Shown here: positions 1 to 7,989 of the stretch, piece after piece
Numbering within the stretch: position 1 is the first letter of the stretch
How the letters are laid out: each line of letters begins with the position of its first letter
IMG/VR virus record: IMGVR_UViG_3300029878_000067
Length of the DNA: 7,989 nt
Source: a virus
Taxonomy: Duplodnaviria; Heunggongvirae; Uroviricota; Caudoviricetes
Direction: 5' to 3' (one strand)
The notes under the pieces: generated by a model
What the model was told of the DNA's origin: nothing
The model's input: the letters and a program-made list of their open reading frames with translations, nothing else
The model's database searches: none
Made by a program: the position numbers and the translations under genes

Positions 1-2234
<2,234 letters not shown>

Positions 2235-2291
2235 TCATGCTCCATAAACGACAAAACCGCCCGCAGGCGGTTTCACATAAAACGTTTTTCA

Positions 2292-2471
2292 TCAACGACC
2301 AATCACCACAACCTGACCACCGTCCCCCTCGTCTGCCGTGCTGATCTCCTGAGAAGCCACCCGCGACCCCACGCGCATTTCACCGTACAGAACAGGCAGA
2401 ACATTGCCCTGGGCAACCATGTTATCCAGTGAGGAGAAATAGGTGTTCTGCTTACGCAGCTCTGCTGTCAC
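2292..2471 (-). pseudogene. I: Remnant: first ~6 codons of head protease/scaffold gene C (GTG start at 2471..2469) fused in frame to the C-terminal ~53 codons of tail assembly protein I
   Basis: Seen in sequence: minus-strand reading from GTG gives V/M-TAELR then KQNTYFSSLDNMVAQGNVLPVLYGEMRVGSRVASQEISTADEGDGGQVVVIGR and a stop. Established knowledge: TAELR is the start of lambda gpC and the remainder is the gpI C-terminus. Junction at about 2452 with AA microhomology. The 104-aa ORF in the track (2292..2606) reads out of frame through B sequence for its N-terminal half. Confidence 0.75.
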
Positions 2472-2751
2472 TCTTCTCCTCCTCTGTTGATTGTCGCAGT
2501 CCGGATTCAAATGCCGCAGCCGCCCAGGCGGGCGGTTTAAGACCGGCTGCACGGCGCTCCATCGTTTCACGGACCTGCTGGGCAAAAATTTCCTGATAGT
2601 CGTCACCGCGTTTCGCGCACTCTTTCTCGTAGGTGCTCAGTCCGGCTTCTATCAGCATCACCGCTTCCTGAACTTCTTTCAGACCATCGATGGCCATACG
2701 ACCGGAGCCTATCCAGTCGCAGTTCCCCCAGGCACTGCGGGCTTCCTGAAA
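2452..2751 (-). pseudogene. B: Portal protein B remnant, C-terminal ~99 codons only
   Basis: Seen in sequence: minus-strand frame gives FQEARSAWGNCDWIGSGRMAIDGLKEVQEAVMLIEAGLSTYEKECAKRGDDYQEIFAQQVRETMERRAAGLKPPAWAAAAFESGLRQSTEEEKSDSRAA then TAA at 2454..2452. Established knowledge: matches the remembered C-terminus of lambda gpB. No upstream portal sequence is present; the fragment abuts terminase A sequence out of frame at about 2751. Confidence 0.8.
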
Positions 2752-3533
2752 ACCCCGTTTTTGTTTCGCTTACGTGGCATGCTGGCCACCGGCTTTCCGT
2801 AGACGGATGCCCCTTTAATGGGGATCACCCGGAACAGCCCATGTTTTTTCGAGCGTTCATACACAATGGTCGGGTCAATCCCGCCAGTATCCCAGCAGAT
2901 ACGGGATACCGACATCTCTGCACCATTCCGGCGGGTATAGGTTTTATTGATGGCCTCATCCACACGCAGCAGCGTCTGTTCATCGTCGTGGCGGCCCATA
3001 ATAATCTGCCGGTCAATCAGCCAGCTTTCCTCACCCGGCCCCCATCCCCATACGCGCATTTCGTAGCGATCCAGCTGGGAGTCGATACCGGCGGTCAGGT
3101 AAGCCACACGGTCAGGAACGGACGCTGAATAATGCTCTTTCCGCTCTGCCATCACTTCAGCATCCGGACGTTCGCCGATTTTCGCTTCCCACGTCTCACC
3201 GAGCGTGGTGTTCACGAAGGTTTTACGTTTTCCCGTAAGGGTGTTGCGCTGCTTATGCTCTATGAAGTAGGCATAAACACCCAGCAGCATTTTGGAATAA
3301 CCGACACGGGCANNNNNNNNNNNNNNNNNNNNNNNNNNNNNNNNNNNNNNNNNNNNNNNNNNNNNNNNNNNNNNNNNNNNNCAGCGCCCTTCCTGGTATG
3401 CGGATTCTTTCGGGAGATAGTAACTGGCATCCGCCCATTCAACGGCAGTCTGTGGCTCCGGCCTGAACAGGGCTCGCAGCCCGGCGCGTACATCACGCCG
3501 CAGAATATCAATCTGACTGTTCGATATATTCAC
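2709..3533 (-). pseudogene. A: Terminase large subunit A remnant: N-terminal ~99 codons joined to a C-terminal nuclease-domain segment, then fused out of frame to the B remnant; contains a 69-nt N-run
   Basis: Seen in sequence: translation [15 protein letters not shown]...ARVGYSKMLLGVYAYFIEHKQRNTL is followed directly by TGKRKTFVNTTLGETWEAKIGERPDAEVMAERKEHYSA...MPRKRNKNGV. Established knowledge: in lambda gpA these two blocks are separated by roughly 300 residues (ATPase-domain region), so there is an internal deletion at about 3236. After KNGV the frame runs into B-derived DNA and stops at 2709. The start overlaps Nu1 by 26 nt as in lambda. Confidence 0.85.
3313..3381. other. Run of 69 ambiguous bases (N): assembly gap or masked segment inside the terminase A remnant
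   Basis: Directly visible in the sequence; appears as X residues in three ORF-track translations. Confidence 0.97.
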
Positions 3534-4053
3534 TCAGCAACCCCGGTATCAGTTCATCCAGCGCGGCTGCTTTGTTCATGGCTTTGATGATATCCCGTTT
3601 CAGGAAATCAACATGTCGGTTTTCCAGTTCCGGAAAACGCCGCTGTACCGAGAGAGGGATCCCGTCAAGAATACTGGCAATTTCACCTGCGATCCGTGAC
3701 AGCACGAAAGTACAGAATGCGGTTTCCACCACCTCTGCGGAGTCTCTGGCATTCTTCAGCTCCTGTGCGTCGGCCTGCGCACGCGTAAGTCGATGGCGTT
3801 CGTACTCAATAGTCCCAGGCTGGAGATCTGCCTCACTGGCAGCCCTGTAATCCACAACCTCTTTACGGAGTTTTTCATTTTCGATATCAGCTTCCCTCTG
3901 CGCATACCACTGAATTGCCATGGCGGTATCAAATACAGATTCAACGCCCTTACCACCTCCGGAGACGCAAGGGAGTCCCTGAGACTGCCAGCGTTCAATC
4001 GTTCGCGGATCCACGTTGAAAATTTCGGCAAGTTTCTTTTTATTAACCTTCAT
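3508..4053 (-). CDS. Nu1: Terminase small subunit Nu1 (181 aa), apparently intact
   Basis: ORF-track protein [36 protein letters not shown]... The C-terminal ~100 residues ([60 protein letters not shown]...LSEYIEQS) match my recollection of lambda gpNu1 nearly exactly; the N-terminal DNA-binding region is similar but diverged. Lies cos-proximal with a 26-nt overlap onto the A start, as in lambda. Confidence 0.9.
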
Positions 4054-4080
4054 GAAACAGTCTCACAATAAATACAGGGG

Positions 4081-4190
4081 CCGACATGAAAGTGCCCGAA
4101 AATGACTTTTTTAGGCGTTTTCATGTCGGACCTTTTACGGATTCGATATTAGAAAAAACAAATAGTTATGTTCGAGAAGTACCGACATGA
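4081..4190 (-). promoter_or_regulatory. cosB: three copies of a CCGACATGA-core repeat (4081..4089 direct, 4121..4129 inverted, 4182..4190 direct) with an AT-rich A-tract spacer (about 4141..4175) between the cosN-proximal pair; candidate Nu1 binding sites R3/R2/R1 with a bend/IHF-type site
   Basis: Seen in sequence: GCCGACATGAAAGTG, TTTTCATGTCGGACC (reverse complement TCCGACATGAAAA) and ACCGACATGATTTTC. Inference: the arrangement resembles the multi-R-site cosB architecture of lambdoid phages; site identity is not lambda-like, consistent with the diverged Nu1 N-terminus. Confidence 0.5.
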
Positions 4191-4229
4191 TTTTCCCCGG
4201 AAAATTTTCATAAATAGCGAAAACCCGCG

Positions 4230-4241
4230 AGGTCGCCGCCC
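4230..4241 (-). other. cosN: cosN 12-nt cohesive-end sequence (GGGCGGCGACCT on the minus strand)
   Basis: Exact 12-mer AGGTCGCCGCCC on the plus strand at 4230..4241, embedded in lambda-like flanks, about 177 bp from the Nu1 start codon (lambda spacing is about 179). Confidence 0.85.
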
Positions 4242-4464
4242 CGTAACCTGTCGGATCGCCGGAAAGGACCCGCCAACGACTTTCGCGTGCAGGCATTAAA
4301 AATTTTGCAGTTCCATGCCTAGTTGAAACCTCGATTTCTATAACATCCAATTTTGTAAATTTAGATATAGCTCAACTTTTCCCAATGTTTTCAAGTGTAT
4401 AAAAACAATTGGCGTTACGCCATAACACTATACTTAGGATAAGTAAAGATTTTAAGGAGTTTTA

Positions 4465-5532
4465 ATGAGTCAACATCAATATTACCCACAGCTGAAATGG
4501 AAGCCTGCTGAATATGAATCTCTGATGCTTTTAGATCAAACTACGCTCTCTGGTTTTACTCCGATCATTACCATTCCAGACATAGACTGGGATTATGAAA
4601 ACGAATGCTACAAGAAGAGTTTGAGTTCTTACTTATCTGACTTCGGTATTAACCTTGCGGCATCCTGGAAAGCCAATCGTCCTGTTTTGCTGGATGTTAA
4701 ATATTTAGATAAACATGGTTCGAGCCGCCATCATCCTCTAGATATGTGTATCCAAGATGCTAGAGTAAATGGTAAGGAAATTATCCCTGTTGTCTCTCCC
4801 GCATATTCAACAAACTATATACATGCTGTTCAACGCAACTTAATCAATGGGCTCGCTATATCTATCACCCCCCAGACATGGCACCAATTCACAAGTCTGG
4901 TTAACCACTTAAATATTCATCCTAGTTTAATTGATGTAATCATTGATTTTGGAGATATTCAAAACGCAACTGATAGTTTAAAACAACAAGCATTAAGCAT
5001 GGTCAACACATTATCAGGCCAAGCTCCGTGGAGAAACTTGATTTTATCTTCAACCGCATACCCTGCATCACAGGCAGGGATACCGCAACATCAAGTTCAT
5101 CATATTCCGCGCCATGAATACGATCTTTGGATGTATGTAGTACAGAATTTTAGCAATGGAAGAACGCCAAGTTTTAGTGATTATCCCACCGCTAGCTCTA
5201 CCATTACGAGCGTAGACCCACGCTTCATGTCTCAGTATGTCTCAGTGAGATATTCGAACGATACCTCATGGATCTTTGTAAAAGGTACCGCAGTTAAAGG
5301 AAATGGATGGGGCCAAACTAAAAACTTATGTACTACCCTTGTTAGTTCGCCAGAGTATCAAGTCTTTGGCTCCAAATTTAGTTGGGGGGATGATTACATT
5401 TACCAAAGATCATTAGGCGCTAACAAATCTGGCGGCTCTAAAGAATGGCGTAAAGTTGCACATACGCACCATATTACGTTAGTCGTGAGACAGCTTTATT
5501 GGTTGGCGCAGACTCAGCCTGCCAAGCCTTAA
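4465..5532 (+). CDS. Hypothetical protein, 355 aa, AT-rich cargo gene; function unknown
   Basis: Seen in sequence: long ORF with a perfect AAGGAG at 4454..4459, 5 nt before the ATG; GC content visibly lower than the flanking phage genes (by eye, not computed); AT-rich upstream region with -10-like hexamers (TATAAA 4398..4403, TATACT 4429..4434). Protein begins MSQHQYYPQLKWKPAEYESL; no nucleotide-binding or catalytic motif that I can assign with confidence. Confidence 0.72.
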   Translation: MSQHQYYPQLKWKPAEYESLMLLDQTTLSGFTPIITIPDIDWDYENECYKKSLSSYLSDFGINLAASWKANRPVLLDVKYLDKHGSSRHHPLDMCIQDARVNGKEIIPVVSPAYSTNYIHAVQRNLINGLAISITPQTWHQFTSLVNHLNIHPSLIDVIIDFGDIQNATDSLKQQALSMVNTLSGQAPWRNLILSSTAYPASQAGIPQHQVHHIPRHEYDLWMYVVQNFSNGRTPSFSDYPTASSTITSVDPRFMSQYVSVRYSNDTSWIFVKGTAVKGNGWGQTKNLCTTLVSSPEYQVFGSKFSWGDDYIYQRSLGANKSGGSKEWRKVAHTHHITLVVRQLYWLAQTQPAKP

Positions 5533-6094
5533 CTTTCCAGCCTACGCGTTTCTTTAAGGCTGTTCTGACTTCAAGCCTGAGATTCGCTATTGGAATATTT
5601 TCCGCAATAATATTCCATAACTCAAATCGGGGCTTGCTTTTGATTCCTTTGGAATAGCCCCATCGTTCAAGTACGTCGATACATTCATCTTTCCAAAGCA
5701 ATTGAGCGAGCATCAATGAGTTATGGTTTCGATTAAGCTTTTCTCCACGCATGTGCTTTATAAGAATGGCGCCTTTTGGCCCAACAGAAACCGTTTTAAC
5801 GCCCCACCAACCTGGGATTAACTTTAATGCTCCCTCAAGATGTTTCTCAGCTACGACAAGAGTAACCTTGTCCATTACAGAAGAATAATGCTTGATTTGA
5901 AGAGGCAAACGCTCCAAAGAGTCATATTCACTTTTGAGCTCGTACCCGTGTATAACACCATTTATTACAGCAATGTCTGCTCTACTGGCGCCAAGGGATA
6001 TGGAAAATTCATCGACCACAAGGCAGTCAGGATCTAAATGCGATTCTTTCAAAAGCTTATGATGCACCGCGAACCTAACATCTTGATCTTTCAT
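5474..6094 (-). CDS. Hypothetical protein, 206 aa, with a PD-(D/E)xK nuclease-like motif; AT-rich cargo gene
   Basis: Seen in sequence: ORF with AAGGAG (plus-strand CTCCTT at 6100..6105) 5 nt before the ATG. Protein contains LVVDEF ... SRADIAVING ... HGYELKSEYD, i.e. an acidic residue, then D, then E-x-K about 11 residues later, in an alternating strand/helix context. Inference: this is the signature of restriction-endonuclease-like folds. Convergent with, and overlapping by 59 nt, the 355-aa gene. Confidence 0.7.
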   Translation of the reverse strand: MKDQDVRFAVHHKLLKESHLDPDCLVVDEFSISLGASRADIAVINGVIHGYELKSEYDSLERLPLQIKHYSSVMDKVTLVVAEKHLEGALKLIPGWWGVKTVSVGPKGAILIKHMRGEKLNRNHNSLMLAQLLWKDECIDVLERWGYSKGIKSKPRFELWNIIAENIPIANLRLEVRTALKKRVGWKVKAWQAESAPTNKAVSRLT

Positions 6095-6122
6095 GACTTC
6101 TCCTTACTCCCTCCGTTACTGA

Positions 6123-6128
6123 ATTATA
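6123..6128 (-). promoter_or_regulatory. Candidate -10 hexamer (perfect TATAAT on the minus strand) about 30 nt upstream of the 206-aa gene start
   Basis: Plus-strand ATTATA at 6123..6128 is TATAAT on the minus strand; no good -35 match at 16..18 bp spacing; an adjacent tandem repeat occupies the -35 zone. Confidence 0.3.
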
Positions 6129-6132
6129 GCGC

Positions 6133-6151
6133 ACTGCATTTTACTGCATTT
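6133..6151. repeat. Tandem direct repeat ACTGCATTT x2 with 10-bp periodicity, immediately upstream of the candidate -10 of the 206-aa gene
   Basis: Plus strand reads CACTGCATTT TACTGCATTT at 6132..6151; one helical turn apart; located where a -35 element or activator/repressor site would sit. Confidence 0.5.
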
Positions 6152-6445
6152 GAGAGATTTGACCACTTCAATCACAAAATGCTTATCTGCAGCAACAAGA
6201 TTCATAGCCATACGACTATGGTGATTACCTTTTGTCTGGAAAACTGACCATTCCACGAAGATCAGATAGGTCTATAGAATCTTGGTTTGTCATAGCGTTC
6301 GCCTTACTTTGAGATGAACCTTTGCTGCATAGGAGATCAGCCCGTCAAGGCTCACCAGCACTAACTGACTACTCAAAGGCTCATTCCAAAGGGTTTGGTT
6401 CGACGTGGTTGAGTGCGCTGCGGTGCGCGGTGAAATACCTGTACA

Positions 6446-6473
6446 AAAATGCCCCGCATCTGCGAGGCATTTT
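6446..6473 (-). terminator. Terminator-like hairpin about 38 bp downstream of Rz, flanked by an A-run and a T-run (potentially bidirectional)
   Basis: Seen in sequence: AAAAATGCCCCGCATCTGCGAGGCATTTTCC. GCC/GGC and CGC/GCG pair around an ATCT loop with A-T extension; on the minus strand the stem is followed by TTTTTGTAC (5 U), on the plus strand by TTTTCC (4 U). No folding energy was computed. Confidence 0.42.
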
Positions 6474-6510
6474 CCTGAAAGTCACTTGTTAAATTTCAGT
6501 GAAATTAAAA

Positions 6511-6963
6511 TTATTTTAAGCACTGCGTCCTGATGTACTCCTGCAAGTAGTTAACCTGCGCGGTTATCTTGTCGATTCCACTTCGGAGACGGTAATAATT
6601 GAGTTCAGCATCTGCTGTAAGTCCTGGGCTTTCTCCATTGCCCATGCCGCTGGCTCCGGTCGTTGACTTTGCACAGGTGGCGGCGACTTGCAGGCGCTTA
6701 CGCCCAACAGAAACATCAGCACGTAGACTTTCGATAGTCGCGTTAGCATCAGCAAGCTCCTTTGTGTATCTTGCGTCGAGTTCTGCTACATCACGTTGAC
6801 GCTTCCGCATGTCAGCGATGATGTACGTGGCTTTATCGCGCTGTTCTTTATAGGTAATGGCATTATCACGGTAATGATTAACAGCCCATGACAGGCAGAC
6901 GATGATGCAGATAACCAGAGCATAAATAATCGCGGCGACTCTGCTCACTGATCTATCCCCCAA
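6511..6963 (-). CDS. Rz: Spanin inner-membrane subunit Rz (i-spanin), 150 aa
   Basis: Protein has an N-terminal TM segment [30 protein letters not shown] and a coiled-coil-like remainder; closely resembles remembered lambda Rz; sits immediately downstream of the endolysin with a 19-nt overlap. Confidence 0.85.
6564..6755 (-). CDS. Rz1: Spanin outer-membrane lipoprotein subunit Rz1 (o-spanin), embedded in the +1 frame of Rz
   Basis: ORF entirely inside Rz in another frame; signal-peptide-like N-terminus with lipobox-like VSAC followed by a proline-rich segment [16 protein letters not shown], the typical Rz1 architecture. The true start could be an internal Met. Confidence 0.72.
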
Positions 6964-7478
6964 CAGGCTAATGCGCTTTCCTGGTCACGACGAATAACCT
7001 GTCCATAGCAGTTATTTGAACGTATGCGGCAATCGCGCCCACCATCTTTTATCCACCAGCGAATCGCCTCGCATGCACCTTTACGATCACCGGCATTCAG
7101 CCGCTTATAAAACGTCGACGGGAAACACTTACCGGGGCCAATGTTATAGGGACAGAATGACGCTATACCCGCTTTTTGTGGTTCGGTCAGTGGTACTTTA
7201 ATATTGCGCTCCACCCATGCCAGCGCCTTATCACGCTCAATGGCGTTGACCTGGTCGCATTTTTCCTTCGACAGTTTCATACCGGGAAAAACGGGTTTTC
7301 CATCCACCATCGTGGCACCCCGACAGATGGTCCAGATGCCGGACCCATCGCGGTATGCCGTTGTGTGGTTACCTTCTTTTTCATCCAGAAACTGGTCGAG
7401 AATATCAGGCGCGGGCGCACCGACGGCAATCAGTGCCAGAACGGCAGCCGACAGGCCGTATCTGATTTTTGCGTTCAT
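6945..7478 (-). CDS. R: Endolysin R, T4-lysozyme-type (GH24) muramidase with N-terminal SAR (signal-anchor-release) domain, 177 aa
   Basis: Catalytic-triad spacing E-x8-D-x5-T in [23 protein letters not shown]; Gly/Ala-rich weakly hydrophobic N-terminus [16 protein letters not shown] typical of SAR endolysins; from memory, near-identical to E. coli cryptic-prophage lysozyme RrrQ and similar to phage 21 R. Confidence 0.9.
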
Positions 7479-7541
7479 GGATATTTATCAGGATTTATCG
7501 GTTTCTGCCCACGGACAGGTTTATCTGTTCCGGTCAGTGAC

Positions 7542-7892
7542 TTAAGGTTGTGATTCCGGAGGAGTCTTCAGAGAACCAGTAATTCTTCCCGGTAGCTTTC
7601 CTTTGTAGGTTATCCATACATTCTGCGCCTCTAAAATTACGGGGCGCTTTTCCGGCGACTGCTCATCCCCTTCACATAACCCGGCAGCAACATCCAGGAA
7701 GACCTGTCTGATGCTCATTCTGGCTGCTGCCTCATAAAACTCCAGCGCGGCACCTTCAACACGGTCCAGCGAGATGTCCAGGTCAAAAATTTCACCGTCA
7801 AAGCGTTTTTTGTCCCGTAACGCTAAAGTTACCGTAACTTTATTCTCAAAATTGCGGATCCCTTTCACAATCAGTTCATAGTTTTGAGTCAT
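7542..7892 (-). CDS. Small phage protein of unknown function between holin and endolysin (YdfR/DUF1327-like, assignment from memory), 116 aa
   Basis: ORF with start ATG at 7892..7890, 5 nt after the holin stop; its position between the S and R homologs mirrors the essQ-ydfR-rrrQ order of the E. coli Qin prophage as I recall it. No motif verified. Confidence 0.55.
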   Translation of the reverse strand: MTQNYELIVKGIRNFENKVTVTLALRDKKRFDGEIFDLDISLDRVEGAALEFYEAAARMSIRQVFLDVAAGLCEGDEQSPEKRPVILEAQNVWITYKGKLPGRITGSLKTPPESQP

Positions 7893-7896
7893 TGAA

Positions 7897-7989
7897 TTAC
7901 TCTCCCCGTGCCGCCTTACGACGGTCCTCTCTGATTTTGAAATACAGGTTAGTCAGATATGTCAGCAGCCCAAACAGCAGACTCCCCAG
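7897..7989 (-). CDS. S: Holin S (phage 21-type class II pinholin), C-terminal 30 codons; N-terminus beyond the window end
   Basis: Minus-strand translation of the window end reads [30 protein letters not shown] then stop (TAA at 7899..7897); matches the remembered C-terminus of phage 21 S / E. coli EssD. Absent from the ORF track because the start is outside the window. Confidence 0.78.

Follow-up and report, generated by a model that had tools for sequence, protein, structure and literature searches.

A lambda-like prophage in which the tail tip gene J adjoins pieces of the packaging genes raises two questions: through what events were the intervening head and tail genes lost, and were the breaks that removed them placed at random? 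We addressed these questions for a stretch of 7,989 nucleotides from the IMG/VR virus record IMGVR_UViG_3300029878_000067 (hereafter, the window, that is, the whole stretch analyzed). A preliminary description of this DNA, made from the sequence, proposed that three precise, successive, microhomology-mediated deletions had produced a defective prophage. The three junctions were confirmed; the interpretation was partly supported, as detailed below.

Gene order and closest relatives of the window

The window appears to come from a lambda-like Escherichia coli prophage, of which it represents the late region in the minus-strand orientation, and exact-protein look-ups assigned its genes to E. coli. 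Read along the minus strand, it encodes a YdfR-like protein (7542-7892), lysozyme (6945-7478), Rz with the embedded Rz1 (6511-6963) and two cargo genes (5474-6094 and 4465-5532), followed by the cos region (4230..4272; in the BLAST alignment, lambda base 1 corresponds to window position 4241 and lambda base 48502 to position 4242), the gene for the small terminase subunit Nu1 (3508..4053), a shortened A, stubs of B, C and I, and J (3..2231). Nu1 is intact (181 aa; Pfam Phage_Nu1, positions 1-164 of 164, E=6.5e-90), and the exact-protein look-up shows that identical copies are common in E. coli. J apparently is intact as well: its N-terminal 743 codons, from the start codon at 2231-2229 to the point where the gene runs off the window, are all open, contain the Pfam domains FNIII-A_GpJ, Phage-tail_3 and Ig_J, and are 94.6-95.6% identical to lambda (15505 onwards) and to the closest relative described next (BLAST). 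The window ends within J on one side and within the lysis region on the other, and no int, xis, att, repressor or replication genes lie inside it.

The reverse-complemented window was compared by BLAST with phage lambda (J02459, L001) and with a prophage of E. coli WP5-S17-ESBL-10 (L002). The latter was the nearest intact relative that we found; its A-to-J morphogenesis block is complete, and its cargo genes are those of the window. Both comparisons yield five collinear blocks, gap-free inside each, with identities to L002 of 99.6% (3382-7989), 100% (3236-3312), 99.8% (2750-3237), 98.7% (the B stub) and 95.6% (J). The prophage copy is young, as judged by the 99.6-99.8% identity of the packaging and cargo part to the intact relative. 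The locus can be derived from a full prophage simply by deletions.

Three deletion junctions

Alignment with lambda and related prophages defined the breakpoints exactly and found the intervening genes to be absent. At the first junction (J1, 3236..3237), base-level alignment to lambda and L002 joins lambda position 1017 to position 1757 with a TA overlap; exactly 741 bp of gene A are gone, in frame, so that gpA residues 103-349 are missing and L102 is followed directly by T350 (...RNTL-TGKRKTF). This is exactly the in-frame joint that the preliminary description had placed at about 3236 and to which it attributed the removal of the ATPase-domain region; accordingly, the A remnant has no Pfam match to the ATPase domain, and a partial match to GpA_nuclease (model positions 35-193 of 294) is present. 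The Walker B and coupling motifs of gpA presumably fall inside the deleted 103-349 segment. What is left of A is the N-terminus (codons 1-102; 3238..3533, GTG start at 3533), broken by a run of 69 N, and a fragment corresponding to gpA residues 350-511, the core of the nuclease domain (2754..3235; 99.8% identical to L002). Together these form a reading frame of 274 codons, the masked part included (2709..3533), that extends from the N-terminus through J1 and the nuclease core across the second junction into a 13-residue out-of-frame tail.

The N-run (3313-3381) stands in place of 78 nt in lambda and L002 (lambda 863-940), being 9 nt shorter than the sequence that it replaces; the frame is kept, with 24 codons masked where the relatives have 27, and, given the 9-nt shortfall, something may be hidden within the run. 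The left contig stops exactly 77 nt beyond J1 (3236-3312), and the N-gap follows. The 77 nt are probably the residue of a short-read assembler with a final k=77 at a transition from unique to repeated sequence, and the gap would be a paired-read size estimate across an A segment common to several prophages in the genome. If the gap is read in this way, the Nu1 side is tied to the J1 side by scaffolding alone.

The second junction (J2, 2750..2753) joins lambda 2244 to 4136, with an overlap of TT (2750-2751) in the alignment with L002 or GTTT in the alignment with lambda, and with a loss of 1,888/1,895 bp that comprises the C-terminus of A, W and most of B. Codon 511 of A is joined out of frame to codon 434 of the portal gene B, V511 of gpA being followed by the 13-residue tail; the portal-binding C-terminus of gpA is, we assume, located beyond residue 511. 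The position, residues and genes agree with the joint between A and the end of B that had been described at about 2751. The B remnant, approximately the last 100 codons (2452..2753, minus strand; lambda 4136-4437, ~300 bp), is 98.7% identical to lambda, retains no Pfam match and contains an internal ORF of 81 aa (2452-2697, minus strand). This ORF was considered as a marker of J2 and discarded: gene calls in hundreds of assemblies include it, and all 10 of the 10 places examined were split portal genes without J2.

At the third junction (J3, 2452..2455), lambda 4437 is joined to 15281, with the loss of 10,839/10,847 bp that span C through K and most of I. Codon 6/7 of C is fused in frame to codon 170 of I, which yields a chimeric C'-'I ORF of 59 aa on the minus strand (2292..2471, GTG start at 2471) composed of C codons 1-6 and the last 53 codons of I; the I remnant, 53 codons plus the stop (2292..2451), is collinear with lambda 15285-15444. 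The earlier placement of this joint at about 2452, between C codon 6 and the last ~53 codons of I, holds; the AA overlap given there does not, the base-level alignment showing 4 nt, GTAA, and that the fusion is in frame is an addition to the earlier account.

The three losses sum to ~13.47 kb (~13.5 kb missing relative to lambda and L002, where more than 10 kb had been estimated) and include the ATPase core and C-terminus of A, W, most of B, C, Nu3, D, E, FI, FII, Z, U, V, G, T, H, M, L and K, and most of I; in the collinear-block map, J now adjoins the packaging remnants, as the preliminary description had stated. The late gene order and sequence are of the lambda type, and genes essential for the virion are lost or disrupted, which agrees with the earlier classification as a defective lambdoid prophage; such a prophage would be unable to produce infectious virions. 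The earlier label 'locked-in' finds no support: no feature of the window speaks to excision, which the loss of head and tail genes does not prevent. A phage satellite that relies on the cos packaging of a helper would combine a cos site with integration, replication and helper-hijacking genes of its own and would have no virion genes; in the window, cos and Nu1 are intact, but J is retained, as are lom and stf in a related contig (L005, see below).

In the base-level alignment, all three joints are free of filler DNA, and the window has no insertion sequence (IS) at the joints or in their vicinity. In simulations with random pairs of breakpoints in the parental sequence, an overlap of at least 2 nt was found in 16% of the pairs and one of at least 4 nt in 2%, whereas a summed overlap of at least 8 nt over three joints has P of about 0.009; the observed overlaps are modestly above chance. 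Two-nucleotide overlaps as such are weak evidence for annealing-driven joining.

Occurrence of the junctions elsewhere and the order of events

Each of the three junctions is found in 0 of the 5,426 complete E. coli genomes, and exact-pattern scans for the two-joint J2-J3 arrangement and for plain J1 produced no hits in IMG/VR, the GTDB species representatives or the JGI metagenomes. Likewise, 0 of 111 gpA-nuclease relatives are J1-type proteins. The exact 59-aa C'-'I protein was detected in only 2 contigs in a collection of 15 billion proteins: L005 (Logan SRR9971508; 5,981 bp, reaching lom/stf) and L006 (ENA ERZ27256595; 1,699 bp). Both contigs carry J2 and J3 identical to those of the window base for base, with 0 and 1 base differences, respectively, across the scar region; all 26 differences between L005 and the window are confined to a patch in J (window 78-363). 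Neither contig has J1: the undeleted A sequence continues for 66 nt (L005) and 91 nt (L006) past the site. J2 and J3, in turn, were never seen apart in the window, L005 or L006.

Because a state with J2 and J3 but without J1 exists, the decay must have comprised two or more steps, provided that J1 did not arise through an error of assembly; we consider such an error the less likely of the two and J1 a later event in the lineage of the window. The claim that the deletions were successive is thus borne out by the two other samples. The intact relative, the J2+J3 state and the J2+J3+J1 state form a natural series of intermediates at near-identical sequence, in which stepwise decay over a short time can be followed. 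With J2 and J3 in two other samples and J1 in the window genome only, the scars are useful at most as a rare lineage marker.

Recurrent breakpoints

The right end of J1, ...TA followed by CGGGAAAACGTAAAACC (lambda 1757-58/1759, between D349 and T350 of gpA; GGGGA-TA-CGGG), is common to unrelated prophage remnants. Including J1 of the window, at least 13 independent deletions or inversions have a breakpoint at lambda 1757-59. Where the right side of the site is kept, the left partner varies: nt 1017 of A in the window; nt 299, 236 and 701 of Nu1 in L017, L021 and L037, respectively; a lysozyme gene in L018; a TerB-like cargo gene in L019/L020; and nt 1077 of A in L024, a Citrobacter contig that is ~80% identical to lambda. 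Where the left side is kept, the joint leads to J (L026 and L029), to B (L028) or to a tail-fibre region (L030-32); in addition, L036 is an inversion with the portal gene B, and L027 is a small deletion of 7 nt. The A-side end of J2 (lambda 2242-44) was used in at least three events, including L022, which joins it to the tail-fibre region, and L023, which joins it to an inverted Nu1. A third site, lambda 2267-68 (gpA D519/T520), has seven partners at the protein level, three of them confirmed at the nucleotide level (L017, L033 and L034).

A position-unbiased survey of proteins produced ~45 distinct joints over ~350 codons, with pile-ups of 4 and 7 at single codons (P well below 0.01 after correction for the number of codons, by a rough Poisson estimate); the protein searches are biased towards in-frame fusions. 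Selection for in-frame fusions was rejected as an explanation, given that it cannot account for nucleotide-exact reuse. In a set of joints unselected for site, ~10 of 15 have TA in the overlap, and GATA or TATC accounts for about half of the TA half-sites, versus an expectation of ~12%. At both of the strongest sites, GGATAC precedes a G or C; the Fi-J joint of the DE3 prophage in strain BLR(DE3) is located at GGATAC(G), and a joint in strain EcPF15 pairs TATCC with GGATA. The third GGATAC in gene A, with T as the next base (lambda 2102), is not hot; the + strand of lambda has 17 copies of GGATAC and the opposite strand has 9. Site-specific recombination by an integrase, invertase or resolvase would call for two similar sites with dyad symmetry and a fixed crossover core, with site orientation determining the outcome. 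In the joints examined, the crossover is at TA and many partners have GGATA/TATCC, but the partners are heterogeneous and no dyad symmetry is evident; L021 is a deletion between oppositely oriented half-sites.

Several candidate explanations for the recurrence were considered. No insertion of an IS, intron or intein is present at the hotspot in the 8 IMG/VR contigs that diverge at 1758/59, and none of the 120 gpA relatives listed contains an intein or homing-endonuclease domain. A hairpin as the cause was discarded: the potential structure has a stem of only 4 bp (TACG-GGAAAA-CGTA) and is weak (z about -2). Microhomology between repeated hexamers covers a few events with 5-6-nt overlaps (L034, L036 and L037), not the TA/TAC-only majority. 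To our knowledge, none of the following fits the position of the breaks: Chi, Ter, cosN, the cosB R-sites, the lambda att core, lox, invertase sites, the gyrase and topoisomerase I consensus sequences, relaxase nic sites or the BciVI site.

The proposal that the deletions were mediated by microhomology therefore stands in one respect and fails in another. The joints share 2-4 nt, within the range of short shared sequence (about 1-9 nt) without filler that typifies such deletions, but the breakpoints do not lack site preference: the right end of J1 and the A-side end of J2 are nucleotide-identical to the breakpoints of many independent remnants. The exact coincidence of breakpoints suggests preferred break sites rather than random ends that share a few bases by chance. 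We put forward, tentatively and as a possibility that falls short of probable, that the decay of lambda-like prophages is driven by a sequence-preferring breaking or joining activity at TA in GGATA(C)-type sites, such that chains of remnants as in the window and in the DE3 prophage of BLR(DE3) could arise from few cuts, perhaps within a single episode. Lambda 1757-59 would then be a super-hotspot and 2267-68 and 2242-44 further hotspots, with the Citrobacter contig counted beside the E. coli events; candidates would be a nuclease producing TA ends, an enzyme of the transposase type with specificity for TA, and a fork barrier with template switching. If a defined activity makes the breaks, the inactivation of prophages would be dictated in part by sequence instead of being random, which would bear on the speed and form of prophage disarming and on which remnants survive (cos, Nu1, the nuclease core of A and the tail-fibre genes). 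The recurrent TA-centred breakpoints are the sole aspect of this locus that goes beyond the ordinary, and a systematic census is due before any claim is made.

Origin of the deletions

Very probably, the window is the product of three real deletions that occurred in at least two steps by RecA-independent illegitimate recombination through 2-4 shared bases. J2 and J3 would have arisen first, together or in quick succession, and J1 afterwards, in the lineage of the window genome. Each joint may have formed by direct rejoining of two DNA ends or strands via the shared bases, with no DNA inserted, through either end joining or template switching, and two of the six ends would lie at preferred break sites. 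Some observations sit uneasily with this scenario. J1 lacks independent support, being located 77 nt from a contig/scaffold break and absent in the two closest relatives; and plain microhomology joining leaves the nucleotide-exact reuse of two breakpoints unexplained, the breaks being not random.

Unlikely, but a live alternative for J2 and J3 at least, is an origin in a single episode, in which several site-preferring double-strand breaks were made at once and the surviving pieces religated in order; the breaks might be due, for example, to restriction of incoming phage DNA or to a nuclease that cuts at GGATA-like sites and produces TA ends. The invariable co-occurrence of J2 and J3 is consistent with such an event, as is the predominance of TA-centred positions among the mapped joints, many of them at GGATA/TATCC half-sites. 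Furthermore, the same sites are used with either side kept and in inversions (L023 and L036), as predicted for breaks and unlike the outcome of one-sided processes. A precedent of sorts is the DE3 prophage of BLR(DE3), which gained three large deletions that are absent in the parent BL21(DE3), one of these at GGATAC (PMC5454202). The absence of J1 from two relatives shows, however, that not all the deletions were simultaneous; the overlap at J2 is TT rather than TA, and the cold GGATAC at lambda 2102 is not what a break specificity of this kind would predict. We know of no enzyme with a TA/GGATA break specificity.

Decay driven by IS appears quite improbable. Under this scenario, IS formerly present at the recurrent sites were removed together with variable stretches of adjacent DNA by transposase cuts and the IS-excision enhancer (IEE), a polymerase-helicase with microhomology end-joining activity (PMC9943667). 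In form, the pattern at lambda 1757-59 fits, with one fixed end, a variable other end and a single 7-nt deletion (L027), but the joints in the window are free of IS, 0 of the 8 IMG/VR contigs that depart from lambda at 1758/59 show one, and in many lineages an IS would have had to insert at one and the same nucleotide.

We also judge it very unlikely that J1 is an artefact, that is, a chimeric join made by an assembler or scaffolder near a repeat common to several prophages of the genome. The suspicion arises from the distance of exactly 77 nt between J1 and the left contig end, a typical last k-mer length (the link to k=77 being our assumption), from the N-gap that follows, from the two nearest relatives without J1, and from the failure to find a second instance among the E. 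coli genomes, IMG/VR, the GTDB representatives, the JGI metagenomes and the 111 gpA relatives. De Bruijn assemblers, however, need k-1 identical bases, not 2, and an overhang of 77 nt is expected of a real transition from unique to repeated sequence. Moreover, the deletion is exactly 741 bp long and in frame, and its right end is the very nucleotide used in at least 12 other independent events from unrelated assemblies, a coincidence not expected of an artefact.

Finally, the notion that self-targeting of gene A by a type I-E CRISPR-Cas system made the break at lambda 1757-59 (protospacer at lambda 1753-84, PAM AAG at 1750-52, PAM-side degradation by Cas3) is largely refuted and hardly credible: the geometry would suit the six events with the right side kept, with a fixed end at protospacer position 6/7 and leftward deletions, as might be expected from the known behaviour of Cas3, but no complete E. 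coli genome contains a repeat-spacer-repeat unit for this protospacer (the best full-length alignment, 90% identical, is in 2 pieces and covers repeats only), inversions and events that retain the left side also make use of the site, and the other hotspots have GGATA, not a PAM, in common.

Comparison with known systems

The prophage in the window is of an ordinary kind, a lambdoid prophage that decayed recently and whose scars are rare and specific to its lineage. The defective lambdoid Sp prophages of E. coli O157 Sakai carry defects that range from frameshifts to large deletions (PMC2669165). As in these and in the cryptic prophages of K-12, Nu1 and pieces of A lie in the window next to tail or tail-fibre genes, with the head and tail genes lost; unlike in these, the breakpoints recur in 0 of the 5,426 complete E. 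coli genomes, the copy is young and there is no IS. One of the remnants that share the J1 right end (L017) has a DLP12-type layout, Nu1'-A'-tfa', the K-12 counterparts of which we take to be nohD, aaaD and tfaD.

With regard to mechanism, deletions in E. coli by IEE-assisted end joining, from single bases to tens of kb, with 2-6-nt overlaps and no filler, have been documented (PMC9943667); these require an IS, and none is seen at the joints in the window. The short overlaps without filler are shared with RecA-independent or alternative end joining in general, which, however, predicts neither the exact reuse of sites nor the preference for TA at GGATA/TATCC. Nested deletions at Ter/Tus arrest sites and at transposon ends have one end fixed to the nucleotide and the other variable. 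The same combination of a fixed end and a variable partner is observed at lambda 1757-59, where, in contrast, no Ter-like sequence or transposon end is recognised, either side can be kept and inversions occur as well.

A close parallel in scale is the DE3 prophage of BLR(DE3), with deletions of 4.9 kb (cro-Rz), 1.8 kb (A-B) and 11.1 kb (Fi-J) (Goffin & Dehottay 2017, PMC5454202). We mapped the A-B and Fi-J joints to lambda 2372/4158 and 7437/18558, with overlaps CTG and TAC, respectively. Both prophages have three large deletions, with the 1.8 kb A-B deletion similar in size to J2 (1.9 kb) and the 11.1 kb deletion to J3 (10.8 kb); the breakpoints in the window are different (2244/4136 and 4437/15281), and BLR(DE3), a laboratory strain, has no internal in-frame deletion in A. 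A C'-'I joint at lambda 4606/15276 is present in strain EcPF15, and the protein collection contains dozens of chimeras in which fragments of gpA are combined with Nu1, lysozyme, E, C/Nu3, J, L or Tfa.

Recurrent breakpoints in the terminase gene

The right end of J1, the 741-bp in-frame deletion in the terminase gene A (window 3236-3237, lambda 1757-59), coincides with a nucleotide-exact hotspot, GGGGA-TA-CGGG. At least 13 deletions or inversions of independent origin used this site, in which the fusion partners differ and either side is retained, and so did one 7-nt deletion; the loci are the prophage remnants L017, L018, L019/20, L021, L024 (a Citrobacter contig), L026-L032, L036, and L037, and no IS was seen at the breakpoint. 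The A-side end of J2, the out-of-frame junction of A with the portal gene B (window 2750-2753, lambda 2242-44), was found again in two other remnants, L022 and L023, one of which is an inversion. Another hotspot, at GGATAC, lies 23 nt downstream of this end, at lambda 2267-68 (gpA D519/T520; breakpoint in L017, L033, and L034), with seven fusion partners, all different.

J1 is followed by exactly 77 nt before the left contig breaks off, and the 69 N at window 3313-3381 stand for 78 nt in the relatives, 9 nt short but with the frame kept. This run looks like a scaffold gap spanning a repeat; a small additional deletion could be hidden within it.

In all 10 E. coli assemblies examined from NCBI (L007-L016), the lambda-like late genes (A, B, E, Z, and others) are broken into several short ORFs, which may reflect frameshift sequencing errors or genuine decay; exact-protein look-ups of short remnants are therefore unreliable as evidence of deletion.

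Mosaicism and cargo genes

Identity to lambda is only about 80% over cos-Nu1 and the beginning of A (window 3382-4241); the remaining part of A (window 2750-3312) is 98-99% identical, with the mosaic boundary near window 3470-3510. Repeated CATGTCGG motifs are present between cos and the small terminase subunit gene Nu1, unlike lambda cosB, which suggests, at the sequence level, that the Nu1/cosB specificity differs from that of lambda. Compared with the Logan contig carrying J2 and the C-I junction J3 (L005), all 26 differences fall within 286 nt of the tail tip gene J (window 78-363), and the 2,950 bases aligned outside are all identical; as judged from this alignment, the segment is a small recombination patch.

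Between Rz and cos, the window encompasses two overlapping, convergent genes, encoding a Beta_protein family protein (window 4465-5532, plus strand; PADLOC PD-Lambda-2_C, E=4e-32, and also PADLOC ‘beta’) and an sce7726-family protein (window 5474-6094, minus strand; PADLOC ‘cll’, E=3e-31). The pair, a candidate anti-phage cargo, is also carried without change by the intact relative L002.

Comparison with BLR(DE3) and EcPF15

The Fi-J deletion joint of BLR(DE3) (around position 9514-9516 of locus L003, overlap TAC) is located at GGATAC (lambda 7432-37), and the BLR B breakpoint (lambda 4158) lies 22 nt from that of the window (4136). The C'-'I joint of EcPF15 (8470-8471 of locus L004) pairs TATCC at lambda 4605 with GGATA at 15273, and its I breakpoint is 5 nt away from the one in the window.

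Follow-up and report, generated by a model that had tools for sequence, protein, structure and literature searches.

The stretch of DNA analyzed here (7,989 nucleotides of viral sequence, referred to as the window) carries a gene for a small terminase subunit (TerS, Nu1) that is best read as a natural recombinant of a phage 21-type and a lambda-type protein. The prophage around it is dead for packaging, and the Nu1 reading frame has probably stayed intact through the recency of the surrounding deletions and the small target that the gene presents, rather than through maintenance. Judged from sequence comparisons, this overall interpretation is assigned a probability of roughly 85%.

Identification of the small terminase gene

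Nu1 occupies positions 3508..4053 on the minus strand and appears in the list of open reading frames as an intact frame of 181 amino acids from ATG to stop codon. Its start ATG at 4053 is located directly downstream of cos (cosQ-cosN-cosB), and its 3' end overlaps by 26 nt with the remnant of the large terminase gene A, which begins with a GTG at 3533. The product scored 299.5 bits (cutoff 30) with the Phage_Nu1 profile (Pfam PF07471), its residues 1-164 aligning to profile positions 1-164 of 164. Matches to sequences of known structure were obtained for 6HN7_B (E = 4e-41), 7LWR (2e-28) and 1J9I (8e-23) and span residues 1-54 to 1-98. The protein is 100% identical to the RefSeq entry WP_016230698.1, which in strain WP5-S17-ESBL-10 is adjoined by an intact gpA gene, and the 753 bp comprising cos and Nu1 are also 100% identical to the locus of this strain. 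Neither the reading frame nor the comparison with the WP5-S17-ESBL-10 locus revealed any disabling mutation in Nu1, in agreement with the initial annotation, which had described the gene as intact. A PADLOC match of Nu1 to mad1 was set aside, as it was marginal (E = 0.0035) and covered an HTH-like stretch of 27 amino acids.

A phage 21-type front and a lambda-type back

It had been proposed earlier that residues 1 to about 85 of the protein diverge from lambda Nu1 and that the C-terminal ~100 residues are nearly identical to it. Pairwise alignment with the lambda and phage 21 small terminases, the check suggested along with this proposal, revealed that the divergence is not uniform and breaks at codons 64-72. 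The alignment with lambda Nu1 (NC_001416) is ungapped and was extended to a three-way alignment with phage 21. Amino acids 1-71 are identical to lambda Nu1 at 41 of 71 positions (58%; 60% over nucleotides 1-213), while amino acids 72-181 agree at 108 of 110 (98%; 96% over nucleotides 214-546). The relationship to phage 21 gp1 is the reverse, with 62/71 identical residues in the front part (89% nucleotide identity to gene 1) and only 55/110 in the back part. When the first 72 residues were searched against phage genomes by tblastn, phage 21 gp1 and its relatives were ranked at 87.5% identity. The last clustered amino acid difference from lambda Nu1 is residue 71, which places the mosaic boundary at approximately codons 64-72 and not near residue 85. 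The earlier description was accordingly right about both halves and misplaced the border between them.

The lambda-type part of the gene (amino acids 72-181; 3508..3838, minus strand) contains the oligomerization and gpA-binding regions according to the alignments, and 39 of its last 40 residues are as in lambda, the sole difference being the final residue. It is followed toward the start codon by a crossover zone of mixed or ambiguous parentage (codons ~64-72; 3839..3861, minus strand), delimited by the alignment and the breakpoint model described below; lambda's solved DNA-binding domain (1J9I, residues 1-68) ends here as well. Synonymous divergence changes abruptly at this place. For codons 1-60, dS is 0.15 to phage 21 and saturated to lambda; for codons 81-180, it is 1.13 to phage 21 and 0.12 to lambda. 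This jump at the junction demonstrates the exchange of a segment and rules out faster evolution of the N-terminal half. On these alignments, Nu1 is classified as a natural recombinant small terminase whose diverged half is of the phage 21 type and not of a new type.

Parentage of the cos region

The initial annotation had further suggested that cos-specificity determinants were exchanged together with cosB. To define the exchanged block, a two-breakpoint model was fitted to those sites that distinguish lambda from phage 21 and at which the window matches either one. In the best model, 119 of 131 informative sites inside cos positions 46-380 are of the phage 21 type and 192 of 212 sites outside are of the lambda type (Fisher p = 1e-55). 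The resulting block of ~335 bp (3862..4196, minus strand) comprises cosB and Nu1 codons 1-64. Over the 188 bp from cosN to the start codon, the window matches phage 21 at 155/187 positions and lambda at 115/188.

The individual cosB sites, all on the minus strand, were placed with the annotated phage 21 cos (OL657228) as a guide. R3 (4177..4192, AATCATGTCGGTACTT) matches phage 21 R3 at 15 of 16 positions, with G at both bp 56 and bp 59. The equivalent of IHF site I1 (4156..4168, TAACTATTTGTTT) was located by alignment to the annotated phage 21 cos and is a putative IHF-binding site. The inverted R2 (4119..4134, AAGGTCCGACATGAAA) is identical to phage 21 R2 at 16/16 positions, and R1 (4075..4091, TTTCATGTCGGCCCCTG) is of the phage 21 type and has the same core as the other R sites. 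R3, I1, R2 and R1 are thus all of the phage 21 type, which bears out the suggested joint exchange. The cosN side of cos (cos positions 1-45; 4197..4241, minus strand) is identical to lambda at 45 of 45 positions, four of which differ in phage 21. It includes the 12-nt cohesive-end sequence of cosN, GGGCGGCGACCT (4230..4241, minus strand), 188 bp upstream of Nu1. The cosQ heptamer GGGTCCT was assigned to 4265..4271 (minus strand) from the cosQ annotation of phage 21. The 21-type block is surrounded by lambda-type cosQ, cosN, the rest of Nu1 and gene A. The comparisons show that the predicted recognition module, consisting of R sites, IHF site and winged helix-turn-helix domain, forms a phage 21-type block within a lambda-type packaging region.

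As an alternative without any exchange of modules, the DNA-binding half could be envisioned to have diverged from lambda through accelerated or relaxed evolution, for instance once A had been lost. The higher omega value of the N half compared to its nearest relative (0.34, versus 0.04 for the C half) would fit this idea, and these values are based on just 12 and 9 changes. However, synonymous sites are saturated to lambda in the N half, the same half retains its 89% nucleotide identity to phage 21, the non-coding cosB alongside changes parentage at the same place, and the identical protein adjoins intact gpA in many genomes. This explanation is given next to no probability; faster evolution of the N half was refuted by the three-way alignment, the dS pattern and the breakpoint model.

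A fourth 21-type R-site core (CATGTCGG, in R2 orientation) was observed at 3612..3619 within the lambda-type part of Nu1, at codons ENRHV. Chance alone would give approximately 0.24 copies of this core in the window. The location is reminiscent of the remote rR2 site of N15, most likely by coincidence.

Specificity determinants and proposed function in intact relatives

The discrimination between lambda and phage 21 depends on TerS residues 20 and 24 and on bp 56 and 59 of R3 (PMC4669245). All four discriminating positions in the window carry the phage 21 alleles (E20, S24, G56 and G59), compared to Q20 and E24 in lambda TerS. The wing loop of Nu1 is GGGKG as in lambda, versus SKGSKG in phage 21; swaps of the wing between lambda and 21 are reported to be tolerated and to leave the burst size unaffected (PMC9026076). 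The C-terminal ~40 residues of TerS bind the large subunit (PMC9026076).

From the genetics of lambda and phage 21, the following course of events is proposed for relatives with an intact packaging region. The 21-type domain would bind the 21-type R sites, with IHF bending the DNA at I1; the lambda-type C-terminus of Nu1 would then recruit lambda-type gpA, leading to the nicking of cosN. An intact phage of this kind would be expected to package with phage 21 specificity on lambda machinery, like lambda-21 hy51. For annotation purposes, the cos and TerS seen here are best taken as a phage 21 specificity combined with a motor of the lambda type. The locus offers a clean natural example of the textbook principle that, in lambda-like phages, the TerS DNA-binding domain and the cosB sites move as one unit and the TerL-binding half stays with the motor.

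Comparison with known systems

The closest known counterpart is lambda-21 hy51 from the Feiss laboratory, which carries the cosB of phage 21 and a small-subunit gene with its 5' half from gene 1 of 21 and its 3' half from Nu1, and is a viable helper with 21 specificity (PMC4669245). This hybrid established that the TerL-binding domain resides in TerS's C-terminal half (PMC9026076). The window shares its arrangement of 21 cosB, 21 front half and lambda Nu1 back half together with lambda gpA. The hybrid by which the TerS domains were defined in the laboratory has also arisen in nature. They differ in that hy51 was made in the laboratory and the window's version is natural, with a relative of 21 (89% nucleotide identity) and not phage 21 itself as donor. 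In addition, the entire left end (~600 bp) is exchanged in hy51, whereas the left junction in the window lies inside cos, between cosN and R3.

Phage 21 gp1 (7LWR) resembles the window protein over amino acids 1-71, with residues 8-29, including the HTH recognition helix, being identical; the R2 site and the CATGTCGG R-site core are identical as well. It departs from the window in the wing and in amino acids 72-181, and its partner large subunit is gp2, compared to a lambda-type subunit in the lineage of the window. Lambda Nu1 (1J9I; 6HN7 chain B) shares with the window the length of 181 amino acids, the overlap of the gene with the start of A, the 98% identity of amino acids 72-181 and identical cosN and cosQ sequences. 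In contrast, its DNA-binding domain is 58% identical, residues Q20 and E24 are replaced by E and S in the window, and the R-site sequence differs.

Two homologs in K-12, nohD (in DLP12) and nohA (in Qin), are also found beside cos in defective lambdoid prophages with a truncated A, which in K-12 is the aaaD pseudogene fused to tail-fibre genes. Unlike the window protein, they are purely of the lambda type over their full length. NohD agrees with lambda at 70/71 and 108/110 positions of the two parts, and NohA has lost its last codons. Neither nohD nor nohA has a function annotated. A looser resemblance exists to the Rpp protein of PICIs (bound to TerS in 6HN7), a small winged-HTH protein encoded beside a cos site in an element without a large terminase of its own, to which a helper TerL is usable (PMC9026076). 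However, Rpp lacks a TerL-binding tail and heterodimerizes with the helper TerS, while the window protein is a full TerS. The resemblance is one of principle only.

Distribution of the chimera

The exact 181-aa protein was found on 457 contigs of the protein collection, where it is named terminase small subunit. In all ten contexts examined, an intact gene for the 641-aa gpA follows (10/10), together with gpW and a portal gene, the portal gene being fragmented in one of them. The 753-bp cassette of cos and Nu1 is present in 540 of 5,426 complete E. coli genomes at a coverage of at least 80%; carriers include O157:H7 strains and UPEC 536 at ~98% identity. The isolated phage IdasGreatGrand contains the cassette with 99% identity and an open A of 641 codons. 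The chimera is hence an established TerS variant of an active and widely distributed phage lineage and not a by-product of the decay seen in the window. As a kind, the hybrid TerS is already known: it is common in E. coli prophages and is the natural counterpart of lambda-21 hy51.

Loss of the large terminase gene

The prophage in the window is dead for packaging, with most of A, W and B, and of the genes for head and tail up to I, gone. Deletions were mapped against the WP5-S17-ESBL-10 relative (locus L007), in which A is intact. The remnant of A (2709..3533, minus strand, GTG start) retains only amino acids 1-102 and approximately 350-512. A first deletion of 741 bp removed A codons ~103-349, including the greater part of the ATPase domain, in frame (junction 3237/3238). 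A second deletion of 1,888 bp cost A its 3' end and also took W and the larger part of B (junction 2751/2752), and a third of ~10.8 kb extends from the start of C into I (junction ~2452-2455). All three junctions show 2-4 bp of microhomology. What is left of the portal gene B is its 3' end (2452..2751, minus strand), which abuts A at the 1,888-bp deletion and the 3' part of the tail gene I at the ~10.8-kb one. The first two deletions confirm the earlier statement that the partner A is destroyed and Nu1 is an orphan. An intact large subunit with ATPase and nuclease next to TerS is absent from the window, while relatives carry the intact 641-aa gpA. An intact Nu1 is no evidence of prophage activity. 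The L007 relative is already frameshifted in B, C, Z and H, which indicates that the lineage was in decay before these deletions.

The A remnant also contains a run of 69 N (3313..3381), which takes the place of 78 bases in the relative and hides sequence immediately ahead of the Walker A motif (KSARVGYS). Its length is not that of the relative, and it has the appearance of masked sequence or of a gap in a scaffold. The verdict that A is non-functional is independent of it. Exact-protein lookup of the open reading frame that spans the I/B fusion (2292..2606) returned no record. An 81-aa open reading frame at the 3' end of the portal gene (2452..2697, minus strand) is a separate gene call in very many assemblies (1,217 index blocks). 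At each of the six places viewed, a split or truncation of the portal gene lies just upstream of it, and the defect appears to be widely inherited.

Comparison of gpA from the WP5 relative with lambda gpA in bins of 50 residues gave 42/50 identities for the first bin and at least 49/50 for each of the other complete ones, with no difference among the aligned residues of the short final bin. The eight differences in the first 50 residues of the lineage fall in a patch at codons 8-37 (window ~3420..3515), with for example IDILRRD in place of VNRLRHF. This patch is located in what has been described as the TerS-binding end of gpA, even though the C-terminus of Nu1 is lambda-identical. Beyond the first 50 residues, gpA is at least 98% identical to lambda.

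Recent decay as the probable explanation for an intact Nu1

The intact state of Nu1 had been attributed to either recent decay or a retained function. The data favor the first of these and lend no support to the second. Over 4,539 bp (3382..7920), the window differs from the relative with intact A by 2 mismatches, both in Rz and none in Nu1 or cos. A search of 5,426 complete E. coli genomes found the deletion junctions in none, and a 33-nt sequence across the 741-bp junction had no match in the collection of species-representative genomes. The near identity to a relative with intact A, combined with junctions that are not shared, indicates that the deletions are very young. Nu1 would then have had no time to accumulate damage, which accounts for its intact reading frame. 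At the local rate of 2 changes per 4,539 bp, ~0.2 substitutions would be expected to have arisen in Nu1 after it parted from the intact relative and 0 were observed, so this count has no power for or against purifying selection after orphaning.

Orphaned Nu1 genes of the lambda type are commonplace, as the copy number declines from Nu1 into A: in the complete E. coli genomes, the lambda-type Nu1 C-half was detected at 6,126 places, mid-A at 5,231 and the A 3' end at 4,545. These counts imply roughly 900-1,600 loci at which a lambda-type or chimeric Nu1 adjoins a deleted or frameshifted A. Nu1 is intact next to a broken or truncated A in K-12 nohD and in two other prophage loci (L021 and L023), which could also be read as retention. 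It is broken in two further decayed prophages (L020 and L022, frameshifted after residue ~133) and in K-12 nohA, where the last codons are deleted. These outcomes are mixed and come from a small sample, and they do not suggest strong maintenance. A promoter and terminator scan around Nu1 yielded 3 promoter-like matches compared to 5.9 expected from shuffled controls, with no convincing promoter of its own.

Two other accounts of the orphan gene have to be weighed against recent decay. One holds that the orphan state is an artefact of assembly or data processing, in which misassembly or masking created both the A deletions and the N-run and the true A is intact. The 69-N run within A, with a length unlike the 78 bases of the relative, would agree with such an origin, as would the finding that the 741-bp junction occurs in no complete E. 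coli genome and in no species-representative genome. Nevertheless, the three junctions are clean, with short microhomologies and no repeats that could mislead an assembler; similar deletions truncating A are common in annotated complete genomes (TOE17; K-12 aaaD); and the close relative was decaying already, as its frameshifts in B, C, Z and H demonstrate. An artefact is thus considered very unlikely.

The other account, which is regarded as very unlikely, is that the orphan TerS is expressed and has a retained function, for example if the resident late operon is activated by Q of a superinfecting lambdoid phage. TerS would then bind the resident 21-type cosB and/or capture the lambda-type gpA of the invader, so that the invader's terminase is diverted or poisoned. 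The result would be interference, or helper-dependent packaging from the resident cos, by a logic like that of satellite TerS or Rpp. Pairing with lambda-type gpA is plausible given that amino acids 72-181 are nearly those of lambda and the last 40 differ at the final residue only, and the complete cosQ-cosN-cosB is kept beside Nu1, but the promoter scan stayed below the number of matches expected by chance. The frequency of orphan lambda-type Nu1 genes could be counted in favor of a function, yet the fall in copy number from Nu1 to A fits deletions that spare the cos-proximal end; likewise, the intact nohD of K-12 is set against Nu1 genes that are themselves broken in L020, L022 and nohA. For PICIs, it is established that small DNA-binding partners redirect terminases (PMC9026076; PDB 6HN7), and a prophage cos of matching specificity is reported to waste the packaging of an infecting phage (PMC4669245). 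The near identity of the window to the relative with intact A nevertheless explains the intactness of Nu1 without selection. By analogy with these systems, the resident TerS might act as a decoy that captures gpA of an invading lambda-type phage via its C-terminus and directs it to the resident cosB; this specific form is considered very improbable. If it were true, a lower yield of the invader or the packaging of chromosomal DNA from a dead prophage would be expected, and prophage debris would have given rise to a minimal satellite-like interference module. Recent decay, with young deletions sparing a small gene, remains the preferred reading.

Neighboring genes in the window

Two convergent genes (4465..5532, plus strand, and 5474..6094, minus strand) overlap by 59 bp at their 3' ends and occupy the moron position between Rz and cos, where bor is found in lambda and phage 21. 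The 355-aa protein encoded at 4465..5532 matches the Pfam family Beta_protein (PF14350) and, in PADLOC, PD-Lambda-2_C (E = 4e-32) and 'beta'; in RefSeq it is a beta family protein. The 206-aa protein encoded at 5474..6094 has no Pfam match, is matched to 'cll' in PADLOC (E = 3e-31) and is a sce7726 family protein in RefSeq. The pair may represent a two-gene anti-phage cargo. It is common to several relatives, and others without the pair carry bor and a TonB_C gene.

The lysis cassette (6511..7892, minus strand) looks intact and encodes a lysozyme of 177 amino acids with a hydrophobic N-terminus (6945..7478), Rz (6511..6963), an embedded Rz1 lipoprotein reading frame (6564..6755) and DUF1327/YdfR (7542..7892). 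Of the 17 differences from the WP5 relative over 3382..7989, 15 fall within the 64 bases of 7921..7984. This clustering indicates that a further mosaic junction lies close to the YdfR/DUF1327 gene, at its upstream end. At the other end of the window, positions 1..2455 contain part of the tail gene J and the 3' part of I. A 369-aa reading frame at 30..1139 (plus strand) runs antisense to J and is probably spurious. The identity of positions 1..2455 to the WP5 relative is 95.7%, compared to 99.9% for the region from cos to the lysis genes, which points to a different recent history of the tail end.

Follow-up and report, generated by a model that had tools for sequence, protein, structure and literature searches.

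A cos site that lies between an intact small terminase gene and a dead large terminase gene raises the question whether it can still be recognised by an infecting phage, and whether the genes beside it would be moved along. Here, we address this question for a stretch of 7,989 nt (the window), which corresponds, on its minus strand, to the late region of a lambdoid prophage and is assigned to a lambda-like, part-deleted prophage of E. coli. A preliminary description, made from the letters of the window, had proposed lambda-type cosN and cosQ sites combined with a non-lambda cosB, and had suggested that a lambdoid phage of matching cos specificity could package the element in trans and thus mobilise the adjacent cargo cassette. 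Very probably, as far as sequence comparison can tell, the region is a lambdoid prophage cos with the packaging specificity of phage 21, which carries the lambda allele from cosQ through cosN up to bp 45. The mobilisation of the cargo is a different matter and is treated below. All features are collected in Table 1.

Table 1. Features of the window, in order of position. Deletion junctions are given relative to the E. coli WP5-S17-ESBL-10 prophage.
Feature	Position	Strand	Remarks
J (tail), first 743 codons	1-2231	minus	ORF open
I (tail) 3' end and J	within 1-2455	minus	mapped against intact prophage
Deletion 1, 10,839 bp, I to C	junction 2452-2455
Portal gene 3' end	2452-2751	minus	overlaps start of S49 protease gene; abuts I 3' end and J
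Large terminase A remnant	2709-3533	minus	about residues 1-103 and 350-512, then out of frame into portal 3' end
Deletion 2, 1,888 bp, A 3' end, W and most of portal	junction 2750-2751
Deletion 3, in-frame, 741 bp inside A	junction 3236-3237
Nu1 (TerS), 181 aa, intact	3508-4053	minus	Pfam Phage_Nu1 6.5e-90
cos interval, 222 bp	4054-4275	minus	complete lambdoid cos
R1 box TTTCATGTCGGCCCCT	4076-4091	minus	core same as phage 21 R1 TTTCATGTCGGGCCTT
R2 box AAGGTCCGACATGAAA	4119-4134	minus	inverted relative to R3 and R1; 16/16 against annotated phage 21 R2
IHF-like site I1 AAACAAATAGTTA	4156-4168	plus	one mismatch to WATCAANNNNTTR; between R3 and R2
R3 box AATCATGTCGGTACTT	4177-4192 (bp 50-65)	minus	15/16 against annotated phage 21 R3
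Lambda-allele segment, +13 to +45	4197-4229	minus	between cosN and cosB; contains stretch of M81255 IHF site I2
cosN 12-nt cohesive end GGGCGGCGACCT	4230-4241	minus	same in lambda and phage 21
cosQ heptamer GGGTCCT	4265-4271	minus	-30 to -24 from nick
Cargo gene 1, P4 beta family	4465-5532	plus	Pfam Beta_protein 8e-56; PADLOC beta and PD-Lambda-2_C
Cargo gene 2, P4 cII-like (sce7726 family)	5474-6094	minus	PADLOC 'cll' 3e-31; PF26915 Phage_P4_cII
Rz	6511-6963	minus	Pfam Phage_lysis; Rz1 embedded at 6564-6755
R lysozyme	6945-7478	minus	Pfam Phage_lysozyme
DUF1327/YdfR gene	7542-7892		

Positions within cos are counted from the left cohesive end, such that bp n corresponds to window position 4242-n and base 1 to position 4241. 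cosN and its flank on the cosQ side had been described as lambda-identical. This holds for bases +1 to +45, which agree with lambda in 45/45 and with phage 21 in 41/45 positions, but not fully for the cosQ side, where 30 of the last 31 bases agree with lambda and the remaining one, a T to C exchange at -17, is also found in K-12 DLP12. cosQ is required for packaging termination. Its heptamer is the same in lambda, phage 21, the Escherichia phage IdasGreatGrand, DLP12 and Qin, and is invariant in 5/5 aligned cos sites; the GenBank entry of the phage 21 head operon, M81255, labels its equivalent as R4. The spacing from cosN to R3 is kept as well, with no insertion or deletion within bp 1-65 relative to either lambda or phage 21.

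Within cosB, three repeats in direct, inverted and direct orientation had been noted, and they are indeed there with exact cores. The 9-mer core CCGACATGA occurs at 4081-4089 (plus strand), 4121-4129 (minus strand) and 4182-4190 (plus strand), and nowhere else in the window. Since approximately 0.06 exact matches of a 9-mer are expected on both strands of 7,989 bases, three copies inside 110 bp far exceed chance. The entry M81255 annotates R4/cosQ, cosN, I2, R3, I1, R2, R1 and I0, and the comparison with phage 21 that the preliminary description had suggested identifies the repeats: in the alignment, they coincide exactly with R3, R2 and R1 of this phage. The candidate I1 site is the sole WATCAANNNNTTR-like match in the cos region and takes the same position as I1 in M81255. 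The resulting order, R3, I1, R2 (inverted) and R1, is that of a complex cosB. Judged from these elements, the "non-lambda cosB" is the cosB of phage 21, a textbook type.

Lambda and phage 21 each prefer their own DNA for packaging, by a factor of more than 1,000 over that of the other, and this discrimination rests on bp 56 and 59 of R3 and on residues 20 and 24 of TerS (PMC4669245). The R3 box reads AATCATGTCGGTACTT in the window, AATCGTGTCGGTACTT in phage 21 and AGGCGTTTCCGTTCTT in lambda, such that both the window and phage 21 have G at bp 56 and G at bp 59, where lambda has T and C, respectively. On the protein side, the recognition helix of Nu1 (residues 17-24) is RTIERWQS, with E20 and S24, which is the same as in gp1 of phage 21, whereas lambda has RTIQNWQE. 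The idea that a cosB different from that of lambda fits a diverged N-terminal half of Nu1 is thus borne out, with 21-type R boxes on the one side and a 21-type recognition helix on the other. A new cosB specificity class is ruled out, because the R boxes and the recognition helix match those of phage 21.

Nu1 itself is intact, as had been proposed, being an unbroken ORF of 181 codons with a Pfam Phage_Nu1 hit (6.5e-90). Its two ends have different relatives. Residues 1-66 share 59/66 positions with gp1 of phage 21 and 40/66 with lambda, while residues 101-181 share 79/81 positions with lambda Nu1 and 31/81 with phage 21. Going by these identities, Nu1 is a natural chimera of a 21-type winged-helix DNA-binding domain and a lambda-type part for oligomerisation and gpA binding. 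A sliding comparison across the DNA gives the same picture: the segment from -33 to +46 is lambda-like (identity 0.93-0.97), the segment from +47 to approximately +366 is 21-like (0.72-0.95 to phage 21 and 0.53-0.72 to lambda), and beyond approximately +407, through the rest of Nu1 and into A, the sequence is again lambda-like (0.88-1.00).

In phage 21, the R boxes and IHF sites, as well as the determinants of TerS specificity, were mapped decades ago, and the feature described here is already known: it is a classical phage 21-type cos together with a common natural chimeric TerS. The phage 21 cos (M81255, X02501; Feiss laboratory) shares with the window cosQ, cosN, I2, R3, I1, the inverted R2, R1 and gene 1. 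It differs in that the window carries the lambda allele from +1 to +45 (4 differences), has a 1-bp insertion between I1 and R2 that is common to IdasGreatGrand, is approximately 84% identical overall, and encodes a TerS whose C-terminal two-thirds are lambda-type. Close parallels also come from the laboratory. The long-used hybrid 21hy51 combines cosB21 with a TerS of 21-type N-terminus and Nu1-type C-terminus and with lambda gpA (PMC4669245, PMC9026076). Other laboratory lambda-21 hybrids join lambda cosQ and cosN to cosB21, of which the window version is a natural mosaic. With such a combination of lambda cosQ, lambda cosN and cosB21, packaging succeeds with a 21-specific helper (yield 1.24), but not with a lambda-specific one (1e-4) (PMC4669245).

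The module is not confined to the window. Over cos and Nu1, the isolated phage IdasGreatGrand (PP925829) shows 99.1% identity, and only two positions differ from cosQ up to the start codon of Nu1. In all, 14 phage records contain cosB21-like sequence, among them phage 21, ev017, 4A7, 1W and 3W. Phages of matching cos specificity, as postulated earlier, do exist, phage 21 and IdasGreatGrand among them. In bacterial genomes, the 222-bp cos was recovered at a coverage of at least 80% from 833 of the 5,426 complete E. coli genomes, and the cosQ/cosN part from 4,609 of them. The exact 181-aa Nu1 occurs in 512 indexed blocks of the protein collection. Among the 10 listed of these 512, the 641-aa gpA, W and the head and tail genes are intact in all 10 and the portal gene in 9. 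The combination of lambda cosN, cosB21 and chimeric Nu1 is therefore a common and functional natural module, which full-length prophages and an isolated phage share. From its identity to the copies that intact prophages and a live phage carry, we infer that the window copy of cos is functional, too. An origin of the chimeric Nu1 within the remnant is ruled out, because the same protein adjoins intact gpA in many genomes and is the normal TerS of these prophages.

In the window, genes downstream of Nu1 have been lost. A full-length relative is the prophage of E. coli WP5-S17-ESBL-10 (NZ_AP022105), which is collinear with the window, 99.6% identical over window positions 3382-7989 and 100% identical in cos. 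It has the same beta/cII cargo, but retains A, W and a complete head-to-tail set, in which portal, protease and tape measure are annotated as frameshifted. Relative to this prophage, three deletions account for the loss of the large terminase, portal and head genes, in agreement with the earlier description, as well as of W and most tail genes; the largest takes out C through most of I. With locus L005 (15795-17720) as the intact A reference for mapping of the remnant, gpA is reduced to approximately residues 1-103 and 350-512. Therefore, A is dead, as had been stated, owing to the 741-bp internal loss and the 1,888-bp loss that includes its 3' end. Positions 3313-3381 within the A remnant are masked as a run of 69 N; the corresponding stretch is 78 nt long in both lambda and the intact homologue.

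Read from this map, the window represents a recent deletion derivative of a full-length lambdoid prophage. At 100%, the identity of Nu1 to intact copies indicates that the deletion is recent and carries no sign of selection. cos and Nu1 are intact since they have not yet decayed, and nothing shows that they are selected. The junctions were not recovered from the collections searched. The 39-mer that spans the J/portal deletion junction has zero exact matches in the GTDB species representatives, IMG/VR and the JGI metagenomes, junction-spanning queries gave no collinear one-piece match in the 5,426 complete E. coli genomes, and the 104-aa ORF that crosses the junction had no exact counterpart. 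The sole 100% match to a junction query, in EcPF15, is an independent deletion, in which gene I is joined to the S49 protease gene in a prophage at the DLP12 site.

How could such a cos be used? A co-resident or superinfecting phage with a 21-type TerS could bind R3, R2 and R1 together with IHF and nick cosN. After cutting, terminase remains with the end that carries cosB, and this end sets the direction of translocation (PMC9026076 section 1.1). In the window, translocation would thus run toward decreasing coordinates, through Nu1, the A remnant and J and then into host DNA, and without a downstream cos it would end as a stalled tailless particle. This course is described for packaging that initiates at the cos of a resident prophage: adjacent bacterial DNA is packaged, the process stalls at a full head, and the particle is tailless and non-infectious (PMC4669245 section 18). 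Without excision, packaging from the window cos should, on this analysis, yield abortive particles. Since translocation proceeds toward Nu1, whereas the cargo (4465-6094) is located beyond cosQ, the cargo would not be taken up from this cos, and it is unlikely that neighbouring genes are carried into phage particles via the window cos.

Packaging of the cargo can be expected only if the whole element excises and concatemerises, or if the window cos acts as a terminal cos. The excision route needs int/att and a suitable element length, neither of which is visible within the 8 kb. In the second case, the cosB and Nu1 of the window would be irrelevant. There is a published example of packaging in trans. 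Defective lambdoid prophages of O157 Sakai without head or packaging functions are packaged after excision, and the terminase-defective Sp4 among them is packaged probably by the terminase of Sp14 via a near-identical cos (PMC2669165). With this precedent, even a favourable version of trans-packaging would not be new. The earlier suggestion that trans-packaging moves the cargo hence stands only in part: the cos is intact and matching phages exist, but the cargo sits on the cosQ side and an unexcised cos should be abortive.

These considerations bear directly on the reading of the locus as a satellite-like remnant, for which a 21-specific helper would provide TerL and capsids and the cos, with or without its own Nu1, would be recognised, such that particles would take up and transduce the element together with its beta/cII cargo. 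We regard this as quite improbable. It would be in agreement with a cos that is intact and the same as in functional copies, with an intact Nu1 whose gpA-binding half is lambda-type, with live phages that have the same cosB, and with the packaging of Sp4 (PMC2669165). It is at odds with the position of the cargo, upstream relative to the packaging direction, and with the stalled tailless particles that arise from an unexcised prophage cos. Furthermore, the collinearity of the window with an ordinary full-length prophage, along with the lysis genes and J that it still contains, points to simple decay and not to a satellite gene set, and integrase, replication, Rpp-like or capsid-redirecting genes are not visible within the 8-kb window. 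Length is a further point against this reading: with a lower packaging limit of lambda heads at roughly 78%, the loss of approximately 13.5 kb from a phage of approximately 47-50 kb would leave the element near or below this minimum.

A comparison with cos-type PICIs leads to the same result. They resemble the window in having a lambda-like cosN with a different sequence at the position of cosB, and in their dependence on TerL and capsids of a helper (PMC9026076). They differ in that they have Rpp, integrase, replication and helper-responsive regulation and no lysis or tail genes; in the window, TerS is an ordinary one, and both lysis genes and J are present. A satellite or PICI identity is rejected from the gene content of the 8 kb (Rz, Rz1, R, DUF1327, J) and from collinearity with a full prophage.

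If the cargo is not moved by the cos next to it, the question arises of how it came there. The beta-like gene has 22% identity to P4 beta and starts approximately 190 bp beyond cosQ; the cII-like gene has 26% identity to P4 cII and converges on beta with a 59-bp overlap. The convergent order is as in P4. In P4 itself, the gop-beta-cII system is a neighbour of cos and confers protection against lambda and P1 (PMC9122126). In the window, no gop-sized ORF is found upstream of beta, where only approximately 190 bp are left up to cosQ. From these similarities, the cargo is best described as distant P4 beta/cII homologues without gop. A scan for promoters and terminators over 3900-6600 gave fewer promoter-like matches than shuffled sequence.

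The interval between Rz and cos behaves as a slot. Among the places listed, at least five different cargo sets between Rz and cos adjoin the same Nu1, and the same cargo stands beside a fully 21-type terminase in BR1220 and beside a different TerS of 169 aa in TOE17. IdasGreatGrand, which differs from the window by its intact large terminase, head and tail genes, has an anti-repressor and a hypothetical protein in this slot. Homology to phage 21 and IdasGreatGrand starts exactly at cosQ. On the other side, the lysis block Rz/Rz1/R (6511-7478) represents the second conserved flank; identity to IdasGreatGrand is 91% from 6290 onward, and 99% in the flank of cos, Nu1 and A. New phages can also arise when a lytic phage recombines with a resident prophage (PMC4669245). 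Most plausibly, homologous recombination in the conserved flanks, i.e., Rz/R and cos-Nu1-A, is the likelier route of the cargo.

Two cryptic prophages of K-12, DLP12 (nohD, aaaD pseudogene) and Qin (nohA), provide a further comparison. As in the window, lysis genes, morons, cos and an intact Nu1 homologue are kept, and A is lost, being truncated or absent and fused to tail-fibre remnants. They differ from the window by a lambda-type cosB and lambda-type N-termini of Nu1, and by their cargo (bor, ybcV and others). The recurrence of cos and Nu1 retention in DLP12 and Qin could be a hint of selection over chance.

This recurrence also bears on the least probable reading, to which we assign hardly any weight, namely that the locus interferes with packaging. 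The orphan Nu1 would divert lambda gpA to the chromosomal cosB21, and/or the cos would soak up 21-specific terminase; dead-end particles and a lower phage yield would follow, complementing the defence-like beta/cII cassette. The chimeric architecture exactly fits a coupling of lambda gpA to cosB21 (PMC9026076), and initiation at a resident prophage cos lowers the efficiency with which viable progeny phage are produced (Feiss and co-workers, PMC4669245). In addition, cos and Nu1 are kept and A is lost in three independent cryptic prophages (window, DLP12, Qin), and the cargo next to cos is related to a system directed against lambda and P1. Yet the same chimeric Nu1 is the usual TerS in many intact prophages with intact gpA, and its identity to these copies is complete, with no signal of selection. 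Moreover, Nu1 is part of the late operon and requires Q-dependent read-through, which is absent from the window, and the support for interference is purely architectural. If true, this reading would add a role in packaging interference for cryptic prophage remnants, and would explain why cos and Nu1 are retained with loss of A in the window, DLP12 and Qin.

Taking the locus as a recently deleted lambdoid prophage with a phage 21-type cos, its value lies primarily in annotation. E. coli prophages commonly contain cosB21-type sites, with a TerS that is either chimeric or 21-type throughout, and the window cos is carried by approximately 15% of the complete E. coli genomes. The interval from Rz to cosQ represents a variable cargo slot, which is occupied here by a gop-less relative of P4 beta/cII.

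The cosB interval and the start of Nu1, the small terminase subunit (TerS) gene, form a natural module. Between two sharp joints lie a cosB and a TerS DNA-binding module of phage 21 type, while the surrounding sequence is otherwise of lambda type. The same module is found in laboratory lambda-21 hybrids. On the other side, cosQ marks the exact start of homology between phages, and the slot between Rz and cosQ is variable. At least five different gene sets in this slot accompany an identical Nu1 protein in the compared loci: no genes at all, Bor together with a TonB_C protein, the beta/cII pair, a lone beta gene, and small ORFs. Conversely, three different TerS types adjoin the same beta/cII pair. 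The Rz1-like reading frame inside Rz represents the usual spanin arrangement.

Features of the late region in window coordinates
Feature	Position	Strand	Remark
Deletion junction, 10,839 bp lost	2452-2455		vs intact WP5-S17-ESBL-10 prophage
Deletion junction, 1,888 bp lost	2750-2751		vs intact WP5-S17-ESBL-10 prophage
Deletion junction, 741 bp lost	3236-3237		in frame within A; vs WP5-S17-ESBL-10 prophage
Run of 69 N	3313-3381		inside A remnant
Mosaic joint 2	~3836-3875		Nu1 codons ~60-73
Mosaic joint 1	4196/4197		bp +45/+46
Variable cargo slot, Rz to cosQ	4273-6290		compared loci L007-L016, L020, L006
Cargo pair, distant homologues of P4 beta and cII	4465-6094		convergent
Rz1-like lipoprotein ORF, 63 aa	6564-6755	-	lipobox LLGVSAC; out of frame within Rz

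The three deletion junctions show overlaps of 2-4 bp, and none of them was matched in any collection searched (GTDB species representatives, IMG/VR and JGI metagenomes for the J/portal junction, 5,426 complete E. coli genomes for junction-spanning queries). The run of N in the remnant of A, the large terminase gene, is a mask or an assembly gap; it corresponds to 78 nt in lambda and in the closest intact homologue, a length discrepancy of 9 nt. The same pattern of decay is observed in two cryptic prophages of E. coli K-12, DLP12 (L017, 576000-584000) and Qin (L018, 1632000-1642000). In both, the cos is of lambda type and looks intact, and a homologue of Nu1 persists at full length (NohD in DLP12, NohA in Qin), while A is truncated or lost. 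In the prophage at the DLP12 site of E. coli EcPF15 (L021, ~8943-9298), an independent deletion fuses the tail assembly gene I to an S49 head protease gene, which suggests that head-to-tail deletions are recurrent in such prophages.

The cargo of the window comprises a beta homologue of 355 aa and a cII homologue of 206 aa, the latter of the sce7726 family, whose genes overlap by 59 bp; a gop gene is absent from the cargo interval. In satellite P4, gop-beta-cII acts against lambda and P1 (PMC9122126) and likewise adjoins a cos site. The beta/cII pair without gop may represent a variant defence system of lambdoid prophages.

Follow-up and report, generated by a model that had tools for sequence, protein, structure and literature searches.

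An intact convergent pair of genes, encoding homologues of the Beta and cII proteins of satellite phage P4, lies beside the DNA-packaging site of a lambda-like prophage of Escherichia coli. On homology to P4 that amounts to no more than 22-26% identity, this gop-less pair is most likely a self-contained mobile module, carried as a moron by this lambdoid prophage, that serves in anti-phage defence of the abortive-infection type. The original prediction, made from the DNA letters alone, had already proposed an anti-phage role for a two-gene cargo at this site, and homology to two validated systems, gop-beta-cII of P4 and PD-lambda-2, lends that candidate reading support. In the window, as the whole 7,989-nt stretch analysed is called here (IMG/VR record IMGVR_UViG_3300029878_000067), the cassette and its surroundings comprise the following features:

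3508-4053, minus strand: Nu1
4230-4241, minus strand: cosN, the 12-nt lambda cohesive end AGGTCGCCGCCC, read from the sequence
4410-4422, no strand assigned: TGGCGTTACGCCA, a perfect palindrome within the beta leader, read from the sequence
4452-6186, no strand assigned: mobile two-gene unit, delimited by blastn against loci L004-L007 and L112-L117
4454-4459, plus strand: AAGGAG ribosome-binding site of beta, 5 nt before the ATG at 4465, read from the sequence
4465-5532, plus strand: beta gene, encoding a 355-aa Beta-family protein from an ATG start (ORF list)
5474-5532, no strand assigned: 59-bp antiparallel overlap of the 3' coding ends of beta and sce7726 (ORF coordinates)
5474-6094, minus strand: sce7726/P4-cII-family gene, 206 aa, ATG start (ORF list)
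6100-6105, minus strand: AAGGAG ribosome-binding site of sce7726 (CTCCTT on the plus strand), 5 nt before the ATG at 6094-6092, read from the sequence
6138-6165, minus strand: promoter-like site TGGTCA-16-TAAAAT upstream of sce7726, from a consensus scan and not significant alone
about 6445-6470, minus strand: terminator-like stem-loop with a U-run downstream of Rz, seen by eye and missed by the terminator scan
6511-6963, minus strand: Rz (ORF call)

The sequence AGGTCGCCGCCC is the reverse complement of GGGCGGCGACCT, and 224 nt separate cosN from the ATG of beta. The pair occupies an AT-rich island of about 2 kb between cosN and Rz, with a GC content of 0.34-0.44 across about 4200-6300 against 0.50-0.63 in the flanking phage genes; ORF calls and base composition thus bear out the two intact AT-rich genes that had been placed between cos and Rz. 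At the same locus in NZ_AP022105.1 the annotated order is terminase small subunit, beta family protein, sce7726 family protein and lysis protein. The RefSeq version of Rz is a shorter, 438-nt lysis gene that shares the same stop. The sce7726 gene is carried on the strand of the late lysis genes and lies directly 3' of them. An Rz terminator had been noted beforehand; the terminator-like stem-loop seen by eye between them has columns that are conserved in an alignment with phage IdasGreatGrand.

The cargo of this slot is variable in E. coli, a related phage having rha there. The cassette resembles bor and the other morons of the lambda Rz-cos slot in its lambdoid position, its AT-richness and its apparently own expression signals. 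Lambda bor is oriented against late transcription, as is beta here. In contrast, the proteins of those morons are unrelated to Beta and sce7726, and the present cassette is a conserved two-gene module that is known outside lambdoid phages too.

The 355-aa product matches Pfam Beta_protein PF14350 (E 8e-56) over the full length of the profile, with residues 6-342 on positions 1-342 of 342 and a score of 190.4 bits where the cut-off is 27. An identical protein in RefSeq bears the name 'beta family protein', and the family comprises 3782 clusters at 50% identity. The predicted fold is a TIM barrel with a C-terminal helical/hairpin subdomain (pLDDT 96.6), for which a fold search returned generic TIM barrels only. 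Invariant polar residues are D77, D161, R216, D239/Y240, R262/Y263, D309, R329 and H335/H336, and several of these are located at the C-terminal ends of predicted strands, the TIM-barrel active-site location. The earlier statement that this protein has no assignable motif is therefore superseded by its profile match and predicted barrel. The families suggested at that time were correct as to Beta and sce7726 but not as to sce7725. The sce7725 model, which NCBIfam presumably contains as NF033831, had zero matches to Beta at an E limit of 1, and zero to six further Beta proteins, including the Sorangium one, at an E limit of 0.01. With the cassette proteins sce7726_fam was the only NCBIfam model to pass its threshold, and assignment of the 355-aa protein to the sce7725 family was rejected.

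The convergent gene encodes a 206-aa member of NCBIfam sce7726_fam NF033832 (E 3e-54), in Pfam PF26915 Phage_P4_cII. Its residues 1-183 align to positions 1-182 of the 184 in NF033832 with 183.7 bits (cut-off 70), and precomputed PF26915 assignments exist for its homologues. The N-terminal PD-(D/E)xK nuclease domain spans about residues 1-120; residues 126-182 form a helical C-terminal domain, and the tail at 192-206 is disordered. The structure model is confident, its fold matches restriction-endonuclease-like structures, and the four residues E29, D40, E52 and K54 of the E29/D40/E52-x-K54 motif are invariant across 36 homologues. Its modelled fold and its acidic and (D/E)xK motif place the protein in the PD-(D/E)xK superfamily, as a predicted nuclease whose catalytic motif is intact, and the nuclease-like signature first noticed in the bare sequence has proved real. 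Core fold and arrangement of the catalytic motif are shared with MmcB-like/SPO1766 (PDB 3dnx), Can2, NucS and type II restriction enzymes; no sequence relationship to solved structures is detectable. Unlike other PD-(D/E)xK defence effectors, sce7726 contains a helical C-terminal domain of its own, lacks a CARF/SAVED or known sensor domain, and is partnered by a TIM barrel. The profile HMM and fold searches that the original prediction had proposed as a check have hence supplied families and predicted folds for both proteins, while in PHROGs each falls within a family of unknown function.

[quoted passage not shown] A phage accessory gene acts as its trigger (bioRxiv 10.1101/2023.04.06.535777), the published trigger being orf184 (Silas et al.), and its gop and beta genes are considered a likely toxin-antitoxin pair (Rousset et al. 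2022, PMC9122126). The Beta protein of the cassette has 22% identity to P4 beta by BLASTP (E 3e-07), and the relationship is recovered at E 2.1e-19 with a Beta profile and at E 3.5e-10 with the PADLOC model 'beta'. For sce7726 the corresponding values are 26% identity to P4 cII (BLASTP, E 4e-19) and E 3e-31 with the PADLOC model 'cll', and P4 cII itself scores 151.4 bits against sce7726_fam. Beta is 355 aa long in both elements, and the E...D...ExK motif is kept in both cII/sce7726 proteins. The P4 layout, cos - gop> beta> <cII, has the convergent orientation seen here, and in both cases the module adjoins the cos of its element with the beta side nearest, as cargo of a variable slot.

The two loci also differ in several respects. 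P4 encodes its two-TM toxin, Gop, upstream of beta, whereas the region between cos and beta in the window contains no plus-strand ORF of at least 40 aa, with none between 4299 and 4465, and hence no gop candidate. P4 cII is 264 aa long rather than 206, and a 27-bp gap with an annotated terminator inside it separates the 3' ends of the P4 genes in place of the 59-bp overlap. The host element is a P4-like satellite in one case and a lambdoid prophage in the other, and anti-phage activity has been demonstrated for the three-gene P4 locus only. Despite its beta and cII homologues, the cassette was rejected as a member of the three-gene gop-beta-cII system for want of gop. The description of the pair as uncharacterised needs qualification, as beta-cII is part of the published P4 system and both genes are named in RefSeq. 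Apart from the papers on P4 and PD-lambda-2, the literature searched gave no account of beta-cII or sce7726 as a system of its own; the listed matches for sce7726 appear, by title, to be genome-report mentions.

The second related system, PD-lambda-2, consists of a HigB-like protein A, an Xre-HTH/M78-peptidase protein B and a P4-beta-like protein C (Vassallo et al. 2022, PMC9519451). The system resembles toxin-antitoxin systems, and its Beta-like component, PD-lambda-2C, is needed for defence and not for toxin neutralisation (PMC9519451). The Beta protein of the cassette matches the PADLOC models PD-Lambda-2_C PDLC03984 (E 4.4e-32, residues 141-344) and PDLC03983 (E 2.2e-25). Of the 77 homologous loci, 12 contain an operon of HigB, HTH/M78 peptidase and Beta, with Beta last, and these operons also face a convergent sce7726 gene. 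The window, in contrast, contains no HigB-like or Xre/M78 gene and no ORF upstream of beta; such genes should be detectable if present, because they were found in the 12 other loci. The cloned PD-lambda-2 fragment extends 396 bp beyond gene C, which is too short for a full sce7726 gene. PD-lambda-2 therefore defends from a fragment without the complete nuclease gene, indicating that Beta-type proteins can act without it.

The expectation that the pair moves as a unit is supported by its distribution. Of 80 species-level loci drawn from many phyla, 77 have a convergent Beta gene after sce7726. Among the three exceptions, two are at contig ends and one (L010) has sufficient flank yet no Beta. 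Distant Beta representatives had a convergent PF26915 partner in all four cases looked up, with Gabija, BREX or HTH-M78 genes as neighbours. The pair is also found outside prophages, beside Gabija, BREX and transposon genes, and its neighbours are unrelated between genomes of many phyla. No universal third partner emerged when neighbours were clustered, nor when 128 of them were scanned with Pfam; the most frequent neighbour domain was Peptidase_M78 (in 12). A phmmer search with P4 Gop, whose set comprised window ORFs together with those from the loci then in the collection, found no gop besides P4's own.

At the nucleotide level, the block at 4452-6186 is common to several genera, with 74-76% identity to loci of Edwardsiella, Klebsiella, Pantoea and Pectobacterium. 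This cross-genus homology has its edges at about 4452, the ribosome-binding site of beta, and at about 6151-6186. For each gene, dN/dS relative to the orthologues of four other genera is about 0.04-0.07, at saturated dS. Both beta and sce7726 are real genes under strong purifying selection, and the pair is horizontally mobile between prophages, defence islands and other mobile elements. The nuclease family is not exclusively defensive, since sce7726-like nucleases without Beta occur in co-directional gene runs of phage Mx4 and Bacillus phage Edson. Matches related to sce7726 are present in 241 Staphylococcus phage records, and in Gordonia phage DumpsterDude the pair lies downstream of lysis genes.

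Direct reading confirms a perfect AAGGAG 5 nt before each ATG. The idea that each gene also has its own promoter fared less well: the consensus scan gave the one site for sce7726 and zero for beta, and its total of 3 sigma-70 sites, as compared with 5.4 in shuffled sequence, is below chance. The sce7726 site falls within the block conserved in other genera (blastn). The palindrome TGGCGTTACGCCA is terminator-like on the minus strand according to the terminator scan and is a possible operator, or a possible terminator of antisense transcripts. Neither a terminator nor a structured RNA was detected in the 59-bp overlap, where the folding z is about 0 on both strands. Without a terminator between beta and sce7726, each transcript would therefore enter the other gene antisense. 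Overlapping 3' ends are found in 75 of 77 homologous pairs, with a median of 50 bp and a constant phase, each length being 2 mod 3; the four pairs without an overlap are those of P4, L008, L011 and L169. That the overlap has a regulatory role is conjecture.

In the mechanism proposed for the defence reading, the sce7726 nuclease would be the effector and would cut phage and/or host nucleic acid, a role that is an assumption, the documented toxin of P4 being Gop, which is absent here. Beta would act as a sensor/activator, either an enzyme or a ligand-binding protein, that licenses the nuclease upon infection, and not as an antitoxin restraining a lethal toxin. Mutual antisense or transcriptional control would be built into the convergent arrangement. 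If late transcription follows the lambda pattern, the Q-antiterminated transcript made during this prophage's own lytic growth would run through sce7726 in the sense direction and through beta in the antisense direction. Other lineages would have added toxins to the core, namely Gop in P4 and HigB with the Xre-M78 peptidase in PD-lambda-2.

A classical toxin-antitoxin or addiction module, with a constitutively toxic sce7726 nuclease and Beta as its antitoxin (or the reverse), would stabilise the prophage instead of defending it. The proposal by Rousset et al. for P4 gop and beta (PMC9122126) and the toxin-antitoxin-like character of PD-lambda-2 (PMC9519451) are consistent with such a module, as are the close linkage and mobility of Beta and sce7726, and antisense control could come from the convergent overlapping transcripts. 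However, the antitoxin of PD-lambda-2 is not its Beta-like protein (PMC9519451), and natural alleles of the cassette itself point the other way. The cassette is present at 99.3% identity or more in 127 of 5426 complete E. coli genomes (2.3%), and an IS1, IS5 or IS3 insertion disrupts Beta in no fewer than four independent E. coli lineages, all with an intact sce7726 gene for the identical wild-type protein (WP_000654791.1 or WP_000654790.1). Strains NMBU-W12E19, 100416, 1532MA and 2013C-3181 carry such beta::IS alleles. Since these beta::IS lineages keep an intact sce7726, loss of Beta is tolerated; no sce7726 disruptions were seen in about 85 genomes among the matches listed. These alleles speak against an essential antitoxin role for Beta, a reading that sce7726 expression levels in the beta::IS strains could alter, and a toxin-antitoxin role for the pair is accordingly held to be unlikely.

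The pair might also perform a function of the phage's own, either as a lysogeny/lysis decision factor or as a late nuclease that degrades host DNA and that Beta limits in the lysogen. P4 cII reportedly takes its name from a lysogenisation phenotype, in work by Ghisotti from 1990. The position of sce7726 behind the late lysis genes on the same strand would by lambda analogy entail late expression, the DumpsterDude pair is placed likewise, and ordinary phage gene runs (Mx4, Edson) and the Staphylococcus phage records contain related genes. Against this, the pair occurs outside prophages near Gabija, BREX and transposon genes and in many phyla with unrelated neighbours, the E. coli slot holds variable cargo such as rha in a related phage, and P4 can grow without gop-beta-cII, which does protect against other phages (PMC9122126); a phage function is held to be quite improbable. 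A restriction-modification-like arrangement, in which the TIM-barrel Beta would modify a nucleic acid or nucleotide (for example as a DpdA/TGT-like base exchanger) to mark self and sce7726 would cut unmarked DNA, is regarded as very improbable.

Anti-phage defence by the bare pair thus remains the preferred reading. A more far-reaching and tentative proposal, which we consider possible yet doubtful, is that Beta and sce7726 form an ancient, self-sufficient immune core found in at least a dozen phyla, pairing a PD-(D/E)xK effector with a hitherto unrecognised type of TIM-barrel sensor or enzyme. The obligatory, phase-locked convergent overlap would be regulatory and the toxins interchangeable, P4 and PD-lambda-2 being decorated versions. 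Current detectors probably miss the bare core, because the P4-type rule appears to require gop. The cassette is tractable, being 1.7 kb long, nearly invariant and carried by a well-understood lambdoid prophage, with clear catalytic residues and natural beta::IS alleles. It would address the role of a TIM-barrel protein in immunity and the use of convergent gene overlap as a regulatory device. If the pair does not defend, it is an ordinary annotated moron; if the bare pair does, P4 gop-beta-cII and PD-lambda-2 would be variants of one widespread core.

The window comprises the late region of a lambdoid prophage from Escherichia coli, in minus-strand orientation. Between its cohesive end (cos) and Rz lie two convergent genes, beta and sce7726, whose 3' ends overlap by 59 bp:

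3508-4053, minus strand: Nu1 (ORF call)
4230-4241: cohesive end, 12 nt, read from the sequence
4465-5532, plus strand: beta, 355 aa, ATG start (ORF call)
5474-6094, minus strand: sce7726, 206 aa, ATG start (ORF call)
6511-6963, minus strand: Rz (ORF call; the RefSeq version is a shorter, 438-nt lysis gene with the same stop)

The original prediction had described an AT-rich cassette of two ORFs, each with its own ribosome-binding site and apparently its own promoter. Both ORFs were recovered with identical boundaries, AAGGAG stands 5 nt ahead of each ATG, and the GC content of the cos-Rz island is 0.34-0.44 versus 0.50-0.63 in both flanks. The promoters fared less well: a consensus scan placed a single promoter-like site ahead of the 206-aa gene and none ahead of the 355-aa gene, with fewer sites in total than in shuffled sequence, so separate promoters are not established. 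A perfect 13-bp palindrome (TGGCGTTACGCCA, 4410-4422) follows a possible -10 (TATAAA, 4398-4403) and precedes the beta ribosome-binding site. It is not part of the block shared with other genera; it may act as an operator, or may terminate transcription arriving from the opposite direction.

Window positions 4054-6510 are matched at 100% identity by NZ_AP022105.1, whose copy lies within a complete lambda-like prophage adjoining ompW and is annotated in the order terminase small subunit, beta family protein, sce7726 family protein, lysis protein, lysozyme. Left of Nu1 (1-3400) the window is not colinear with this otherwise near-identical prophage, with junctions at about 2452, 2750 and 3236 and a 69-N run at 3313-3381. 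The juxtaposed blocks match gpJ/tail genes, the portal/protease junction and two internal large-terminase pieces; the stretches missing between them measure about 10.8, 1.9 and 0.7 kb. Two readings fit this part: a defective prophage with heavy deletions, or composite/masked sequence.

Over its full length, the 355-aa protein belongs to the Pfam family Beta_protein (PF14350, E 8e-56), which comprises 3782 clusters at 50% identity, and it also matches the PADLOC profiles PD-Lambda-2_C (4e-32) and 'beta' (3.5e-10). It is predicted (pLDDT 96.6, pTM 0.93) to fold as a barrel of alternating beta and alpha elements, to which the C terminus adds a hairpin and a helical subdomain. Residues invariant or near-invariant among 75 diverse Beta proteins include D77, D161, R216, D239/Y240, R262/Y263, D309, R329 and H335/H336. 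Because several conserved residues sit at the C-terminal ends of strands in the model, we infer that Beta would be an enzyme or ligand-binding protein, not a passive antitoxin. The 206-aa protein scores 183.7 bits against NCBIfam sce7726_fam (cut-off 70) and matches PADLOC 'cll' (3e-31); its homologues are assigned to the newer Pfam family PF26915 'Phage_P4_cII'. E29, D40, E52 and K54 are invariant across 36 aligned homologues, and in an AlphaFold2 model (pLDDT 89) the N-terminal domain is alpha/beta, the C-terminal one (126-182) is helical and the tail (192-206) is disordered. Profile searches found no solved structural relative of either protein. An earlier guess, Beta with sce7725-sce7726, held for the Beta and sce7726 families, both assigned by HMM; sce7725 was rejected as the partner family, since the profile search returned no such match for the partner, which is Beta_protein.

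Scanning the sce7726 alignment against one genome per species yielded 80 loci, spanning Proteobacteria, Bacillota, Myxococcota, Bacteroidota, Acidobacteriota, Elusimicrobiota, Armatimonadota and Melainabacteria, among others, and several candidate-phyla-radiation lineages. A convergent Beta gene lies immediately downstream of sce7726 in 77 of them; two of the three exceptions are at contig ends, and the third (L010) has sufficient flank yet none. Distant Beta representatives had a convergent PF26915 partner in four of four cases, beside Gabija, BREX, HTH+M78 or transposon genes. Clustering and a Pfam scan found no universal third gene among the neighbours of the surveyed loci. The layout recurs in Escherichia phage Rac-SA53 (nin region, without gop), Gordonia phages DumpsterDude and Powerball, and Mycolicibacterium phage Mycofy1.

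The 3' ends overlap in 75 of 77 pairs (median 50 bp, range 11-158 bp). All 75 overlap lengths (loci L004-L083 and the window) are 2 mod 3, so the two antiparallel frames stand in one constant phase across phyla, with first codon positions facing each other; the usual 'shadow ORF' phase is a different one. Folding revealed no terminator-like structure in the window overlap, so each transcript would have to run antisense into the opposite gene. The late genes share their strand with sce7726; by analogy with lambda, late transcription under Q antitermination would give sense RNA for sce7726 and antisense RNA for beta.

A second lineage of the pair occurs in E. coli prophages (Rac-SA53, KU052037.1 15680-17315, as L003, and L132-L161), with proteins 53% and 30% identical to those of the window. 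It occupies the nin region adjoining IS1 and hok/mok, again lacks gop, and turns up often in IMG/VR contigs of E. coli prophages. DumpsterDude (MT024859.1 28666-29280; L173 2501-3115, plus strand) carries a clear sce7726 homologue (43% identity, 99% query coverage, E 2e-42) missing from its GenBank annotation, where an opposite-strand 71-aa ORF (gene 32) is called instead. Its gene 33, a 'hypothetical protein', is the convergent Beta homologue, and the pair directly follows the lysis genes.

The closest described relatives are gop-beta-cII of satellite phage P4 and PD-lambda-2. In the P4 record the genes are:

247-648, plus strand: gop
651-1718, plus strand: beta
1746-2540, minus strand: cII

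The P4 order is cos, gop, beta, cII, with convergent beta and cII adjoining cos as in the window. P4 Beta also has 355 aa (22% identity), and P4 cII, 26% identical to the window sce7726, keeps the E/D/ExK residues and scores over the sce7726_fam cut-off. The system blocks lambda and P1, and gop and beta were called a likely toxin-antitoxin pair (Rousset et al., PMC9122126); its toxicity is triggered by the phage accessory gene orf184 (Silas et al., bioRxiv 10.1101/2023.04.06.535777). PD-lambda-2 consists of a HigB-like A, an Xre/M78-peptidase B and a Beta-like C (Vassallo et al., PMC9519451). The translated P4 Gop (133 aa) has two hydrophobic segments, probably membrane-spanning, and then a charged tail that is possibly coiled-coil.

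In the window, however, no plus-strand ORF of at least 40 aa lies between cos and beta, leaving no room for gop, and a phmmer search with P4 Gop matched only P4's own gene among the loci compared. Lacking gop, one defining feature of gop-beta-cII, and genes A and B, two of PD-lambda-2, the locus is classed in neither; from its gene content the pair is treated as a putative gop-less, minimal variant of this kind. The HigB - HTH/M78 peptidase - Beta operon, Beta last, is present in 12 of the 77 species loci (L040, L047, L054, L055, L058, L064, L068, L072, L074, L076, L077 and L082; e.g. L055 5542-8129), still facing a convergent sce7726. The published PD-lambda-2 clone (ECOR42, QOYB01000002 228989-232396) stops 396 bp past gene C and could not hold a whole sce7726 gene.

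A blastn block shared at 74-76% nucleotide identity with Edwardsiella, Klebsiella, Pantoea and Pectobacterium loci begins at the beta ribosome-binding site (about 4452) and ends at about 6151-6186, some 60-90 bp upstream of sce7726; by this comparison it is the mobile unit. Both genes have dN/dS of about 0.04-0.07, with dS saturated. Of 5426 complete E. coli genomes, 127 carry the cassette at 99.3% identity or more. In phage IdasGreatGrand the Rz-Nu1 slot holds an rha antirepressor and a hypothetical gene, and homology with the window ends at the rha start codon (about 6286); the cassette seems to have taken the place of rha from that codon onward. Window 6222-6290 (minus strand) aligns with the Rz-rha intergenic region of IdasGreatGrand and P22, reaching an ATG at about 6286-6288, past which the sequence diverges and a stop follows 22 codons on.

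In several E. coli strains beta is split, and sce7726 there has the wild-type protein sequence of intact-Beta strains:

NMBU-W12E19: IS1
100416: IS5
1532MA and 1532WA: IS1
2013C-3181: IS3-family element
RM10410: further split

The IS1, IS5 and IS3-family insertions are independent of one another (records with insertions or splits in the beta region: L174 NZ_CP042892.1, L175 NZ_CM128593.1, L176 NZ_CM129638.1, H112 NZ_CP027312.1, H157 NZ_CP042350.1, L177 NZ_CP115370.1). In CUVET17-972, IS2 separates cos from a beta gene that is intact. The approximately 85 genomes listed showed no insertion in sce7726; five disruptions versus zero, for genes of 1068 and 621 bp, give p of about 0.1, alone not significant. 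Since sce7726 stays wild-type where beta is split, Beta is probably not an essential antitoxin to a constitutively lethal nuclease. This agrees with PD-lambda-2, whose C component is needed for defence and dispensable for toxin neutralisation (PMC9519451). The same alleles weaken a plain toxin-antitoxin or addiction module, which is unlikely, and also a restriction-modification-like pair of modifier and nuclease, which lacks specific structural support and is the least probable reading.

It is moderately likely that the pair is a defence module carried by the prophage, with the PD-(D/E)xK protein sce7726 as putative effector and the TIM-barrel Beta as putative sensor or activator. Other lineages would add toxins to this beta-cII core, namely Gop, or HigB plus Xre-M78. 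A phage-autonomous function is improbable: some phages do carry sce7726-like genes with no Beta, but the pair also occurs within defence islands and on unrelated mobile elements. Such distant nucleases (27-33% identity) lie within co-directional gene runs, with no convergent Beta gene, in Myxococcus phage Mx4 (L171 2492-3061) and Bacillus phage Edson (L172 2435-3028), and matches occur in 241 Staphylococcus phage records. The nuclease family thus extends beyond the genes paired with Beta and may serve phages in other ways.

Part of this is already known: RefSeq names both genes, and PADLOC holds both families as parts of published systems. In the literature searched, no description was found of beta-cII, rather than gop, as the core conserved across phyla, of the near-universal convergent, phase-locked 3' overlap, or of PD-lambda-2-type operons commonly paired with sce7726. 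The locus is not categorically new; it offers a well-founded, testable opening into a system already known in part.

Follow-up and report, generated by a model that had tools for sequence, protein, structure and literature searches.

The beta protein family is named after the beta protein of satellite phage P4, a component of the gop-beta-cII system (Rst_gop_beta_cll in DefenseFinder and PADLOC). Cloned with their native promoter, the three genes protect E. coli against phages lambda and P1, beta is said to neutralise the toxicity of gop, and the P4 homologues are placed in a non-essential region that adjoins cos (Rousset et al., 2022, PMC9122126). PD-lambda-2, the other validated anti-phage system with a member of the family, behaves like a toxin-antitoxin system and combines a HigB-like component A and an Xre-peptidase component B with a beta-family component C, which is required for defence but dispensable for toxin neutralisation (Vassallo et al., 2022, PMC9519451). 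Literature searches found no mechanistic study of beta, cII, or PD-lambda-2C and no study of a two-gene, gop-less form on its own, and neither structure matching nor the literature yielded a solved structure or published mechanism for any beta-family protein. Two further points of comparison are provided by the paired sce7725 and sce7726 families (NF033831/NF033832) and by the morons that lambdoid phages carry between Rz and cos, among them lambda bor, which encodes a small lipoprotein.

The locus considered here lies in a 7,989-nt stretch of DNA, hereafter the window, from a caudoviricete record (IMGVR_UViG_3300029878_000067), in which a beta gene converges on the gene of a nuclease related to P4 cII. 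The two loci are alike in that homologous beta and cII genes are adjacent and convergent and in that they form non-essential, cos-adjacent cargo in both P4 and the window (Rousset et al., 2022, PMC9122126). Several features nevertheless set them apart. The small membrane toxin gop, encoded upstream of beta in P4, is absent from the window, where promoter-like DNA and cos lie upstream of beta; P4 beta, also 355 aa long, is 22% identical to the window beta, and P4 cII (264 aa) is 26% identical to the window nuclease (206 aa); a 27-nt gap with a terminator separates the P4 genes, whereas those of the window overlap by 59 nt; and the carrier is a lambda-like prophage rather than a satellite.

PD-lambda-2 likewise shares a beta-family protein with the window, as its component C, but differs in its HigB-like and Xre-peptidase components, in place of which the window beta has a nuclease as its partner; no A-like or B-like gene is present in the window, the neighbours of beta being Nu1/cos and the nuclease. 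The sce7725/sce7726 pairs resemble the window locus as sporadic two-gene units, and the window nuclease is a true sce7726 member, although the window beta has no sce7725 match. Lambda bor and other lambdoid morons between Rz and cos occupy the same slot and are antisense to late transcription, yet bor is unrelated to beta in both protein and function. Beta-family proteins are accordingly met with in three partner sets (gop and cII; a HigB-like protein and an Xre-peptidase; a nuclease alone), and the description that fits the window locus best is that of a P4-type core of two genes that lacks gop. The reading favoured here, at a probability of roughly 55%, is that this cassette is a prophage-borne anti-phage module in which a PD-(D/E)XK effector cuts DNA and beta serves as a regulatory or sensing partner, possibly an enzymatic one.

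The beta gene and its family

The beta gene occupies positions 4465-5532 on the + strand (ATG at 4465, stop codon ending at 5532) and encodes a protein of 355 aa that begins with MSQHQYYPQLKWKPAEYESL; the coordinates, strand, and N-terminus that an earlier note had assigned to this open reading frame are all borne out. A Shine-Dalgarno element read from the sequence (AAGGAG, 4454-4459, + strand) stands 5 nt before the ATG, and its AAGGA is kept in all relatives in the cassette alignment. A protein 100% identical to beta represents a sequence cluster of 412 members, and 126 of 5426 complete E. coli genomes (2.3%) carry the two-gene module in full. When beta is compared with orthologues at 77-79% identity, dN is ~0.15, dS is saturated, and dN/dS is ~0.06-0.08. 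The 355-aa open reading frame is a real coding gene under purifying selection.

Membership of the beta family is established by Pfam model PF14350 (Beta_protein), which matches residues 6-342 from end to end (model positions 1-342 of 342; E 8.2e-56) with 190.4 bits against a cutoff of 27 bits. A PF14350-like identity had been tentatively suggested in the earlier note on the strength of an N-terminal Y-x-P-x-L-K-x-K-x-x-E pattern; the suggestion was correct, and the pattern proves to be a signature of the family, with Y6 invariant and P8 and E16 conserved in at least 90% of 53 members. PF14350 is also the sole Pfam match, in keeping with the failure to recognise a Walker, HTH, or methyltransferase signature by eye. 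The product is named "beta family protein" in RefSeq and is matched by PHROG 9159 at 7e-153. Its initial description as a protein of unknown function was an understatement in view of that name and of relatives in two validated anti-phage systems (PMC9122126; PMC9519451).

In PADLOC, beta scores 110 and 88 bits with the PD-Lambda-2_C models versus 37 bits (3.5e-10) with the P4-type 'beta' model. All 53 of the diverse beta-family members sampled match the PD-Lambda-2_C models, which indicates that PD-lambda-2C and P4 beta belong to one family. At E-values up to 0.001, 2447 clusters (50% identity) match; those of the 150 listed that match over their full length consist of a single domain and measure ~350-410 aa. 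A sce7725-type model, which had also been suggested for beta, did not fit: NF033831 (sce7725) gave zero hits to the window beta at E-values up to 1, and the partner alone matches, to sce7726. The sce7725 model does match 10 of the 53 beta-family members, weakly (best E 0.008), and sequence comparison places sce7725 as a distant sister family of beta at most. A proteogenomic survey of clinical E. coli isolates did detect a "sce7725 family protein" as protein (PMC8203672), which shows expression of at least the sister family under ordinary culture conditions.

Predicted fold and invariant residues of beta

Structure prediction, suggested in the earlier note, gave a confident answer: beta is predicted to be a TIM barrel, the AlphaFold2 model built from a 22-sequence alignment (pLDDT 93.1, pTM 0.91) having alternating strands and helices followed by a C-terminal helical bundle at residues 277-350. 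The structural matches of the model are to TIM barrels, with no close solved relative among them.

Across 53 members of the family at 21-49% identity, in an alignment that takes in P4 beta, Rac-SA53, and a Gordonia phage, eight residues are invariant (Y6, P33, D77, D161, P200, D239, W328, and H336, in window numbering), and all of the family-invariant residues are present in the window beta. A further set is nearly invariant (P8, E16, H56, P108, V109, R133, R216, Y240, R262, Y263, G274, Q284, D309, I312, G323, and R329). The active sites of TIM barrels are situated at the C-terminal ends of the strands, and D77, V109, R133, P200, R216, D239, and Y240 fall at or just past the predicted ends. 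The conserved Asp, Arg, and His residues suggest a candidate metal- and phosphate-binding site, and conservation together with the predicted strand positions would be consistent with a catalytic role for beta.

If beta were a nucleic-acid modifier by analogy with the TIM-barrel proteins TGT and DpdA, it might mark self while the PD-(D/E)XK nuclease cuts unmarked DNA, and the cassette would be a restriction-modification-like pair. Such a division of labour is very unlikely. The structural matches of beta to TGT/DpdA are indistinguishable from its generic TIM-barrel matches, no methyltransferase or other modification-enzyme family among the Pfam and NCBIfam models matches beta, and the lack of a recognisable DNA-modifying enzyme beside the nuclease speaks against membership of the restriction-modification systems.

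The partner nuclease

In the favoured anti-phage reading, the effector would be the product of the partner gene (5474-6094, - strand), a 206-aa member of the sce7726/Phage_P4_cII family. The earlier note had described a convergent, nuclease-like protein of this length, and such a protein is indeed encoded there, the 3' end of its gene overlapping that of beta. NF033832 (sce7726) matches it with 183.7 bits against a cutoff of 70, PADLOC 'cll' matches it at 3e-31, and its homologues carry PF26915 (Phage_P4_cII). The catalytic motif (E29, D40, and E52-x-K54) is invariant in 30 partner homologues, and the fold of an AlphaFold2 model (pLDDT 87) matches nucleases in structural comparison, with a C-terminal helical domain followed by a disordered tail that comprises the last 19 residues (188-206). 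The partner is thus predicted to have a PD-(D/E)XK nuclease fold, and its E-D-ExK motif is intact.

Nucleases resembling sce7726 are found in 298 phage records and a beta-like protein in just 7, so the nuclease family also stands alone, outside the cassette. The phages concerned are mostly large phages of Staphylococcus, Bacillus, and Lactobacillus (~140-230 kb among those listed). As lone sce7726-like nucleases occur in many lytic phages, defence is not the only setting in which the nuclease family is met.

Convergent pairing and the 3' overlap

Pairing of beta with the nuclease is obligate and convergent: a collection of 140 loci from genomes, phage records, and viral contigs yields ~60 distinct pairs, and in each of them the genes are direct neighbours that point toward each other (inspected loci L003, L004, L006-L009, L011-L013, L038-L055, and L096-L135, plus the window). 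The pairs come from Enterobacterales, Vibrio, Acinetobacter, a Bacteroidetes MAG, and Gordonia and Mycolicibacterium phages. Their 3' ends overlap by 11-89 nt in all cases except P4, with its 27-nt gap, and the viral contig L055, with a gap of 14 nt. In the window, the overlap of the convergent 3' ends measures 59 nt (5474-5532), has no terminator hairpin, and encodes, on the nuclease side, the disordered tail of the partner. RNA folding of the overlap is not significant (z -0.09), searches for a G+C-rich inverted repeat or a terminator in it came up empty, and the window contains no Rfam family or tRNA. The gene order in P4 is gop(+), beta(+), cII(-), with an annotated terminator between beta and cII, and this order indicates that the convergent beta/cII layout is ancestral.

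A conserved tail-to-tail overlap is an unusual architecture for a functional gene pair, and a convergent overlap that lacks a terminator suggests mutual control of a transcriptional, antisense, or collision-based kind. By tblastn, P4 gop finds nothing in the window better than E 3.9 and, among the 140 loci, is found in P4 only; the two-gene, gop-less cassette is the usual form among the loci collected.

The two genes also differ in how well they are conserved. In the 28 loci compared, drawn from L003-L135, beta is less conserved than the adjacent nuclease in every case except L007, where the two are equal; identities to the window, for beta versus nuclease, are for example 30% versus 53%, 24% versus 43%, and 77% versus 85%. 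Lower conservation of beta than of the nuclease is the pattern expected of a sensor or specificity component, and the gap in rate may reflect diversifying selection on beta or a shuffling of beta types. In one group of loci, the nuclease has ~51-56% identity and beta falls to 27-31%.

Boundaries of the cassette and promoter-like blocks

The left edge of the cassette was defined by aligning the window with nine other loci, which include Pantoea, Pectobacterium, Klebsiella, and Edwardsiella genomes and IMG/VR contigs. A conserved block upstream of beta (4361-4403, + strand) consists of TTAGATaTAGCTCAA followed, at intervals, by TTTTCA and TATAAA; farther upstream, beyond this block, the loci are unrelated in sequence. 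The block, with its TATAAA element, lies ~60 nt upstream of the beta start codon. Although it went uncalled in the consensus promoter scan, it may be put forward as a candidate promoter of beta on the grounds of its sequence and conservation. A hairpin at 4410-4422, also upstream of beta (TGGCGTTACGCCA), was discarded as a feature, being missing from what is conserved in related cassettes.

The right edge is formed by the conserved upstream region of the nuclease gene (6095-6180, - strand): in an alignment of nine cassettes, the ~85 nt before the nuclease ATG are almost fully conserved, and nothing is conserved beyond them. This region holds, all on the - strand, the Shine-Dalgarno sequence of the nuclease (AAGGAG, 6105-6100), a perfect TATAAT (6128-6123), and an element called by the promoter scan (TGGTCA-16-TAAAAT, 6165-6138). 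Between the two -10-like elements lies a tandem AAATGCAGT repeat (6151-6143 and 6141-6133, - strand) with a 10-nt period, which recurs in cassettes of other genera and might act as an autoregulatory operator.

The cassettes that define the edges are 77-85% identical to the window, and the GC content of the cassette is 38-44%, as against 49-64% in the phage-backbone flanks. The cassette is a horizontally mobile, self-contained two-gene unit that extends from about 4350 to 6185.

A tight two-gene unit with independent promoter-like blocks might be expected of a toxin-antitoxin or addiction module that mainly stabilises the prophage, in which the nuclease would be the toxin and beta an antitoxin enzyme that disarms it through modification and not just by binding, any defence being a side effect. 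The enzyme-like invariant residues of beta would suit such a role, as would the described neutralisation of gop toxicity by beta in P4 and the toxin-antitoxin-like behaviour of PD-lambda-2 (PMC9122126; PMC9519451). Addiction is nonetheless considered unlikely, because the beta-like component of PD-lambda-2 is needed for defence and not for toxin neutralisation (PMC9519451), because beta, at 355 aa, exceeds the proposed toxin in size, which is unusual for an antitoxin, and because the convergent, non-operonic layout is atypical of type II toxin-antitoxin systems.

The prophage setting and other cargo sites

The window belongs to a lambda-like prophage of E. coli, and its region 4100-6300 is 100% identical to E. 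coli WP5-S17-ESBL-10. To the right of the cassette, the - strand carries Rz (6511-6963), lysozyme (6945-7478), and a DUF1327/YdfR gene (7542-7892). Rz contains a nested Rz1-like lipoprotein open reading frame (6564-6755, - strand; 63 aa; lipobox-like LLGVSAC), which is the expected Rz1 o-spanin and is unannotated in RefSeq at the identical locus. Just past Rz, a G+C-rich hairpin flanked by an A-run and a T-run (AATGCCCCGCATCTGCGAGGCATT, 6448-6473), seen by eye and not reported by the consensus scan, has the look of a bidirectional terminator placed where the phage backbone meets the cassette side.

To the left, also on the - strand, lie cosN (4230-4241), which is the exact lambda cohesive-end sequence (GGGCGGCGACCT; context 4180-4275) and whose flanks look like the left and right ends of lambda, Nu1 (3508-4053), and the large terminase subunit. 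The terminase open reading frame is broken by 69 N at 3313-3381, a masking or assembly gap; the identical locus in RefSeq has an intact 1.9-kb terminase gene. An open reading frame of 71 aa (4135-4350, - strand) that matches phrog_11159 was considered as a third gene and rejected, since it spans cosN and is almost certainly no gene; phrog_11159 may have been built from spurious calls across cos.

Lysozyme, Rz, Nu1, and terminase all being on the - strand, the beta gene is antisense to late transcription, as had been proposed from the sequence, and the likening of its position to that of bor also holds: the cassette sits between Rz and cosN, in the interval that bor occupies on the lambda map. 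Elsewhere, the cassette is found at the lysis/terminase junction of Klebsiella prophages despite a different terminase type (L136-L138), next to a CI/S24 repressor in Acinetobacter (L013-L015), and beside an integrase in Vibrio (L139-L140). These are typical prophage positions for accessory genes. At a distance of 5-6.5 kb from the L140 cassette are genes for a HipA_C kinase and a HIRAN-domain protein.

The co-directionality of the nuclease gene with late transcription raises the question of whether the cassette serves the lytic cycle of the phage itself, with the nuclease acting in DNA processing, repair, or host-DNA degradation, much like MmcB-like or recombination nucleases, and with beta as its inhibitor in lysogeny. 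The abundance of lone sce7726-like nucleases in lytic phages of Staphylococcus, Bacillus, and Lactobacillus would fit this role. A lytic function is, however, distinctly unlikely for a non-essential cassette that is present in 2.3% of complete E. coli genomes and in no lambdoid phage record searched, and that moves among unrelated prophage backbones and positions; moreover, the P4 homologues lie in a non-essential region and confer defence (PMC9122126).

Proposed function

We infer that the cassette has a defence role and that the nuclease, rather than beta, is the effector. On the favoured anti-phage reading, the cassette would be a moron that a lambda-like E. coli prophage harbours between its lysis genes and cos, and in the lysogen both genes would be transcribed toward each other, each from its own promoter. 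The effector would be the sce7726/cII protein, a DNase of the PD-(D/E)XK type whose C-terminal domain is helical, and beta would be the faster-evolving regulator or sensor, a TIM barrel in which the invariant Asp, Arg, and His residues may form a metal-dependent active site or a ligand-binding site. Beta might either restrain or license the nuclease up to the point at which beta is disturbed by a superinfecting phage, whereupon the nuclease would attack DNA, directly or via abortive infection.

The position of the cassette adds a more speculative element. Late transcription under the control of Q would run through the nuclease gene in the sense direction but through beta in the antisense direction, and such read-through might switch the system off or, conversely, unleash it in the prophage's own lytic growth. 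Some points weigh against the defence reading. The toxin with which beta is partnered in the P4 literature is gop, a gene missing from the window; identity to the validated P4 proteins is low (22% and 26%); and the P4 system targets lambda (PMC9122126), so a cassette on a lambda-like phage would need a way to spare its own phage.

A bolder proposal, possible but doubtful, is that beta is the founder of a catalytic TIM-barrel class that makes, destroys, or transfers a nucleotide- or nucleic-acid-derived group and thereby gates different effectors, namely the cII nuclease in the window, gop in P4, and the Xre-peptidase in PD-lambda-2. In that case, the facing arrangement of the two genes would act as an antisense or transcriptional-interference switch that sets the ratio of beta to nuclease and is flipped by late transcription or by a superinfecting phage. 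Enzymatic activity of beta and antisense control from the overlap, on which this proposal draws, are suggested by the conserved residues and the conserved gene arrangement, respectively.

Significance

The beta family, the RefSeq name, and the link of the family to defence were already known. The present analysis adds a TIM-barrel assignment with a candidate active site, a tail-to-tail overlap that is conserved across phyla, the boundaries of the cassette, its promoter-like blocks, and the asymmetry in rate between beta and the nuclease. Were this merely another prophage defence cassette, the result would be a useful annotation and nothing beyond that.

Beta-family proteins are widespread and occur in at least three defence architectures, of which the window represents the minimal and apparently commonest form, beta and a nuclease without gop, at a well-understood lambda-like prophage site. 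Mutagenesis would find direct targets in the predicted TIM barrel, in the invariant residues listed above, and in the conserved convergent overlap, and the minimal form, at a well-understood site in an E. coli prophage, would be an easy system in which to test the role of beta.

Follow-up and report, generated by a model that had tools for sequence, protein, structure and literature searches.

A 59-nt tail-to-tail overlap in a prophage cassette as a local form of the fixed-register overlap of beta/cII-type gene pairs

Genes of the beta family and of the sce7726 family (the cII-like genes) are found in many phyla as a convergent pair whose 3′ ends overlap in a fixed codon register, and this tail-to-tail overlap is an inherited hallmark of the beta/cII-type pair. 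In the stretch of viral DNA analysed here (the window, 7,989 nt), the pair forms a cassette carried as cargo between Rz and the cos of a degraded lambdoid prophage, and the two genes share 59 nt. The arrangement is more than chance; the length of 59 nt is no more than chance and is incidental, not tuned. We favour, with moderate confidence, the reading that in this overlap a family-wide inherited architecture takes its local form, and that its convergent design gives reciprocal coupling of expression. The features of the window that bear on this reading are the following.

4410..4422, minus strand: terminator-like hairpin TGGCGTAACGCCA with a T-rich run, just past the 5′ end of beta
4429-4434, plus strand: putative -10-like TATACT ahead of the beta ATG at 4465
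4454-4459, plus strand: putative Shine-Dalgarno AAGGAG ahead of the beta ATG at 4465
4465..5532, plus strand: beta-family gene, 355 aa, homologue of phage P4 beta
5474..5532, both strands: tail-to-tail overlap, 59 nt common to the plus and minus ORFs
5474..6094, minus strand: sce7726-family gene, 206 aa, homologue of phage P4 cII
5522..5524, minus strand: TGG codon W191 of the cII-like gene, a stop (TAG/TGA) in relatives
5537..5539, minus strand: TGG of the nearly invariant W186, which closes the domain motif LK.R..W[RK]
6128..6123, minus strand: perfect TATAAT upstream of the cII-like gene (candidate, by consensus match)
6165..6138, minus strand: promoter-like TGGTCA-16-TAAAAT upstream of the cII-like gene (candidate, by consensus match)
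before the ATG at 6094, minus strand: strong Shine-Dalgarno GGAGGGAGTAAGGAG (candidate, by consensus match)

The product of the plus-strand gene matches the full length of the Beta_protein model PF14350 (positions 1-342 of 342; 190.4 bits, E 8e-56, against a gathering threshold of 27 bits), and PADLOC matches it with the models 'beta' (E 3.5e-10) and PD-Lambda-2_C (E 4e-32). The structure predicted for it combines a TIM barrel with a long helix near the C-terminus (residues 325-350). The minus-strand product matches positions 1-182 of 184 of NF033832 (sce7726_fam; 183.7 bits, E 3e-54, cut-off 70), which is the model that also names P4 cII in NC_001609, and is further matched by the PADLOC model 'cll' (E 3e-31) and to P4 cII by tblastn (E 5e-12). 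Its predicted fold is that of a restriction-endonuclease-like PD-(D/E)XK nuclease with invariant D40, E52 and K54, which places it in that superfamily. A sequence search for solved-structure relatives of the beta and cII-like proteins returned none, and both called for fold comparison instead. The conserved cII-like domain stops at about W186-K187, and residues 188-206, which end in ...AWQAESAPTNK, form an unconserved tail.

Both ORFs of the pair open with ATG in the ORF list and are closed by TAA, at 5530-5532 on the plus strand and, read as TTA, at 5474-5476 for the minus strand. Within the overlap codon position 1 lies opposite position 1 and position 2 opposite position 3; the plus strand carries beta codons 336-355, the end of the C-terminal helix, and the minus strand encodes the cII-like tail, predicted to be disordered (pLDDT <50). 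The first-pass annotation had placed the overlap at 5474-5532, and the ORF list, a direct reading of the sequence, PGAP and every contig compared agree with it: the same pair with the same 59-nt overlap is annotated by PGAP in NZ_AP022105.1 and four more E. coli genomes, and the overlap is present in 41/41 E. coli-type copies from metagenome and viral contigs, which shows that it is no sequencing error. E. coli 55989 likewise carries the cassette (NC_011748, about 1,430,726-1,432,355). That one ORF in truth ends earlier, through sequencing error or over-extended annotation, is scarcely credible for this locus, although 124/178 overlaps of >60 bp in one study were 3′-extension misannotations (Palleja et al. 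2008, PMC2478687) and the cII-like tail is itself an extension relative to orthologues. The ends are set by stop codons and not by the choice of start, the same sequence stands in 41/41 independent contigs and in every complete genome checked, and the ancestral stop position would still leave an 11-nt overlap. The earlier stop after a sequencing correction, which the first-pass annotation had named as a way in which the overlap might fall, is thereby all but ruled out.

The family survey took in 80 genome loci, the best 80 of 463 confirmed hits, from species-representative genomes and with two peptide patterns, together with phage loci, giving 81 pairs, or 74 when only distinct sequences are counted. 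Proteobacteria, Myxococcota, Firmicutes, Acidobacteriota, the candidate phyla radiation, Melainabacteria, Elusimicrobiota and other phyla are represented; more distant family members may depart from the surveyed pattern. All 81 pairs are convergent, and 78/81 overlap, in every case by a length of 2 mod 3. Counted as distinct loci, 74/74 are convergent and 71/74 overlap, by 11-158 nt and in one codon register, which persists between phyla whose proteins share about 22-30% (beta) and 40-55% (cII) identity with those of the window. The check proposed by the first-pass annotation, conservation of the overlap in homologous loci, thus comes out positive family-wide, but the separated ends with an intervening terminator that it had named as the refuting case do hold for one part of the surveyed family, P4. 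In the same sample (the best 80 of 463 hits and the phages), 53 loci have domain-model ends that overlap by exactly 8 nt, and in 13 others this overlap measures 5 nt. Facing the end of the beta helix, ..NHH.T.VV.QLA.L, on the other strand is the cII motif LK.R..WR; the beta stop usually falls within the invariant L-K codons of cII, and in most loci the conserved C-termini share bases. Entropy across this 36-nt core is low in all three codon phases (1.09-1.23 bits), whereas on either side, where only one gene is encoded, the wobble position varies freely (1.87-1.88 bits). The canonical core is under dual-coding constraint.

The window departs from the canonical form in that its W186 codon lies just outside beta, where canonical members have it interlocked with the QLA codons of beta, because about 42 extra nt stand between the two domain ends. 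These extra nucleotides may have separated the conserved ends throughout the subclade of the window and so rendered the overlap labile. Close relatives of the window pair have overlaps of 11 or 18 nt and other members of the same subclade are gapped by 14-39 nt; the interlock is loosened in this subclade, with a 39-nt gap at one extreme and the 59-nt overlap at the other. In Edwardsiella, Klebsiella, Pantoea and Pectobacterium, anchored alignments of DNA and translation show a stop at the W191 position and hence an 11-nt overlap (5522-5532), and 17 more loci have an 11-nt overlap. With TGG at 5522-5524 the ORF is 16 codons longer and reaches the TAA at 5474-5476; the 59-nt length therefore follows from a codon that is TAG or TGA in relatives and TGG here, and a stop loss in the E. 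coli lineage would have lengthened the overlap from 11 to 59 nt. The 16 added residues are unconserved, are predicted to be disordered and are probably functionless.

A tail of this size needs no special cause. The antisense frame of the partner holds one stop per ~17 codons, which gives a 19-codon tail a P of ~0.18 at this locus, and across the family survey (best 80 of 463 hits) the P of a tail at least as long as that observed averages 0.63 (cII) and 0.70 (beta), versus 0.515 by chance. The tails fall somewhat short of chance length and do not exceed it. Selection for long overlaps was considered and ruled out, the tails being shorter than the geometric expectation. The 11-nt overlaps of the nearest relatives in other genera, the gaps within the subclade, the stop-to-Trp origin and the unconserved tail all mark the length as untuned.

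The first-pass annotation had read the overlap as what one would expect of a tightly balanced effector/partner or toxin/antidote pair, and the 59 nt could on that basis be an adaptive antisense module that balances the one product against the other. We regard this as unlikely. Every E. coli copy examined has the overlap, but these copies are ≥99% identical and the fixation reflects recent common descent; the nuclease fold predicted for the cII-like protein would suit an effector role, and P4 beta reportedly neutralises toxic Gop (PMC9122126, which cites Ghisotti 1990), but the window has no gop homologue. The length, moreover, stems from one stop-codon difference, with close relatives at 11 or 18 nt and gaps in the wider subclade. 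Further, beta is broken in several E. coli genomes in which sce7726 is full length, by IS1 at two loci, IS5 at another, a frameshift at a fourth and a truncation at a fifth, which is unexpected of an essential antidote. At least five disruptions in beta stand against none in cII (P ~0.1 given the target sizes), making an enrichment of IS in beta over cII only suggestive. In a classical toxin-antitoxin pair the antidote cannot be lost while the toxin is intact, and a disrupted beta beside an intact nuclease gene argues against beta as an essential antidote. In this one direction the toxin/antidote claim is weakened; the polarity could be the opposite, beta itself being toxic.

At the junction itself a terminator scan of 5400-5650 found neither an intrinsic nor a bidirectional terminator, and the first-pass annotation was right to state that no space is left for one. 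The gene ends carry no GC-rich hairpin with flanking A and T tracts, the folding energy of the window junction is no better than that of shuffled sequence (z -0.9 and +0.2), and no conserved RNA structure emerges over 60 loci (z ~0, with an empty consensus structure). An intrinsic terminator is present at only 1/74 junctions (best 80 of 463 hits and phages), that of P4. Searches of Rfam gave no significant match; two sub-threshold matches to microRNA models fall at an inverted repeat near cos. Against these results, a cryptic bidirectional terminator or RNA element within the overlap that ends both transcripts at a fixed point is very improbable, even though the P4 junction contains a strong hairpin and collision-driven termination reportedly needs a stem-loop to fix its position (bioRxiv 10.1101/2022.10.23.513370). 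Given no terminator or conserved hairpin at the junction, antisense complementarity of the 3′ ends would be inevitable, and each mRNA would necessarily be complementary to the other over at least 59 nt, as had been claimed. Beyond the junction, a cII-sense transcript would meet its first intrinsic-terminator-like site in the hairpin at 4410-4422. A conserved cII-sense terminator beyond the beta start was looked for in the family and rejected, such sites not being enriched there (0.61 per kb versus 0.69 upstream of cII). A promoter scan of the plus strand upstream of 4465 returned none, with no good -35 found, and the candidate beta promoter is unconvincing; no plus-strand ORF of ≥50 aa lies in 4054-4464.

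The explanation that we favour begins with a two-gene cassette in which a putative TIM-barrel beta and a PD-(D/E)XK-like protein of the cII/sce7726 type stand tail to tail, the last conserved codons of both proteins falling, in most members, opposite one another on one and the same stretch of DNA. Ends interlocked in this way would permit neither separation nor re-orientation of the genes without duplication, nor a terminator between them. Outside the core each ORF would continue into the antisense of its partner up to the first stop, which would account for overlap lengths of 11 to 158 nt. Each gene would be transcribed from its own promoter toward the other, so that RNA polymerases would converge and the mRNAs would be complementary at their 3′ ends. 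Coupling might then proceed by transcriptional interference, by duplex-dependent decay or by both, and might help to fix the protein ratio; its source would be the convergent terminator-less design, not the 59 nt. Coupling of this regulatory kind is plausible, though unproven. The interlock could itself be conserved passively, as an arrangement that mutation does not readily undo and that persists without selection for coupling. In three lineages the genes have come apart, with a terminator added between them in P4, which implies that coupling by overlap is dispensable at least there.

A less probable explanation, though one to be taken seriously, is that the genes interlocked once by accident and have been inherited and transferred as a unit ever since, with Rho or decay ending each transcript shortly past its stop and neither gene affecting the expression of the other. 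The highly variable length of the overlap, tails below chance length, the disordered and unconserved cII-like tail, the lack of conserved RNA structure at the junction, and the retention of both genes in non-overlapping lineages are all in keeping with it, and the phase is the one reported as commonest among natural convergent overlaps, those of 4 nt aside. A mere accident, however, sits less well with an orientation and adjacency that are constant in 81/81 loci (best 80 of 463 hits and phages), even where the gene ends are separated, and two active promoters with no terminator between them would oblige polymerases to meet, making some interference hard to avoid. In addition, a mutation of the P4 cII terminator studied by Ghisotti et al. 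in 1990 is said to give a temperature-sensitive phenotype ascribed to defective beta expression, which would mean that antisense read-through into beta matters.

An extension of the coupling hypothesis, more speculative and of low probability, would make the terminator-less interlock a sensor of transcription state within an immune system. In uninfected cells Rho and collisions would limit the transcripts to short antisense tails and the protein ratio would be safe; antitermination of the lambda N/Q type, Rho inhibitors such as P4 Psu, or host shut-off could bring about read-through, collapse of the ratio and release of the effector. If this were true, a protein-protein defence pair would be under mutual mRNA antisense control, and there would be a reason for retention of the overlap across phyla.

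With regard to known systems, the closest is gop-beta-cII of P4, which shares with the window a homologous beta (PF14350) and cII (sce7726) in convergent tail-to-tail order and a position as accessory cargo beside cos on a mobile phage element. The P4-type features of a beta gene and a convergent cII gene are thus both present in the window, and a co-transcribed upstream gop is absent: tblastn of P4 Gop against the window gave a best E of 4.4, and neither the window nor the 80 genome loci (best 80 of 463) carry gop, which was found in P4 records only among the fetched loci. P4 differs further in that its beta and cII do not overlap, being separated by a 27-nt gap that holds the rho-independent cII terminator, a strong hairpin, and in that its cII has ~80 extra C-terminal residues; identity between P4 and the window is ~22% for beta and ~26% for cII. 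Protection against lambda and P1 has been demonstrated only for the three-gene system of P4, 'Gop_beta_cll' (Rousset et al. 2022, PMC9122126). No third gene is conserved across the surveyed family, and gop-like genes are absent from it outside P4 (best 80 of 463 hits and phages). A second relative is PD-lambda-2, whose third component is a beta-type protein needed for defence and for which no sce7726 partner is described (Vassallo et al. 2022, PMC9519451). Directly upstream of beta in 11 family loci (best 80 of 463 hits and phages) lies an HTH + Peptidase_M78 gene that resembles PD-lambda-2B, whereas the window lacks both the HigB-like and the HTH-peptidase genes of PD-lambda-2.

Convergent overlap with regulatory consequences is familiar from type I toxin-antitoxin pairs. 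In Bacillus subtilis, txpA/RatA and bsrG/SR4 are convergent units with complementary 3′ ends, and RNase III-dependent decay of the duplex sets the level of one product. At the DNA level the arrangement of the window would fit such a convergent 3′ overlap, though its promoter matches are weak. The B. subtilis pairs set a non-coding antisense RNA against a toxin that is a small membrane peptide, whereas both partners here are protein-coding. Head-on collisions of polymerases help termination at convergent E. coli pairs, where a stem-loop between the gene boundaries positions the collisions (Wang et al., bioRxiv 10.1101/2022.10.23.513370); the window junction has no such stem-loop. The credible long convergent overlaps of Palleja et al. 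(2008, PMC2478687) share with the window ends defined by stops, the commonest phase, and an origin or lengthening by stop loss. They are "mostly conserved only in very close species", unlike the beta/cII pair, which keeps its register across phyla and is for that reason a rare, well-documented example.

Both gene names were already in databases, the P4 relatives having been sequenced in 1990 and their anti-phage defence shown in 2022. What is new is that the widespread form is a two-gene cassette without gop, to which the three-gene version of P4 is the exception, and that a stop-defined convergent overlap with a fixed register and co-encoded conserved C-termini characterises the 71/74 distinct loci noted above. 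In the literature searched, PF14350 and Gop_beta_cll were not found, and sce7726 receives no more than passing mention, in genome reports. As to the 59-nt stretch itself, the outcome is deflationary; the beta/cII pair nonetheless offers a simple test bed for whether a tail-to-tail overlap regulates a defence module. Distant sce7726-like genes stand alone in Bacillus phages and in Myxococcus phage Mx4. For annotators, the overlap is one to leave without "correction", and phage entries from which sce7726 has been left out, that of Gordonia phage DumpsterDude among them, are misannotated.

The window carries two convergent genes whose 3′ ends overlap by 59 nt, as the first-pass annotation had claimed. 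The stop codon of the beta gene is the TAA at 5530-5532 on the + strand and that of the cII-like gene is the TTA at 5474-5476 (TAA on the − strand), both read directly in the sequence, and nucleotides 5474-5532 are covered by both coding regions. Because a convergent overlap is set by stop codons, ambiguity in the start codons is irrelevant. The genes of the window, with the two cargo frames taken from a mechanical ORF list, are:

3508-4053, − strand, Nu1, lambdoid late region
4465..5532, + strand, beta reading frame, 355 aa
5474..6094, − strand, cII-like reading frame, 206 aa
6511-6963, − strand, Rz, lambdoid late region
6945-7478, − strand, lysozyme, lambdoid late region
7542-7892, − strand, DUF1327/YdfR, lambdoid late region

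The same pair with the same overlap is found in the PGAP annotation of E. coli WP5-S17-ESBL-10 (NZ_AP022105.1) and, identically, in four other genomes that were opened, and the overlap is 59 nt in 41/41 E. coli-type copies from metagenomic and viral contigs. At a threshold of at least 99% identity both genes occur together, and in the same number, in 127 of 5,426 complete E. coli genomes. Beta belongs to the Beta_protein family (PF14350, E 8e-56) and the cII-like protein to the sce7726 family (NF033832, 183.7 bits); the latter is related to phage P4 cII by tblastn, PADLOC matches for the pair are 'beta', 'cll', and PD-Lambda-2_C, and structure predictions for the proteins are confident; beta is modelled as a TIM barrel and the cII-like protein has a PD-(D/E)XK nuclease fold. 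A variant in the overlap, seen in two E. coli-type metagenome/viral copies (L097 and one more), alters both proteins at once (AWQAESAP to AWQDESAP in the cII-like protein, QTQPAKP to QTHPAKP in beta), and this double change, taken to be a single substitution, is an example of what dual coding in the overlap costs.

The pair occupies lambda's bor position in a late region that lies on the − strand. The interval between Rz and 4230-4241 (AGGTCGCCGCCC), which we take to be the lambda cohesive-end (cos) sequence, contains both genes and is low in GC, at about 0.38-0.44 versus 0.5-0.6 in the flanks. A long inverted repeat at 4074-4138 (CCGACATGAAA...TTTCATGTCGG), between the Nu1 start and cos, probably belongs to the cos/terminase-binding region, and accounts for two sub-threshold Rfam matches to microRNA models. 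The prophage itself is degraded over window positions 1-3533. Relative to the intact NZ_AP022105.1 copy (L001), the large-terminase/portal region has two internal deletions (L001 3389-4127 and 1015-2900 are absent), window 1-2451 has no match at all to the 12.4-kb NZ_AP022105.1 stretch, and a masked run of N (3313-3381) falls within the terminase gene. The packaging genes are decaying and the cargo genes are retained.

The overlap is a property of the family. Eighty loci, the best 80 of 463 hits in one-genome-per-species contigs, were fetched via an sce7726 protein alignment, genome loci were found through two peptide patterns, and both genes were located by iterative profiles made from these loci. 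The survey covers Enterobacterales, Vibrionaceae, Alpha-, Beta-, and Deltaproteobacteria, Myxococcota, Firmicutes, Acidobacteriota, Elusimicrobiota, Melainabacteria, candidate phyla radiation lineages, and others; with the window, its E. coli twin, P4, Rac-SA53, and one Gordonia phage added, 81 loci have both genes, the counts being of related loci and not of independent events. Orientation is convergent in 81/81, and the ends overlap in 78/81, with a median of 56 nt and a range of 11 to 158 nt. The length is 2 mod 3 in all 78, placing codon position 1 opposite position 1. Conservation in homologous loci, which the first-pass annotation had named as a check, extends to 71 of 74 distinct sequences. 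In these totals seven assemblies (L028-L034; Bradyrhizobium, Afipia, and a 'Bordetella parapertussis MAG') count once, as their cassette and flanks are byte-identical and suggest one organism, or a common contaminant, that was assembled several times.

Measured between the ends of the two domain models, the overlap is exactly 8 nt in 53 loci and 5 nt in 13. Opposite the cII motif LK.R..W-R lies the end of the beta C-terminal helix (..NHH.T.VV.QLA.L..), with the beta stop codon usually within the invariant Leu-Lys codons of cII and a beta Ala/Ser codon paired with the invariant Trp codon. Among 60 distinct canonical loci, those with interlocked conserved C-terminal ends, entropy in a 36-nt core is low in all three codon phases (1.09-1.23 bits), whereas wobble positions are free in the flanks (1.88 bits in the cII-only zone and 1.87 bits in the beta-only zone), as expected where both frames are under selection. 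For comparison, convergent overlaps make up 7% of all overlaps, 124 of 178 long ones (over 60 bp) were put down to 3′-extension misannotation, and the other 54 were mostly kept only in very close species (Palleja et al., PMC2478687). Gordonia phage Powerball has an annotated convergent overlap of this kind, 89 nt long, next to its integrase. In the related phage DumpsterDude (MT024859) the sce7726-family gene (2932-3633 of the fetched locus, L004) is unannotated; the record calls a 216-nt opposite-strand ORF (gene 32) in its place, and the true gene shares 89 nt with gene 33 (beta). A Xenorhabdus locus (L013) has no beta whatever, and solitary distant sce7726-like genes occur in Bacillus phages and Mx4. 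Both gene families and the convergent layout of P4 are already known; neither the family-wide, register-locked overlap nor the predominance of the form without gop was found described in the literature searchable here.

The particular length of 59 nt is not tuned, and is an incidental outcome of a stop-codon difference. With canonical betas the window's beta shares only 22-31% identity, and it clusters with Edwardsiella, Klebsiella, Pantoea, Pectobacterium, Xenorhabdus, and Photobacterium loci, a subclade in which the domain ends are not interlocked and lie 32-72 nt apart (42 extra nt, in frame, in the window and its nearest relatives). Here the overlap is labile: there are gaps of 39 and 14 nt, an 11-nt overlap in 4 genome loci and 17 metagenome/viral loci, one 18-nt overlap, and 59 nt in the E. 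coli type; a third group has an independent 59-nt overlap with an unrelated tail. In the 11-nt relatives cII ends in ...W-K-x-[K/R]-[A/V]-stop, and the position of their stop codon is TGG (5522-5524) in the window, so the cII-like frame runs 16 codons further, to the TAA at 5474-5476. A Cronobacter protein (P0002) has a separate extension at the same place. Residues 188-206 of the cII-like protein are unconserved, with pLDDT <50 in the model, and the opposite strand of the tail bases encodes a confidently modelled C-terminal helix of beta. Family-wide, the partner's antisense frame has about one stop per 17 codons, and the median tail is 6 codons long in cII and 5 in beta; the mean probability of a tail at least as long as observed is 0.63 (cII) and 0.70 (beta), against 0.515 expected by chance, so that tails are, if anything, kept short.

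Each gene necessarily runs into the other before it ends, and the junction has nothing that resembles a terminator, which upholds the claim that the overlap leaves no room for a terminator. No intrinsic terminator was predicted in 5400-5650, folding of the junction on either strand was no better than that of shuffled sequence, and an Rfam search gave no significant match. Across 60 loci the mean folding z-score was about 0 and the consensus structure was empty. In our own scan a terminator-like site was present at the junction in 1 of 74 distinct loci, that of P4, where a 13-bp hairpin followed by a U-run lies inside a 27-nt gap and is annotated in the GenBank record. Candidate promoter elements precede the cII-like gene, together with a strong ribosome-binding site:

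6128-6123, − strand, perfect TATAAT, candidate promoter element
6165-6138, − strand, promoter-scan match, candidate promoter

The region upstream of beta offers no more than a -10-like TATACT and a strong ribosome-binding site. A possible operator is the direct repeat AATGCAGT, two copies of which, 10 nt apart on the − strand (6150-6143 and 6140-6133), share sequence with the promoter-like elements of the cII-like gene. Immediately past the Rz gene, before the cargo promoter is reached, lies a terminator-like hairpin (6443-6468, − strand; GCCTCGC-AGAT-GCGGGGC then ATTTTTGT), absent from the consensus-scan list, that would shield the cargo from upstream read-through in the lysogen.

Each gene probably has its own promoter, in which case polymerases would converge on the junction and the mRNAs would be complementary over at least 59 nt, or longer if termination is Rho-dependent. 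Reciprocal negative coupling would be the expected outcome, through transcriptional interference, duplex-triggered decay, or both. Head-on collisions contribute to termination between convergent genes in E. coli, with a stem-loop positioning them there (bioRxiv 10.1101/2022.10.23.513370). The cII-like gene shares its strand with the late operon, to which beta is antisense, and Q-antiterminated late transcription would thus favour the nuclease and oppose beta. In 1990, Ghisotti et al. reportedly ascribed the temperature-sensitive phenotype of a P4 cII terminator mutation to poor beta expression; if true, this would be direct evidence that antisense transcription running into beta has consequences.

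The pair had also been read as a toxin and its antidote, and natural variants argue against one form of this reading, that beta is an essential antidote to the nuclease. Among three E. coli genomes (L158, NZ_CP042892; L159, NZ_CM129638; L161, NZ_CM128593) beta is interrupted by IS1 at two independent sites and by IS5, it is frameshifted in another genome and truncated in yet another (H142, H144), and the sce7726 gene is intact in every case; one more genome (L160, NZ_CP115370) has IS2 just upstream of beta. The 127 E. coli genomes showed no disruption of the nuclease gene, but with targets of these sizes the imbalance falls short of significance (P about 0.1). Beta may instead be the costly partner, which would reverse the polarity.

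Type I toxin-antitoxin loci of the txpA/RatA type also have a 3′ overlap, and the cassette resembles them in geometry only. It is related to the system of P4, whose gop (+), beta (+), and cII (-) genes, in that order, protect E. coli from lambda and P1 (Rousset et al. 2022, PMC9122126), and where beta is reported to neutralise the toxic Gop. The window cassette differs in overlapping, where P4 has a gap with a terminator, and in lacking one defining feature, as no gop was found in the window by ORF list or by search with P4 Gop. P4 Gop (247-648 of locus L002) has no Pfam match and two hydrophobic segments near its N-terminus that are probably transmembrane, consistent with a small membrane toxin. 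No Gop homologue was found in the other fetched loci, making the P4 three-gene system an exception within the family. With PD-lambda-2 the cassette has the beta component in common, and eleven family loci (L048, L057, L064, L065, L068, L075, L076, L077, L079, L082, L083) carry a third gene directly upstream of beta on the same strand. Its product (HTH + M78-peptidase, about 400-470 aa) combines an N-terminal HigA/Xre-like region with an ImmA/IrrE Peptidase_M78 region bearing an HEXXH motif, an architecture as described for PD-lambda-2B, which ties the cassette to PD-lambda-2.

Follow-up and report, generated by a model that had tools for sequence, protein, structure and literature searches.

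Two predicted, overlapping promoters in a conserved region upstream of the cII-like gene of a prophage-borne beta-cII module

Prophage cargo must be expressed from a repressed prophage, so that the promoters of the cargo decide whether the host benefits. The window analysed here (a viral stretch of 7,989 nt, IMG/VR record IMGVR_UViG_3300029878_000067) is, in minus-strand orientation, the late part of a lambdoid prophage of E. coli. A sequence-only reading had drawn attention to the DNA in front of a nuclease-like gene, where a TATAAT hexamer stands without a canonical -35 box and two copies of a 9-nt repeat lie one helical turn apart, and had taken this for a factor-dependent promoter gated by a DNA-binding protein, either phage-encoded or the partner protein. 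Comparison with related loci indicates that 6165-6123 is a real, conserved promoter region and that it belongs to the cargo module. The features discussed below, including the two candidate RNA polymerase sites P1 and P2, are collected in Table 1.

Table 1. Positions of the promoter elements, module genes and flanking features in the window
Feature	Position	Strand	Basis or remark
P2, -10 hexamer TATAAT (ATTATA on the plus strand)	6123..6128	-	Direct reading; preceded by GTGCGC (G-14, C-13)
P1, -35-like hexamer TGGTCA	6160..6165	-	Promoter scan; TRGYCA across relatives
P1, -10-like hexamer TAAAAT	6138..6143	-	Promoter scan; junction of the repeat units; TARAAT in all lineages
Repeat copy 1 (upstream), AAATGCAGT	6143..6151	-	RAATRCAGT in relatives
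Repeat copy 2 (downstream), AAATGCAGT	6133..6141	-	RAATGCNGT in relatives
Shine-Dalgarno region, GGAGGGAGTAAGGAG	6100..6114	-	Direct reading; leader short and unstructured
206-aa sce7726 / P4-cII-family protein, PD-(D/E)XK-like	5474..6094	-	NF033832, E 3e-54
355-aa Beta protein, convergent partner	4465..5532	+	PF14350, E 8e-56
Upstream cargo junction, rha start codon (ATGA)	6290..6293	-	BLASTN against L002 and L003
Terminator-like hairpin after Rz, upstream of the module	6446..6473	-	Inverted repeat; kept in rha-carrying phages

The gene served by this region encodes a 206-aa protein that is also recognised by the PADLOC model 'cll' (E 3e-31) and aligns with P4 cII in BLASTP (E 4e-19). The protein consists of a PD-(D/E)XK core followed by a C-terminal helical domain. 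Its AF2 model (pLDDT 89.6) finds MmcB-like 3dnx and DNA-bound SfsA, 4dav (E about 8e-4), as best Foldseek matches, and these PD-(D/E)XK folds, together with the motif D40...E52-x-K54, support the label 'nuclease-like' that the gene had been given. The convergent partner is matched by the PADLOC PD-Lambda-2_C and 'beta' models and, over its full length, by P4 beta (BLASTP, E 3e-7). By homology, the two are a gop-less beta-cII pair, distant relatives of P4 cII and beta; indeed, no ORF longer than 43 aa lies between cos and the beta start codon, and gop is likewise absent from relatives L005-L008. In the satellite phage P4, gop-beta-cII (Ghisotti 1990, cited in Rousset 2022, PMC9122126) has been validated as a defence against the phages lambda and P1 (PMC9122126), and a phage accessory gene acts as its trigger (bioRxiv 10.1101/2023.04.06.535777). 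The window module resembles it in that Beta (PF14350) and cII/sce7726 are homologous, the two genes are convergent, the module adjoins cos, and a GCTATAAT-type -10 element stands about 30 nt before the cII start with no good -35 box. It differs in lacking gop, in protein identity (22-26%), in residing in a lambdoid prophage, where it fills the Rz-cos slot and replaces rha, rather than in a P4 satellite, and in its promoter: the TG of the extended -10 is shifted by 2 bp in the window, while P4 has neither the 10-bp tandem nor P1.

On the minus strand, the order around the cargo is a DUF1327 protein, lysozyme, Rz, the cargo, cosN (AGGTCGCCGCCC, 4230-4241), Nu1 and a damaged terminase gene. In phages that carry rha (P22, IdasGreatGrand and E. 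coli prophages) homology to the window runs from Rz into the intergenic region and ends at 6290, exactly at the rha start codon, and P22-type phages match the window at 6290-6520 only. At this codon the module has taken the place of the rha ORF. The cargo has a GC content of 38-43%, against 50-60% in the flanking phage genes, and is thus a moron by both distinct base composition and a sharp insertion junction between conserved phage genes. Like other lambdoid morons (for example lambda bor, in Rz-cos), it combines lower GC and a sharp junction, here at the rha ATG, with a conserved promoter block of its own. Unlike them, it is a two-gene convergent module whose promoter-proximal cII-like gene points along late transcription, and no clear terminator of its own was found for it in the window. 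The cargo occurs in 127 of 5426 complete E. coli genomes, and in 124 of the 127 the stretch 6080-6300 is at least 99% identical.

Several smaller observations concern the same neighbourhood. The upstream region, ribosome-binding site and ATG of rha are retained and open a 22-codon ORF (MTNQDSIDLSDLRGMVSFPDKR*; 6225-6293, minus strand) that runs into the cargo-specific sequence 6160-6290, an E. coli-specific spacer without a match in phage or plasmid collections. At the other end, the beta ATG (4465) lies 224 nt from the lambda-type cohesive-end site, and the P4 gop-beta-cII hotspot is likewise adjacent to cos. The prophage is defective: the ORF for the terminase large subunit (3533-2709, minus strand), which contains a run of N at 3313-3381, matches the GpA nuclease domain only, the ATPase part being absent, and near 2700 it joins tail genes, namely a 104-aa ORF without a Pfam match (2606-2292) and tip attachment protein J (2234-3).

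Outside E. coli the module keeps varied company. In Klebsiella its neighbours are prophage lysis genes on one side and an HNH gene on the other; in Pantoea it adjoins the S subunit of a type I restriction-modification system, and in Pectobacterium it is flanked by metabolic genes. More distant relatives occupy the portal / GPA hotspot of P2-like prophages. Judged from these sequences, the two-gene beta-cII form is widespread. The gop-less pairs among L132-L140 and L143-L146 occupy several settings: between portal and GPA of P2-like prophages, a known defence hotspot; next to HicAB; behind the holin and lysozyme of another phage; and close to SLT-domain genes.

The promoter stretch as a whole, in minus-strand reading, is GTGGTCAAATCTCTCAAATGCAGTAAAATGCAGTGCGCTATAATTCAGTAACGGAGGGAGTAAGGAGAAGTCATG. 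The TATAAT hexamer is separated by 28 nt from the ATG of the 206-aa ORF (6094..6092), and in between stand two Shine-Dalgarno sequences, GGAGGGAG (6114-6107) and AAGGAG (6105-6100). With spacers of 16-18 nt, the -35 candidates for TATAAT are AATGCA, AAATGC and CAAATG, which match TTGACA at 0-2 of 6 positions, so that the description of a TATAAT without a canonical -35 box upstream of the nuclease-like gene was right, coordinates included. The repeat search also returned the tandem, with a start-to-start distance of 10 bp (plus-strand form ACTGCATTT), and the spacing of one helical turn holds. Counted from the start derived from TATAAT, taken 7 nt downstream of it, copy 1 covers -35..-27 and copy 2 -25..-17. 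Only copy 1 therefore occupies the -35 zone in which both had been placed, and copy 2 falls in the spacer. A perfect tandem of at least 9 nt at an offset of 10 arose in 2.5% of 2000 first-order Markov simulations of the whole window, and at offsets of 9-12 in 10% of 2000 such simulations. The repeat by itself is weakly significant, and the main evidence is conservation.

Relatives fetched by protein similarity fall into six lineages at 78-85% amino-acid identity; Klebsiella, Edwardsiella, Pantoea, Pectobacterium and metagenomic sequences are among them. Upstream of the gene they can be aligned over the last 70-100 nt before the ATG only. Within these, similarity between the two groups of lineages sets in at the T of TGGTCA (6165), where the -35 box of P1 starts, and in the block 6150-6125 as many as 21 of 26 columns are invariant across the six lineages. 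Outside the block, the six positions 6156-6151 and the 5' UTR as far as the Shine-Dalgarno sequence are scrambled. At third codon positions of the same genes, 25% are invariant and mean pairwise identity is 59%; against this 25%, 21/26 corresponds to a binomial P of about 4e-9, a value that treats the sequences as unrelated. Selection on the block is thus strong, which bears out the view that the nuclease-like gene has its promoter here. Both repeat copies share the skeleton RAATnCnGT in all lineages and are conserved as units in every close lineage, a pattern such as an operator would show; the perfect 9/9 repeat is confined to the E. coli lineage, and elsewhere 7-8 of 9 positions agree between the units. 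What is seen directly is the set of sequence elements, how they are conserved, and that they move together with the module.

A consensus promoter scan of the window reported not TATAAT, which has no -35 box, but P1, in which TGGTCA and TAAAAT are separated by 16 nt. P1 matches the consensus at 9 of 12 positions and combines what defines a sigma-70-type promoter here, namely at least 4/6 matches to TTGACA, A2 and T6 in the -10 box and a spacer of 16-18 nt. The scan calls it at the homologous position in the Klebsiella, Pantoea and Pectobacterium relatives (L006, L007 and L008). With a simple position weight matrix it is the top site in four of seven upstream regions and among the top three in all seven. 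Against P1 stand its match at no more than 9 of 12 positions and its score, which only equals the 90th percentile of the top sites obtained when 253-nt pieces are drawn at random from the window. The pattern of change between lineages is that expected of a promoter: both hexamers are kept while six spacer positions are scrambled; in TGGTCA the four positions that match TTGACA are invariant and the two that do not match vary; and TAAAAT varies at its non-consensus third position only. We therefore predict that P1 is a complete sigma-70-type promoter which had been missed, with a start near 6132-6130, relative to which copy 1 would lie at -20..-12 and copy 2 at -10..-2. As it overlaps the repeats and is kept in relatives, it undercuts the earlier argument that the lack of a -35 box implies dependence on a factor. 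Across the lineages compared, P1 is also better conserved than TATAAT, which is TACAGT in Pantoea and TATAAC in Pectobacterium; in the latter the essential last T is lost, while TAAAAT and TRGYCA are intact.

P2 nevertheless has a pedigree of its own. It is not an extended -10 promoter, since it carries C-15 and G-14 and its TG stands at -17/-16 instead of -15/-14. A TG at -15/-14 is present both before P4 cII, where TTGCTATAAT lies 30 nt ahead of the ATG, and in a Tatumella relative (L015, TTGCTATAGT), and relatives at 52-62% identity show (G/T)TGCTATA or a close variant. Judged by this distribution, P2 looks like the older element of the two, and may descend from a TGCTATAAT-type extended -10 promoter such as stands before P4 cII and in the Tatumella relative; its start is predicted near 6117-6116. 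The sigma-S holoenzyme prefers -10-only promoters with C-13 and G-14 and no -35 box (Maciag 2011, PMC3141248), and promoters of this type are marked by a conserved -10 box, no -35 and a C at -13 within TNGC (PMC3141248). P2 resembles them in its strong -10 hexamer, G-14 and C-13, the missing -35 box and the A/T-rich stretch from -10 to the start; it differs in having G rather than T at -16 and in being overlapped by a sigma-70-type promoter. With G-14 and C-13 marking -35-less promoters that sigma-S recognises, even TATAAT on its own would need no activator.

The explanation we favour, at about an even chance, is that 6165-6123 holds two overlapping promoters and that the repeat junction serves as a -10 box. 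The module, a mobile cargo of two genes, beta and cII ('moron'), would carry this region with it as the promoter of its cII-like gene, and in the region two RNA polymerase recognition sites, P1 and P2, overlap and are 15 bp apart. In the Tatumella relative (56% identity), a single AAATGCTGT is present with TGCTATAGT directly after it, and the simplest reading, based as it is on this one single-copy relative, is that 10 bp were duplicated in tandem in the ancestor shared by the close clade. The tandem would then be a clade-specific duplication of the segment just upstream of the ancestral -10 box, and its junction would have created the TAAAAT box and hence P1. Expression in the lysogen would be autonomous and would need no phage factor, and during lytic growth Q-antiterminated late transcripts would also read through the cII-like gene. 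Which site fires, the history of the duplication and constitutive expression are what we infer from these elements. Nothing in the block departs from known promoter biology, and it appears to be an ordinary bacterial promoter region. A promoter block is thereby defined for a widespread gop-less beta-cII pair, kin of the validated P4 gop-beta-cII, and its 45 bp offer a precise target for reporter and footprint work.

The promoter hexamers alone leave unexplained why AATRCAG is invariant in the P1 spacer and GCNGTGCG between the two -10 boxes, and it is here that a bound protein comes into consideration. The form closest to the sequence-only reading, in which no -10 box but TATAAT works and the repeats, as class II-type activator sites, stand in for the -35 box, strikes us as improbable. 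The perfect hexamer without a -35 box and the position of the upstream copy at -35..-27 would suit it, but the downstream copy lies in the spacer, where RNA polymerase touches DNA, and Pectobacterium loses the last T of this hexamer while TAAAAT and TRGYCA are unchanged. The analogy is with direct repeats about one helical turn apart over a missing -35 box, as in PhoB and lambda CII promoters. Promoters dependent on lambda CII have TTGC-N6-TTGC straddling the -35 hexamer, at about -39 to -26, and the pho box of PhoB consists of two 11-bp direct repeats, each made up of CTGTCAT and an A/T-rich 4-mer, and stands 10 bp ahead of the -10 box. An ATGC-N6-ATGC in the window resembles the CII site at three of four positions per unit, but it lies at -33..-20 from TATAAT, 6 bp nearer the -10 box than in lambda pRE, and the block is also found outside phages. 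For a pho box the motif (unit AAATGCAGT), the period of 10 rather than 11 bp and the position, with repeats that abut the -10 region, are all different. The retention of the block outside prophages tells against any activator supplied by the phage: the same block stands beside the module in the non-phage contexts of Pantoea and Pectobacterium, and since it travels with the module into such contexts, a phage-encoded gating factor is unlikely. By the same reasoning, any factor should be module-encoded or a conserved host protein, and the position of the repeats at -20..-2 of P1 and -35..-17 of P2 predicts that a protein bound there would be a repressor, not an activator.

Repression is accordingly the form in which a factor deserves a hearing, and we regard it as possible, though on the unlikely side, that the two RAATnCnGT units are tandem repressor sites. 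A protein covering them would occlude RNA polymerase and could hold the module at a low, buffered level, by analogy with the autoregulation of toxin-antitoxin pairs; P4 gop-beta does behave as a toxin-antitoxin-like pair (PMC9122126). The cII-like protein could act there by itself or in a beta-cII complex; a host factor conserved among enterobacteria is a further candidate. Each unit keeps an identical set of seven positions in six lineages, some of them outside the hexamers, the invariant columns stand out from flanks saturated with changes, the two sites share one side of the helix owing to their 10-bp phasing, and the persistence of the block outside phages leaves a module-encoded or host factor only. 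That the skeleton is kept in both units in all lineages points to an extra constraint, for example a bound protein. Several observations speak against an operator, however. The motif (allowing at most one mismatch per unit and three per pair) has no further copy in front of beta, in the rest of the window or in about 14.5 kb of an intact prophage; the units differ at 1-2 of 9 positions in every lineage but that of E. coli; neither protein has a DNA-binding domain by Pfam or NCBIfam; and beyond the close clade the relatives have no tandem repeats upstream. Among known binding sites, LexA, sigma-54, CpxR, OmpR, the marbox, Ada and EcoKI gave no fit when compared by eye with their consensus sequences, and a CRP-like TGTGA at 6176-6172, judged in the same way, is misplaced and absent in three lineages. 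A family-wide operator architecture was likewise rejected, as tandem repeats upstream of 47 more distant homologues are no commoner than in control DNA. A dedicated DNA-binding factor for the repeats is thus possible but not required. The more specific proposal is that the PD-(D/E)XK cII-like protein, on its own or together with Beta, uses the RAATnCnGT units to repress the promoter of its own gene; we hold this to be doubtful. Were it true, an autoregulatory loop, which phage attack could release, would determine the beta-cII level, and sequence-specific DNA binding would be the first molecular role for the P4 'cII' family.

At the other extreme, the repeat might be incidental, the product of chance or of a slippage duplication, or part of a small ORF or an RNA element; we consider this very improbable. 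It gains something from the perfect form being confined to the E. coli lineage and from a second perfect 10-nt tandem in the window, two copies of ATGTCTCAGT at 5227-5246 (plus strand) within the beta ORF, where they encode FMSQYVSV. In close relatives that tandem reads ATGTCTCAATATGTTGCAGT (7/10), so that perfection of both repeats is specific to the E. coli lineage. The strong purifying selection on the promoter block argues against mere chance, as does the fixed number of units, which is two in each of the 46 sequences, among those fetched, with a match to the promoter repeat in its E. coli form; the beta-ORF repeat likewise has exactly two units in 45 of 45 matching sequences, and phase variation by gain or loss of units was discarded on these counts. 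A small ORF, 6256-6116 (ending ...KCSKMQCAIIQ*), does cross the block, but the changes fall at its first and second codon positions while the third is invariant, the opposite of a coding pattern, and its start is not conserved across lineages. A leader RNA element fares no better, as the leader is unstructured (folding z = +1.27) and the region has no Rfam match at E <= 1.

We found no description in the literature of a promoter of P4 cII or of sce7726 genes, and the GenBank records of P4 have no cII promoter annotated. Further out in the family the upstream DNA is organised differently. Most of the relatives fetched at 52-60% identity (L012, L017, L019, L020 and L132-L138) have CGTGCTATAA some 78 nt ahead of the ATG of the cII-like gene, followed by a conserved leader, GGATGATATGGATTTAAAGTCTACGGCTTCAAAAA, which codes for no conserved peptide and is absent in the clade of the window.

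The two genes of the module also meet at their 3' ends, where the beta ORF and the convergent cII-like ORF share 59 nt (5474-5532). In L005-L008 the shared stretch measures 11 nt, in the clade at 52-57% identity it measures 41-44 nt, and in P4 a terminator stands between beta and cII instead. Antisense interference between the overlapping genes is possible. Upstream of beta, on the plus strand, 4361-4422 contains a conserved block, TTAGAT..TAGCTCAA..TATAAA (4398-4403), which is unrelated to the promoter motif of the cII-like gene. It is followed by a leader hairpin, TGGCGTTACGCCA (4410-4422), with a different hairpin, GGACCATTTGTCC, at the same place in three other lineages, and the stretch is probably the beta promoter with its leader hairpin.
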